Of a stretch of 64,000 nucleotides of DNA, positions 1 through 64,000 are shown in pieces (positions within the stretch are counted from its first letter, which is position 1; the number at the start of each line of letters is the position of its first letter). Source of the stretch: Phyllobates terribilis (taxonomy: Eukaryota); assembly GCF_046119375.1 (NCBI RefSeq), contig NW_027362768.1:145390001-145454000 (forward strand). Reading direction: 5' to 3'. The translations under genes and the position numbers were made by a program. The notes beneath the pieces are model-generated. The model had not been told where the DNA came from and made no database searches. It was given only the letters and a program-made list of their open reading frames with translations.

Positions 1-1017
1 ATCGCTTTCTATTCCGTTTTTTGGGAGGTAAAATTAACATAAACCAACAATTCAGGAATTGCTTTTTGAGGGTTTTTTTTATGCCGTTCTGCGTGTGGTA
101 AAAGTGATCAGGCTGCGTTATTCTTCGGGTCAGTACGATTACAGCGATACTACACTTACTGTATTTTTTTTTATGTTTTGGCGCTTTTACACAATAAAAC
201 AATTTTATAGAAAAAAATATTTTTTTTGCATTGCTTTATTCTGAGCGCTATAACTTTTTTATTTTTCGGCTGATGGAGCTGTATGGCGGCTTTTTTTTTG
301 TGGAACAAGATGACGTTTTCAGCGGTACCATTTTTATTTCTATTTTGCTTTTTGATCGCATTTTTGGTTTTGTAAAAATATACGGATTTATTGGTTTAAT
401 ATTTTATTTATTTATTTTTATTTATTTTGTGATTTTTTTTTTAACAGTTTAAAAACATTTTTTTTTTACTTTTTTTTACATTTTTACTTAGTCCCTGTAT
501 GGGACATTAATTTTTATTTTTCTGATCACTGATCTCATGTAATGTAATAGACATGTATTACATTACATGAGATCTTCGCTGACTGTTTCACAGTCAGAGT
601 CTCCTGCCTGGCTTCAGCTGCAGGCTGAGCCAGGCAGGACACCATATATGGCAGATCTGGAGGCGGTCATGTGACCTCCAGCTGCCAAAGCAACCCCAGG
701 TCCTGGAAGGTATCAGGGGTCGTCGGAGAGGTAAGTAAGACGACCCCCTCTCCTCTGTCTATCTTCTATATGCCGCGATCACTATAGATCGCGGCATATA
801 GAACATAGCAAAGGGTTAACATCACTGGGACCTGATCCAATCAGGTCCCGATGATGTCCCCTGTCAGAGCTAACGCTCTGCACCGGAATCGCAGCGCTTG
901 CAGGACCCTGGGGGTCCTGAGCGCTGCGAGACCACCCACCGTTTTTAAACATCGGCGCTGCACAGAGCCCAGCAAGCGCCGACGTTTATCTACAGTGGGC
1001 GGTCGGGAACCGGTTAA
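1..1017 (-). mobile_element. Non-autonomous piggyBac-like MITE, one end only (runs off window start)
   Basis: Ends ...GGGAACCGG|TTAA (TTAA 1014-1017). The reverse complement of ~830-1017 is closely similar to the left end of the piggyBac at 28246-28430. Confidence 0.65.
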
Positions 1018-1020
1018 GCT

Positions 1021-1690
1021 AAGAAGAGTACCATCATTTCTGTCCAGGCCTATTTCATGAGTTTAATTCTTTTAAAAATTCTGTGGAAGCAGGGATGAAA
1101 AGCAATGTCTGACCTTCATTTGTTCATTTTCATAGATTTTTAATTTATTATTACCTTGATCAGATTCAAGTTATTTCTGTGACCATTGTGGGTTTTGCTT
1201 TCATTAAACGAGGGGTACCAACAATTTTGACCACGTGTGTAGGTAAAGGTAATATACCATACAACAAAATTCAATAGTGAGACCACAAGTAATTACCTAG
1301 GGCAAATGCCAGCCACTGCAGGGACTCCAACTTATTGTGCGTCCACCCCAATGTGCATTTCGGCATGAGCCTTTCTCAAGGGGCCCTTGGCAATTCTGGT
1401 ATTTTCTTGCAAATGCCAATTGAGTTGCACAATACTGGGCTGTGAGTATTGGTCCCAGTACAGGACATTGAATCCTCATGCCACCCTCATGAAGTCTGTT
1501 TCTAACAGTTTGGTCATAAGCATGCACACCAGTAGCCCACTGGAGGTCATTTTATAAGATACTGGTAATGCTCCTTCTGTTCCTCCTCACATAAAGTAGA
1601 TAATAGCCATGCTGCTGGGTTGATACCCCTATAGAGCCCTGCACAGCCCCTCTACACAGAAGACTTGCTAAAGTTCTTGATGGATATGTA
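1021..1690. mobile_element. Tc1/mariner remnants (terminal fragment plus transposase N-terminal remnant)
   Basis: TIR-like end GGTACCAACAATTTTGACCACGTGTG|TA at ~1214-1241. The minus-strand STQQHGYYLLYVRRNRRS resembles [18 protein letters not shown] of the Tc1 at 2774-3910. Confidence 0.6.
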
Positions 1691-2050
1691 TACCACTGGG
1701 AGGCACAGATCTTGGTAGTTATACCACTGGGACGCACAGATCTTGGCAGTTATACCGCTAGAAAATACAGATCTTAGCAGTTATACCACTGGGAGGCACA
1801 GATCTTAGCAGTTATACCACTGGGAGGCATAGATCTTGGTAGTTATACCACTGGGAGGCATAGATCTTAGCAGTTATACTACTGGGAGGCATAGATCTTC
1901 GCAGTTCTACTACTGGGAGGCATAGATCTTAGCAGTTATACTACTGGGAGGCATAGATCTTGGCAGTTATACTACTGGGAGGCATAGATCTTAGCAGTTA
2001 TACCACTGGGAGACCTAGATCTTGGCAGTTATACCATTGGGAGGCACAGT
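1691..2050. repeat. 31-bp minisatellite, ~11 copies
   Basis: Unit TACCACTGGGAGGCATAGATCTTAGCAGTTA; period 31 (1691, 1722, ...). Confidence 0.9.
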
Positions 2051-2724
2051 TACATACAACAGCAAAATCTCTTCAACACAAGCAACAGGCGGGTTTCACA
2101 AGCAGCACACAGCCCAGAAGCATTGGGTTTTCATTACACAGCACATCTTGCAGTATATCACACTCAGAACAGTCTGCAATATCTTTTAAAGGAACAGTCC
2201 ACAATGTTGCTAAGTCTCCGGAGGCTATTCAAAGTATGTATTTCTCTCAAACACACCTGGCTGTTATCATACAGCCAATTCCTGATACATGCCACTATCA
2301 ATGATTAACAATAGCATTTAAATGGTTAAACACCAGCGATCGATGACAGCTCCAGTCATTACTGTCACAGACAGGTAGGTGGATCACAGCCTGCATTTGC
2401 CCAGAATGGAGCAGGTTCAACTCCTGAGCACGCTTCATGCGTTCACACGCTGACAGTGATGTAGAATTACGCCAAGGGGCTCAAAGGGATTAAATGGGAC
2501 ATAACATCCTACATTCTAATTTACAAAGTGTCAGCACCTCCCATTTTTACTTGCTTCTTTCTATTTTGACCTTGCTGTCTAGGCTCATGAACAATTAAAT
2601 CATGACTAGCCATTTCTGCATTTCTTTACACACTGTAGAACAAGCTTGCAGAACAGTTTTATTTCAATAACACTTGAGTTATTCACACTGCAAACACAAT
2701 TTCCATAACATGTTAAAAGAAGAT

Positions 2725-2727
<3 letters not shown>

Positions 2728-2773
<46 letters not shown>
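2728..2773. repeat. (TA)23 microsatellite abutting Tc1 terminus
   Basis: Direct reading; the last TA is the Tc1 target dinucleotide. Confidence 0.95.
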
Positions 2774-2776
<3 letters not shown>

Positions 2777-3910
2777 TGCTCAAAAAAATAAAGGGAACAC
2801 TCAAATAACACATCCTAGATCTGAATGAATTAAATATTCTCATTGAATACTTTGTTCTGTAGAAAGTTGAATGTGCTGACAACAAAATCACACAAAAATC
2901 ATCAATGGAAATCACATTTATTAACCAATGGAGGCCTGGATTTGGAGTCACCCCCAAAATTAAAGTGGAAAAACACACTACAGGCTGATCCAACTTTGAT
3001 GTAATGTCCTTAAAACAAGTCAAAATGAGGCTCAGTATTGTGTGTGGCCTCCACGTGCCTGTATGACCTCCATACAACGCCTGGGCATGCTCCTGATGAG
3101 GTTGCGGATGGTCTCCTGTGGGATGTCCTCCCAGACCTGGACTAAAGCATCCGCCAACTCCTGGACAGTCTGTGGTGCAACGTGACGTTGGTGGATGGAG
3201 CGAGACATAATGTCCCAGATGTGCTCAATCGGTTTCAGGTCTGGGGAACGGGCGGGCCAATCCATAGCTTCAATGCCTTCATCTTGCAGGAACTGCTGAC
3301 ACACTCCAGCCACATGAGGTCTGGCATTGTCCTACATTAGGAGGAACCCAGGGCCAACTGCACCAGCATATGGATGGTCTCACAAGGGGTCTGAGGATCT
3401 CATCTCGGTACTTAGTGGCAGTCAGGCTACCTCTGGCTCGCACATGGAGGGCTGTGCGGCCCTCCAAAAAAATGCCACCCCACACCATTACCGACCCACT
3501 GCCAAACCGGTCATGCTGAAGGATATTGCAGGTAGCAGATCGCTCTCCACAGCATCTCCAGACTCTGTCATGTCTGTCACATGTACTCAGTGTGAACCTG
3601 CTTCCATCTGTGAATAGCACAGGGCGCCAATTTGTGGCCTACTGGAGGTCATTTTGCAGGGTTCTGGCAGTGCTTCTCCTGTTCCTCCTTGCACAAAGGC
3701 GGAGGTAGCGGTCCTGCTGCTCGGTTGTTGCTCTCCTACAGCCCCCTCCACGTCTCCTGGTGTACTGGCCTCTTTCCTGGTAGCGCCTCCAGCCTCTGGA
3801 CACTACGCTGACAGACACAGCAAACCTTCTTGCCACAGCTCGCATTGATGTGCCATCCTGGATGAGCTGCACTACCTGAGCAACTTCTGTGGCTTGTAGA
3901 GTCCGTCTCA
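2774..3910 (-). mobile_element. Tc1 transposon, degenerate and truncated at its start codon
   Basis: TIR CACTGCTCAAAAAAATAAAGGGAACAC after TA. Split transposase on -: HTH region ([14 protein letters not shown]), LFTDGSRF, VMVWGGI, WPARSPDLKPIEHIWD. Frameshifts and an internal deletion near 3630. Confidence 0.9.
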
Positions 3911-4423
3911 CCTGGGAGCGCTCATCTGCCGCCTGTCTGTTGGTCTTCCTGGAGGCTCCGCAGTCACATGCTGTGACCACCCGTTCATCCAGAGACTCTC
4001 GCCTGCTCACCTGGGAGCTCACGTCTATCATCAGCCGCCACAGGTCGTACCAACCCTTTACCTAGAGACTGCCCCGGTCACTTGCCGTGACCATCTGCCC
4101 GTTCATCCAGAGACTGCCCCGGTCACTTGCCGTGACCATCTGCCCGTTCATCCAGAGACTGCCCCGGTCACTTGCCGTGACCATCTGCCCGTTCATTCAG
4201 AGACTGCCCCGGTCACTTGCCGTGACCATCAGCCCGTTCATCCAGAGACTGCCCCGGTCACTTGCCGTGACCTCCAGCCCGTTCACTCAGAGACTGTCCC
4301 GGTCACCTGCTGTGACCTCCTGCCCGTCTTCCCTGGTCGCCACCCGCTCCCTTACAAGGACTGCCCCCTTGTATAGTAGCTCAGAGGTTCCGCCTCCCAG
4401 ACCCATTACAGTTTGCTCGGGCC

Positions 4424-5374
4424 ATGGAACCCGGTGGCACCCAAGCTCCCTCGCTCTCGGACCTGTGTCATGAACTGTCCCGTCAAAGGTCCCAACAGGA
4501 GTCCATCCTGGGTCACCTGCGGAATGTCAATACTCGCCTGGACACTCTGACTGCTCCACCAGCAACCTCCGCCAGTGCCATGTCTCGCAATCCGGCAGCT
4601 CCGCTGCCCACTAATACCATGGTATCCTACCCCGGACACCGGCTTTCTGCACCTCCTCGCTTCGGAGGCGACTCCGCCCAGGCTCGGGGCTTCATAAATC
4701 AGTGCACCCTGCACTTTGAACTATTGTCCCACCAGTTTAACTCCGACCGGGCCAAAATTGTATTCATCATGTCCCATCTCACCGGGGAGGCCCTGGCCTG
4801 GCTAAATCCTCTATGGGAGAGAGGAGACCTCCTGGTGTCCAACTTGCCTGCTTTTCTCACGGCTTTCCGGAAAGTCTTCGACGAACCCGGACGGAAGACC
4901 TCATCCGCATCATCACTGCTACGCCTCCGTCAGGGAAGTCTCACCGTGGGCCAATATGCCATACGGTTCCGTACCCTTGCCTCGGAGCTGGCCTGGGATA
5001 ACGACGCTCTGGTATCCGTCTTCTGGGAGGGTCTGTCCGGCCGTATTAAAGATGAACTTGCCGGTCGGGACATTCCTACCACTCTCGATGACCTAATAAC
5101 TCTTGCCACCCGGATTGACCTACGGTTCCAGGAGCGTGCCAAAGAGGTCACCCGTGAGAGGAGGTTACCATGTCTAGCTCCTACTTTTCAGAAACCCGTC
5201 ACTCCCTCCGTCTCTACCCAGGTACACTCTCCTGAGTCTATGCAGGTTGACCAGACCAAGATGGTCAAAACCCGTCAGGACTTACGCCGTGCCGAAGGGA
5301 GCTGCTTCTTCTGTGGCAGTAAGGAGCACCGGATCCGTGCCTGCCCGGAGAGGTCGGGAAACGCCTGTGTCTAG
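4424..5374 (+). CDS. Gypsy Gag (316 aa)
   Basis: Retrotransposon-gag core (PPRFGGD...RGFINQC; LRQGSLTVGQYAIRF) and CCHC knuckle CFFCGSKEHRIRAC; ATG directly after the PBS. Confidence 0.95.
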   Translation: MEPGGTQAPSLSDLCHELSRQRSQQESILGHLRNVNTRLDTLTAPPATSASAMSRNPAAPLPTNTMVSYPGHRLSAPPRFGGDSAQARGFINQCTLHFELLSHQFNSDRAKIVFIMSHLTGEALAWLNPLWERGDLLVSNLPAFLTAFRKVFDEPGRKTSSASSLLRLRQGSLTVGQYAIRFRTLASELAWDNDALVSVFWEGLSGRIKDELAGRDIPTTLDDLITLATRIDLRFQERAKEVTRERRLPCLAPTFQKPVTPSVSTQVHSPESMQVDQTKMVKTRQDLRRAEGSCFFCGSKEHRIRACPERSGNACV

Positions 5375-8300
5375 GTTCGCTCAGAGAGGTCAACCTAGAC
5401 AAGAATAAATCCTCTCCATCTCTGCTGCTGTCAGTCTCAATCGTCTGCGTGGAGAACCGTTATTTCGAACTAGCCCAACTTGACTCTGGAGCAGCCGGGA
5501 ATCTTATTTCACAGTCCCTGGTAGAGAAATACCGCATCCCCACCAAACCTCTGGCTGTACCCTTGTCTGTTGCTGCCGTGGATGGGGGCCTCTTACCACG
5601 CCCCACCCAACTCATCACCGAATCCATTACTCTGCAGGTGGGAATGCTGCATTCTGAGAGTATCTCCTTTCATGTTCTGCCTGGACTCTCTCACGCCCTC
5701 TTGCTAGGCCTACCTTGGCTCCAGAGACATGCACCCGTGCTTGACTGGCAGACCAGAGAAGTCCTTCGCTGGGGACAGGACTGCCATAATACCTGTCTGG
5801 TTCCCGTCCATCCCGTCCGTCCTTCTCCTACCCCAGCTAATCTACCTGGACTTCCGATTCCTTATTGGTCTTATGCTGATGTCTTTAATAAAAAGGAAGC
5901 AGAGACACTACCTCCTCATAGACCATACGACTGCCCTATCGACCTGTTACCTGGTACTACTCCTCCCCGTGGGCGTATTTATCCTTTATCCGCTGCTGAG
6001 ACCTGGTCGATGTCCGAATATATTGAGGAGAATCTGGCCAGGGGATTCATCCGGAAATCTACCTCCCCGGCGGGAGCAGGCTTCTTTTTCGTCAAAAAGA
6101 AGGACGGCTCTCTCCGTCCCTGTATAGACTATAGAGGCCTTAACCAGATCACAGTGAAGAATAAGTACCCCCTTCCGCTCATTCCGGAGTTATTTGATCG
6201 TCTGAGGGGGGCTAGAATCTTCACCAAACTGGACCTCCGTGGGGCGTACAACCTGGTTCGTATCCGTCAGGGGGATGAATGGAAGACGGCATTCAACACC
6301 CGGGACGGCCACTATGAATATCTGGTAATGCCCTTTGGCCTCTGTAACGCTCCTGCCGTCTTTCAAGAGTTGGTCAATGACATCTTCCGGGACCTTCTCT
6401 ACTCCTGCGTAGTGGTGTACCTGGACGACATCTTGGTCTTCTCTCCGGATCTCCAGACTCACCGGAGGGATGTTCGTCAGGTCCTGCTCAGGCTCAGGCA
6501 GAACCATCTCTACGCTAAATATGAGAAGTGCCTCTTTGAGCAGACCTCGCTTCCGTTTCTGGGCTACATTATCTCTCAGACCGGCCTACAAATGGATCCT
6601 GAGAAACTGTCTGCCATCGAGAAATGGCCCCGACCAGAGGGATTGAAAGCTATTCAACGGTTCCTGGGCTTCGCCAACTATTACCGCCTCTTCATCCCGC
6701 ACTTCTCTTCCCGGACTGCCCCAATTTCCGCGCTCACCCGTAAGGGTACTAATCCCAAAGAGTGGCCGCCCGAAGCAGAGGAGGCCTTTCTTTCCCTAAA
6801 ACAGGCCTTCTCTTCCGCCCCGGTGCTGCATCGCCCGGACGGCAACAAGCAGTTCTTCCTGGAAGTTGACGCCTCCTCCTCTGGAGCCGGAGCGGTACTT
6901 ACTCAAAAATCATCTTCCGGGAGAATGGTAACTTGTGGCTTCTTCTCCAAACTCTTCTCCTCTTCTTAGCGCAACTATTCCATAGGAGACCGAGAGTTAT
7001 TGGCCATCAAGCTGGCGTTGGAGGAGTGGCGTTACCTACTCGAGGGGGCTCTTCATCCGGTAATAATTTACACTGACCACAAGAACTTGGCTTACCTCCA
7101 GCATGCCCAGAGACTTAACCCGCGCCAAGCCCGGTGGTCCTTGTTTTTTGCTCGCTTTGATTTTGTTCTTCATTTTCGCCCGGCTGACAAAAACGTCAAA
7201 GCAGACGCCTTGTCCCGATCCTTTCTGGTGTCCGATCTCGAGGAAGAACCTAAACATATCATCGATCCCGCCAGAGTAATGCAGGTGGCTCCCGTGAGTC
7301 TAAATCGTCTCCCTCCCGGTAAGACGTTTGTTTCAGTACCTGATCGGGAGAAGATCCTACACTGGGGCCATTCGTCTAAACTAGCTGGCCACGCCGGTCA
7401 GAAAAAGACCCTCCAGCTTATTGCCCGGCACTATTGGTGGCCTACCCTGCACAAGGACATAATAGACTTTGTTTCTGCCTGTGTGTCCTGCGCCCGCAAC
7501 AAAGTCCCGAGACATCTGCCAGCCGGACGCCTCCTTCCGCTTCCTGTACCTGCTGCCCCCTGGCAGCATATAGCAATGGACTTTATAACCGATCTCCCCG
7601 TCTCTGCCGGTTGTACGGTCATTTGGGTTGTCGCTGACCGCTTTTCCAAGATGGCTCACTTTATTCCCCTGCCAGGCCTTCCGTCTGCACCCGAGCTGGC
7701 TAAAGACTTTATCCGCCACATCTTCCGTCTTCATGGCCTGCCCCTCCACATCGTGTCGGATCGTGGGGTACAGTTCACCTCACGTTTCTGGAGAGCCACT
7801 TGTAAACTACTAGACGTCACCCTGGACTTCTCTTCCGCTTACCACCCACAGTCCAATGGTCAAGTGGAGCGGATCAATCAGAATCTGACCAGTTACCTCC
7901 GGCACTTCGTTAATGCCCACCATTCTGACTGGGTGGATCTCCTACCATGGGCCGAGTTCTCTTATAATAATCACGAGAGCGAATCCTCCTCCAAATCCCC
8001 GTTTTTTGTAGTCTTTGGTCAGCATCCTCGGATTCCTTTTCCTGTCTCCACCTCTGTGGACAACCCGGCTGCGGAATCTCTCGTTAGCAAATTTTCCTCC
8101 ATATGGGAGAGTACCCGGTCCGCACTCCTTCTGTCATCCGAGCGTATGAAAAGACACGCTGACAAAAAACGCCTGGATCCTCCACAATTTCGTCCAGGAG
8201 ATAAAGTCTGGCTCTCATCTAAATATGTTCGACTCAAGAAACCTTCTTACAAGTTAGGGCCTCGGTTCATCGGTCCTCTGGAGGTCATCAGTCAGATCAA

Positions 8301-8628
8301 CCCGGTGGCCTATAAATTGAAACTCCCGGCCAACTTACGGATCCCTAACTCCTTCCATGTATCTCTCCTCAAACCCGTGGTGCTTAACTCTTTTTCCAAG
8401 TCTACAGGTACGCCTCCTGCTCCGGTTTCTGCTGAGGACGAGTTTGAGGTAGAGAACATTCTTGCCACCAAAAGGGTAAGAGGAAAGACCTTTTTTCTGG
8501 TAGATTGGAAGGGGTTTGGTCCTGAGGAGAGAACGTGGGAGCCCCGGGAGAACATCCATGCCCCTCTCATCCTAGCTAAATTTCTATCTGGCCTAAAAAA
8601 GGGGGGCCTAAAGGGGGGGGTACTGTAG
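5356..8628 (+). pseudogene. Gypsy Pol (protease-RT-RNaseH-integrase-chromodomain), -1 frame to gag, one premature TAG at 6967-6969
   Basis: LDSGA protease, YLDD RT, VDASS RNase H, H..H/C..C zinc finger, DDE core, GPL (GPY/F-like), chromodomain FEVENIL...FLVDWKGFGPEERTWEP. ORFs 5449-6969 and 7000-8628 are in the same frame. Confidence 0.93.
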
Positions 8629-9845
8629 TGCCGGCGTCCCTGCCCTCTGCTAGGCAGGGACGCTGTTCCCCTCACCGCTCTGCTCCGTGCCCGGCGTCCC
8701 TCTCCCGCTCTGCTGGCAGCGCGCGCTCCTTCCCGGCCACTGTGCTTAGGGCGCGCGCGCGCGCCCTCCCTCCCTCTTAAAGGGGCCGCGCGCGCCGTCC
8801 TAAGGAGTCCCCGGCCAATGGCCGGAGGACTTTACCATATATAAGGCACCTCCTCCAAAATGGAGGTGCCCGAGCAATGTTGTTGCACTGTTCACTACTC
8901 TGCTTCAGCCCTCAGGTCCCGTTGCCAGTTACCTGCCAGTTACCTGCCAGATTCCTGCCTGATTATCTGCTACCTGCCTGCTAGTCTGAGGTCCGACGGT
9001 CTGCCTTACTACTCCTGTCAGTCTGTCTAAGGACCAGCCTGCCCGCTCACCTGGGAGCGCACATCAGCCACCTGCCTGCTTGCCTGAGGTCCGACGGTCT
9101 GCCTTCCAACTTCTGTCAGTCTGTCTATGGACCAGCTTGCCCGCTCACCTGGGAGCACACACCTGCTACCTGCCTGCTAGTCTACCTGGAGGCTCCGCCG
9201 TCACGTGCTGTGACCACCTGCCTGTCCAGTGACTCCTGCTCGCTCACCTGGGAGCGCTCATCTGCTGCCTGTCTGCTAGCCTACCTGGAGGCTCTGCCGT
9301 CACGTGCTGTGACCACCCGCCTGTCCAGAGACTTCTGCCCGCTCACCTGGGAGCGCTCATCTGCCGCCTGTCTGTTGGTCTTCCTGGAGGCTCCGCCGTC
9401 ACATGCTGTGACCACCCGTTCATCCAGAGACTCTCGCCTGCTCACCTGGGAGCTCACGTCTATCATCAGCCGCCACAGGTCGTACCAACCCTTTACCTAG
9501 AGACTGCCCCGGTCACTTGCCGTGACCATCTGCCCGTTCATCCAGAGACTGCCCCGGTCACTTGCCGTGACCATCAGCCCGTTCATTCAGAGACTGCCCC
9601 GGTCACTTGCCGTGACCATCTGCCCGTTCATTCAGAGACTGCCCTGGTCACTTGTCGTGACCATCAGCCCGTTCATCTAGAGACTGCCCCGGTCACTTGC
9701 CGTGACCTCCAGCCCGTTCACTCAGAGACTGTCCCGGTCACCTGCTGTGACCTCCTGCCCGTCTTCCCTGGTCGCCACCCGCTCCCTTACAAGGACTGCC
9801 CCCTTGTATAGTAGCTCAGAGGTTCCGCCTCCCAGACCCGTTACA
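8624..9845 (+). repeat. 3' LTR (1222 bp) with CCAAT 8815-8819, TATATAA 8838-8844 and internal tandem arrays
   Basis: Begins TGTAG after PPT+TAC and ends TTACA; contains ~100-bp and 45-bp internal repeats. Confidence 0.93.
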
Positions 9846-9989
9846 GAATAAAATATAACATTACTTTTATCACACATATAAATAGAACATATTATCACAT
9901 CACACTAAATATATACAACCCTTCTGTTGCCACGACGTCTTCATTTTCATTTTCTCTCTGCCACCCCCCTACATGGGGTCAGAAAACCA

Positions 9990-10980
9990 GTCAGTATCTG
10001 GTGTGACCACTATTTGCCTCACACAGTGCAACACATCTCTTTCGCATAGAGTTGATCAGGTTGTTGATTGTGGTCTGTGGAATGTTGGTCCACTCCTCTT
10101 CAATGGCTGTGCAAAGTTGCTGGATATTGGCAGGAACTTGAACATGCTGTCATATCTGCTGATCCCGGGCATCCCAAACATGCTCAGTGGGTGACATGTC
10201 CAGTGAGTATGCTCGCCAAGCAAGAACTGAGATGTTTTCAGCTTCCAGAAATTGTGTACAGATCCTTGCATCATGGGGACGTGCATTATCATGCTGCAAT
10301 AAGGTGATGGTCGTGAATGATTGGCACAACAGTGGGTCTCGGGATCTATCTCTGTGCATTCAAAATGGCATCAAACCTGTGTTCGCTGGCTATAACATAT
10401 GCCTGCCCACACTATAACCCCACTGCAACCATGGGCCACTCGATTCACAACATTGACATCAGCAAACCGCTCACCCACACGAAAACATATACACAGTCTG
10501 CTATCTGCCCTGTACAGTGAAAACCAGTATTCATCCGTGAAGAGAACCCCTGTCATGCATCAGGATTCGATCTGGCAGTCCTGTGCTTTTCTGTCAGCTT
10601 CTCTGTCTGCTGAGCCACAAGAGATCCTGTTGGCATCTGGGTGTTAATTACCTTTTGCCTTTTGTCCACTCCTTTCTTACAGCAGGTGTTCTCCATTTGC
10701 TATCTAGCCTAGCCTATCACACTGCAGGTTCTTCTATTTAAACCTCACTCCTGCTTCTGTTCTCTGCTGGTGATAGAGTTTCATTTAGATGAAAACTACG
10801 AGCATGCAGATGAGCTTGCCTGAGATGGTGTCTGACAGTTTGTGCAGAAATTCTTTGGTTATGCAAACCGATAGTTGAAGCAGCTGTCCGGGTGGCTGGT
10901 GTTAGACGATTATGGAGGTGAAGATGCTGGATGTTGAGGTCCAAGACTGGTGTGGATACACATGGTCTGCGGTTGTGAGG
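9990..10980 (-). mobile_element. Degenerate Tc1 transposase remnant, interrupted at ~10551-10790 by an LTR-like fragment
   Basis: Minus-strand VLFTDEY.FSLYRAD, VIVWAGI, LQHDNARPH, W.AYSLDMSPTEHVWD. The interruption starts TGTCATG. Confidence 0.8.
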
Positions 10981-11420
10981 CTGCACACCGTCGTTGCCAA
11001 ATGGGCTGCACACCGCCGTTGCCAAAAGGGCTGCACACCGCCGATGCCAAAAGGGCAGCACGCAGCCGATGCCAAAAGGGCTGCACACCGCCGATGCCAA
11101 AAGGGCTGCACACCGCCGATGCCAAAAGGGCTGCACACCGCTGATGCCAACAGGGCTGCACACCGCCTGATGTCAAAAGGGCTACACACCGCCGATGCCA
11201 AGAGGGCTGCACACCGCCAATGCCAAAAGGGCTGCACGCAGCCGATGCCGAAAGGGCTGCACGCAGCCGATGCCAAAAGGGTTGCACACCTGATGCAAAA
11301 GGGGCTGCACACCGCCGATGCCAAAGAGCTGCACACCGCCTGATGTGAAAAAGGCTGCCCACCGCGTGATGCAAAGGGGGCTGCACACTGCCGATGTCAA
11401 AATGACTGTACACCGCCGCT
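10978..11420. repeat. 25-bp minisatellite, ~17 copies
   Basis: Unit CAAAAGGGCTGCACACCGCCGATGC. Confidence 0.9.
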
Positions 11421-11599
11421 CCATTCAAAGTCTATGGGACTGATGAAATAGAGAGCAGAGTACAGTATTTAGCTCTGTTTCACAGATCTGTGTTTTGCCA
11501 TGATGCATGGATTGGCTGAGGGTCTCCTGAACTGAAATCTGCGGTCTCACATACGCCTATAAGGCTGTGCTATCTGGATCAGGAGAACTACGGCCAGTC

Positions 11600-12130
11600 C
11601 TGTACATAACAGTCCAAGTATGGAAAATAAAATTGACAATATCTATTCCAACATCAGACAGATGCACTTTATCTGCTCTATACAAACCTGGAACAAAACC
11701 TCCCATGTTTTTATCCCTGTAAGAGAAACTCCCTAATAATGGAAGACATTTTTAAATGGTCCGATGAATCCTTCTCCTTATTTTTTCATAAACGCCAGCT
11801 CCATTCCAGATCAATTTATCCTGGGGGAAACTTCGGGAAAAAAAACTAAAAAAAGAAGCATTTGGAAAATAAAATTTAAGGAGAGCAAAATAATTTTTCA
11901 TCTTCCAAATCAAATCCAGAGTCCTAAATTTCCCAAAGTCATTGCCCCCAGCAGGTATAATAATTCAGTCTGGATTAGGCCATTCCAAATTTAGAATTTT
12001 TTAATTCACGAATTACCGAACTCCATTGCAAACCTCTAACTCCTAACCAAAATATACTGCAAACCTTATTGCTAAATGACAAGATTTTCAAAATAATTTC
12101 TCCTCGAAGATCTCTTCTGGACCCATTAAA
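11600..12130 (-). pseudogene. Degraded SGNH-hydrolase-like ORF of a Ngaro/DIRS-group retrotransposon
   Basis: Fragments on -: WVQKRSSRRNYFENL, WLGVRGLQW, IIPAGGNDFGKFRTLDLIWKMK, PGLYRADKVHLSDVGID (GxND and DxxH blocks). Contains stops and frameshifts. Confidence 0.6.
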
Positions 12131-12337
12131 TAATCACCTCCTACACCCATCCCATTTTACCATATGGAGTGGCGATTGAAAAGGGAAAAAAATAAAGTGA
12201 GATGATACAGTGAAAAAAAAATGGAATTCTGCCATGAGTAATGTTGGCTAAATGAACGCCCGTAGATTTGCCGTGCTGACATGCTTTGCATTAGCGCTGC
12301 TTGGACCTGTAAATCATATCATATCTGTAAATCATAT

Positions 12338-13889
12338 GACTGGCGTATAGCAAATGTGGTGCCAATATTCAAAAAGGGGACAAAAACTGAACTTGGAAAT
12401 TATAGACCAGTAAAGCTTAACCTCTACTGTGGGTAAAATCCTGGAGGGTTTCCTAAGAGATGCTATTCTAGAGTATCTGAAGAAGAATAACCTCATGACC
12501 CAATATCAACATGGGTTTACGAGGGACCGTTCCTGTCAAACTAATCTGATCAGTTTTTATGAGGAGGCAAGTTCTGGACTGGACCAAGGAAATGCAGTGG
12601 ATGTTGTGTATATGGACTTTTCAAAAGCTTTTCATACGGTTCCACACAAAAAGTTGATATATAAAATGAGAACAATGGGGATAGGGGAAAATATATGTAT
12701 GTGGGTTAAGAATTGGCTCAGTAATAGGAAACAAAGGGTGGTTATTAATGGAAAACACTCAGACTGGGTCTCAGTTAACAGGGGGGTACCACAGGGGTCT
12801 GTATTGGGCCCGCTTCTTTTTAACATATTTATTAATGACCTTGTAGGGGGCATACAGAGTAATATTTCAATATTTGCAGATGACACTAAACTCTGCAGGG
12901 TAATCAATACAGAGGAGGACAATTTTATATTACAGGAGGATCTATGTAAACTAGAAGCTTGGGCTGATAAATGGAAAATGAGCTTTAATGGGGATAAATG
13001 TAAGGTAATGCACTTGGGCAGAGGAAATAAAATGTATAATTATATGCTTAATTGTAAAACACTGGGCAAAACTGTAACTGAAAAAGACCTGGGTGTATTG
13101 GTGGATGACAAGCTCACGTTTAGTGGCCAGTGTCAGGCAGCTGCTGCAAAGGCAAATAAAATAATGGGATGCATTAAAAGAGGCATAGATGCTCATGAGG
13201 AGAACATAATTTTACCTCTATACAAGTCATTAGTGCAGCCACACTTAGAATACTGTGTACAGTTCTGGTCTCTGGTGTATAAGAAAGACATAGCTGAACT
13301 AGAGAGGGTGCAGAGAAGAGCAACCAAGGTTATTAGAGGACTGGGGGGTCTGCAATACCAAGACACGTTATTACACTTGGGGTTATTTACTGTGGAAAAA
13401 AGAAGGCTTAGGGGTGATCTTATTACTATGTGCAAGTATATGAGGGGACAGTACAAAGACCTTTCTACTGATCTTTTTACTCTGAGGCCTGAGACTGGGA
13501 CAAGGGGGCATCTTCTACGTCTGGAGGAAAGAAGGTTTAATCATAATCACAGACGCGGATTCTTTACTGTAAGAGCAGTGAGACTATGGAACTCTCTGCC
13601 ACATGATGTTGTAATGAGTGATTCACTATTAAAATTTAAGAAGGGCATGGATGCCTTTCTTGAAAAGTATAATATTACAGGTTATAAATACTAGATTCCT
13701 TGATAGGGCGTTGATCCAGGGAACTAGTCTGATTGTCGTATGGAGTCGGGAAGGAATTTTTTTCCCCAATGTGGAGCTTAGTGTTTGCCACATGTTTTTT
13801 TTTGCCTTCCTCTGGATCAACATGTTAGGCTATGGGTTGAACTAGATGGACTTAGTCTTCCTTCAACCTTAAAAACTATGTTACTATGT
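12338..13889 (+). mobile_element. CR1 LINE, 5'-truncated (RT and C-terminal ORF2 open 12429-13694)
   Basis: VVYMDFSKAF, GVPQGSVLGPLLFNIFINDL, FADD, LFTVEKRRLRGDLI; 3' tail CTATGTTACTATGT. Confidence 0.93.
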
Positions 13890-14149
13890 GTTGCAACTTG
13901 ATGCTTTGAACAGGTGGAAATAGTCCCATCGAAAACAATGGATTCTGTTTCTCCATCAGCTGGAAGAATGACTATGGGGCCTCAGTTAACTCTCTCAGTC
14001 CTGTAGACTTTTGGACCAGCAGTGTACATGTTTGACCACCACTCCATTCAGACTGAAGATCATTAAAAGGGTTGTCTAGTCCAAATCGATAAGTCTGCAG
14101 TCACTGTACAGATTTTATGCCTCACTTCTGCACCCATTAAGTGAATTAA

Positions 14150-14450
14150 GTTACTTGCATTTTTTTTATTTAATATGCAAGGTAAAAACTTCATCTTGGG
14201 AACGTAGACTTATAACTACAAATTTTTGCCTTGCGTCTCGTGTAAGCAGAAACATTCCAGTAGGGGAACTGATTTATACAAAACGTAAAGAGGTCTCCAC
14301 AGAGGGTACAGAATATAGTCAGCCAAACAGGAAAGAGTTACCTCAAGAAAAAAGCAGACGAGTATTAGAAGAGTTTGGAAAGCCGTGGTGTTCTCCATAG
14401 CCTGTATCCCCCAGTTCAAACAGATAACCAACATTATAAAGAAATACATA
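14150..14450 (+). mobile_element. Penelope-like RT C-terminal remnant
   Basis: RNIPVGELI resembles the conserved (K/R)NIPxG(E/Q)xxR thumb motif of vertebrate PLE RTs; highly decayed. Confidence 0.4.
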
Positions 14451-14464
14451 CCTACGGTGGCCTT

Positions 14465-15730
14465 TTGCGGCAGTTACAGATGCAAGTCACTTTGGATAAG
14501 TCTCCATGAGCTTTCCACATCTTGCCACTGGGATTTTTGCCCATTCCTCAAGGTAAAACTGTTCCAGCTCCTTCAAGTTAGATGGTTTCCTCTGGTGAAC
14601 AGCAATCTTCATGTCTGACCACAGATTCTTAATTGGAGTAAGGTCTGGGCTTTAACTAGGCCACTCCAAAACATTCACACGTTTCCCCTTAAACTACCCG
14701 AGTGTTGCTTTAGTAGTATGCTTTGGGTCATTGTCTTGTTGGAAGGTGAACCTCCATCCCAGTATATATGATAGAGTTCATTTTAAACTTATCACGCTTA
14801 CCCACAAAGCGCTCCATGCTTCAGTACCCCCCTACATCTCCTCCCTTGTCTCAGTCTACCACCCTACACGTGCCCTCCGTTCTGCAAATGACTTGAAACT
14901 AAAATCCTCCATAATCCGAACTTCCCACTCCCGTCTCCAAGATTTCTCGCGTGCTGCGCCAATTCTCTGGAATGCACTACCCAGGACAGTTCGATTAATT
15001 CCCAATACCTACAGTTTCAAGCGAACCCTAAAAACACATTTCTTTAGACTGGCGTATCACCTAAACACACTCTGTCCATCCCAGCTTTCCCCCATATTAA
15101 AATCTTCTTCAACTTCGGGTTCAAACCAACCATGCACATAATAGCCTCTGTCAGGACTGTACACATACTGGCTGGCGACCAGTCCATGTATTATTATTTA
15201 TCCTATTCAGTATATCAAGGCTGCATTATACAATATATGTACTTTTTACCTTTTGTGTCTCCCCCACTTCCTCATAGACTGTAAGCTCGCGAGCAGGGCC
15301 CTCACTCCTTTCGATATGAGATATGCTTATTCTGTATTGTCTGTATAAGTCCCCCCTAAAATTTGTAAAGTGCTGCGGAATATGTTGGCGCTATAAAAAT
15401 AAACTATTATTATTATTATTATCCCAGTCTCAAATCACTGACGGACTGAAACAGGTTTTGCTCAAGAATATCCCTGTGTTTCGCACCATCCATACTCCCC
15501 CCGACTTTAACCATTTTACCTGTCCCTGCTGCCGAAAAACATGGTGGTGTTCTTGGGGTGATGAGCTGTGTTAGTTTGGTGCCAGACATAGCGTTTACCT
15601 TTGGTGCCCAAAACGTTCAATTTTGGTCTCATCGGACCACAGCACCGTTCTCCATACATTTGGGGAGTCTCCCACATGTCTTTTGGCAAACTAAAAACGA
15701 GCCTTACAATTTTTGAGTGTAAGTAAAGGC
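14465..15730 (-). mobile_element. Tc1 fragment (same family as 63553-64000) split by an L2 insertion
   Basis: 14470-14680 closely matches 63810-64000; Tc1 sequence resumes at 15421. Confidence 0.8.
14764..15420 (+). mobile_element. L2 LINE 3' fragment with 8-bp TSD
   Basis: FKLITLTHKALH...DFSRAAPILWNALP...FKRTLKTHFF, an (ATT)n tail, and TSD ATCCCAGT at 14756-14763 and 15421-15428. Confidence 0.9.
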
Positions 15731-16447
15731 TTTTAAGCTACATTTGGATTATAAGATGCACCCCCATTTTCCTCCCAATTTTGGGGGAAAAAGTGTGCGT
15801 TTTATAATCAGAAAAACACGGTAGCTTTATTAAACATGTACTCTACACAAAGCACACGTGTAGTCCACATCCAAAAACACTGTAAAAGAAAACACGTTAA
15901 AAAAAACATTGAAAGCACCAAAAACGGGTGTTTTGAAAGCAGCATTTTTACTGGCAAGAGAGCAGGTTTTGGCTGCAGAAAAAAAACGCAAATTTTATGC
16001 AAATTAAAAACAGATTTTTACAGTACCAACAAAAGCTATAAGACTGAAGAAATCTCATACATACGATTGTTTTTTTTTTCTGGCTGAATTGGAAAAGTGC
16101 TGCATTTTTGAAAACTGCAGCATGTCAATTCTTTCAGAGTTTTTGCAACTTTTTTTCACCCATAGAAAGCAATGAGCAAGGTCAAAAAAGCAACGAAGCG
16201 TTTTTGCAGTGTCTTTGGTGAATAAAACTAACTTTATTAAACATGTACTGTAGACATATCACACAAGTAATCCGCACCAAAAAACGCTGAAAAATGGGCC
16301 CTTTGAATGCAACGAGACAGCAGGTTTTGGCTGCTGAAAAAAAAGCTGCTTGTGAACATATCCTAATATTTTCAGAATGCAGGTGAGAACATAGTCTATG
16401 ATGATTTATTACATTCACAGTTTTTGCCAACACAATGCACAATTATG

Positions 16448-16660
16448 TGGACAGCAGTTTCCAAAGAAGACAAAGATATTGACTACTGCCAGGTATGACC
16501 AGGACACATTTGAGATGGACGGTGACTAACTGGAAGTTGTAAAGTACTTCAACCTACTCGGATCAATGATAACTCAAGATGCAGCGACAACACCGGAAGT
16601 CAATAGGACAAATCAACAATGAAGTCACTGGACAAGGTCTTCAAATCAAGGAACATTTCA
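16448..16660 (+). mobile_element. RTE-clade LINE remnant
   Basis: KTKILTT...LEVVKYFNLLGSMIT...MKSLDKVFKSRNIS resembles the RTE RT C-terminal region. Confidence 0.6.
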
Positions 16661-17480
16661 TATTTTTTATGCATCTCCCTGGCAGGAAAAAAGCATGCGG
16701 ATTGTACATGCGGATTGTGCATGCATTTTTCCTGCCAGGTACAAGCGTTTATGAAGCGTTCTTCACATGCATTTCCGCATGCAGGTTGTAAAGCGCTTTT
16801 CCAAGCAATTTTAGCATCACTTGGAAAAGTGCTTGACAACTTGGTCACACTATATATATCCATGCAACCGGCATGGATTTATGTTGTGTGACCAAGTTAA
16901 TAGTTAAAAAAAGAATAAAAATGGTAAAAAAAAACAAAAAAAAACATTATACTCACCTTCTGATGGCCCCAGGTCTCCTTCTCCGGTGTCATGTGACAGG
17001 TCACGAGACCGCTGACGTCAGCGGTCGCGTGACCTGTCACATGTCTAAATGACATGATGGAAGGTCCTTTTAAACCACCACTGCGAGCCGCCCAAGACAC
17101 CGGACGCACCGGAGAGGGAGACCGGGGGCCATCAGAAGGTGAGTATAATGTTTTTTTTTTAATTTTAATTCTTTTTTAACTACAGGTACTATGGTACCCA
17201 GGTCTGGATGAGAGTCTCCTCTTCTCCAGACCCGGGTACCATCCGCACATTGAATCACTTAATATCTGCATGTGCATATGTAGTGATGCAGATATTATGC
17301 GATTCAATGCAAGTCAAATGGACATGCTGCGGATTTTTCCGCAATGATAATCTGCAGCAGAAATTTCCGCAGCATGTGCACAGCACATGTGGATTATCAT
17401 TGGAGACCATGGGAGACCTTCTACCAAGCGGTTTTTAAGCATTTCTGCAGCGGAATTGCCGCTATAGTGGTCCCACAGCC

Positions 17481-17917
17481 TTAAGCACCACTCTAGTGTT
17501 TGTTTTTTCTGCGCTGGAGTGCCGCTTTAAATATGAGCCCCCTGCCCGTGGTCATATACTTCCCCTCTGGCGTCTTCCCCGGTTTTCAGCACCGCTCCGG
17601 TCCAGCGGCGCCATCTTGTGAGTGCAACTTCTGACTGTCCGGAAGTCAGAAACTACGTTGCACACTCTCAGTGCAAGTGTATGAGGCCAGAATGAGACTC
17701 TCATAGACTTGTACTGAAAAGTGACCTCTGCGCCGCTCCATGAAACACTGGAGCTGCCGACAGGTCACTTTTCGTCAGAGACTGTTGGGAACGACCCTGG
17801 AAAAGGATGAAGACAGCGGCAGGTGAGTATGAGACGGGGTGAGAAGGGGGGGGCAGACTGAAATTGAAAGCACCACTCCAGAGGTGCAATAAAAAAAATG
17901 CTGGAGTGGTGCTTTAA
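17481..17917. mobile_element. TTAA-flanked MITE just upstream of czib
   Basis: TTAAGCACCACTCTAG ... CTGGAGTGGTGCTTTAA terminal inverted repeats; internally palindromic. Confidence 0.75.
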
Positions 17918-18139
17918 TTAAAAGAAGAAAAAAAAAATGCCTTGCAGCCTTTTCCCTATTTCTCAGGACTGAAATTACAAATGTAGATTTTATCTTCACT
18001 CCTCAAATCTCTTTCACCTAATTATTTATAAAACGCTCAGACGTTTAGGGTGAAGGGAGAGAATCCATCTTTACTAAAAAAAAAAAAAAAAAAATCAATC
18101 AATTCAATTGCAGTCCGATGTCAGTAACAGGGAAATACC

Positions 18140-18264
18140 AGCAGATGGCGACGTTCTACCACCGTTAGACTTGTCAAACTGGGTCACGTGACACGGGACT
18201 CTTTACGACGTGTGTGTAAAGATTTCCTTGTATTGCCGTAAAGCAATCAGCTCTCGTGACGTCA
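18140..18264 (+). promoter_or_regulatory. czib: czib candidate proximal promoter
   Basis: YY1-like AGATGGCG 18143-18150, GTCACGTGAC E-box/CLEAR-like 18183-18192, CRE TGACGTCA 18257-18264; locally CpG-rich. Motif matches only. Confidence 0.55.
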
Positions 18265-18269
18265 TGGTG
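18264..18269 (+). CDS. czib: CXXC motif containing zinc binding protein, coding exon 1 (MV)
   Basis: ATGGTG|GTAAGT donor; phase 0 fits exon 2 and the total gives 160 aa. A 6-nt exon is inferred from fit. Confidence 0.8.
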
Positions 18270-19010
18270 GTAAGTTCTGTAGAAGAATTGCATGTTCCTG
18301 ATTGGTATTACAATAAGGCTGCTGGAAGCTGGAGGGTTAAATATAAGGTCCATGTTACACTAGAGCCGGAAGGTGTACGCTGGAGGGTAAAAACATCCTA
18401 TAGAATGGTCAGTGCTTTATACATAAGCTGTTGCAAAACTGCAACCCCCAGCATTGTTCTGGCAGCTACATACTATCAGATCATGCTGGGTGTTGTAGTT
18501 TTTCACCCTCTAAACACACACACAAAAATAATATGTGTGCACACTTTGTCTTGGGAAAAACTATAACTCCCAGAATTCCCAGGCACTTACATACTACCAT
18601 GGCATGCTGGGAGTTGTAGTTTTTCACTTGCTAAACGCACACACACACAAATAATGTGTGTGCACCATTTGAAAGAATTGTTGTCATTTGGAAAACTACA
18701 ACTCCCAGAATTCCCGGGCGTTTACATACTACCATGGCATGCTGGGAGTTGTAGTTTTACAGAGGCGTAGGATGCAAATCATTACCAGGGCTATAATTCA
18801 GCTACTGTCTGTCACATCTGCAATAGACGGTCACATGATGGACACTACAGCTCCTAATAAACCCGATTTACTATATTGGGAAAAATAATGCGGATTATAT
18901 TACAGTCAGTAGGGCCTTTTGGGCGCCATTTGTATCCATCATGCGACAGATCCGTCCCTCTGAGAAATGCACGACACATGTTTCCACGGCCTTATTAAGG
19001 AGCAGTTTTC

Positions 19011-19336
19011 TTAAAGGGATGTTCTAAAAAAAGACAAGTTATCCCCGATCCATGGGATTGAGAATAACTTTCTGATTCTTGGGGTGTCCAACCACCGGGA
19101 TCCCCGACAATCGTGACAATAGCACAATCCTGAAGAAGGTGCTCATCCTCCATCTTCATGCATCACCATGGAGGCCGAGCATGCGCACCTCCAGTCCATT
19201 CAGGACATTACCGCAGAGCTCCGTTCTCAGGATTGCCGGAGGTCCCAGCGATTGGACCCCCATCGATCAGCAAATTTTTCCTGATCCCATGCACAGAGGA
19301 TACTTTTTGTGGGGGGGGGGGGGGATAACCCTTTAA
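19011..19336. mobile_element. TTAA-flanked MITE
   Basis: TTAAAGGG...CCCTTTAA ends; palindromic interior. Confidence 0.65.
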
Positions 19337-19929
19337 GTAATGTTTCATTCGCCAGTATAATAAAAATATATTGAAGCTGTGCCTAATGTATTACAAGGTG
19401 CAATTTGCTCCGTCCTAAAGTCAGAATATTCTAAACATCTGCTATGAGTAGGTGCAGCTTCCTGCCATTTTCCTACTTTAAGACGGATAAGTCTAAAAAG
19501 AAACCACATTCACTGGCACACGAGAGGAGTAAAAACAATAACACTTTACGCCAGAGGGTCCTTCAAAAAATTTTCCGTTTCTGCCAAACGATTGGTCAGT
19601 GAATTCTGTTAAGTTCGTTGCTTTTATAAAAAAAATTAAAAAAAACAGCGCCACCTCTGACCAAGGGTTGTATCTGATACTGCTTTAGTACCATGTAGAA
19701 CACATAAGTAGGTGGTGGAACCGTTTTTAACAGAAAGCAGCCATGTTTTTCTACTTCTGGACAGCCCCTTTAATGTATGTCAAGGGTCGGCCCCATGTTA
19801 TTTCTCCAGCTGCTGTGATACTACAACTCCCAGTATTCGTCTACGAATGGACTTGAGAGTGAGATGAACTTTTACACTATGACGTCTTCACCATTTTCGC
19901 TTTTTCTCATGTCGTTTGGACACTTGTAG

Positions 19930-20013
19930 AAGTTTGCATTACAGCTGAAGGCAAATCTAGAAAACATCACGAGGCTGCGGCCGGTGGGTGAGGATTTCCA
20001 CTGGTTCCTAAAG
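19930..20013 (+). CDS. czib: czib exon 2 (KFALQLKANLENITRLRPVGEDFHWFLK)
   Basis: AG|...|GTGAG; matches the CZIB/C1orf123 N-terminus. Confidence 0.95.
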
Positions 20014-20199
20014 GTGAGAAAATCTCCATGTTACTGTACCTAATGCTGAGTGTGAGGTTGTGATGTGCTGACTCCACCGTGTTTGGATACAAAAAATACA
20101 TCAATGCGGATTATGGAAGGGATACTTGGGCATTACTGCGGGAACAATATATTCTCATTAGTCTTCTAAACCTCTGGTTTATGGTGCTACTGTGTGAAT

Positions 20200-20685
20200 T
20201 AGTGTTTGCCGTGTGGCGCGCACTAGCGTTTGGGCTGCTGCGTCCACTAGCGATTGGGCTGCTGTGTGCACTAGCGTTTGGGCTGTTGCATGAACTAGTG
20301 TTTGGGCTGCGGCGTGCGCTAGTATTTGGGATGCTGCGTGCACTAGCATTTGGGCTGTTGCATGAACTAGCGTTTGGGCTGCTGCGTCCACTAGCGATTG
20401 GGCTGCGGCGTGCACTAGCGATTGCCCTGCTGCGTGGACTAGCCATTGGGCTGCGGCGTGCTCCAGCGATTGCCATTCGGTGTGCACTAGCATTTGGGCT
20501 GCTGCATGCACTAGCGATTGCTCTGCGGCGTGCACTAGTCTTTGGGATGCTGCGTGCACTAGCAATTAGGCTGCTGCGTGCACTAGCGATTGCCCTGCTG
20601 TGTGGACTAGCGATTGGGCTGCTGCGTGCACAAGTAATTGCCCTGCTGCGTGCACTAGCAATTGCGCTGCGCCGTGCACTAGCCT
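20200..20685. repeat. 24-bp minisatellite, ~20 copies, czib intron 2
   Basis: Unit GCACTAGCGTTTGGGCTGCTGCGT. Confidence 0.9.
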
Positions 20686-21201
20686 TTATCGGGACTTTTT
20701 TTTCCTGCACTTCCCACCACTCAGAAATGCGCAGCCCCATATACTTGAATGCAACTTCTCTGGCCAGAAATGCGTCTGTGCAGTCCTCATTTTCATGATC
20801 AGTGGGAGGTAGGACCCCCTGCAATCAAGTGATGGCCCATCCAAGCTGTGGTCTATTACTTTTTTATATAGGAATACTCCTTTAATAATCACATTAATCG
20901 CAGCTTAGACAGTTAATGCTCTAGTTGAAAACACTTTGCATGTGGCCATGTTTTGGCCATTACAGCTTAAAGACCTTTGTGTAAAAGTTTTAAAATATCA
21001 AGGTCAGTGACAGTTGTCTCTTCCTCCTTGTACCTGTTCCCTGTCAGTTATTAAATACGGTGTAGAAAAGTTAAATGAGTTGTCTCCACCATGTTGGCTC
21101 TTCAGCGTTTGAACTACAACTTCCAGCATGCCTTGGAATGTTTCACCCAGCATGCAGTGATGTGGATCTTGTAATACTTATTTCCATTTTCCTTTTTATA
21201 G

Positions 21202-21258
21202 TTGAAATGTGGAAACTGCGGAGAATTATCGGACAAATGGCAGTATATCACATTGATG
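21202..21258 (+). CDS. czib: czib exon 3 (LKCGNCGELSDKWQYITLM)
   Basis: First CXXC motif; AG/GT boundaries. Confidence 0.95.
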
Positions 21259-21864
21259 GTGAGCGAGGGTGTGCTCTGGACTGTCTGGTATAATAATTCT
21301 GAATGGCTGCGTCTGACCGAGGGAGATGGGGCAAATTAGCATTTTATACTGTTCACACAGTGCTTTTTTGCAGTGGTTTTTATTTACACATGTCTATGGC
21401 AGGAAAAATGTTGCTTATGTTACACATATTTTTATGCATTCAATTGGATGGGGAATAAAGCAGCGAAGATGCTGAAAGAAATTGACGTTTTAAAATAAAC
21501 GCACCGCAGTTAAAAAAACACTGCGTGAATTAGACTTTAGAAATCTCATTTATTTTGCTGCTACTGCAAAACATTGCATTTTTTCTGCACAAAAGAAAAA
21601 ACGCACGTGTAGAGATTCACTTGCATTCAGGCTGCAGGTAGGGTAACATTCACACAGGCACGCCGTTTCTTGTCCAAACAGGAAGGTTTATTAAGTCCAT
21701 AAACCTCCAGCAGAAAGTAAAAACAAAGAGTCCATAAAGCAGAATGAGAAACAGAGCTGTTAAGCTGCTCAATATTCAGAGTCCAATACTCGGCATCTTG
21801 CAGTGTCAAAACAACATAAACAGGTCCTCCGCCTTGCATCCACAGGTCCAAATACCTGAGGAGT

Positions 21865-22490
21865 TTGCACCTCTACTCCCAGACAAGGAATGAACAGCTC
21901 AGCTGCCCTTTTAAACCAGCTGCACCTCCTGGATTGTAGGGTGGGAATCATTCTTCAAACACCTGGGTCCATATACTGGTCCTATTGCCCCTCTCAGCAC
22001 CTCAGATCCAGGATTCTGCTTCCTGCTTGTCTACATACCCTCCCCCGCTGCCCTTCGCCTTTATACGCAGGTCTTCTGCCTTGCATCCACTACTCCCAGA
22101 CAAGGAATGAACAGCTCAGCTGCCCTTTTAAACCAGCTGAACCTCTTGGATTGGAGTGTGGGAATCATTCCTCAAACACCTGGGCCCATATATTGGTCCT
22201 ATTGCCCCTCTCAGCACCTCAAATCCAGGATTCTGCTGCCTGCTTGTCTACATACCCTCCCCCTCTGCCTTTATACACAGGTTCTCTGCCTTGCATCCAC
22301 TACTCCCTGACAAGGCATGAACAGCTCAGCTGCCCTTTTAAACCAGCTGCACCTCCTGGATTGGAGGGTGGAAATGACTAGTTCTGCCCATCTCAACTAA
22401 TCATTCCTAAAAAACCTGGGTCCATATAATGGTCTTATTAAACCCCTCAGCATCCCCTATCCAGGATCTGCCAGCTGCTAGTCTACACAC
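21865..22490. repeat. ~215-bp tandem triplication, czib intron 3
   Basis: CTACTCCC..ACAAGG.ATGAACAGCTCAGCTGCCC at 21873, 22090 and 22300. Confidence 0.85.
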
Positions 22491-22962
22491 GGAAAAATCA
22501 CTACGTGTGAACAAGCACTCAAACAGAACCTTCCTGAATATTATTAAATATGGGAGTGGTGGTATGCTTCTGTAGGTGGTTGTCCCCATATAAAAATGTT
22601 ATCTTTTTTTTGTAGAAATCCGATTTGCCAGTCTTGAGAAATCTAATGTAGAAGACATATGGAAATCATGTTGTAAGCACACTGGGGGTGTGGCAAAGCA
22701 GTCTGACTGCACTGAGACGCCCCCAGTTCACTTCCAGTCTGATTTGCATATGGATTTCTTCACTAAAGGTATCATTTTTATATGGGGAAAACCATATACA
22801 CAGCCATATCACTACTGCCATATGTAAAAGCGTGCTGATAGATTCCCTTTAACTGTGTTTTGGATATACAGTAAATGTTGGGGTGTGGATGACACCGTTC
22901 TGTACATTTTATAGGTATAAATCTGGTAATCTTCTGTCATTATTTTGTTTGTTCACTTGTAG

Positions 22963-23044
22963 GACAGTGTCCCTTTAAAAGGTGGTCGAGGCAGCGCCAG
23001 TATGGTACAGAAGTGTAAGCTTTGTTCTCGAGAAAACTCCATCG
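22963..23044 (+). CDS. czib: czib exon 4 (DSVPLKGGRGSASMVQKCKLCSRENSI)
   Basis: Second CXXC motif; AG/GTGAGT boundaries. Confidence 0.95.
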
Positions 23045-23397
23045 GTGAGTGATATTACAGGGGTGGCTGAAGCCTCATTGTTATATTACCTCCCAATAAT
23101 AAGTTTATTATGGGGCAGCAATCGGCTGCAATATCAAGGAGGAACTCACATGGAGTGTCCTGTTTTCCTGCAGCGCCTCTAGAGGAGAAACAAAGTATTA
23201 CACAGTCCCTATTAAAGCAATGTACTGGTTCTGTAATGCACATATATAAGTCCTCCAGGGCTGGAGACCCTCTTCATAACTGTTCTGACTAATGGGAGAC
23301 TCTAATAACTCCGTACATGGACAACCCCTTAAAACTGCAAAACCAGTCCTTGGTAATAGAAAAATGTAGTAATCTGACCTTTTTTTTTTTGGCATAG

Positions 23398-23429
23398 ATA
23401 TATTGAAAATCTCGCTGCAGTCGTACAAC
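23398..23429 (+). CDS. czib: czib exon 5 (DILKISLQSYN)
   Basis: 32 nt, poly-T/AG acceptor, GTAAGT donor; phase fits both neighbours. Confidence 0.88.
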
Positions 23430-24185
23430 GTAAGTGACTGAAAGAACTCAGTAGTTGCATTACATGTCTGGTTGTGGATGGTGCACACAGGTCATCAGCA
23501 GAGCTCGTGCACATCGGATTTGTCATCTCACATTGTAATATTTATTACGTATCCGAGTTAATTCAATACCTTATAAATAAAAGTACAGTAAAATCTCTGT
23601 AAATTTGCATCTAATAATCTTGAAAGTCTAATAATCCAGAACAGAACTAAGCTGGAAAGGTAAATTGCGGAGAGAGCCGGTAAGGAACTTTTTCTCTAAG
23701 TTATTGTTGCAGTTTTAGTGCTGAAGGCTTATTCCAATCTCGGTCTTTCATGTCTAGCTATGAGAATGGCTCTATGAAAATAACCGAGCATTACACTTTT
23801 TCCATGACTCCCATAAAAACATGGTTTCACTAACTCCTATTTATTTCTATGGGAGTTACACAGAGAGCCTAATGCAGCTGCGCTCATAGTTTCGCCCTTC
23901 GGTGGCTGCATCTGTGCACAGTTATTCCCATCTCAGACATGTATACACATTAGACAGCTAAACCATGACCGGCATCGATCTCTCCTGACTTCCCCATACA
24001 CAGGAGCGGCCGCGCGCCTCCTGACCCCGAGTGTGACAGCCGCATAGAAATATATGAAGCTGTCACACTTGTTGTCGGGAATTAAAGGTCTATAAGTAGG
24101 AGTCTTTTTCATGCTCCGCTTTGTCTGAATGCTCTCCGCCACATCGGTCTTGTAATGTTTCTCTTTTGCCTTTTCTCATATTCAG

Positions 24186-24263
24186 GCTGAAGACAGCGAG
24201 CGTTTTAAGACTATAGTGGAATTTGAGTGTCGGGGTCTGGAACCGGTCGATTTTCAACCTCAG
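24186..24263 (+). CDS. czib: czib exon 6 (AEDSERFKTIVEFECRGLEPVDFQPQ)
   Basis: Conserved FECRGLEP motif; AG/GT boundaries. Confidence 0.96.
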
Positions 24264-25872
24264 GTACCTTTTTAATCACTGGGTTTCGCTAACATAAAGC
24301 TACCATCATGCTGACTCAAAGCGACAATGTTACCTTAAAGGGGCCTTAGAGTACAAGTCTGACTTCATGTATGCAAACCGTATACTTGCGGTCACACCGG
24401 AGGATCCTGACAGCGCGCACACTGTGCTCGGTGAGGATTCACAAGTCTGCAGTCACATATAGTGACAGCAGACTTGTACCCTAATACCGGACAACCCCTT
24501 TAATTTTCTGCTTAACTCCTCTCCAAACTTTCTGCATAGTGATCATATGCTGGCTGTTTGCAGCCACCACTAGAGGGAGCTGTCTGCATAGCTTTATATA
24601 TGCAGTATTACAGGATGCAGTCAGCTCCCATATTAAATCTATGTCTGTGCAAAAAGATTTGGATCTCAGTGTCAGAAAAACAGAGGTCCCACCATCTTCA
24701 TGCAATTTTGCATCAAAATGCATGAAAAAATCAGGTATTTGGCTGAAAGTCTGACTTAAACAGAACCTGAGATGCATAAAAGCTGCCAAAAATACAAGTT
24801 TTGCACACGCAGAGTTCATACGTTGTGGTGCAGATGCCGGTAAACATTCAGGACACAGAATAAATATCCAGATTAGGTGCAAGGTGTAGAATAAAAAAGA
24901 GACTCCTATATGGGATGATCGGATGCCACATATAGTCCCTGATTAGTAAGTGGGGTGATAACCCCTTTGGTTTACTAAGACAGTAAAAGACTTGTGGCGC
25001 AGTCAGACGGCCATATAACACGGACGATGATCCCAACACAATGCTAGGACTGGCCAGCGAGTCTCCTGACCCGACATGACCACATGTATTTCTAATCAGC
25101 TGTCACGGTCGGGTGGTGAGAACCACCGTCCAATCTGAGCACTGCGTTCGTCGTCCGTGTTATACGGCCGTCTGACTGCGTCCTTAAATCTATTTCTTAC
25201 TAATGTCACTTGTAGACCCCCCCATCATATTCCCACCCCTTTCTTCTCATCCAGCTGACACCTATCCATCCTGACCACATCGTGCATGCACTTTCAAAAT
25301 GGAGAGGAGATGGGGATTCTGGCAGCAACTTCCATGGGAATAAAAGAATTGGCCATGTTGAAATCCAAACTGCAGAACTCTTCTTTCCGATGATATCGGC
25401 ACATTGGATGGTCATCTGATCCTGCAAATATTAGCCAGATTGGGTGTTTTTTTTTTTAAATAAAACTATTTGTGGTCCTCTTTTGCTGCGGGAATAGCGA
25501 TGATTGCTGTTTTTTGCACCTTTTAAGTCCATGTGCTGTAATCCCTTTATTAGATTACAGATTAGTCACGGCTCTATTACCGCCCAGGTCTGATGTAACT
25601 GATTACTGTCTATTATGTAAAGCGGAACACTCACCGGGATTGCCAATCAATATATCCGAACCGAGTTACACAACGTCATTGATGCGTTACCAGATGGTCC
25701 CATATGTAATGGCGGATACAATCACGCTTACTGCGGATGTCACATTGTGTTATTATTAATGCAAATGGGCAATGACACATTGATCTATTGATGGACTGAA
25801 CAGAAGAGAAAACAACAAAAAATCCATATATCTGTGTATATGACTGCTGCTCTTTTTATTATCCTCCTGCAG

Positions 25873-25938
25873 GCCGGATTTGCTGCTGAAGGGGCAGAAA
25901 CTGGGACACCATTCAATGACATTAACCTGCAGGAAAAG
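25873..25938 (+). CDS. czib: czib exon 7 (AGFAAEGAETGTPFNDINLQEK)
   Basis: AG/GT boundaries, phase 0. Confidence 0.95.
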
Positions 25939-26463
25939 GTTGGTGTTTTGGGGCAAATTTACTAAAAACATTGTGCAAGATAGGCTAAGTGCACATTGCA
26001 TCTGATCCTAGTGTACGACACAATGCACACGCGGCCACACTCTGGATGGAGACTGCAGCACTCGTCCTCCGGAGAAGAAAAATCCTATTCCATATAGTCG
26101 GCTGTACTTTCCTATAGTTAAAAGGATGATCAGGTTGGAAGAAGTTATCACCTATCCATAGATATCCGACAGATGTTTGTTTGCATATCGTTTAGTTAAA
26201 GGGATTCTCTGATTGGAACAAGTTACACCTATTCATTAGATAGAATAAGTATCACCTATCATTTTGGCCACTAGGACCCCCACCAATCACTAGGACAGCA
26301 CACTTTTATCCCCATTAGAATGGAGCTTCAGTGCGTATGCTGGACGCGCCGCTCCATTCATTCTCTATGGAACTGCAAAAGAAAGTCAAATAGAATGCTT
26401 GACTGTCCCATAGAGAATGAATGGAGCTGTCGGTCCAGCATACTCACTGACGCTCCAGTCTAA

Positions 26464-26526
26464 TCCTCGTTAGTATAGTGGTTCATATCACCACGGGAGA
26501 CCAGGATTCGATTCCCCAACGGGGAG
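26464..26526 (+). pseudogene. tRNA-Asp(GTC)-derived pseudogene lacking the anticodon loop
   Basis: TCCTCGTTAGTATAGTGGT...GGGAGACC.GG.TTCGATTCCCC.ACGGGGAG. About 9 nt including GTC are deleted, there is no CCA, and T6 follows at 26536-26541. Confidence 0.85.
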
Positions 26527-26541
26527 GCAAATTAATTTTTT

Positions 26542-26833
26542 GGACAGCACGGTGGCTAAGTGCTTAGCACTGTATGGTGGCTCAGTGGTTAGCACTGTTG
26601 CTTTGCAGCGCTGGGTTTAAATCCCACCAAGGACAACATCTGCAAGGAGTTTGTATGTTGCCCTGGTTTTTGCGTGGGTTTCCTCCGGGTTCTCCGGTTT
26701 CCTCCCACATTCCAAAGACATACTGATAGGAAATGTAGATTGTGAGCCCCAGTGGGGACAGAGATGATAATGTCTGTAAAGTGCTGTGGAATTAATGGTG
26801 TTATATAACTGAGATAAATAAATAAATAAAAAA
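26542..26833 (+). mobile_element. tRNA-derived V-type SINE with duplicated head and L2-like tail
   Basis: GGTGGCTCAGTGGTTAGCAC A-box, GGGTTTCCTCCGGGTTCTCCGGTTTCCTCCCAC central domain, (AAAT)n tail. Confidence 0.85.
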
Positions 26834-27646
26834 TGCCCCGTTCTAGTGATCAGTGGTTGGACCCCCCCACCGATATAGAAGGTATCGCCTATTTTATTGA
26901 TAGATGTAACTTTTTCCAACAAAACACCCCTTTAACTAAATGATAACCATGCGAATATCAACCAGAGACATTTTAGCATACGATGTGACCTTTTTACGGT
27001 GAACACCTTCCGATAAGCGCACACTGTGGAAATCGTCTTACCTACTCAACCTTATAATCAGTGGAACAATCAGAGGAAAAGTATAATAGAAACACGTCAC
27101 CACTTCTGTATTTATCACCCACTCCTGGTTATGGCTTACAAATACTGATGTAAAATACTGACCAAATACTGAACATGTGAACGTGACCTAAGACCTTATC
27201 TGAAAATTGATCCCAAGATGAGAACCTCTATAGGTAATATAAAATCTGTACGATTCATATAATACGCACTCTTGTAGACCAACTAAAGTATTCCTATTGT
27301 GTTAGAAAACTGTGGACATGGTCTGGTGACAGATCATTAGTACTTGTTGATAGGGGTTCGGGGGCTGATCCCCCGCAAGATTGGTAAAATGAAGGGGCAG
27401 CAATCCTTCACTTAGCGTTGTGCCTCTTCAGCGTTGGCTCTCCTTAGAGCCCAGACTCGTATACTTTCTCTTGATCTGTATACCTCAGAAAAAAGTTGTA
27501 GGGGTCCAGTGCCCAGCTGTGAGCTGCGATCCCTTTATTTTAGCATTCGGAGGGGGTCTCGGCCCCTGGACCCACAACTTCTGACATGTCACTAAATGCC
27601 AAATGTTTCACACGTACGTTTCACCATTGACTACGTTCTCCCATAG

Positions 27647-27724
27647 GACTGGACGGACTATGATGAGAAGGCACAAGAGTCTGTGGGGATCTACGAGGTG
27701 ACGCATCAGTTCAAGAAGTGCTAA
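27647..27724 (+). CDS. czib: czib exon 8 (DWTDYDEKAQESVGIYEVTHQFKKC*)
   Basis: Conserved C-terminus, TAA 27722-27724. Exon sum 483 nt = 160 aa + stop. Confidence 0.96.
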   Translation, partial: DWTDYDEKAQESVGIYEVTHQFKKC

Positions 27725-28023
27725 CGCCGTCCTGGTTATATATATTTTGTCAGAAATTATTACACTCAAACTCTTGTTACACATCCACTATGGACATTGT
27801 CAAAACTTTTACATTCATCTCTACAAGTTATAAATGTACATAACTGATGTATCTGATTACTGCAAATATTTAACGCAAAAATCAAAAACCTTTCAGCTGT
27901 TTTTTTTTCTTATGAGTGTGCATGCAGGCATGGAAATATGGCCGATTGTTCTAGGTATCCTTAGTTACGACCACTAGTAACTAACTCACTGTCACTATAT
28001 GAGTGGTCGTAACCATGGATATG

Positions 28024-28162
28024 TAAGCAGCTGCAATGCCCTGCACATGGGGTAAGCGACATACCTTATCTAAGCTACTACAATGCCCTGCACACTGGTA
28101 AGTGACATAGTTAATCTAAGCTGCTACAATGCCCTGCACATGGGGTAAGCGACATAGGTTAT
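28024..28162. repeat. ~47-bp tandem repeat x3
   Basis: CAATGCCCTGCAC at 28034, 28081 and 28127. Confidence 0.8.
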
Positions 28163-28880
28163 CAGAACTATACTACATTTCTAATTGGAGGTATTTGCTG
28201 ATATTCTATCTACTACATATTGGGATAGGATCTTGGAATACCCCTTTAACCGGTTCAGGACCGCCCACTGTACATAAACGTCGGCGCTGCCTGGGCTCTG
28301 TGCAGCGCCGACGTTTAAAAACGGTGGGTGGTCCTGCAGAGCTCAGGACCCCCAGGGTCCTGCAAGCGCTGTGGTTCCAGTGCAGAGCGGTAGCTCTGAC
28401 ATGTGACATCATGGGGACCTGATCCAATCTTCTAGATGCCGCGATCCATAGCGATTGTAGCATTTAAAAGATAGTGACAGCCGGTGGTTGGTGATCGGGA
28501 CCCCCACGTACCTTAACAGCGAGGGGATCCCGGTGCAGAGCGCTTGCTGTGACCTCTGACCTCATCAAGACCTGATTGGCTCAGGTCTTGATGATGTCAG
28601 CGTCACACCAGCCAATCAGAGAGATCACTGGGGAAGTTTGTTGTAGCAACAAACTTTCCCGGGCGATCTGCCTGATAACTACACTGTTTCTCCTCAGATC
28701 TCAGTGAGAGAGCAGAGGAGAAACACTGTGACAAGAGCTGTATCAGTCTTGCCACTGTGACATAGTAAAAAAAAAAAAAAAAGGAAAGTTAGAGTTAGGC
28801 TAAAGTTAGGGTTAGCTCAGGGTTAGGGTTAGCCTTAGGGTTAGTCAGTCCCGTCAGTCAGTCCAGTCAGTCAGTCCCGA

Positions 28881-29347
28881 AAAACAAAAACAGTTGGAGC
28901 GCCAACGGTGAAGAGCCTGAGGTTTGGGGTGGGGAGAAGGGGGAGATGTTGTGACCTCTCACCTGGTCCTGTTGTGCCGAGGAGCCCCGCACAAGGGAAA
29001 ACGCTTCCAGGTGGAAGTCTGTATGATGACTGCAGCTTAGTAGGAACGGCTATAGGGAGTTTGTCTGCTTCAGCGGTCACATGACCAGGACCGTGTGACC
29101 GAAGTGGGTGTTCCACAATGACGTCACGGCAGGTCCTGTAGTGAGCTAGTTGTAAACAGAGCAGCTTCCACCGCTCTCCACAGGGGAGATCAGCAATCAA
29201 GAAAGAAGGAATTGTGCGGTGTTAGTGAAGCGCTAGAACAACTAGACAGGGAATTGAGGTTATAAAACACAAACCTTTTATGGTTTAATACGCTCTTTAA
29301 TGCCATGACGCGTTTCAGTAGCAGAAACTATCTTCCTCAGGTAGTCG
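28881..29347 (-). mobile_element. Penelope-like fragment inserted in the piggyBac 5' region
   Basis: Flanked by GTCAGTCCCGA (28870-28880, 29348-29358; low-complexity context). Carries a hammerhead-like core at its minus-strand 5' end. Confidence 0.5.
29303..29344 (-). ncRNA. Decayed minimal type-I hammerhead-ribozyme-like motif
   Basis: Minus strand reads CTAC-CTGAGGA-AGATAGTTTCTGCTACT-GAAACGCGTC-ATGG. Core intact, stems I and II imperfect. Confidence 0.45.
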
Positions 29348-29452
29348 GTCAGTCCCGACAGTCCAGTCCAATCATGTCAGTCCAGTCCCGTCCCGCCCCA
29401 TCAGTCCAGTCCGGTCAGTCCCGTCCGGTCAAAAAATATAAAAACAAATAAA

Positions 29453-31252
29453 ATGGTCCGTCAGACTTATACCGCAGAGGAGGCGTATGCCCTGCTATGT
29501 TCTGACAGTGACAATCTCAGATGGAGATGTGGCTTTTGAGGGCTTTAGTAGCGGCGACAGTGAGAGCTCAGAAATGAGCAGTGATTCTGTTCCATCCTCA
29601 AGCTCAAGGACCAGTACAGCAATAGGTGCAAATAGCGCTACTGGAGAAACGTCTCCAAATCAGGGAACACTGGCCAGTACAAGCGCTGTCCCTGCTACTA
29701 GTGAATTGGCGCACGCCAGTGTACAAAGGGCTCTGCCACTTGATATAGCATTTCCCAGATGGGAGGCTTCGGATTCGGCTGCTCCATTCAGCCTTGATTT
29801 CAACGCCACTCCTGGTATAAATGTGGAGGTGGAAGATTTTGGACCAATTAATTTTTTTAATTTGTTTTTTACAGACAGCTTGTTAGAGCATATTGTTGTG
29901 CAAACAAATTTATACGCGTCCCAATTCATAAGCCAGAATCCCCGATCTTACTATGCTAGGGCAAATTTATGGACATCAACTAATGTCCCGGAAATAAAAA
30001 AAATTTTAGGACTTACATTTGCCATGGGGCTTGTTAAAAAACCGAGCATTCAATCCTACTGGTCCAACCACCCTGTTCAAGCCACCCCTATGTTTTCCGT
30101 CATTCTTCCTAGGACCCGTTATGAAATGCTCATGCGGTTTTGGCATTTTAACGACAATAGTCAATGCCTGCCCAGAAATGCCCCAGAACATGACAGATTA
30201 TATAAAATCAGACCCATCATTGAAAAATTTGTCAGAAAAATTCTTAAGCCTCTACACCCCAACACAAAATATTTCTATAGATGAGTCCCTTGTAAAATTC
30301 AAAGGAAGACTGCCCCTCAAGCAATTTATCCCATCTAAGAGGGCAAGGTTCAGAATAAAGCTCTATAAAATGTGTGAAAGTTCAACCGGATACACATCCG
30401 CTTTTCGCATATATGAGGGGAAAGATGGCCAACTAAACCCACCAGGATGCCCTACTTATCTGGGGACATCTGGAAAAATTGTTTGGGAGATAAGTCCATT
30501 TTTTACAAAAAGGCTACAATCTGTATGTGGACAATTATTACACCAGCATACCCCTATTTAAAAGTCTGGTTGAAAACAACATCGGAGCTTGTGGGACCAT
30601 TCGTAAAAACCGTCAGGGGTTTCCACAACCATTGGTCAATCAAAAGTTCCAAAGGGGGCAGTCAGGGGCTGTACGCAATGGAGAGCTGTTTGCCCTTAAG
30701 TATAGGGATAAGAAGGATATTTTTGTCCTCAGCTCGATCCACACAGATGCCACAAGGGCCACTGTAGAACTAGGATCCACCACTCCGAAGCAAAAACCTG
30801 TGTCAGTCATTGACTACAACAAACACATGGGGGGTGTGGACCTTGCAGACCAGGTTCTACAGCCATACCAGGTATCAAGAAAGTCCTATACCCGGTATAA
30901 AAAGTGTGTTATTTATTTGTTTCAGGTGGCCACATACAATTCTTTTGTGTTGTACAAAAAAGCAGGAAATTCAGATACTTTTCTTGATTATCAAGAAAAG
31001 GTAATTGAAAATCTTATTTTTGATGAAGCCCGGCTCATCCGTTCTGAGGATGTGAAAAGACTCACTCAGCGACATTTTATTGCACTTATTCCAGCAACAG
31101 AAATGAGAAGGAATCCCCAGAAAAGATGTTGTGTATGTACTAAGAGAGGAATAAGGCGTGATACCCGCTACTATTGCCCACAATGCCCATCATTGCCAGC
31201 CTTATGCGTCACTGACTGCTTTAAAATCTTCCACACAGAACCACGTTTTTAA
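29453..31252 (+). pseudogene. piggyBac (PGBD4-like) transposase, three frameshifts
   Basis: MVRQTYTAEEAYALLCSDSD start. Catalytic-Asp motifs IDESLVKFKGR, MDNYYTS and YNKHMGGVDLAD, plus a C-terminal Cys-rich domain, spread over ORFs in three frames. Confidence 0.92.
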
Positions 31253-34200
31253 ACTGTAAAAATGTATCCCAATTTGTCATTCAAACATTTGGTTCATTTA
31301 GTGAATGACACATTCGAGTAGAGCTCACTTAATTTCCAGGGGTTTCCTCTGTTTAGGCACCTCAGGGGCTCTCCAAATGCAACATGGTGTCCGCTATCGA
31401 TTCCAGACAATTTTGCATTCCAAAAGTCAAATGGCGCTCCTTACCTTCCGAGCCATGCCGTGCGCCCAAACAGTGGTTTTGCATCACATATGGGGTATCA
31501 GCATGCTCAGGAGAAATTGTACAACACATTTTGGGGTCCATTGTTTCTTGATGCCCTTGTGAAAATTAAAAATTTGAGGCTAAAGTAGCAGTTTTGTGTT
31601 AAAAATGTGTTTTTTTATTTTCACACTTCAACATTATAAAATTCTGTGAAGCCCCTGGGGGTTCAAGGTGCTCACCACACATCTAGATATGTTCCTTGAG
31701 GGGTCTAGTTTCCAAAATGTGGTCACTTGTTGGGGGTTTCCTCTGTTTAGCACCTCAGGGGCTCTCCAAATGCAACAAGGCGTCCGCTATCGATTCCAGA
31801 CAATTTTCCATTCCAAACAATTTTCCATTCCAAAAGTCAAATGGCGCTCCTTACCTCCCGAGCCATGCCGTGCGCCCAAACAGTGGTTTTGCACCACATA
31901 TGGAGTATCAGCGTGCTCAGGAGAAATTGTACAACGCATTTTGGGGTCCACTTTTTCCTGTTACCTTTGCAAAAATTAAAAAATATTGGGTCTAAGGTAA
32001 ATTTTTGTGAAAAAAAGTTAAATGCTAATTTTTTTCCTTCCATGTTGCTTCAGTTCCTGTGAAGCACGTGAAGGGTTAATAAACTTCTTGAATGTGGTTT
32101 TGAGCACCTTGAGGGGTGTCGTTTTTTAGAATGGTGTCACTTTTGGGTATTGTCTGTCATATAGACCCCTCAAAGTGACTTCAAATGTGATGTGGTCCTA
32201 AAAAAATGGTTTTGTGAATTTTGTTGGAAAAATGAGAAATCGCTGGTCAACTTTTAACTCTTATAGCTCCCTAATAAAAAAAAAAATTTTGGTTCCAAAA
32301 TTGTGCTGATGTAAAGTAGACATGTGGGAAATGTTATTTATTAACTATTTTGTGTGACATATCTCTCTGATTTAAGGGCATGAAAATTGCGAAATTTTCG
32401 CCAAATTTTCAATTTTTTTCATGAAAAGTTTACCGCTATCATGAAGTACAATATGTCACGAAAAACCAATCTCAGAATCAGGGGAATCCTTTGAAGTGTT
32501 CCAGAGTAATTACCTCATAAAGTGACTGGTCAGAATTGTAAAATTTGGCCCTATCATGAAGGTGAAAACAGGCTCTGGTGTGAAGGGTTTAAAGAGCAAG
32601 TGCAGCATTCCCTTCATTGCCTACTAAGCATTTTATCAATGCATAATATGGTGCCCTAATAATTATTTGGGACTGTGGATGAGGTCATAGAGGAGCTTCA
32701 CTAATAAAACACTGATGTTCTTAGTCATCATTTTACCATACACATCAGCCAAATCCGCCATTGTCGACAGGTTCTTCCGACAGGCTAAAGTGCATAGAAA
32801 ACCGCAATTTCGGACTGCTGATCCTCTGTAGTCTAAGATATAAGCCGCCGCTGCCAGAGATGTGTGGCAGCAGCTCTTTCACAAAGAACACTGGAGACAC
32901 GAGAGACAAGTCATGATAATCTTCTGGCCGAACGATCATTTGCTCGACAGGTATCTAAGGTGGCGACAGTATCTCAATCATTAATAATTGGTGACACAGG
33001 CACATTGTGAGTGTTGTATTGAACAACCAAATAACATCAGATTAATTACGGTATAATTAAAGTGCTTTACTTCAGTAGTTTCCATTTTTAGACTTTTCTT
33101 TGAAGATAACAGGAGATGATGTCGATCAGATGGTCAGAGCCATGACATTCTTCATGAATATCCAACTGTATCTGATCACAATCAATCAGAATCTAACACA
33201 TGTAATGGATGTTTCAGATTGCAATAAAATCCATAGTTGCGTATTGAGCTCATTAAAGGAAACCCGTCAAGAGGTTTTTACAACTGGAACTAGTTGTCCG
33301 GCTGTATAGGGCTTAGTACAAGAATAAATAGGATACCTCTGTTACAGTAATCAATGTTCCTGCACTTGGAAATCAAACTTTGACTCCACATGCAAATTAG
33401 CCTGGAAATGCATTGGGGGCGTGTCAATAGCCTGCGTACATCACCACACCCTCAATGCTCTTAACAGGCTAATTTGCAAGTGGCTTTAAAGCTTGATTTC
33501 TCAGTGGTGCCATGCTGATTTACTACAAATCTGGTATAATATTCATTGTTGCTCTAGGACTACAGATGAGAGAACCCACACTGTAAAGTTCGGGGTTCGT
33601 AGTGGCCGGTGCTGAACTCCAAACACAAACTTCTCCCGAAAGTCCGTTTCAGTATTCGGAGTTCCGGGAGACATTTTCCAGCTCCAACGTTCAGGTCCCC
33701 ATTGATTTCTATAGGGTTCAAGTTCAAGATCTGGTACCCAAACCGAACTTTGGACTAAAGTTAGGTCGAACTTGACTAACCCGAACTTACACTGGTCCAC
33801 TCATCCCTATCTAGGACCTCTCCAGCCATGGCACTGGCAAAAACATCCCAAAAGGTTCCCTTTAATCTTTTTTTTTTTTAGGGTATGGTCACAGAGGGTT
33901 TTTTTTTTAAGGAGGTTTTAGAACAGGGAAGTCTCCAAATCACCCTAAAAAAAAAAAAAAAAAACACTTCTCAAAACATTTGGAAGTTTCCATTCAGTTT
34001 CTGTTCTAAGCAAACCAACCACTGCTGTTTGCTAATAAATTGCTTGCTCATTACTGGGTTTCGTTCACACTTTTTTTTTTTGCTCAACATTTTTTGCTGC
34101 AATTTAGAAAATGCAATGTGAACACAGCCTTAATGCCAGAAAATAAACCGTTAATTAAAAATATTCTGTGGATTATATCCACCTTGAGAGTTACTATTTT

Positions 34201-34383
34201 TGATGGGACTTTCAGCTCCCGTAATAATCCAGAACACTGCATCATATACACATTTCCACATATATAAAAATTGTTACGTCTGTGGCCAATTCATCTACAT
34301 TGTACAATCTCAGCTCCGAGTACAGAGGTAAGAAAATGAAAAGAGGCAATTAAATCATAAAGTCTCCGGCAGTCGGGGCGTCA

Positions 34384-34715
34384 TTATTTATTCACACGTT
34401 TGTCTTCCAGTACTTTGAAAATATCCTCCAAGGATTGGTGCACACACTGCACAAACTGCTTCACGTCACGCGTTGGATAGGCAGATACGTTGCAACCAAT
34501 CCAGTCATCATGGACGCCGTAGCCCACACCAAAACCATCAGGGACCACTGGGGCAAAGCCTCCGAGCTGCACCGCGGGGCTGGTCAGGGTGCTGGTAGAC
34601 AAGACGTTGTGATTAATCCGTGCATAGGCCGGATCCTGGAATAGGTCTGGAACATTCATGCCCTGGCCGGCTGCCAGGTATCTTAAGGCAAAGAGGTGTC
34701 TGTCAAAACCCTGAC
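34384..34715 (-). CDS. cpt2: Carnitine palmitoyltransferase 2, last coding exon (332 nt)
   Basis: [11 protein letters not shown]...STSTL...[15 protein letters not shown]; acceptor AG at 34717-34716; TAA at 34386-34384. Confidence 0.97.
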
Positions 34716-34896
34716 CTGCAAAAAGGGGAAAGAAAAAAGTCAAAAAATAAATGCAGCAATAACAATCACAGACATCTGGCCAAAACTTTAGATTGGACAG
34801 TTTTATTAGCTCCTTCATGAAATGGCGATTTTCCCTTCTTCCAAAAGAAATAGCCTTATAGATGTAGTTTTGAAAGACACCATTCATTTTACCATA

Positions 34897-36909
34897 CAAT
34901 GGCATGTAAAAGTTTGGGCACCCCAGGTCAAAATTACTGTCATTGTGAACAGTTAAGCAAGTTGAAAGGATCTCTAAAAGGACTAAAGTTAAAAGATGTC
35001 ACATTTCCTTGGTATTTTAGGCAATAGAAAAAAAAGTGTTACATTTTTACATTTTAAAAAACACAAAAAAGGAAAAAAAAAATGGACCAATTCAAAAGTT
35101 TGGGCACCTTTGGAGATTTGTGTTCTCTAATAACTTTGACCAAGGTTTCAGACCTTAATTAGGGTTATGGCTTGTTCACCATCATCGATAAAGAGCTTGA
35201 TAAAGAGCCAGCCATGTAATTAAGAAGTGGCAGTTAACAGGAACAATTGAGGTCAAGATAAGGTCTGGAAGACTAAGCAAAATTTCAGTGAGAGCTGCTC
35301 GTAGGATTGCTAGAGAGGCAAATCAGAAGCCCAGCTTGACAGCAAAAGACCTTCAGAAAGATTTAGCAGACTCTGGAGTTGTGGTACATTGTTGTACTGT
35401 TCAGAAACACCTGCACAAATATGGCCTTCATGGAAGAGTCATCAGAAGAAAACCTCTTTTGCGTCCTCCCCATAAAATTCAGCTTCAGAAGTATGCAAAA
35501 GAATATCTAAACAAGCCTGATGCATTTTGGAAACAGGTCCTGTGGACAGATGAGGTTAAAATAGAACTCTTTGGCCACAATTATGAAAGGTATGTGTGGA
35601 GAGAAAGGGGCACAGAATTTCAGGAAAAGAACATCTCGCCAACCATTAAGCAAGGGGGAAGAATGGATTCAATGAAATTTCAACACATTCTTGATGTAAA
35701 CATAACACCATCTGTAAAAAAGCTGAAGCTTAAAAGAGGATGGCTTATACAAATGGATAATGATCCTATACACACGCCAAAATCCACAATAGACGACCTC
35801 AAAAGGCGCAAGTTGAAGGTTCTACAATGGCCCTCACAGTCCCCTAATCTGAACACCATTGAAAATCTGTAGCTAGACCTCAAAATAGCAGTGCATGCAA
35901 GACGACCCAGGAATCTCACAGAACTGGGAGAATTTTCCAAGGAAGAATGGATGAAAATCCCTCAAACAAGAATTGAAAGACTCTTCTCTGGCTACAAAAA
36001 ACATTTACAAGCTGTGATACTTGCAAAAAGGAGGCGCTACTAGGTACTAACCATAAAAACCTACAAGAAGCAAAATGAAAATAAACCCTGCTGTAAATAA
36101 ATAAAAAGCAAGTGCATTTAAATAAAATAGGGTTCTTAGTAACAGTTTTTGATCAAAAATAGTATGAAAGCTATCCCACCAGCGACAAGGTGAACGCGTT
36201 CGGGATAGAACCTACTCTGTCTAATATTAAAAGCCTTACTATGTGTCAAAGTTGACCTCTGTGTGAATAAGGGCAAACAGGCTCCGGTCCCAAACTGGGA
36301 ACACCAGCCAAGGGAAGCTTTTAAATGTGTTGTCCAGCTCTAGGAAGGGAGGCCACACCCTGGTTTGCACAGAATGCAAAATATACAAGGAAAAAACACA
36401 AAATTTGAGCTTGGTTTAAAATGGTATACATGCAGCACATAAATGCATATTTCACAATGGCCATAAATCAGAAAAACCTACAAGAAGCAAAATCAAAATA
36501 AATCCTGCTGTGAATAAATAAAAAGCAAGTGCATTTAAATTTTTGATCAAAAACAGTGTTACTAAGAACCCCATTTTATTTATTTTGATTTTGCTTCTTG
36601 TAGGTTTTTCTGATTCATGGCCATTGTGAAACATGTATCTATGTGCTGCATGTATACCATTTTAAACCAAGCTCAAATTTTGCGTTTTTTCTAGGTACTA
36701 ACCATGTAGGGTGCCCAAACTTTTGCATCTGCCCATTTTCCCTTTTGTATTTTTTAAAATGTAAAAAAAGGATGAAAAAAAAAATTGTTTTGTTTAAAAT
36801 ACAAAGGAAATGTGTCATCTTTAACTTTAGGCCTTTAAGAGATCATTTCATCTTCATTTTGCTCAACTGTTAACAGCAGTAATTTTGACCAAACTATTAG
36901 ATACCACTG
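34897..36909 (+). mobile_element. Tc1 transposon in the last cpt2 intron, degenerate
   Basis: TA-flanked long TIRs. Transposase remnant 35288-36030 (VLWTDEVKIELFG, MDNDPIH, WPSQSPNLNTIENL). Carries a 636-bp insertion. Confidence 0.9.
36055..36690. mobile_element. Rearranged Penelope-like insertion with 15-bp TSD
   Basis: TSD CTAGGTACTAACCAT at 36040-36054 and 36691-36705; internal direct and inverted repeats. Family assignment is inferred from architecture. Confidence 0.6.
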
Positions 36910-37379
36910 TATAATTAACTGTGAGAAAAATAAATCCAAGTGCAGTAAAACTACGGTGGAGGGAAAAAGAAAAAAAATAAATTTTAAAAGTGGCGAAATT
37001 AAAACTTTTTTTTCCTTTTACCGTACGGGGGTTTAGATTTTGATAGATCGGACATTTACGAACACAGCAATACCAAATGTGTGTATATATATTTTTTTAA
37101 AAATGGAGCCCAATACAATGCACTGTACTCGGCTCCTGGCTTCTTCTACCCTCCGGTGGCATCCCCGGCCTGCTGTAGCCAATTATCAGCCTCTGATCGT
37201 CTGCAGTCTTCTCATTCAGTCACAGCAGTCTCTGGACTGAGAGGCAAGTACTGATTTATTTTTTAGTTTTCCACCCACCTTCGGCCCATCTAGAATGTGC
37301 TTTAAACTAGTGGACGACCCCTTTAAAAAAAAACGATATGTACAAACCTTTAGAGGACGGATGTCAGAATATTACTCAC

Positions 37380-38684
37380 CCATTGCTGCCTCTTTTGTGA
37401 GCTGTCCGTGATATTTGGAGCAGCTGTGCAGCATTTCCTTCAGCTCTGCTGAGGAATATTTAGAAGGACTCTTCACAAAAGCTTCAGAAGCCTTTTTGGT
37501 ATAAACAGAAGCGGGACGGATGGTCTCTGTTCGGCCATGTTTGAAGGCTGCCGTACTACACGACTCGTAGGTTGCGGTCGTCAGCCCGTACTGCCTGAAG
37601 AAGCCCATTTGGAAGGAAAGCTGAGATACGGCGTCAGGACTGAGCTTCTGAGTTTTCAGGAACTCCTTCCCTCCTCTCTTAAACTCCATAGCTTCAATAG
37701 TCAGTGAACCCACTAACGCATCAAACCTCTTCTTGGCATCAGATACCGCCGATTTCAGCGAATCGTCTAGGTTGAAGACGAGTTTTTGGACGGCTTTACT
37801 GGAGTCCACAGCCGCGGGGGTGCTCTGGGGTGATACACTGGGCCTCTCCGTAGTGTCCTTAAAAATCTCATTTTGGAATCGTAGAACAGCAACTCCATCT
37901 CCCCACGAGTGCTCAAAGTTAATGGCCGCTGTGCCGTCCGCCGTCATGATGACGCTGAATGATTTATCAAACCAGCGATTCATACCGGATCCATGGAGCA
38001 TATTGTGCGACAAGTGAATGTGATCTCTGGTTGGAAAATCATCTAGACACAGACAAAACACGGCAGAATCTACTTTCCCGAGAGCTTCTTGGTTACCATT
38101 ATCATGGAGCTTCTGCCTGACAAGTGCCCATGTATTTCTATCATCACTGGTCAGATACCCCAGGGGGAATTCAGGTGCGGGGCTTGAATCAGACAGGATG
38201 TGCTTCAGATGGGCATGGATTTCTGATGCCTTCACCACGTTTCCATCTGTATCTAATACATCAAATACATACAAGTTCCCTCTCCGGAGGACCAGGAGAT
38301 GTCTTCCCTTCTCGTCCGTCGACAGTTCATCCTTGTTTAGCTTTGGTATACGGGTGGAGTTAAAGAGACGGAAGTATTGAGACATATCTAAGGGGTACGC
38401 ATTTACCATGTACGCCCCGTACCAAGAAAGGGCGGAAGGCACAAGACGGATAAGCTTCCTGAATTTCTGAGTGTCACTTTTTGCAGGATTCAAGTGGAAA
38501 ATTTCCGGCTCTAAATAACCAGCTCGTATTGTTTTTAGAAAACGCATAGCGGAGACAGTCATGTTAGTAGCTCTCAAGAGCTGGTTGTTATACTCTGGTC
38601 TTGGATCCGGGGTGAAGGACATGAATGGGTTGGAGTTAAGAACAATGGGCTCACGTGCACAGAGATACATGTCAAACCATGGAC
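37380..38684 (-). CDS. cpt2: cpt2 large coding exon (1305 nt)
   Basis: GPWFDMYL...NRWFDKSF...FEHSWGDG (catalytic His)...[17 protein letters not shown]; AG/GTGAGT boundaries. Confidence 0.98.
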
Positions 38685-39145
38685 CTGAAAGATGAAGAAA
38701 ATCAGAAAGGTGAACAGTCTTAAAAAAGGAAAATGGAAACGCTTAGAGACAAGTAAAACGACAAAATCAGATCATACTCGCCCTCCCTGGTTCAGTGCTC
38801 GCTCTCCGCAACTGCTCCTGTCTGTGTTTAGCATGCAGTGGTGACATCATATCTGTCAGCCAATCAAAGATGTCAGCAGCTCCTGCCACCTACATCAGCA
38901 AAGCTGCCGAGCACAGCGATTGGCTGAAATGGTGATGTGACATCATCACTGCAGCCAAACCACAGAGACAGGAGCAATTGAGGAGAGCCGGTGCAGGACC
39001 TAGAGAGAACGAGGCCTATTTGATTTTGCCATTTTACATAAGAGCTACTGTTTGGGGATCACTTTTTTAAATTGGAAAACCTCTTTAAAAGTGAGTCAAT
39101 CACAAGGTCAATTACAGATCTAAAAGGCTGTCCTGATTAAGGAGT

Positions 39146-39410
39146 TAGAGATGAGCAGATCGATTTGCAGAACCCCAGTCCACGTCAGTCCTCTCTGGTC
39201 TTGGACAGGAGCTGCGCAAGTTTCCTGACTTTCCAGGTTCCTCGGTGCAGCATTGGATTTGCCGGCCTGGTATGACGTTATCTGTATGGCAAAACATTTG
39301 ACAACGCAAATAAGATGATCTTGAAGATCTGAAGATTTGCGCAGCTCCTGACCACAGTTAGAGGGCACTGATGTGGAGCGTGGTTGTGCAAAGCGATCTG
39401 CTCATCTCTA
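39146..39410. mobile_element. MITE with TAGAGATGAGC termini
   Basis: TAGAGATGAGCAGATCG ... CGATCTGCTCATCTCTA. A related decayed copy lies at ~33555-33812. Confidence 0.7.
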
Positions 39411-41366
39411 GTATTAATAGATCTTTTAGCTCAATTTTTCTTATTACCAAATCCCCTGCAACCATATTCAGGTAACTGATAAAATTTGGGCTGTCAGTCA
39501 CCACTAAAGAGCGCTTATTACATGCTGGTTATACGGGTTGTCCAGCGAGGAAAAAAAAAAGTGTGTGTGTGTGGGGGAATGAAACTTACTAATATGATTA
39601 AGAAAAGAGCCTCAATCACAAGATTTCGATGCCAAAGTACATATTGTGTCTAATCATTTAAACACCTGCCCCGGTCCTCTTCTTCAATCAGGCTGATGCA
39701 TATATGGAGGAGTTTATTGCAATAAGCCGGTTATCTGCTATATACAGCGATGGTCAGGGGCTGACACAGGAAGCCCTCTATAAAGCCAGAAGTGGAGATC
39801 AGTACCAATATCTTAAGATCGGGGCATCGTTCTCAAATCAACTATAATAATCCAAAGTTTTATTCTAACTGGAGAACCCCTTTAATATGGGAGGACGCAG
39901 TATTGTCACTCGAGTGGTGGCTTTGCGGTGTATGTTTATACAGGAAAGTTAGAGTTATGTAACAGAAGAAATTATATGTCACTATTCAGATACAGCATAC
40001 AGCATAGATACAGCAGATGACAAAACTGCTCATAACCAGAATCCAGTTATAAAAGAGAAAAACTATTATGATCACATCAAATAATGTCCATTTCAGGGAT
40101 ATCAAAATTACTTACAGAAAGTGTTGAGGGAGGGCACCAATGTCCCTTCACGGTTGACCAAGTGAGTGTCAAATTATTATGTTGATTGCGCAATCCAACA
40201 GAAAACCAGACTGAGGCAGTGCTCTGTATGGGAGGATTCAGAGAATCTCTAACCCTGTTTATTTCTACTTAGCCTTTTATATTGTTTTGAGTATATCAAT
40301 AGCCAATCACCTACAGCCATACTACCGGCTTAAACCAATGTTAGTACAATTATTACGAAAATACACATATGGTCATATTATCGTTAGTTCGGTGCATGAT
40401 GGAAATTTACAAGGTTACCCATCCCGGCTCAGACTAGTCAGATAACGGGAGCAGGGTGTCTCACAGAATGTTCTTGTGAGAAAATGTTAGTATGGGAAAG
40501 ATGCTTCGGAAGCATGAGAAAAGAAGGAAAGAATGCATGTTATGCAAGGAGTATAATAACATGATTTTAAAGCAAGCAGACAAAATGGAGTTGCTCTAGC
40601 ATGAGTATTAATATGTCCTTTACACTTGGATAGCATGAATATTAATATGTCCTTTACAAAAGGAGCCCTAAAAATTTACTTTTAATTATTAATAGTAAAA
40701 ATCTATGAAACACAGTGTTAGACACAACTCTAAACAAAGTGCAGTGCTACAGTGACATTGTGCATGATACTATATAGTACCCGGCTTCAGAAAACATTGT
40801 CGAATAATATTGCACTCAAAATCAAACGGCCCGGGAGAGAATTTAACTCCACTCATGTGATAAATATAATTGTGGCTCTGTAACCCTATACCGAGGGCAC
40901 AAGTTCAACATTAGAAACACTTTAGCACAAAACAAAAAGCAAACAATATAGCAGGATAAAAAAAATATAACCAGAGTGTAAAGGTTTCTGTGTATATAGA
41001 TAGTCAAGTCACAATTACATATCAGGCAACAGATCCACTGCTGGCACACGCTATCACACGACTCCCCCCATTATACTCGAGATGTGTATAAGATATAGAT
41101 ATACCTCGAGTAGAATATTAAAATGTTATATTGATATATCAGAGTATAATGACATTTTAATCATATAAATGTATTAAGACAACTTACTCGCACGCCCCAG
41201 TTAGGGGTTTATCTTTGACTGTTTTGTGTTTTTTATATATGTGTTAGGTGTTGGCTGTATAATACTTCAGCTGTCTTTTTGCCTCAGGCACATTGATTAC
41301 TCTTCACGGACTCTTATCTGCTGATATATTTCACAGAGGAGGTTATCTTTTGACTAGGGAGGATAT

Positions 41367-41523
41367 AATAATAATAATAATAATTTTTATTTCTATAGCG
41401 CTAACATATTCCGCAGCACTTTACATTTTAGAGGGGTCTTGCACAAACAATAAAAGACATTACAGGATAACAATCACATAAATCAACAGATACCAGGAGG
41501 AAAGAGGGCCCTGCTCCCATGGG
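41367..41523 (-). mobile_element. L2 LINE extreme 3' end
   Basis: Reverse complement matches the 15290-15420 tail (GCAGGGCCCTC...TGTAAAGTGCTGCGGAATATGTT.GCGCTATA, (ATT)n). Confidence 0.75.
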
Positions 41524-42440
41524 AGTGGTGAATATTCATGGCCTTTAATAGCGGGCACACTGACAGCAGAGCTCAGCAGGAGCCGCGCTGCGGCTACAGT
41601 GTGCGCGCTATTAGGGAGAATGAATGCTCACTGCTCCTCACGCACGCAGTCCCAGTGTGGGGAGCAGTGACTATTCCGGCACAGAGCGGGACAGCGCTGG
41701 AGCAGAGAGGAGGTGAGTATAATTGTTTATTTTTTTTCTGTGCAGCGCGACGGGGATCAGAAGGTGCCAAGCATACCAGGATGAGGGGGGCCATACATAC
41801 AAGCAGCCGCGCTGCAGGCAGTGTGTGCCGGCTATTAAGGAAAATGAATATTCACTGCTCCCACGTCCATGGGCGTGGGGAGCAGTGAATATTACTTTTC
41901 TTTAGTAGTGTGCACAGTGTAGGCTGCAGCAGGCGGCTGCTGCTTCTTGTGCTCCGCCGCTGTCGCTTCCCCCACATCCCACAGCATATATGTATATCGG
42001 ACTATAAGACGCACCCCCCACTTTCCTCCAAAATTTTTTGGGGAAAAAGTGTCTTATAGTCCGAAAATTACGGTAATTTTTAGGGCCCCTTTCTGTAAGT
42101 AAAAACTATTATGAGGCAATACTTAGTCATGTAATTATTAATCTAAATCACTATATTAAGGGACTTTTAGCCCTTTAATGCCTAGTCATTTCTGTTTCGC
42201 TTCTCTGCATTTTAAAACAATGAGAACTTTATTTTCTGCTATATATTATATAAAAAATGATGTTTGGTGGTCCTGCTAGATTGCAGGGGAAACACATTAA
42301 ACGCTGGCACAGCTGCTGAGTTTTCCCAGGTAGTTTTGACATTGATGCACATTATGTTCTTTTGATGGGGCATTTTTGTGACACTTTTTCAGACAGATTC
42401 TGGGTGAAATCCGCCTTAAAACAAACCTTATGTGAACATA

Positions 42441-43955
42441 CAAGTGCTTCTCACTAAATTAGAATATCAAAAAGTTAATTTACTTCAGTTCTTCAATACA
42501 AAAAGTGAAACTCTTATATTAGAGTCATTACAGACAGAGTGATCTATTTCACGTGTTTATTTCTGTTAATGTTGATGATTATGGCTGACAGCCAATGAAA
42601 ATTAGAATACTTTATAACAGCTTGAAAAATGTTTTTAAAATCCAAAATGTTGGCCTACTGAAATGTCTGTTCAGTAAATGCCTTCAATACTTGGTCGGGG
42701 CTCCTTTTGCATCAATTACTGCATCAATGCGGCGTGGCATGGAGGTGATCAGCCTGTGGCACTGCTGAGGTGTTATGGAAGCCCAGGTTGCTTTGATAGC
42801 AGCCTTCAGCTCGTTTGCATTGTTGGGTCTGGGGTCTCTCATCTTCCTCTTGACAATACCCCATAGATTCTGCATGGGGTTAATGTCAGGCGAGTTTGCT
42901 GGCCAATCAAGCACAGTGATACTGTTGTGTGTAAACCAGGTATTGGTACTTTTGGCAGTGTGGACAGGTGCCAAGTCCTGCTGGAGAATGACATTTCCAT
43001 CTCCAAAAAGCTTGTCGGCAGAGGGAAGCATGAAGTGCTCTAAAATGTCCTGGTAGACGGCTGCGCTGACTTTGGTCTTGATAAAACACAGTGGACCTAC
43101 ACCAGCAGATGACATGGCTCCCCAAACCATCACTGATTGTGGAAACTTCACACTAGACCCCCAGCAGCTTGGATTGTGGCCTCTCCACTCTTCCTCCAGA
43201 CTCTGGGACCTTGATTTCCAAATGAAATCCAAAATTTACTTTCATTTGAAAACACCTTGGACCACTGAGCAACAGTCCAGGTCTTTGTCTCTTTGGCTCA
43301 GGTAAGACGCTTCTGGCGCTGTCTATTGGTCATGAGTGGCTTGACACAAGAAATGCGACACTTGTAGCCCATGTCCTGGATACGTCTGTGTGTGGTGGCT
43401 CTTGAACCAATGACTCCAGCAGCAGTCCACTCCTTGTGAATCTCCCCCAAATTTTTGAATGGCCTTTTCTTAACAATCCTTTCAAGGCTGCGGTTATCGG
43501 TTGCCTGTGCACCTTTTTCTACCACACTTTTTCCATCCACTCAACTTTCCATTAATATGCTTGGATACAGCACTCTGAACAGCCAGCTTCTTTAGCGATG
43601 ACCTTTTGTGGCTTACCCTCCTTGTGGAGTGTGTCAATGACTTCCTTCTGGACATCTGTCAAGTCAGAAGTCTTCCCCATGATTGTGGAGCCTACTGAAA
43701 CAGACTAAGGGACCTTTTTAAACGCATCGGAAGCCTTTGCAGGTGTGTTTTGTTAATTATTTTAATTTACTGAGATAATGACTTGTGTTTTCATTGGCTG
43801 TAAGCCATAATCATCAACATTAACAGAAATAAACACTTGAAATAGATCAATCTGTTTTTAGTGACTCTATATAATATAGGAGTTTCACTTTTTGAATTGA
43901 AGAACTGAAATAAATTAACTGTTTGATGATATTCTAATTTAGTGAGAAGCACTTG
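42441..43955 (-). mobile_element. Tc1 transposon, apparently full length (~1.5 kb), frameshifted
   Basis: TA-flanked perfect 29-bp terminal IR CAAGTGCTTCTCACTAAATTAGAATATCA. Transposase runs from ATG 43680 (MGKTSDLTDVQK) to 42684, with VMVWGAMS, QQDLAPVH and WPANSPDINP. Confidence 0.93.
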
Positions 43956-43960
43956 TAGCT

Positions 43961-44277
43961 TTAAAGGTGTTTTCCGGTTTCAGAAAACCCATGTTCCCCA
44001 GCTAAAGTTTGCTTTAAAACAAACAAAATGTTTTTCACTCTCCCTCCCTGAGAGCGGCTGCTGCTGCCGGTGTGTTATTGTTTGCAGCGCTGACGTTACA
44101 TCAAAGAGCGCTGCAGCCAATAACGGAGCTAGGCGTCACTGCCTGAGTCAACGGCGGGGTCTGATCAGAGCCGCTGATCTCACCGATTGGCTGCAGCTCT
44201 GTCTAGGTGATGTCAGCACTGCAGACAATAACAAAGACTGGGAGCAGCAGCAGAGACTCAGAAGTTTTCTCTTTTAA
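43961..44277. mobile_element. TTAA-flanked MITE abutting the Tc1 end
   Basis: TTAAAGG...CTTTTAA ends; decayed palindromic interior. Confidence 0.5.
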
Positions 44278-44482
44278 TGTAGCATTGTCAAAATGTGCAG
44301 TCGTTAATGGGTTAGATTGATTATATTACTGAGGCCTGCACGGTCACCATTTTTATTTTCTACCTGTTGGTACAAATGAAAATGAAGAGACAGGGATTGT
44401 GTATTGGACATGACAATGCCTTTGTAGCTTTTATCTCTAAATCTCGGTGTTTTGTTGCTTCCTATTTCATTTGGACTTTTAC

Positions 44483-44589
44483 CGGAGATGTAGCTGGTGT
44501 GTTTGTTCTGCTTGTCTTGCTGGACGAGCTGCTCGTGCAGCTGTTTCCCCACTCCGTTCTGGAAATTACGTGCCAGCTGCTCCGTCTTG
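44483..44589 (-). CDS. cpt2: cpt2 coding exon 3 (107 nt)
   Basis: [36 protein letters not shown]; AG/GT boundaries. Confidence 0.96.
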
Positions 44590-44675
44590 CTGAAAGATAT
44601 AATGATCGTTATGTTGGTAAATGCGATAACTCTAATAAACGGGCACCCGTGCTATTCGGACATTACGCCCCCTAC

Positions 44676-44756
44676 CTGAACTGCTCATCATCTAGGAGAG
44701 GTCGCTGAGCGTTTAGGTATCTTTTTATCGTGTCTTCAAGTTTAGGAACTGGCAAT
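44676..44756 (-). CDS. cpt2: cpt2 coding exon 2 (81 nt)
   Basis: [26 protein letters not shown]; AG/GT boundaries. Confidence 0.96.
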
Positions 44757-45720
44757 CTGGAAAACATAGGGGAAGGAATTTGTACATAAGTAATTATACT
44801 AAAATGCATAACAATTTTTAGAAAGCCAAAGCTAATGAAATGACACAGAGATACAAGACCTGGCCCCAGTGCAGACTATGGACTTGCCACCTGCTCCTAG
44901 TAAAGCAGATTAGCAATCTACATACGGCTATCGTGCATATATTACAATAAAGCCTGTGTATGTGCAGAATCATGCTCTACAAGTAATACAAGAATAGTTT
45001 GGCATGTTACTACCACTCATATTTCTTATTGTAAAAGTACATTAAAAAGGTGGTCTGCAGCACAGAATGACTTTTCAAACCAAGTACAGGCGCTCGGTGC
45101 ACCCTTGGTGTGGCCAACCAGTTCAGAGCACCTTTCCACTTGCTTGTTTTCTGTCCATCTCTGCCTCTAAAGCCAGAGCTGTCAATCAAAAAGAAAAGGG
45201 ATTGAAGACAGAAAAAAAAAACAAAACATGTAGATGGGAAGGTGTACTTAAATCTGTGCCACGAGTGCACTGAGTGACTGTGTTTGGTTTGAACAGTCAT
45301 TCTGTGCTGACAGATTCCCTTTAAGAAGAGATCATACAATACGGGTTAAGGAGAATGAAGCAGAGCTCCAATAAGAAATACCAGGAAACAACCAGAAAAA
45401 AAACAAAAAAAAAACCCCACAACCCCCCCCCCCCCCGCAACCTAATCCTAAACACCCCTTGTAATTAAACAGTGCAACTGTTTACTGCAGGGATCACACA
45501 TGTGACATCAGGCGTGTAGGTTATATTTTTGCCTGGCATGCTGGGTAGCATACCTGTGGGAGAACAGGGGTTGGGCAGCATTAATAGAAGGTGGGGATCC
45601 AGCTACTGCAAGAATCTTCTTTATAAACATCTTTTATTGATATGCTCTAAAAAATATAAGGTTAAAAAATGGAAACACTTGGGCAAAAATATGGAACGTT
45701 TCACAAATTTGTGTGGTCTT

Positions 45721-45764
45721 TGCGCAAGGATGACACGCAAATTCGTAAAGCGTTCCATATTTTT
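45721..45764 (+). pseudogene. U6 snRNA 3'-half fragment, with an inverted copy at 45685-45726
   Basis: TGCGCAAGGATGACACGCAAATTCGTAAAGCGTTCCATATTTTT differs at one position from the canonical U6 3' end (...TTCGTGAAGCG...). Confidence 0.92.
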
Positions 45765-45798
45765 ACCCAAGTGTTTCCATTTTTTTAACCTTCTAGAG

Positions 45799-45986
45799 CA
45801 GTGTTCCCCCAACTCAAGTCCCCAAGGCCCACCAAAAGATCATGTTTTCAGGATTTCCTTGCTATTACACAGGTGGTGGAATTATTGTCGGTGCAGGTGA
45901 TGTAATTATCACCTGAGCAATACTAAGGAAATCCTGAAAACATGGCCTGTTGTTGGGCCTTGAGGACTGGAGTTGGGGGAACACTA
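45799..45986. mobile_element. hAT-type MITE
   Basis: TIR CAGTGTTCCCCCAACTC / GAGTTGGGGGAACACTA; degenerate 8-bp TSD TTCTAGAG / TTTCAGAG. Confidence 0.8.
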
Positions 45987-47515
45987 TTTCAGAGCATATC
46001 CATAAAAGCGGTTTAATAGGAGATTCTTGCAGTGGATGGATCCCCTCATTTTCTTCTATTAATGCTGCCAACCATTGCTCACCCACAGGTGTGCCACAGT
46101 GTATACCACCCAGTGCCCCAGCCCATGCCCTGCCCTACATGCCTGATGTCTCTTGAGTAGCTGGATTACCCTCCTTTTCTTCTATTATTGCACAACCTGA
46201 GAACAGCTCCGGGATCCTATCTGTGCACCGCACCCATCAAAGAATCCTTACCTGAACTGATGTGAATATTTTTTTTTCTCTAATGTTTGGCAGCATTGAC
46301 AACCATTAGTGAAATTAAAAAAAATAAATAAATAATTATTATTATTTTTTATTTTTTTTTATACACAGTCCAGTTGTTGATGTGGCCCAAAACCCAGCCA
46401 ACCCTGGCATGCCAATGGCTGCCTGATTTTCAAGGTCTGGTCTGCAGGATTTTGGCTACAACAGGCGGACAGTGTACTAGGAGTGGATTTGCGCAATGTG
46501 CGGGAAAGTAGAGGACGACGGCCATTTCGCGTTTTCACAATGCTTCTACGGGTCGTTCTCTACCGCACACCGCGTGAATGTCCCTTAAAATGGAATAAAG
46601 GACTTTACTTTTAGGAAACGGTGAGCGCCGCTTTTCTTCGCCTTCGCACAGACACTATTTCTGTTTACAGCGGAGCACCACCGTTATTCCTACCCTTTTC
46701 CTGACAAAAGCTCACAATAAAGGGACAGAAGTATAGTGCATGATTGTCTGGTGCTGTTAAGCTTAACCGTACCGCAGAGACACTTTGATAGCTAAGTTTA
46801 TTAGTAGGTTAACCACGTGGGTATAATCTGCCACATGTCAACAGAAAAATAATGAAATATAAAAAAAAAAAGTTGTGATTCTTTGAATGAAAAAATAAAT
46901 AAAAAATACAGAAACTGGCTGTGGTGGGAAGTGGTTAAAGCAATACTTCAGGAAAATCCGGTTACACCTAGTGCAGAGTATGAGACAGCGATGCAGAAGA
47001 TAAAGGTTACTAGGAAACTGGTCTGGACATAAGTCTGGGCAGTCGGCTGAGACAGATGTTCGGTTTTCCATGTATATGGATTCCTAATGGCTGCTGCGTC
47101 CACTGGCCTAGTTATTATTAGTGGACTCAACTGCTGTGTATGAACAGTTCTTACAATGCTCTAGCAAAAACATGCAACTTTGCAATCTATTTTATGTAGT
47201 AATTTCCCCTGGTCTTCAGGATCTGTTTGCAGTCTTTTAATAGGATCCTTAGATAATACTTCCAGTAGACAAATAAGTAATAATCTGCCGCCATCATGCG
47301 ATAAGACACAAAGGTGTAGGCTTTTTAGTGCAGTACAGTTATAGGAGCTGAGAATTGTATTCTTTGATGAAAGCTGAGCCGAGGTCTTGAAAACAATCTG
47401 TGAGGTATACAGAGCGTACACATTTTCATCATATAAAATAGCAGTGTTAATTTGCTGATGCTCTGACATTCTTCACTTTGCATCTACTGGAAAGAAGAGA
47501 AATGCAGATTCCCAC

Positions 47516-47673
47516 CTGGGTAGACTTTTCTGGAAGTGCATGGTCGGCACAATGCTTTTGTGCAAGTATTCTGTGTCACCGCTTCCAGAGCTATATGTCC
47601 TGAGCAAGACAGAACCTGGGGCACAGGATGAGCCTCCTTTCAAGAGGCAGGATTTAGTCAGGAGACGAGCCAT
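47516..47673 (-). CDS. cpt2: cpt2 coding exon 1 (158 nt; mitochondrial presequence)
   Basis: [12 protein letters not shown]...[19 protein letters not shown], donor AG|GTGGG. Total CDS 1983 nt = 660 aa + stop. Confidence 0.93.
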
Positions 47674-48075
47674 TTCTGCAAACTGAATCTGGGAAACCTG
47701 GAAAAGAACAGAAGTCCGGAGAATTAGAGATATGGGTACAAGAGGGGGACATGCTCAATGAGGCCATATTCCCAAATGCAAAAATGTGGCATTCTTCTTG
47801 CATATTTTCTGTTGCAAAATCCTTTGAAGCAGAGGTTTTTTTAATGGAAAAATACTGCAATTCCTCACTGTTGTTTTTTACATTTTTTCAGGCTCACTAT
47901 TGAAGTCTACAGCCTTGTTCCCATGCATCGTAAAAGCTGCATTTTTTTGTGCAAAAAATTCTCTGCATTTAATAGTTCAAGCAAAGTCAATGTGATTTCA
48001 TAAAAATTAATGCCTATCCTGTGGGTATAAAGACAGAGTGGAAATGTGCGGTTTTTGGTGCCTTTTTTTTTTCCT

Positions 48076-48515
48076 TTAAAGGGAACCCGTCACATGAAAA
48101 ACCGTTATTAACCCTCAGATATGGGGTTAATTTGAAGTTAGTAGTGTTCTGAACCTGCCTGTTGCCAGCACTTTGAGCTCCGCTGATGGGAGTAAATGAA
48201 CTGTATTCTGCCCGGCAGCGTTCAACGTTTAGTCACTGCTCTGTGTATAGAGAGCAGCGGCTGTAACCGCGTCCCCAGCACTGATTGACAGCATTAGACC
48301 CGGCTGTCCGTCAGTGCTGGGGAGCAGTTACAGCTGCCGCTTTATATTCACAGAGCAGTGACTGAACGTAGAACGCTGCCGGGCAGAATACAGTTCATTT
48401 ACTCCCGGCAGAGTAGCTCACAGTGCGGGCGTCAGGTAAGTTCAGAACGCTATTAACCTCATATCTGCAGAATAATAGTGTTGCCTTTTTTTTTTAAATG
48501 ACAGGTACCCTTTAA
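48076..48515. mobile_element. TTAA-flanked MITE
   Basis: TTAAAGGGAACCCGTCA ... TGACAGGTACCCTTTAA. Confidence 0.75.
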
Positions 48516-48778
48516 AGGCTTCTATGGGAAAAAAACAGTCAAAAATGAGTTGCGATTTTAAGTTCAGAATTCATTGATTTCTAGACTAGAAAAAATAAAT
48601 ATCCAAGAAGACAATAGCTTCTTCCCATCTGCACCAAAAATGCAGATCAATCAAATGATAATGCCATTTGGAATTTTGGTCTTATGCTGAAACACTGACG
48701 GCTGGAGACTATAGCGAAAGAACTGGCTGGTCTGGCGCATCCCTTGGCCGGCTTCTCCAGCCCCCACTATTTTATTGA

Positions 48779-49125
48779 CGGGTCTCTCCCACGTGCGTGT
48801 ACGCGGCATCTGACTAGTGTCGGGTCTCTCCCACGTGCGTGTACGCGGCATCTGACTAGTGTCGGGTCTCTCCCACGTGCGTGTACGCGGCATCTGACTA
48901 GTGTCGGGTCTCTCCCACGTGCGTGTTCGCGGCATCTGACTAGTGTCGGGTCTCTCCCACGTGCGTGTACGCGGCATCTGACTAGTGTCGGGTCTCTCCC
49001 ACGTGCGTGTACGCGGCATCTGACTAGTGTCGGGTCTCTCCCACGTGCGTGTACGCGGCATCTGACTAGTGTCGGGTCTCTCCCACGTGCGTGTACGCGG
49101 CATCTGACTAGTGTCGGGTCTCTCC
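48779..49125. repeat. 42-bp CpG-rich minisatellite, 8.3 near-identical copies
   Basis: Unit CGGGTCTCTCCCACGTGCGTGTACGCGGCATCTGACTAGTGT; one substitution in the whole array. Confidence 0.95.
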
Positions 49126-49269
49126 TTATGGTCCTCAGACAGTTTTTCAAATTAAGTTCACTCTAAAATGCTTTAGGGTTTCAGTAAAGGACAATCGCAC
49201 AGCCCGGCTCTGGTTCGAGCAGCATGAATCTAATGATGGGTTCTCATTAAAGATGTTGTTCACTACTTT

Positions 49270-49785
49270 TTAAGAGTCCCCCAAGGTATTATCCCAGTGA
49301 TTATAAGACGTTTTGTAAATACCTTGCTGTGTCCTTGCCTGTGAGTGGCGCTATCTTTGGCCACTCACAGGCATCACGTGAACCCCCGCTGACGTCACGT
49401 CAAGTGAGGCGTGACATAAAAGCCACGGTCACCGCGGTGGCGGCTGGGTTGTGGACGGGGTTACCCCGCGCGTCACACCCAACATCTACCGCGCTTTCCC
49501 AGTGAATGAGGAGAGTGAGAGAGCATGGTGGATGCTGGGTGTGACACGCGAGGTAACCCACCCACAACCCATCACTCACTGTGGAACGCAGAAGTGAGTC
49601 ACCCCTGACTGCAGCCAGAACTTGTGACATCAGCGGATGTCAGAGCCGGCTGCAACCGGGGGTCACATGATGCCTGTGAGTGGCCACCGATAGCGCCACT
49701 CGCACGCAGTAACTGCAAAGCAAGATATTTACAAAACGTCTTATAATCAAAGGGTTAATACATTGGGGGGGGGGGGGTCTCTTAA
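49270..49785. mobile_element. Palindromic TTAA-flanked MITE nested in a very short TTAA MITE
   Basis: TTAAGAG.CCCCC ... GGGGGTCTCTTAA; outer short arms at ~49245-49269 and 49786-49807. Confidence 0.65.
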
Positions 49786-50399
49786 AAAGTAGTGGACAAC
49801 TCCTTTAAATACAGCACAAAAAAGCGCAGTGTTTACAAGACATAGGAACATGGCCTCAATAGGGCTGAGCTGCGAGACCTGGTACAGCCGCTACCAAATG
49901 TAACCTATGAAGACCCTTTCAGTCAGCCAATCAGTGCAGGGTATCCTGGTGTCAGACCCACACAAATCTGATCACCTAAGTCACCAAAAAATCCATGATA
50001 AGAGAAAAAATAAAGGACTTTCCCTTCCCAGAAACACAACGCTTCCATCTACAGCCCTGTACAAGAGAATGGAACCAAGCTGCAATACCAGACACAGCCT
50101 ATGGACAAAAGGGGGCACTAATTTTGCACAAGACGGCAATCCTTATATTTTGCTTACAGGATTGTGCGGTCACATGTAAGATGGCCATAGACACGTATAC
50201 GAGGGTCACATGATTTGGGGGTATCAGCAGCTCCTGGGCACCGCTTCTCCGCTGCACAGGTCGCTGCTTCTATTGCACGGTTTATAGCAATGTGAGGCAG
50301 CAGCAAAGATTCCAGAGTTTCTCAGCCCAAAAGTGAAATGACAGGTGTGCAACACCCTCATCCTTCCGGCAGGGGGCTTGCCAGGTCCCGTTCCTGCCC

Positions 50400-50720
50400 C
50401 CCCCTGAAGTTTTAGTGTCCCGCCATACCAGGGTGTATGTTCTCTCACTCCGCGACCCGGCACCGTCTCCTCGTCTCTCCTCTAAACCGTCCCGTTTACC
50501 TTTACCCTAGTTCCCTCCTCCCCTCCTCTCACCTCTGTCCCGCCCCTTCTGTCCTCCCCGGCTTCAAATCATGGTTAGATGTAACGCGGAATTCTGCTCC
50601 CCCGGAAACGTTCTGCAGAATCGAAAGTTCCGGGAATGTCACATGACCATGCAGAAAGTCAGCGCTTCCTCCCTGCTCAGTGGCCGCAGTCACTCACTAC
50701 TGCTGGCAGATTTTCAATTA
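50400..50720 (-). promoter_or_regulatory. cpt2: Candidate cpt2 promoter / non-coding first exon
   Basis: CpG/GC-rich, with CCCGCC boxes, CCGGAA, TTCCGGGAA 50628-50636 and GTCACATGAC 50638-50647. Minus-strand donor candidates include GAG|GTGAGA (exon end 50533). Inferred. Confidence 0.5.
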
Positions 50721-51548
50721 TTCATCCCCTCTCAGAAATAGAAAGCAAATTTTGCAAGATATTTTTTTATTTCTTGTTTTGTTTGTTTGTTTTCTTGCAA
50801 CATTTTGGAACAGATGTTAAATGTAAAAAAAATTAATTTTTGTTATTATTTTTATTAATATTATTATCTATATTTTTTAATGTCTATATTTTGGTTGTAA
50901 TTTTTACCGGTCACTTTACCCGGCTTTTGTTGCCACACTGCTGGAGCTAGAGCTTTTTTTATTTTGCCATCAACATAGATGTGCGGCTTATTTCTTTTGT
51001 TATTATTTTTATAATTTTATTATTATTAATATTATTATATATTATTTGTGGGACGAGTTCTGTTCCATGTCTGCTACTTGCTAGTGTCCCATATGAAATT
51101 TTTTTTTCTTCTTCCAGCTAAATCATAACTCGATTTGGGACCCAACAAAGATCGCTGTATGCCTCTGCTACATTGCAGCGTAAAAAAAGTGCATGGAGTC
51201 ACATTGTAAACTGTACTTGACAAGCAGCTTGCAAAAAATGTCAGAACCAGGAGGGAATTTTTTGCAACTTGCCTATAGCAATAACAGAACTTTGCAGGTT
51301 GCAATGCAAAACTATTCACCTGCATTACGCTGAGATCCAGCTGGTTGGGTCGCCAACTTGATTTTTTTCTTCTGGACATCTTACCAAAAAATCACAGATA
51401 TAATATTTTTGGAAAATCCATAATAAATCATTATGATTATAAGTGATCCATGTCTGCAGCCCATAATTCTGATACGAAGACATCAGCTGCATTCACTGTA
51501 AAATGATGATAATTACAGACAAAATAATCTGTACACGTTTTTTCAGCT

Positions 51549-53560
51549 TCAGTTTTTCTCATCAGTGTTTAGTCCGTGTGTCAGTTTTTCCCATCAGTTT
51601 TTAGTCCGTGTGTCAGTTTATCCCATCAGTTTTTAGTCCATGTATCAGTTTATCCCATCAGTGTTTAGTCCGTGTGTCAGTTTATCCCATCAGTTTTTAG
51701 TCCATGTATCAGTTTATCCCATCAGTTTTTAGTCCATGTATCAGTTTATCCCATCAGTGTTTAGTCCGTGTGTCAGTTTTTCCCATCAGTTTTTAGTCCG
51801 TGTGTCAGTTTATCCCATCAGTGTTTAGTCCATGTATCAGTTTATCCCATCAGTGTTTAGTCCGTGTGTCAGTTTAGCCCATCAGTTTTTAGTCCATGTA
51901 TCAGTTTATCCCATCAGTTTTTAGTCCATGTATCAGTTTATCCCATCAGTGTTTAGTCCGTGTGTCAGTTTTTCCCATCAGTTTTTAGTCCGTGTGTCAG
52001 TTTATCCCATCAGTGTTTAGTCCGTGTGTTAGTTTTTCTCATCACTGTTTAGTCCGTGTGTTAGTTTTTCTCATCAGTGTTTAGTCCGTGTGTCAGTTTA
52101 TCCCATCAGTTTTTAGTCCATGTATCAGTTTATCCCATCAGTGTTTAGTCCGTGTGTCAGTTTATCCCATCAGTTTTTAGTCCATGTATCAGTTTATCCC
52201 ATCAGTTTTTAGTCCATGTATCAGTTTATCCCATCAGTGTTTAGTCCGTGTGTCAGTTTTTCCCATCAGTTTTTAGTCTGTGTGTTAGTTTCTCCCATCA
52301 GTGTTTAGTCCGTGTGTTAGTTTTTCTCATCAGTGTTTAGTCCGTGTGTCAGTTTATCCCATCAGTTTTTAGTCCATGTATCAGTTTATCCCATCAGTGT
52401 TTAGTCCGTGTGTCAGTTTATCCCATCAGTTTTTAGTCCATGTATCAGTTTATCCCATCAGTTTTTAGTCCATGTATCAGTTTATCCCATCAGTGTTTAG
52501 TCCGTGTGTCAGTTTTTCCCATCAGTTTTTAGTCCGTGTGTCAGTTTATCCCATCAGTGTTTAGTCCGTGTGTCAGTTTTTCCCATCAGTTTTTAGTCTG
52601 TGTGTCAGTTTTTCCCATCAGTGTTTAGTCCGTGTGTCAGTTTTTCCCATCAGTGTTTAGTCCGTGTGTCAGTTTTTCCCAGCAGTGTTTAGTCCACGTG
52701 TAATTTTTTTCCATCAGTATTTAGTCCGTGTGTCAGTTTTTCCCATCAGTTTTTAGTCCGTGTGTCAGTTTTTCCCATCAGTTTTTAGTCCGTGTGTCAG
52801 TTTATCCCATCAGTTTTTAGTCCGTGTGTCAGTTTTTCCCATCAGTTTTTAGTCCGTGTGTCAGTTTTTCCCATCAGTGTTTAGTCCGTGTGTCAGTTTT
52901 TCCCATCCGTTTTTAGTCCGTGTGTCAGTTTTTCCCATCAGTTTTTAGTCTGTGTCAGTTTTTCCCATCAGTGTTTAGTCCGTGTGTCTGTTTTTACCAT
53001 CTATTTTTACTCCGTGTCAGTTTTTCTCATCAGTGTTTAGTCCGTGTGTCAGTTTTTCTCATCAGTGTTTAGTCCGTGTGTCAGTTTTTCTCATCAGTGT
53101 TTAGTCCGTGTGTCAGTTTTTCTCATCAGTGTTTAGTCCGTGTGTCAGTTTTTCCCATCAGTTTTTAGTCCGTGTGTCAGTTTTTCCCATCAGTATTTAG
53201 TCCGTGTGTCAGTTTTTCCCATCAGTTTTTAGTCCGTGTGTCAGTTTTTCCCATCAGTTTTTAGTCCGTGTGTCTGTTTATCCCATCAGTTTTTAGTCCG
53301 TGTGTCAGTTTTTCCCATCAGTTTTTAGTCCGTGTGTCAGTTTATCCCATCAGTTTTTAGTCCGTGTGTCAGTTTTTCCCATCAGTGTTTAGTCCGTGTG
53401 TCAGTTTTTCCCATCAGTGCTTAGTCCGAGTGTTAGTTTTTCTCATCAGTGTTTAGTCCACGTGTAATTTTTTTCCATCAGTATTTAGTCCGTGTGTCAG
53501 TTTATCCCATCAGTGTTTAATCCGTGTGTCTGTTTATCCCATCAGTGTTTAGTCCATGAT
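51549..53560. repeat. 32-bp minisatellite, ~62 copies, with higher-order blocks
   Basis: Unit TCAGTTT(A/T)TCCCATCAGT(G/T)TTTAGTCC(G/A)TGT(G/A); merges into MITE-like sequence ending ~53826. Confidence 0.95.
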
Positions 53561-54452
53561 TTTCATATGGATGAATACATTACAAAGCTTCTCCTATCCA
53601 TTGTTAATCACGGACAGCAAACAGATGCCATCCATGTGTTGTCCGTGATTTTCATGGACCCATAGACTTGTATTGGTAGTTTTCATTAATGATAGCGGTA
53701 AACAAAAATACACGTTTCCGTGAATACATGTTCAAAACACGGACACACATAATGGGCACGTGTTCTATCCATGAAAATCATACATTCAACAGATGCGTGA
53801 AACAAGGAAGTCTGAATGAGGCCTTAGAGGAAGTCATTAGATCAGCAACTGACAACGTCACCAGCAGGAGACTCCAAGGAATAGCGGGGGGGTCCAGGCG
53901 ATGATAATGCACTTTTTTATTTTAGGACCACCAGAGGCTATTTTTACGCTAAATAAATGTAGTGTTCAACCCCTTGAGGGTCATATAGTCTAAGGATTAC
54001 TTTTATTAAATTTTTTTGGGGAGAGTAGGGGTGTGTACGGATAAAAAACCAAATAAATCACAGATTCTTAGGTGGGGTATTGTCCTGCACCTTATATTAC
54101 ATATAGTTTGTTAACTAAATTTATTTCGTTCAAAATATAATTTGGTCGGTGCAAAGGAAAAAAGACGAGTGTAGGGAGGAGAAATGTTTGTTTTACACCT
54201 CTGGGCATGGCACTCTTGTATAGGCGCTGTGTGGCACTGTAAATATGCCATCTTTACGTACATCTATTTATTGATTTCATCACTTATTTATCTTGGCACA
54301 TTTTGGTCGAATTTATCTGGGCGCTGCATGTAACTAAATAATTAAACTCCTTTTGCGAAAAATATTTGAACACAGTATTTTGCCATTTATATTTGCAATG
54401 TCTCTTGCTGTTTTTGTGTTTTCCGCTGTTTACCTGGAGGCGGTACTATTAT

Positions 54453-55019
54453 TGGCACGGGTGTGTCAGAGGTGACAGACAGTCACCCTGCAGTGGGTTG
54501 CAGGGGATCTCTATGTTTGGCATTGCAGACAGTTTCTTAGATAAGAGGCTGTCTTTAGGACCGAGCGGCTACCCCTCTCTTGCTAATTAGCTCTCTGGCC
54601 TGGGTGTATATATACCTGGTGTGTCTAAGAGGGAGTCGCCGGTTATACTCATTTCTACTTGTGAAGCTTAGCAGGAGCAGTACTTTGTCCTCTCTGGAGC
54701 TTGAGGCCGTGTGCTTATTTGGAGTTCATCTAAAGCTAAGCTATTTCCCCCTGTTTTGTCTACCCTTGTTGTCTACAGAGTTTAGTGGAGGTTGACTAGT
54801 GCTCATCTCCTTCCATCCCGAGGTGTAGCCATATGCCAGGGAGAGTAGGGCAAGGCACGCGTGCGGCGATTGCTGAAGAGGCTATATAGGGCCGGTAGTT
54901 GAGACAGTGTGACGCTAGACTAGACTAGGAGATCTCCACTTCCCCCTTTCCCTAGTGTCTGGACTCCCTTTCACTTTTCCCTCTGTGTTGCACTAAGTCT
55001 TCCCACACCTGGCGTGACA
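54453..55019. mobile_element. Solo LTR (567 bp) with 5-bp TSD
   Basis: TGGCACG...CGTGACA termini; TSD ATTAT at 54448-54452 and 55020-55024. Confidence 0.85.
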
Positions 55020-55826
55020 ATTATTTTTTGTTCATGTCTATACAAACAAGTAACTTAGAGGAGCATACCCAAAGGGCCACATGAAAATGTGCTGCAGTAT
55101 CAGAATCTACAGCTAGAAATGAGATTCTTATATGTATCGTTCGTTTCTGAAACCTCTATTAGATAGGGGATAATGTCCTGTTTGCTGGAGGTCCAACCGC
55201 TAGGACCCCCCTCAATCCTAAGAACATGGCTCTGCACAGCCCCACTCCATTAATGCTCCATGGGACAGCTGGCGATAGCTGAGCGCTGTCCCGTGGAGAA
55301 TTAATGAATCAGAGATGTGCATGCTCTGCAGAGCCCTTTTTTGAGGATGGATGAGGGTCCCAGCGGTCAGACCCCTAACGACTTTATCCTATAGTACAAC
55401 TTCATATAACTCCTTTAAGGCTATTTTTGCATCTGCGCTGTGGCTTTAGTTTGTATACTGTATGTGTGCTGCATACATCACACGACTGACACTATTGACT
55501 TACATAATATATTTTTTGTTGCATTTTTAATCTGTGCACAAAATTTCCAAATGTATGGGAACATTTCTGTTTATATCCAAAGGCAGTTTTGTCTTGGATT
55601 TTTATGCAGATTTGTCAGGGACTTCACGCTATGCATTTCAAAGCTGAAAAATTGAAGCATAAATTGACATTCTGAAGATTTCCACTTTGGATTTTTTCCT
55701 GCCTGTCTAGATGAAACTTGGTAAAATTTCATATCCACTTTGCTGCTGCAGTAATGCAGCTGTGGATTTTCTGCTTGTAAATCCTAATGGAAAATCTGTA
55801 GCATATCCATCCAATGTGAACATATC

Positions 55827-57033
55827 TGTCATGGGAGTACCGCGACAGAAAGGGGCCAGAAGACCGCAGTGTCTGGATTCACGAACTCCTGCATTGGTTA
55901 GAAGCACTTCACCATGTATTAAACAGTGCAGGTTTTTTCCTTGCTAGGAGTGCAAGGGTTAATCTGTTCAGTTGGTCTCTTGGAGCTTTCCTACCTGAAT
56001 TATCTCAGCTGTTTAGTGTTGGCCACTCTCCTCTGCTATATATGCTCGCCTCTAGCATTTAGGGATTACCAGTGTTAGTTCTTACTGTCTGGTTCTGGAG
56101 TTGGAGGTGTAGTTCGTGGTTGGAGTTGGCGTTTGGAGATTGTTCAGGAGATTGTTGCTTGGAGTTTTGTTTGTGTGCACATCCTCATCCTCTCTTTTTT
56201 GGTTTCTCCTTCCTTAAACTCCCCAGTGTCCCACTGTGTTGTTTGATGTGTGAATTTTGTATGGTTAGTATTTTCATTTATCCCTGTCCATCTTCCCTTG
56301 CTTGTCTGGTTAGTGTGTTCCTATACACTTCAGCATCCCACCTCCCTGGGTGGGGAAGGGGACAGATTATGGTTGGTATAGGTTAAAGATTCACCGCACA
56401 CTCTGGGCTTGAGTGATGAACAGTTTATTGATTCTCCGTGACAAGCAGAATTCAAACGTGAAAGAGCATTTTTATGCTTGAAGGTGACCAGATATAGATA
56501 ACGTTTCAACCCTAGTGGATCTTTTTCAAAGCGTCATTTGAATGTAGAATAGTAAATGGAATTCAATGGAACCAAGTCCAAGGATAAGAGGTTTTGGCAA
56601 AAGGCTGGTCAAAATGCACAACAGGGAAACAGAGGGTTGCTTATTATCACGGCGTCAGGGAGCTTCACTAGGACCCACTAGGGTCGAAACGTTATCTATA
56701 TCTGGTCACATTCAAGCATAAAAATGTTCTTGCACGTTTGAATTCTGCTTATCATGGAGAATCAATAAACTGTTCATCACCCAAGCCCAGAGTGTGCAGT
56801 GAATCTTTAATCTATTGATCTGTGGGTACCATACCTCGTTCCACCAGCACCTCGCCCATCAATTGTGTGCACGCCAATCCTTTTACATACCATATGGTTG
56901 ATATAGGAGCATAGCAAGGCACGTGAATCCAGCTTCTCCACCTTCAGGAGTAATCCAGGGGACAGGGATAGACTAGGTCACCCCTTGTTCAAGGGACTTG
57001 GTTAGCGCCCATAGTCCCAACACCATCGTGACA
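55827..57033. mobile_element. Solo LTR with 5-bp TSD, carrying a nested insertion
   Basis: TGTCATG...CGTGACA termini; TSD ATATC at 55822-55826 and 57034-57038. Confidence 0.85.
56382..56892 (+). mobile_element. Penelope-like inverted-repeat insertion with 14-bp TSD
   Basis: TSD TATGGTTG(G/A)TATAG at 56368-56381 and 56893-56906. Inverted arms ~56382-56521 and ~56670-56812, then an unpaired tail. Confidence 0.65.
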
Positions 57034-57077
57034 ATATCCTTAGAGGGCTACTATAGTTTTGCAGTAAGCAAATTCCC

Positions 57078-57262
57078 TCAGTAGTTAGCACTGCAGCCTT
57101 GCAGCGCTGGGGTCCTGGGTTTAAATTCCACCAAGAACAACATCTGCAGCGAGTTTGTATGTTTTCTCCTGGTTCTCCGGTTTCCTCCCACACTCCAAAG
57201 ACATCCTGATAGGGAATCTAGATTGTGAGCCCCAATGGGGACAGTGATGATGTTGTCTGTAA
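57078..57262 (+). mobile_element. V-type SINE, truncated second copy
   Basis: Similar to 26575-26790 (GCAGCGCTGGG...CTCCGGTTTCCTCCCAC.CTCCAAAGAC...GATTGTGAGCCCC). Confidence 0.85.
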
Positions 57263-57829
57263 ATATATGTAATATATTATATAGAATATGATTGCGTTAA
57301 ATAATATATGAATAAGCATAATAATAATAATAATGCTGGCAATGGCATATGTACTGTCACGGCATTTAGGCATATTCTCATCTGCAAAGCTTGATATCTT
57401 GTCTGCAGAGCTTGCATCGTTGCAATGCAAAGAGTGAAATCTGCAGTATATCTGCATTGGAAAATGCAATGCAGAGACTGCAGCAAATACATCACTCCAT
57501 CAGCATTGCTAAATGTAGACCTTGAAAATAGTGCTGAACTGATACATGTATGTTACGAAGTTGCATCATTTTTAATTATAAAGTGACAACTCCTATATTT
57601 TTTACTAAAATATTATTCATAATCCTTTTTATTTCACATTAACCATTGCATGTCTATAATAAAAAAAAAAACTGCTTCAGGGCTTGACATTACTATTATT
57701 ATTATTATTCTTTTACAAGCAATCTATTTCCTACACTGCGGACTGATAATATTGCCGCAGTCACGGAGAGCTCTCCCTCATATGAATGTCTTGTTGTTGT
57801 GCAGCCATATTCTTTTCAAATTATCCCAA

Positions 57830-57945
57830 GCTCCCTAATCTCCTCCCAGGCTCCTAATGATGAAGTCAGTAATAGGATTGGGGTATTAATTTGGGACAGT
57901 AATGCCAGCTGCATGGCTTATGGGTGAGGGGTGACCTTGTGGGCT
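57830..57945 (+). promoter_or_regulatory. slc1a7: slc1a7 candidate proximal promoter, homeodomain-site cluster
   Basis: TAATCT 57836-57841, several further TAAT cores, CAGCTG and TGACCTTG 57932-57939. Motif matches only. Confidence 0.35.
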
Positions 57946-58059
57946 GGCCAGCCTGTGCTGGCTTTGATCTGATCTCTAGGGAACGTGAGTTGGCTTTTCC
58001 CGGAGTGGCGTAGTCCCTCTGTGGGACGCCGATCATCCCCTGGGCATTTTTGGGACACA

Positions 58060-58200
58060 ATGGCAGGGGCACTGGATGCAGTATTGGCTAGAGCCAAGGA
58101 TGTGTGCAAGAGGAATGGCCTGCTTATTCTTTCGGTGCTTTCTGTAATTGTGGGATGCCTCTTGGGATTTTTCCTTAGGACGAGACGTCTCTCTGAGCAG
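58060..58200 (+). CDS. slc1a7: Excitatory amino acid transporter 5, coding exon 1
   Basis: MAGALDAVLARAKDVCKRNGLLILSVLSVIVGCLLGFFLRTRRLSEQ|GTTAG. The DVCxRNGLLILSVLSVIVGCLLGFFLR segment is characteristic of EAAT5. Confidence 0.93.
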
Positions 58201-59416
58201 GTTAGTATTATGCAACGTGAGGAATGGATTGTGTATTTGGAAGGGATTACAAATTTGCAAATACTCTACTAGCAGAATACTGACGTGCACTAGATTAAAA
58301 TGGATGTGCGGACAGTTGCGTGTACATATAGTTACTTGAAAGGGGACATTGCCACCAGAAAGAACTGTGCGGTCTACATATAGGACAACTTCTAATCCAA
58401 TTTTTAAAATATGTATTCCTCTTTATTTAATAATTTTGAATCTCCATGTAATGTATCTGTATCTATATTTTTCATATTCCTCTCCCCAAAATTGTGAACA
58501 TCCCAATTATTGTGATCAAAAATGTCTGGGTCTTAATTATTTAGGGTGGAGCTTGAAAAGATGATGACAGAACGGGGAAATGTCATTTCCAAATTTAGAG
58601 ATTTAGGAAATGTGACTTTTTTTATGACACGCATGTCGTCTTTTACTGTGATCCATTGCAGATTTAAATTTAAAAATGTTTTTTATCTTTTACAATTTTA
58701 TGTCATTGAAACAATTTGTAATCAGATCTTCTCCCAAATTTTGCAAGAATTACAACTTTGCATTTTGTTTTTTTTACTCAAAGTTTTTCATCTTATCATA
58801 TAATGGTCATACATGGTAAAGCCATACACAGTGAGATATCAAATATATATATAATGAGGGATATACTATTGCCACACTGCCAAAAATGCTGCCAACACAG
58901 CTGTCCACAGCACACATCAGCTCAAGGAGATTGCCCCACATATTGCATTACTGAGCGCTTATGACCTTCTGCAGATCTTGATATTTATCAAGATATAGTG
59001 CGGTTCTCAGAGTAATCATTACATTGGGCCAAAATATTGTACCGTGCATGCAGAGCTCCATACAATACAACAGATTTTGGGACACGCTGACAGTGTCTCA
59101 TAGCGTAGATATAGTTGGGTAAAGTTGGACACAATGGTGTATGCATTAAAAATAAATAAATCTGGGTCTTAAAAATGTGAAAACTAGTTACCGGTTTAAT
59201 CACTTATTGTATGTTCGTTAGGTCGGCAGAAGAAGGTCATCCACGGCCATCATTAGAGCGTGAGATGTCCGACCCCTCTGTGCACCAACAACAAGATCTC
59301 ATAAATCACTTAACTATATTAGGGCCGTCACGTGAAAATAAATGTGTGAACGATTTCTCCTCTAGGGTTGTTCTAACCTGACCCTGATGGACCTCTCTTT
59401 GTCTTATGTTGTACAG

Positions 59417-59496
59417 GAGATTAGTTACTTTCAGTTTCCTGGAGAACTTCTTATGCGGATGCTGAAGATGCTCATCCTACCCCTTGTGGTATCGAG
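59417..59496 (+). CDS. slc1a7: slc1a7 coding exon 2 ([26 protein letters not shown]); gene continues beyond window
   Basis: CAG|...AG|GTAAAA; conserved [12 protein letters not shown] motif. Confidence 0.95.
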
Positions 59497-60698
59497 GTAA
59501 AATAAAATATTGTTGTGTCTCCTTCGTTTTTTGGGGCATATTGGATTTTTTTTTTTTTTGCATTTTTGCGTTGTTTATATATTTTTTGCAAAATTGTAAG
59601 ATGTGATATTGTAAAAGATCTGGAACACAATAGCATTGGTGTCTCTTGCACCACAACTATGGAACCCAATAACTATGGTGGCTGGGGTCAACTCACACCA
59701 TCCAAAAGTATCAGTTTTGTATTCGCACTGTAAGAACCATGTATAACACAGAGCTCTTTCATTATTCCTAATCTTAAGGGATGGGTGGTTATATGAGCGG
59801 CCATTGGATTGCCAGGGGTGTATGGTATAGGCAAATGATGGATCAATTTTGATTTCAACCACGGTTTCGATAGTAATTAATAACTATGTTCACCTTTCCA
59901 CAGATTTTTTTGGGAACGTGCTCATCGGACAGCACACTGTTCCAATAATAACTAGCATGCCCGTGCAACAGGCTCGGTTTGGCCCATAAGGGAACAGTGA
60001 AATTCCCCGGTGGGCCTGTGTGCAGACATGAGCCCTCAACCTCACTGTATGGGCAGTACTTGGCATAATTCACTTGATTCACTTGGTACATAAAAGCAGC
60101 ATATTATCATTCATTTACCAAAATACCCAGTTTATTATTATATAGAGGTATAGGTAAATTTGTGAACAAGGGTAGTGTAATATTTGCATGCAGGTGAATA
60201 ATGGGCCCCTCAAAGTCACTGTTACTGGTAGGCCTTTGGCATCCCAGTCCGACACTGCCTGTGCACACCAAGAATTTTTCACGTCTTGATGAAAAAAAAA
60301 ACGCAGCGTGCACTCGTCTGTTCCGATTTACAAATCAGACCAGAGCAAGTCAATAACAGACATCTCCCAATATTGTTGGGCTCAGCATCCCTTGCAATGA
60401 ACAGTAAAACTGGGTGTATGCTCCACGGCTTCATTGGCGCATTTGTGCATGGCCAAGGAGTTTGAACGCTATAGATCAGTTTTAAAATGAATTTTATGAT
60501 CATATGAAAATCTATAAGCTACGAAAAGGGGCTTGTTAGAAAGTATATAAAGGGTTCAGTAAAGATATTTTGCGGTTTGGGGGTGCCTGTGGAAGCCAAA
60601 AGGTTCCCTTTAATTAAAGGTTACCAGTAACATATGACAAAATTATTTCTTCAATTTAAAATGTGTCCATAGGCTTTATATATTCAGTTTTAAATCAA

Positions 60699-61228
60699 TT
60701 AAAGAGAGTCTGTCAGTAAGTTCAAGAGCCCAAAAGGGATATATGGTCATGCTGCAATTGGAAATGTAAATCCATCGGCACCTTTATATCTTCTATGTGT
60801 TTCTGCATTCCCGAAAAATTAGTGTTTCAATTCTTATGTAAATGAGGTGTTTAGTTCTCTGGGCCTGAAAGAGCACTTAAAAGGTCACTGCCTTTAGGGC
60901 TTGCTCCCTGACCCAGCACCAGCCTCTTTAGCTTGATTGATAGGACACTGTGTGATATCCGGCACCAGGCTGCCAATCAAGCTAAAGAGGCTGGTCCTCA
61001 GCGGAAGAACAAGCTCTAGTGCCCATGGCTTGATAAGTGCTCAGTCAGGCCCAGAGCACGTAACATCTCATTTTCATAGGAACTAAAAAGCTAATTTCTC
61101 GGGAATGCAGAAACAGATAGATATAAAGGTGTCGATGGATTTACATTTCCATGGACTGCATGCCCATATAATCCATTTTGTTTTGAGGGTTCAGAGGGCG
61201 GTTGACTTTACTGACAGATTCCCTTTAA
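60699..61228. mobile_element. TTAA-flanked palindromic MITE
   Basis: TTAAAGAGAGTCTGTCAGTAAG ... TTTACTGACAGATTCCCTTTAA. Confidence 0.75.
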
Positions 61229-63552
61229 ATGCATTTCCCAGGGAATACATATAAATGACCTGTGCTTAGAACAGATCATTAATTTTGATCCATAAGGTCC
61301 AATCACGGAAGACAGCTGATCAGCACAATGAATCTGCATGTCTTCTTCAATGTTTACATAGGCAACAAAGTAATAAAAATAAAATATTACTAACCTTTCC
61401 TAAGACCATCAATATTGAAATCCCTTTAAAGCTGCAGCATTCACCAAGGCACAGGAAGAGAGTGGGCATTGTGTCCCTTCACTCTGACGCGCGTTTCGCC
61501 TTGCTTCTTCCTGGGGTGGCCCGGCTGCTGCAGGTAAATTTATACCAACCTCTATTTTTACTTACATCTCGGGCATGGTGATGGAGGGTGATCGAGAGTT
61601 TAGGCAGGCGTCTTAAAGGGGAATCATAGAATTTTTAATAAACCTTTTGACTGTAACATATTGTCACCCCTTAATCTGACACTATGCCATATACTTGATT
61701 AGTCACCAAGTATCAAATGCCGAGTGTGTCAGAGACATAAGAGAGATGACACCGGGGAGATCACGCAATATCTCGCTGTTGCCGTCACTCTGTCAGGATT
61801 TCATCAGGGATCTGCAAGCACTCAGTCCCCACTACTCACTATGTAGGTATCGGCAAGCGACCAGTGAGCGTATGGCGTCACACCTCTGGATTCCATTGCA
61901 TGGAATATGTGTATACGCCCCCTATATGGTCACTGTCCGCTTCACGATAGCCCAATTATTATTATTCTCTGCCACCACTGGCCAGATTTGAAATATAATA
62001 CAGGCCTGGTTGGACGCCTGCGTTCTGGTAGCGTATATGGCTTCGGGGTAGGGAACGATTACAGGACAAAAGAAGCAGAACTATTAAATTTTATATTTAA
62101 TCCCAAAGGGAGGCAGTGTTATGAAAAATATACAAAATTTTACAAATGGACATTTACAATACAGAATAGACAGTTACATAAAATAAACAGGATTACAGAA
62201 GAAACTTACTATAGAGTTTGCAGGGACGAATCAGTATAGCTGGAGGAGGGGCTCCCCAATTTGATTTGAGGTTTACCAAACGCGATCCCTTGCTTATAGT
62301 ATCTATACCCCCCTGGAAAAGAATGCTCATCTATCCTCCGTGGACTCTTTTATGCCTAAGGGAAGATCTGCCCACACACCCCGTGTGCTGACATCACGGG
62401 GCTGGACTTTAGCCTGCACATTTTATTTAAGATATCTGGTTCTTGGGATAACTTATCACTGGTTGATCCCAGAAGCCCAAAAGTGATACCATATTTTCTA
62501 TTGTGATTTTACCTTCATTTAGAGACCACACATGGCGAAGCTGCAATCCTTTATTCTTGTGCTCTTGTGCTACAGCTCCCCGGAGGGGCTTAAGGCTATG
62601 AAAAAATAAGCATCTTTTTCTATGGCTGACCCTGCCACTAAAAACATGAGTCCCCTTATTATCAGAGTTATGGAACTTGAACTATTCCATATTTCGGTGC
62701 TGGGCGTCCTGGGACCCTCTATTAATTTCCCTTCTTGGTCCTGGGAAGCAAGCTTCAACAGCTACGTGTAAATTGATTGAAAGACGGTGTCTAATCATCC
62801 CCTGCCGCTGCCAGGGGAGAAAGACCCTCACATTTTAATTAGGTTATAGCTTTACAACTCACTTCTGCTGTAGTTGATAATTTGCGGAGACACAAATACT
62901 GGACTGTCAGCTCTTCTGTTGTGACAAATGGTAGATAAGGCAGGGGTGAAGAGAGGTTTGGGAGAAATGGTTCATATTTTCTCAATATCTCCCTGACAGA
63001 GTGTATTTTGTGTTCCTTTTTTTGAAGCATTCCCTTATACACTTTTTTATGTCTTTTTATTAATTTGGATTAATAAACTATTTATATTTTAGTTATTATG
63101 GATCTCTTCTATTCTTGGGTAAAAATTGGGTACCTTGGAAAATAGGTTGTTACATTATTGATTGAAGTGCCATACCTTAATAATTATGAACATTGCTGGT
63201 AATCATTTTTATATATAATGTTTGGAAATTCTAAGTTTAAAAGAGGAAAGTCTTTTGTACATGATCCTCCTCTCTTATCCAGTGTAAAAAATGGCTGCAA
63301 AGAGTATCTCTCATTGCACAGGCAGTCCATTAATGTGAATGGGCACTGTGTAATGCTTAATTTCCTATATGGTGGCGCTGCAGGGATATATAACCCAGCC
63401 AGGTTTCCCCTATAGACTACAGCTGGGGGTCTTGGCATGGAGATACTCTGAAAATCAGGTTATTGTTAGATAACCCTTCTAACGGTCCATGAAACATGGA
63501 CCGTGCTCGGATCGCAATACCAAGCTCAGAGGGTCTCCTGATCTGAGGCATA

Positions 63553-64000
63553 CAGTGGCTTGTGAAAGTATTCACCCCCTCCCTCTTGGCATTTTTCATG
63601 TTTTGCTGCCTCACAACCTGGAATTTCACTGTATTTTGGAGGGTTTGCATCAGTTCAAGTAAAGAACATGCCTACAACTGTGAATATTTGTTTTTTTTTT
63701 TATTGTGAAGCAAAAAACAAATAGGACAAAAAACTGAAAACTTCAGTGTGCATAACTATTCACCCCCCTATAGTCAGTACTTTTGTAGAGCCTCCTTTTG
63801 CGGCAATTACAGCTGCAAGTCACTTTGGATAAGTCTCTGAGTTTTCCACATCTTGCCACTGGGATTTTTGCGAATTCCTCAAGGCAAAACTGCTCCAGCT
63901 CCATCAAGTTAGATGGTTTCCTCTGGTGAACATCAATCTTCAAGTCTGACCACAGATTCCCTATTAGATTAAGGTCTGGGCTGTGACTAGGCCACTCCAA
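63553..64000 (-). mobile_element. Tc1 transposon end (runs off window)
   Basis: TA|CAGTGGCTTGTGAAAGTATTCACCCCC terminus; minus-strand WPSHSPDLNLIGNLW transposase C-terminus. Confidence 0.9.

Follow-up and report, generated by a model that had tools for sequence, protein, structure and literature searches.

The fission-yeast retrotransposon Tf1 primes reverse transcription with the beginning of its own RNA: the first 11 bases pair with its primer-binding site (PBS); cleavage by RNase H falls between bases 11 and 12 (PMC7175516). As described for Tf1, the ends of its cDNA contain a copy of the PBS together with untemplated additions (PMC11042837), and priming requires two flanking helices, which complete a three-duplex 'pretzel' around the PBS (10.1101/2022.12.06.519325). 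Tf1 and Tf2 of Schizosaccharomyces pombe, Tj1 and Tosmo1-3 are characterized as chromodomain Ty3/gypsy elements in which the PBS is complementary to the predicted RNA 5' end, a description that also fits the family studied here, designated as family A. Self-priming has been reported as a common feature of the Tf1/sushi group, vertebrate elements included (10.1101/2022.12.06.519325; PMC6317226; PMC4600332). It is experimentally proven in Tf1, whereas for vertebrate elements it is presented in this literature as an inference, and for family A it is proposed here from sequence. Self-priming has also been predicted from sequence for 83% of moss Tcn1 chromoviruses and 89% of TAR copia elements (PMC6317226 supplement); these are plant lineages, and their likeness to family A consists of the predicted self-priming, given in a table without sequences.

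Among frogs, the commonest LTR type is reported to be Amn-san (PMC4131045), and a term search of that paper found the PBS nowhere mentioned. The V-clade, to which we compare family A together with Amn-san by description only, resembles it in host range, the presence of a chromodomain, a frameshifted gag-pol and proposed self-priming. PMC3601003 forms part of the same comparison literature. Among the titles and abstracts of a limited literature collection, none concerned amphibian covariation or a cap footprint beside a self-primed PBS. Butler et al. 2001 may already show amphibian cases of self-priming.

The window (the whole 64-kb stretch of Phyllobates terribilis DNA analyzed here) carries a chromovirus for which an earlier note proposed self-priming. 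In this study, we re-read the element, compared it with chromovirus families gathered by family searches, and characterized the bases next to the PBS in family A.

Results

Structure and state of the window element

The window element has gag followed by the protease-RT-RNase H-integrase order and a C-terminal chromodomain (Table 1); its Pfam domain matches include Chromo (E 2e-11) and SH3_Tf2-1, and the gag knuckle reads C-X2-C-X4-H-X4-C. A CCHC knuckle combined with a -1 frameshift at the gag-pol junction is also found in Tf1/sushi chromoviruses outside fission yeast, but is absent from Tf1 as described (10.1101/2022.12.06.519325). Related families (L086-L094 and L123-L133), unlike the frameshifted family A, encode gag and pol in a single reading frame, about 1500 codons long. 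Family B (L023-L054) is about 80% identical to family A in RT but only about 50% in integrase, which points to a mosaic pol.

Table 1. Features of the chromovirus in the window (positions in window coordinates)
Feature	Position	Strand	Remarks
5' LTR remnant	3907..4410	+	last 504 of 1222 bp; ends CA at 4409-4410; promoter and +1 missing; from blastn to 3' LTR
U5 arm GGTTCCG	4387..4393	+	may form a 7-bp U5-leader helix with 4425-4431 (shuffle P 0.14)
Spacer GT, LTR end to PBS	4411..4412	+	2 nt
PBS TTGCTCGGGC, not tRNA-type	4413..4422	+
Position 11 = C	4423	+	putative partner or copy of RNA cap
Position 12 = A of gag ATG	4424	+	recurrent A-to-C hot spot in family A
gag	4424..5374	+	capsid, DUF4939, CCHC knuckle
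pol	5323..8628	+	protease, RT, RNase H, integrase, SH3, chromodomain; in-frame stop 6967-6969
Slippery site G GGA AAC	5356..5362	+	pol in -1 frame; putative frameshifting
Polypurine tract	8610..8620	+	followed by TAC, then TG of 3' LTR
3' LTR, TG...CA	8624..9845	+	1222 bp; internal repeats of 98/99 bp and 45 bp
TATA box TATATAA	8838..8844	+
9-bp inverted repeat, TATA to +3	8845..8870	+	overlaps first three primer bases
Predicted self-primer +1..+10 GCCCGAGCAA	8868..8877	+	3' LTR copy

The 5' LTR remnant differs from the 3' LTR at 7 positions in 504 bp, and the in-frame stop of pol falls within RNase H. Because the 5' LTR lacks the promoter and +1 and pol is interrupted, the window copy is unable to make the RNA described below: it belongs to an abundant chromovirus family of the Tf1/sushi type but is itself dead, and the claim of self-priming therefore rests on family A, not on this copy. 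Tc1-like transposon remains flank the element (3032-3906 and about 9990-10900), and its junction with this DNA at 3907 may involve a short CTCA microhomology. The window also contains minisatellites with a 31-bp unit (1627-2111) and a 25-bp unit (10920-11420). Neither AATAAA nor ATTAAA occurs in the family A LTR (8624-9845), and both are likewise absent in five of six other representatives.

Family A contributes at least 16,820 exact 31-nt LTR-PBS junctions to the 10.6 Gb assembly. All 20 close copies fetched had the primer site in both LTRs, and 13 of the 14 copies with both flanks read were bordered by 5-bp target duplications, the remaining one being a tandem. Tandem elements with one common LTR (L007, and paired matches about 5 kb apart) resemble the integrase-independent tandems described for Tf1 (PMC11042837). 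The closest named Gag relatives of family A are from frogs, and a search with a distant Gag mostly gave back family A. An RT tree, which contained no sushi-ichi or Amn reference sequences, separated the families studied here from plant-type elements in the same assembly.

Complementarity between the PBS and the LTR

The earlier note had placed a PBS without the TGG start after the terminal CA and a GT spacer, and its exact complement in the LTR, 30 nt after the first T of TATATAA; these positions proved correct on re-reading. The complement lies only in the 3' LTR; the note had overlooked that the 5' LTR of this copy is without a primer site. TTGCTCGGGC and GCCCGAGCAA each occur once on the + strand of the window, and the pairing is exactly 10 nt long: T at 8867 does not pair with C at 4423, nor T at 8878 with T at 4412. 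The proposed loop of ~980 nt agrees with the distance from +1 to the PBS on the 3' LTR scale (980 nt), but it is not a fixed length, since the loop between primer site and PBS ranges from about 200 to 1180 nt across families.

When the first 20 nt after the LTR were compared with shuffled LTRs, a complement of 10 nt or longer appeared in 5 of 300 shuffles for L001 and in 0-10 of 300 for 13 representatives. A match in one element alone is thus weak evidence, and the weight is carried by the position relative to the TATA box and by covariation. The ends AC/TG (8624)...CA/GT of the window copy were as previously read. Their symmetry is special to family A and was rejected as a general feature, because other families read AA/TG...CA/GT, GG, GA or AG; the 2-nt spacer is the only end feature common to all groups. 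A TGG start of the PBS was found at none of 110 junctions.

Covariation across chromovirus families

We gathered 134 chromovirus loci by family searches, a number that excludes two loci that were too short and six elements of plant type, and drew up junction patterns after the sequences had been viewed. A recognizable LTR-PBS junction was present in 110 loci and was not recognized in the other 24. At 89 of the 110 junctions the 10-nt PBS, always two bases after CA, had its exact complement in an LTR; the five decayed old copies of group E had none. Ten distinct PBS 10-mers were each matched by their own LTR, in elements whose RT identity to the window element is about 65-99%, so that the covariation between PBS and +1..+10 that the earlier note had suggested looking for was indeed found. 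Among the 13 representatives, exact PBS matches fell only on LTRs carrying the same PBS. These 13 had been selected because they match exactly, and each has a TATA-like box 27-30 nt upstream of the primer site.

Single-base compensations occur within families A and B. In family B, a T/A variation runs in step on both sides (8 and 3 exact copies). The variant PBS TAGCTCGGGC has 98 matches in the genome, and in a blind test of 12 copies picked by this PBS only, nine had the compensated primer, two near-duplicates were uncompensated and one had no site. An additional change in a single-copy variant was matched in both PBS and LTR, and an exact primer was present in 50 of 60 further family A copies chosen by junction alone. 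Taken together, covariation and the position 27-30 nt after a TATA-like box support the self-priming proposed in the earlier note, which we regard as very probable.

Computed RNA folds

Folds computed for the real 5' regions gave the primer:PBS helix a probability of 0.6-1.0 in 8 of 14 cases and 0.00 in the other 6, in which local hairpins win, and in 4 of 14 cases the duplex was clearly better than shuffles, of which no more than 2 of 300 equaled it. A U5-leader helix of 5-11 bp is visible in most families and is individually weak (shuffle P 0.002-0.998), and a helix upstream of the PBS was inconsistent between computed folds. As RNA, the 9-bp inverted repeat of the window 3' LTR has about -19.7 kcal/mol. 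A hairpin from the TATA box to +3 was rejected as a general feature, as it is strong in family A, weaker in B and absent in C and D; in the model, it would exist only in the 3' R copy and could hide the first three primer bases of that copy.

A footprint next to the PBS

Position 11, the base following the ten PBS bases, was C in all copies of groups A, B, C, D and F (105 of 105), while group E had it in 0 of 5. The LTR base at -1 is T or C and unable to pair with this C. Conservation ends sharply after position 11, and position 12 and the spacer differ between families. Since the primer bases +1/+2 (GC) are equally invariant, the C at position 11 may be plain inheritance. Change counts did not show a constraint on position 11 after insertion (114 versus a mean of 151 per position), and C-to-A was about twice background there (47 of 100 among the matches listed).

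Position 12 of family A had 345 variants versus 16,820 exact junctions, and A-to-C accounted for 81 of 100 among the matches listed. This change affects about 1.6% of copies; its background, taken from gag in 59 copies, is 0.03% (private) or 0.19% (total). At the same base, A-to-G (0.20%) and A-to-T (0.18%) do not rise above background. To place the 21 A-to-C copies on a tree of 80 copies takes 18 changes, similar to shuffled labels, and strong branches force at least 14 of these changes; the change is thus recurrent, and descent from one subfamily was ruled out. A CC[A] context effect was also ruled out, because A-to-C was seen in none of the copies at 18 of 19 gag CC[A] columns and the other column represents one clade. 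Among position-13 variants, 10 of 100 among the matches listed also had C at position 12 (1.6 expected), and six read CCC. In family B, A-to-C at position 12 was found in 5 of 374. The hot spot rates come from families A and B, as family D2, in which LTR -2 is not G, has only 13 copies, too few for this purpose.

Positions 11 and 12 were both changed in only 4 copies, 3 of which show the letters expected of an upstream-extended primer. Primers extended upstream of +1 are therefore rare, and copying of positions 11-12 from LTR -1/-2 was rejected as the main cause. The gag ATG (4424-4426) starts two bases after the PBS, so that the start codon borders on the priming duplex and is lost when the hot spot base changes. 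The footprint at positions 11-12 appears to be new, with the depth of the amphibian covariation as a further added value. Together with the matched changes across ten PBS variants, this error footprint would make the sequence evidence for vertebrate self-priming unusually strong.

Plant-type elements and tRNA genes

The plant-type elements of the same assembly served as a control, and five of the six had a tRNA-Met-type PBS, labeled by a motif that we take to be that of tRNA-Met. These elements (L057-L062, on small unplaced contigs C3xxx-C7xxx) are Tekay/Del-like chromoviruses with long LTRs, and are likely plant DNA contaminating the assembly. The tRNA-Met PBS of plant chromoviruses (Tekay, Reina, CRM and Galadriel) is absent from family A and was seen here only in the plant-type elements. 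One family B PBS variant, taken together with its spacer (GTATCAGAGC), is identical over ten bases to the tRNA-Met PBS of plants, either as a vestige or by chance. Genes for tRNA-Lys(UUU) form large tandem arrays in the assembly, one at C1:816.9-817.9 Mb and another at C11:574-575.8 Mb.

Discussion

Self-priming, as proposed for family A, is not a new type of mechanism, since it has been described for the Tf1/sushi group as a whole, vertebrates included, and the remark in the earlier note that it had been proposed for Sushi-type chromoviruses agrees with the available literature on Tf1 and the sushi group. We hold with high confidence that in family A the primer of reverse transcription would be the element's own RNA, through its first ten, capped bases, and not a tRNA. 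Family A differs from Tf1 in several respects: the primer is 10 nt long compared with 11 nt in Tf1, the PBS follows CA after a 2-nt spacer while the Tf1 motif is described as lying directly after the LTR (PMC11042837), and the loop reaches up to about 1.2 kb, with tandem repeats.

In the proposed mechanism, transcription would start at the G of 8868, and bases +1..+10 would anneal to the PBS across the loop of 200-1180 nt, or from a second packaged RNA. RNase H would cut after +10, by analogy with the cut after base 11 in Tf1, and minus-strand DNA would begin in the 2-nt spacer; at a later step, integrase would trim this spacer. The primer would remain attached and be copied into the plus strand, so that the PBS is rewritten from the primer; matched changes in PBS and LTR could thus arise without two chance mutations. 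At the 5' end of the primer, RT would add a C opposite the cap, giving position 11, and at times one or two further untemplated C's, which in 1-2% of insertions would end up fixed at positions 12-13. The footprint at positions 11-12 would likely put the primer 5' end at 8868.

In template-switch chemistry with MMLV RT, the first added C is templated by the RNA cap. MMLV RT is reported to extend its product with C once it has passed the 5' end of its RNA template (PMC3877366); this was seen in vitro with another enzyme, whereas the trace in family A lies in germline insertions. We propose, at about even odds, that in vertebrate self-priming chromoviruses the cap acts as the eleventh letter of the primer, that RT copies it into the C of position 11, and that the germline hot spot at position 12 records an extra untemplated C. 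Self-priming may also be right with the cap uninvolved, if the C was simply inherited, or was the favored first untemplated base of RT and became fixed once. That account, which we rate somewhat below an even chance, would fit the equally invariant GC at +1/+2, the lack of the C in group E, the C preference of MMLV RT in untemplated addition (PMC3877366) and a C-to-A rate at position 11 only about twice background. It does not sit easily with a conservation that ends abruptly past position 11, families differing from one another at position 12 and in the spacer, or with an error peak at position 12 and not at 11. The same ten bases could also come from a second RNA in trans or from the R copy at the RNA 3' end, which the six folds unfavorable to the cis helix would allow and for which L174/L175, near-duplicates representing one event, offer an example in which a variant PBS is combined with a common-type LTR and gag, the outcome expected if another RNA had supplied the primer. 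This single case may be a point mutation, however, and a primer from the 3' end would carry U3 bases, giving A then C at positions 11-12, which was seen in 3 of about 17,000 copies; the 5' end of a second RNA may still prime in trans, and we consider the two sources together unlikely.

Outside self-priming, a tRNA or tRNA fragment could be the primer, with the LTR complement serving only a structural or regulatory role. The screen for tRNA genes recovered only those of tRNA-Lys(UUU) and so covered one isotype, and the resemblance of GTATCAGAGC in family B to the plant tRNA-Met PBS also leaves room for this view. Nevertheless, TGG begins none of the PBS sequences, ten of which covary with the LTR, down to a single copy, and the 3' end of tRNA-Lys has a same-sense likeness to the family A PBS and is therefore unable to pair with it, so that we regard a tRNA primer as very improbable. 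Chance complementarity, which the 5 of 300 shuffles reaching 10 nt would permit for one element, is refuted by covariation, as the same offset, length and TATA distance recur with ten different sequences, and its probability is negligible.

If the cap indeed serves as the eleventh letter of the primer, the genome alone would map the transcription start site and prove that the element's own capped 5' end is the primer, and this would explain how PBS and primer stay matched. We infer that a very large share of the LTR elements in this genome is without a tRNA-fragment target at the PBS. Under the same condition, 1-2% of new family A copies would be born without a gag start codon, and DNA alone would suffice to read off where transcription starts in any high-copy LTR family and how that family is primed.

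What the first reader, a model, noticed from the sequence alone, without database searches (positions are those of the whole stretch)
45504..46150. Spacer-less ~650-bp fold-back centred exactly on the U6 snRNA TGCGCA, inside a cpt2 intron
Seen: the U6 3' 44 nt (one mismatch) and ~180 bp of downstream sequence are mirrored around the palindromic hexamer TGCGCA (45721-45726). The symmetry continues past a later hAT MITE insertion, for example CTTTTATTGATATGCTCT versus AGAGCATATCCATAAAAG, and GACATCAGGCGTGTAGG versus CCTACATGCCTGATGTC. The U6 part of the right arm is much better preserved than that of the left. Inference: snap-back duplication at the U6 hairpin of a U6 gene flank or U6/LINE chimera. 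cpt2 pre-mRNA would contain a long hairpin with both sense and antisense U6 sequence, a potential Dicer/ADAR substrate or U6-pairing RNA. It could also be a palindromic MITE family that captured U6.
Basis: partly seen in the sequence, partly recalled or inferred. Interest (0 to 1): 0.7.

Follow-up and report, generated by a model that had tools for sequence, protein, structure and literature searches.

The report
Decayed U6 snRNA fold-back in cpt2 intron
An old, mutated mirror-image duplication of the last 44 bases of the U6 spliceosomal RNA plus about 200 bases of attached sequence sits in the first intron of a poison frog's cpt2 gene; it looks like a one-off copying accident, with no sign of function.

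Summary
Two inverted arms (45504-45720 and 45727-46150) flank the hexamer TGCGCA. They are 81.5% identical over 222 aligned columns (K2P 0.21, 8 indels). A 188-bp MITE with an 8-bp target duplication interrupts the right arm. The centre is nearly but not exactly symmetric: the left arm is 2 nt shorter next to the hexamer. Rfam finds U6 on both strands, below the gathering score. Exon mapping puts the structure in cpt2 intron 1, antisense to cpt2.

My reading is a single copying event that turned round in the U6 internal stem-loop. I slightly favour cDNA snap-back on a U6-tipped retro-chimera over a DNA-level template switch. Every U6 difference sits in one arm only, so U6 was still canonical when the arms formed. 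A 48-nt third partial copy abuts the right arm. No target-site duplication or LINE tail could be shown.

Copy number could not be tested, so a dispersed palindromic family stays open. Nothing supports function: the arms decay freely, and Engystomops has a ~140-bp intron 1 without the structure.

The parts
45504..45720 (.). Left arm. It is an inverted copy of the right arm. Its inner end (about 45680-45720) is a degenerate antisense copy of the U6 3' part.
   Evidence: arm alignment; U6 minus-strand match 45685-45733, 20.4 bits
45721..45726 (.). The self-complementary hexamer TGCGCA at the turn-round point. From my own knowledge of U6 it corresponds to U6 nt 64-69, in the apical loop of the internal stem-loop.
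   Evidence: sequence; arm register: 5 nt on the left versus 7 nt on the right between the hexamer and the first aligned base
45721..45764 (+). Sense copy of the last 44 nt of U6 snRNA, ending in a run of five T. It has one difference from canonical vertebrate U6 as I know it.
   Evidence: RF00026, 45661-45764, 39.7 bits, E 3.3e-8, below gathering score 44; reading
45768..45787 (+). A second, degenerate copy of the last ~19 nt of U6 (16/19), directly after the T run. Its mirror image lies at about 45664-45683 in the left arm. The two are perfectly complementary, so the motif predates the fold-back.
   Evidence: score 22; P 0.0014 against shuffles; 0 of about 5000 real windows reach it; pair I2
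45727..45798 (+). Right arm, inner part: the rest of U6 and the first 34 nt of flank, up to the MITE insertion site.
45799..45986 (.). Nested MITE, almost wholly palindromic (76-nt TIRs, 87%). It is flanked by the 8-bp TSD TTCTAGAG (45791-45798) and TTTCAGAG (45987-45994). The undisturbed site in the left arm is at 45645-45652 and reads TTTTAGAG in reverse complement.
   Evidence: pair I1; flanks and the left-arm counterpart
45987..46150 (+). Right arm, outer part.
46151..46198 (+). A third, partial, direct copy of right-arm segment 46022-46072. It abuts the end of the right arm, and the motif TCTTG is shared at the junction.
   Evidence: score 46 versus a shuffle maximum of 28; family D7
47516..47673 (-). 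cpt2 exon 1 (aa 1-53). The GT donor lies at 47515-47514 on the minus strand.
   Evidence: tblastn with Ranitomeya CPT2 P0001, 96% identity; sequence
44676..44756 (-). cpt2 exon 2 (81 nt). The AG acceptor lies at 44758-44757 on the minus strand. Intron 1 is therefore 44757-47515 and contains the fold-back.

Best explanation
This is a dead, one-off fold-back pseudogene. A polymerase was copying a template made of the 3' 44 nt of U6 snRNA followed by about 200 nt of other sequence. It stopped in the apical loop of the U6 internal stem-loop, at the self-complementary hexamer TGCGCA. It then switched to the complementary strand and copied the same stretch back outwards, giving two inverted arms. 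At the outer end it jumped once more, at the shared motif TCTTG, and re-copied 48 nt. I slightly favour a reverse transcriptase of a non-LTR retrotransposon as the polymerase. In that version, a cDNA primed on another RNA picked up U6 as an extra template and then underwent cDNA snap-back or dimer priming before joining to the chromosome in cpt2 intron 1. Afterwards the structure decayed neutrally, by about 0.1 substitutions per site per arm, with indels and a disturbed centre. A hAT-type MITE landed in the right arm. Shown here: the anatomy, the U6 identity, the intron location, the later MITE insertion and the drift of the arms. Inferred: the single event, the polymerase involved and the lack of function.
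For: The arms and the centre are as described. In the 31 well-aligned U6 positions the arms differ at 4 sites. By my knowledge of canonical U6, one arm keeps the canonical base at each of them (3 changes on the left, 2 of them at CpG; 1 on the right). There is therefore no shared derived change, so U6 was still canonical when the arms were made. That fits fresh U6 RNA or a live U6 gene as the source, with pseudogene and fold-back made together. The third partial copy with junction microhomology points to repeated template jumps. Literature: 5'-truncated U6 followed by a short L2, RTE or CR1 tail is the usual U6 chimera outside placental mammals (PMC4476161). In R2-protein insertions, two recorded classes of 5' junction are cDNA snap-back and fusion to an extra template that is 'almost always U6 RNA' (PMC11371274). 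L1-linked fold-backs by hairpin self-annealing have been described (PMC11702581). This cannot be an assembly artefact: the arms differ by 19%, have indels, and only one carries the MITE. Runs from other samples of the same organism hold 21-34% of the stretch's sampled words. Against function: the arms drift freely, and Engystomops intron 1 is only ~140 bp with no such structure.
Against: No target-site duplication can be shown (best 11/15, P 0.08). There is no poly(A) or LINE-type terminal repeat at the arm ends. The flank matches no LINE or other sequence in the 64-kb window, no tRNA and no Rfam family. The flank starts with an already degenerate U6-end-like motif shared by both arms, which fits the natural 3' flank of a U6 gene, that is a DNA source, at least as well. 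A turn-round with no loop at a 6-nt palindrome cannot be an intramolecular hairpin; it needs two strands to pair, or a lost loop. Copy number in the genome is unknown, so 'one-off' is an assumption.
Confidence: 0.4

Rival explanations
1. DNA-level template switch or fold-back repair. A U6 gene with its natural 3' flank, either resident in this intron or used as an ectopic repair template, was copied by a DNA polymerase. At a stalled fork or a break, the polymerase switched strands at the palindromic hexamer, producing the inverted duplication and losing the U6 5' half and promoter.
For: U6 was canonical at the time of the event, while the adjacent flank already carried a degenerate U6-end-like motif shared by both arms. 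That is what one expects of a selected gene next to a freely evolving flank. The hexamer offers 6 bp of microhomology for a strand switch. The extra 48-nt direct copy with junction microhomology is typical of multi-step replicative template switching. No TSD or LINE tail was found.
Against: No U6 5' half or promoter remains. The structure is a small island in an intron that is only ~140 bp long in Engystomops, so it arrived as an insertion. Transfer of a 200-bp gene fragment to an unrelated intron is more easily explained through RNA.
Confidence: 0.25
2. This is one copy of a dispersed palindromic (fold-back or MITE-like) repeat family of dendrobatid frogs whose centre carries a captured U6 fragment. 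In that case the arm divergence partly reflects the master copy and not age.
For: The element is wholly palindromic, with well-kept 17-nt termini (16/17). An arm-like 48-nt fragment lies next to it. The genome is rich in transposable elements.
Against: No TSD was found. There is no second copy in the 64-kb window, which only excludes very high copy numbers. The adjacent fragment abuts the arm end exactly, which fits a template jump better than a second insertion. No U6-centred repeat is on record in the papers searched. Searches outside the window were uninformative.
Confidence: 0.25
3. It is a functional RNA hairpin in the cpt2 pre-mRNA. Candidate roles are a source of small RNAs, an ADAR target with regulatory effect, or an antisense sponge for the U6 3' region.
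For: The predicted fold is very stable (-375.5 kcal/mol, z -29, longest uninterrupted helix 29 bp). The pre-mRNA carries a 43/44 antisense match to the U6 3' part.
Against: Any intronic inverted repeat folds like this. The arms have drifted by 19% with indels and a MITE insertion and show no maintained pairing. The anti-U6 segment is paired inside the hairpin. The structure is absent from the Engystomops intron. No RNA run holds the stretch. The microRNA-family matches are far below their gathering scores.
Confidence: 0.05

Closest known systems
5'-truncated U6/LINE chimeric retropseudogenes (U6-L2 in platypus, U6-RTE in opossum, U6-CR1 in turkey, U6-L1/L2/RTE in Anolis; Doucet et al. 2015, PMC4476161)
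   Same: The U6 copy lacks its 5' part and ends in its own T run. It is fused head-to-tail to a few hundred bases of unrelated sequence and lies dispersed in a gene intron.
   Different: Here the unit is duplicated as a mirror image around the U6 end. The downstream part could not be identified as a LINE tail, and no TSD was found. The same paper found no processed U6 pseudogenes in Xenopus tropicalis.
cDNA snap-back and 'extra template' (U6) 5' junctions of non-LTR retroelement insertions (R2 protein PRINT experiments, PMC11371274)
   Same: Both ingredients are recorded outcomes of target-primed reverse transcription: capture of U6 at the cDNA 3' end, and priming of further synthesis on the cDNA itself.
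   Different: Those are experimental junctions in human cells, seen separately. Here both would be combined in one old germline insertion, and the involvement of a reverse transcriptase is inferred, not shown.
Fold-back inversions from hairpin self-annealing or replicative template switching (for example L1-associated foldbacks, PMC11702581; the FoSTeS/MMBIR class, from my own knowledge)
   Same: It is an inverted duplication with a microhomology-sized palindrome at the turn-round and an extra small templated copy at one end.
   Different: The known cases are mostly kilobase-to-megabase chromosomal rearrangements. This one is a ~450-bp island inserted in an intron.
Palindromic MITEs and fold-back transposons
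   Same: The element is wholly made of two long inverted arms, is sub-kilobase in size and is intronic.
   Different: There is no TSD, no known terminal motif and no second copy seen, and the centre is an snRNA fragment.
Intronic inverted-repeat dsRNA, such as inverted Alu pairs edited by ADAR (from my own knowledge)
   Same: It would form a long imperfect intramolecular duplex in a pre-mRNA.
   Different: No RNA evidence was available here, and nothing distinguishes it from any other intronic inverted repeat.

Membership tests
U6 spliceosomal RNA gene (Rfam RF00026) | Covariance-model score at or above the gathering score (44 bits) | tested here: not met
   39.7 bits on the + strand and 20.4 bits on the - strand. 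No hit at gathering threshold anywhere in the window.
U6 spliceosomal RNA gene (Rfam RF00026) | The 5' half is present (5' stem-loop, ACAGAGA box), so that a functional RNA could be made | tested here: not met
   The sequence left of the hexamer is the mirror image of the 3' part (52 nt, 90% complementary) and not the U6 5' half (reading).
U6/LINE chimeric retropseudogene | The U6 part ends at its natural 3' T run and is fused directly to another sequence in the same orientation | tested here: met
   A run of five T at 45760-45764 is followed directly by non-U6 sequence, in both arms.
U6/LINE chimeric retropseudogene | The downstream partner is the 3' end of a LINE or SINE (poly(A) or a LINE-specific terminal repeat) | tested here: inconclusive
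   No match to the LINE or any other sequence in the window. No tandem repeat or poly(A) at the arm ends. No tRNA-like part. No frog repeat library was available.
U6/LINE chimeric retropseudogene | A target-site duplication flanks the whole insertion | tested here: inconclusive
   The best direct repeat across the boundaries is 11/15, P 0.08. At about 10% decay per site, a short TSD could be lost.
MITE or fold-back transposon family (the whole palindrome) | Multiple dispersed copies with the same termini | not testable with these tools
The window holds no second copy. Metagenome scans were blank or gave chance hits. ORF-based protein searches were blank, but so was the MITE control, so they carry no weight.
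MITE or fold-back transposon family (the whole palindrome) | A target-site duplication of fixed length | tested here: inconclusive
   Nothing significant was found.
hAT-type MITE (the nested 188-bp element) | Terminal inverted repeats and an 8-bp target-site duplication | tested here: met
   TIRs of 76 nt at 87% (pair I1). The TSD halves TTCTAGAG and TTTCAGAG each differ by one base from the undisturbed left-arm site TTTTAGAG. Family copy number was not tested.

The most novel reading that the evidence does not exclude
The U6-centred palindrome is one copy of a so far undescribed mobile family of dendrobatid frogs, built from a U6 3' fragment. This would be the first U6-derived fold-back or SINE-like element. 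Alternatively, its hairpin yields antisense-U6 small RNAs or edited dsRNA that affects cpt2 or splicing.
Probability: 0.12. Interest if true: 0.6.

Novelty: new variant of a known kind. Interest (0 to 1): 0.28.

Why it matters
If the reverse-transcriptase reading is right, this is a natural germline fossil that combines two side-reactions so far seen separately in experiments: capture of U6 as an extra template, and cDNA snap-back. It would also be a U6-derived retro-copy in a frog, whereas a survey found no processed U6 pseudogenes in Xenopus tropicalis (PMC4476161). It further marks the U6 internal stem-loop as a place where copying stops and turns. Beyond that it is a neutral passenger in an intron. 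It says little about cpt2 biology and opens no major question.

Tried and rejected
**Reads.** There is therefore no depth, joint or RNA evidence.

**Orthologous introns.** CPT2 loci of Ranitomeya imitator and Anomaloglossus baeobatrachus were found, but no DNA is served for those assemblies. The Dendrobates tinctorius isoform is not on record. Only Engystomops was readable.

**Copy number.**
- Earlier-findings look-ups by sequence or relatives were blank.
- The metagenome scan with an arm pattern was blank.
- The metagenome scan with the 20-mer just past the U6 T run gave four marine contigs with no further similarity, which are chance hits.
- A 56-aa reading frame of the right arm, searched against 1.84 billion protein representatives, gave one meaningless repeat-protein hit.
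- The same idea applied to the MITE as a positive control found nothing either. ORF-based searches therefore say nothing about non-coding repeats.
- Exact-product look-ups of two arm ORFs were blank.

**Rejected readings.**
- Assembly or sequencing palindrome artefact: the arms differ by 19%, have indels, and only one has the MITE.
- Full-length U6 pseudogene: the left side is the mirror of the 3' part, not the 5' half.
- microRNA precursor: the Rfam miRNA matches merely reflect the hairpin shape and score 30-170 bits below their gathering scores.
- Symmetry extending beyond the arms: not found.
- A model in which the cDNA folded back on the complement of the U6 stem-loop gives the right length (5 nt) for the left side of the centre but matches only 1 of 5 bases. 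It is no better than a 2-nt deletion plus substitutions.
Full report
**What is there.** Reading the sequence and the repeat scan confirm a chain of inverted matches around 45724:
- 45664-45715 against 45734-45785 (52 nt, 90%)
- 45624-45652 against 45987-46015 (86%)
- 45583-45620 against 46018-46055 (82%)
- 45574-45590 against 46053-46069 (17 nt, perfect)
- 45534-45574 against 46068-46108 (73%)

When the element at 45799-45986 is cut out, one local alignment joins them all at score 197-199. Shuffled sequences of this size reach at most 28. A global alignment of the two arms, read outward from the hexamer, gives 181 identities in 222 aligned columns (81.5%). There are 20 transitions, 21 transversions and 8 gap events, and K2P is 0.21. 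No symmetry continues beyond the arms. The arms are therefore 45504-45720 and 45727-46150.

**The centre.** The hexamer TGCGCA lies at 45721-45726. The centre is not strictly spacer-less. Five bases on the left and seven on the right separate the hexamer from the first well-aligned base. The left arm is thus 2 nt shorter, and the axis of the arms lies one base to the right of the hexamer's own axis. The 18 central bases are the worst-preserved part, which is usual for palindrome centres.

**U6 identity.** At gathering thresholds Rfam finds nothing in the whole window. With E-value thresholds it finds U6 (RF00026) at 45661-45764 on the + strand (39.7 bits, E 3e-8, gathering score 44). A weaker match lies on the - strand at 45685-45733 (20.4 bits). 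The microRNA families listed in the same output only reflect the hairpin shape and are far below their gathering scores.

As far as I know the canonical vertebrate U6 sequence, the right arm carries nt 64-107 with one G-to-A change. From the same knowledge, the hexamer is U64-A69, in the apical loop of the internal stem-loop. The sequence left of the hexamer is the mirror of the 3' part, not the U6 5' half. This is therefore not a U6 gene.

**Timing from the U6 part.** Over the 31 well-aligned U6 positions the arms differ at four sites. At each site one arm keeps the canonical base. Three changes are on the left, two of them CpG transitions, and one is on the right. No derived change is shared by both arms. 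U6 was therefore still canonical when the arms were made. With a per-arm decay of roughly 0.07-0.1, a long delay between loss of function and duplication would have left shared changes. That is within chance.

**The flank.** Directly after the run of five T comes a second, degenerate copy of the last ~19 nt of U6 (16/19). The probability is 0.0014 against shuffles, and none of about 5000 real windows reaches that score. Both arms carry it in identical form, so it was already degenerate when the fold-back formed. The remaining ~180 nt match nothing else in the window, including its LINE, Gypsy, piggyBac and Tc1 elements. They also match no tRNA and no Rfam family, and they contain no tandem repeat or poly(A).

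**Later and accessory events.**
- The element at 45799-45986 has 76-nt TIRs (87%). Its flanking octamers are TTCTAGAG and TTTCAGAG, and the left arm keeps the single undisturbed site TTTTAGAG. This is a hAT-type MITE that landed after the fold-back formed.
- Immediately after the right arm, 46151-46198 repeats right-arm segment 46022-46072 in direct orientation (score 46 against a shuffle maximum of 28). The motif TCTTG is shared at the junction. This is a third, partial copy.
- No target-site duplication can be shown across the outer boundaries (best 11/15, P 0.08).

**Gene context.** Pfam places carnitine acyltransferase exons on the minus strand. The nearest CPT2 proteins are from Ranitomeya, Dendrobates and Anomaloglossus, at 94-95% identity. 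Local tblastn with the Ranitomeya protein maps the exons as follows:
- exon 1: 47673-47516
- exon 2: 44756-44676
- exon 3: 44594-44481
- exon 4: 38694-37375
- exon 5: 34758-34387

Splice sites were read. The fold-back lies in intron 1 (44757-47515). The intact U6-sense copy is on the strand opposite to cpt2. The pre-mRNA therefore carries an antisense U6 3' segment (from the right arm) and a degenerate sense-like one (from the left arm).

A local ViennaRNA fold of the 663-nt minus strand gives -375.5 kcal/mol, against -167 ± 7 for shuffles (z -29). The longest uninterrupted helix is 29 bp, and it includes the anti-U6 segment.

**Comparison with other frogs.** The Engystomops pustulosus locus was readable (L005). 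Its intron 1 is only ~140 bp and contains nothing like the arms. The 2.76-kb intron here has therefore grown by insertions since these lineages split. Earlier notes of the scan call this genome a poison frog, and one names the golden poison frog; I did not test that.

- Closed-machine scripts did use them: ungapped mirror-register comparison across the axis; global arm alignment; local fold; local alignment and shuffle scoring within the window.
- In one search I compared the whole intron, these places included, by local blastn inside a script with the single Engystomops locus. No hit involved them. I should have cut them out.
- In one search I asked for relatives of 45986-46200, and the findings tool itself widened the look-up to 44486-47700, which covers those places. 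It returned nothing.

The run search shows that four runs of one sample hold 81-91% of the sampled words. Runs of other samples of the same organism hold 21-34%, other organisms hold 4-6%, and no RNA run holds the stretch. Without laying reads, I cannot say which parts are held.

**Copy number** is the crux and could not be measured. There is no second copy in 64 kb, which only excludes very high copy numbers. Metagenome pattern scans were blank or gave chance hits. A reading frame of the right arm found no relatives among 1.84 billion protein representatives. The same trick on the certainly repetitive MITE also found nothing, so this approach carries no weight. Exact-product look-ups were blank.

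**Explanation.** The anatomy suggests one copying event on a template that read, 5' to 3', 'U6 nt 64-107, then about 200 nt of other sequence'.
- Synthesis came in from the far end and stopped in the loop of the U6 internal stem-loop.
- It changed strand at a 6-nt self-complementary sequence and ran back out.
- It then jumped once more at a short microhomology.

I slightly favour a non-LTR reverse transcriptase, for three reasons.
- 5'-truncated U6 followed by a short LINE tail is the normal form of U6 chimeras outside placental mammals (PMC4476161).
- In R2-protein insertions, the recorded aberrant 5' junctions are cDNA snap-back and fusion to an extra template that is almost always U6 (PMC11371274).
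- U6 can also be ligated to other RNAs before reverse transcription (PMC6789731, abstract as listed; I did not read the paper).

Several points weigh against this reading.
- There is no TSD.
- No recognisable LINE tail was found.
- The old-looking U6-end motif in the flank fits a gene flank at least as well.
- A zero-loop turn-round needs two strands to pair, not one to fold.

A DNA-level template switch at a U6 gene is therefore a serious rival, and a dispersed palindromic family remains open. Function is unlikely. The arms drift freely, the centre is damaged, a MITE has landed in one arm, and the only outgroup intron lacks the structure. The arm divergence (K2P 0.21) suggests an age of tens of millions of years. 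This holds only if the arms were identical at birth and under ordinary vertebrate neutral rates, which are my assumption.

**Verdict.** The finding is a real and tidy structural curiosity, probably a neutral scar of polymerase template switching at U6. It is a new variant of known kinds (U6 chimeric pseudogenes, snap-back and fold-back junctions). Interest is low to moderate until the genome-wide copy number and the orthologous introns are checked.

Noticed in passing
window 48779-49125: A 42-bp tandem repeat, 8.3 copies at 99% identity. Each unit contains a CACGTG E-box. It lies about 1.1-1.5 kb upstream of the cpt2 start codon on the promoter side (family D1).
   Followed up: partly
window 45058-45309: A second MITE-like element in the same intron: 51-nt inverted termini (84%) separated by 150 nt (pair I3).
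   Followed up: no
window 42684-43232 (-): A Tc1/mariner-type DDE_3 transposase remnant inside cpt2 intron 3.
   Followed up: no
window 29487-31252 (+): A piggyBac-type transposase (DDE_Tnp_1_7 plus zinc finger) split into two reading frames.
   Followed up: no
window 4424-8628 (+) and 12429-13694 (+): A Gypsy/Ty3 element with gag, protease, RT, RNase H, integrase and chromodomain in three long frames, and a separate reverse-transcriptase ORF.
   Followed up: no
L005 6111-7386: In the Engystomops pustulosus contig, a second partial set of cpt2 exons (aa 38-209) follows the complete gene. It is either a tandem partial duplication or an assembly duplication.
   Followed up: no
window 45392-45440: An A-rich run followed by a run of 15 C, about 65-110 bp left of the fold-back and preceded by an AATAAG motif. 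It looks like the tail of an unrelated retro-copy.
   Followed up: no
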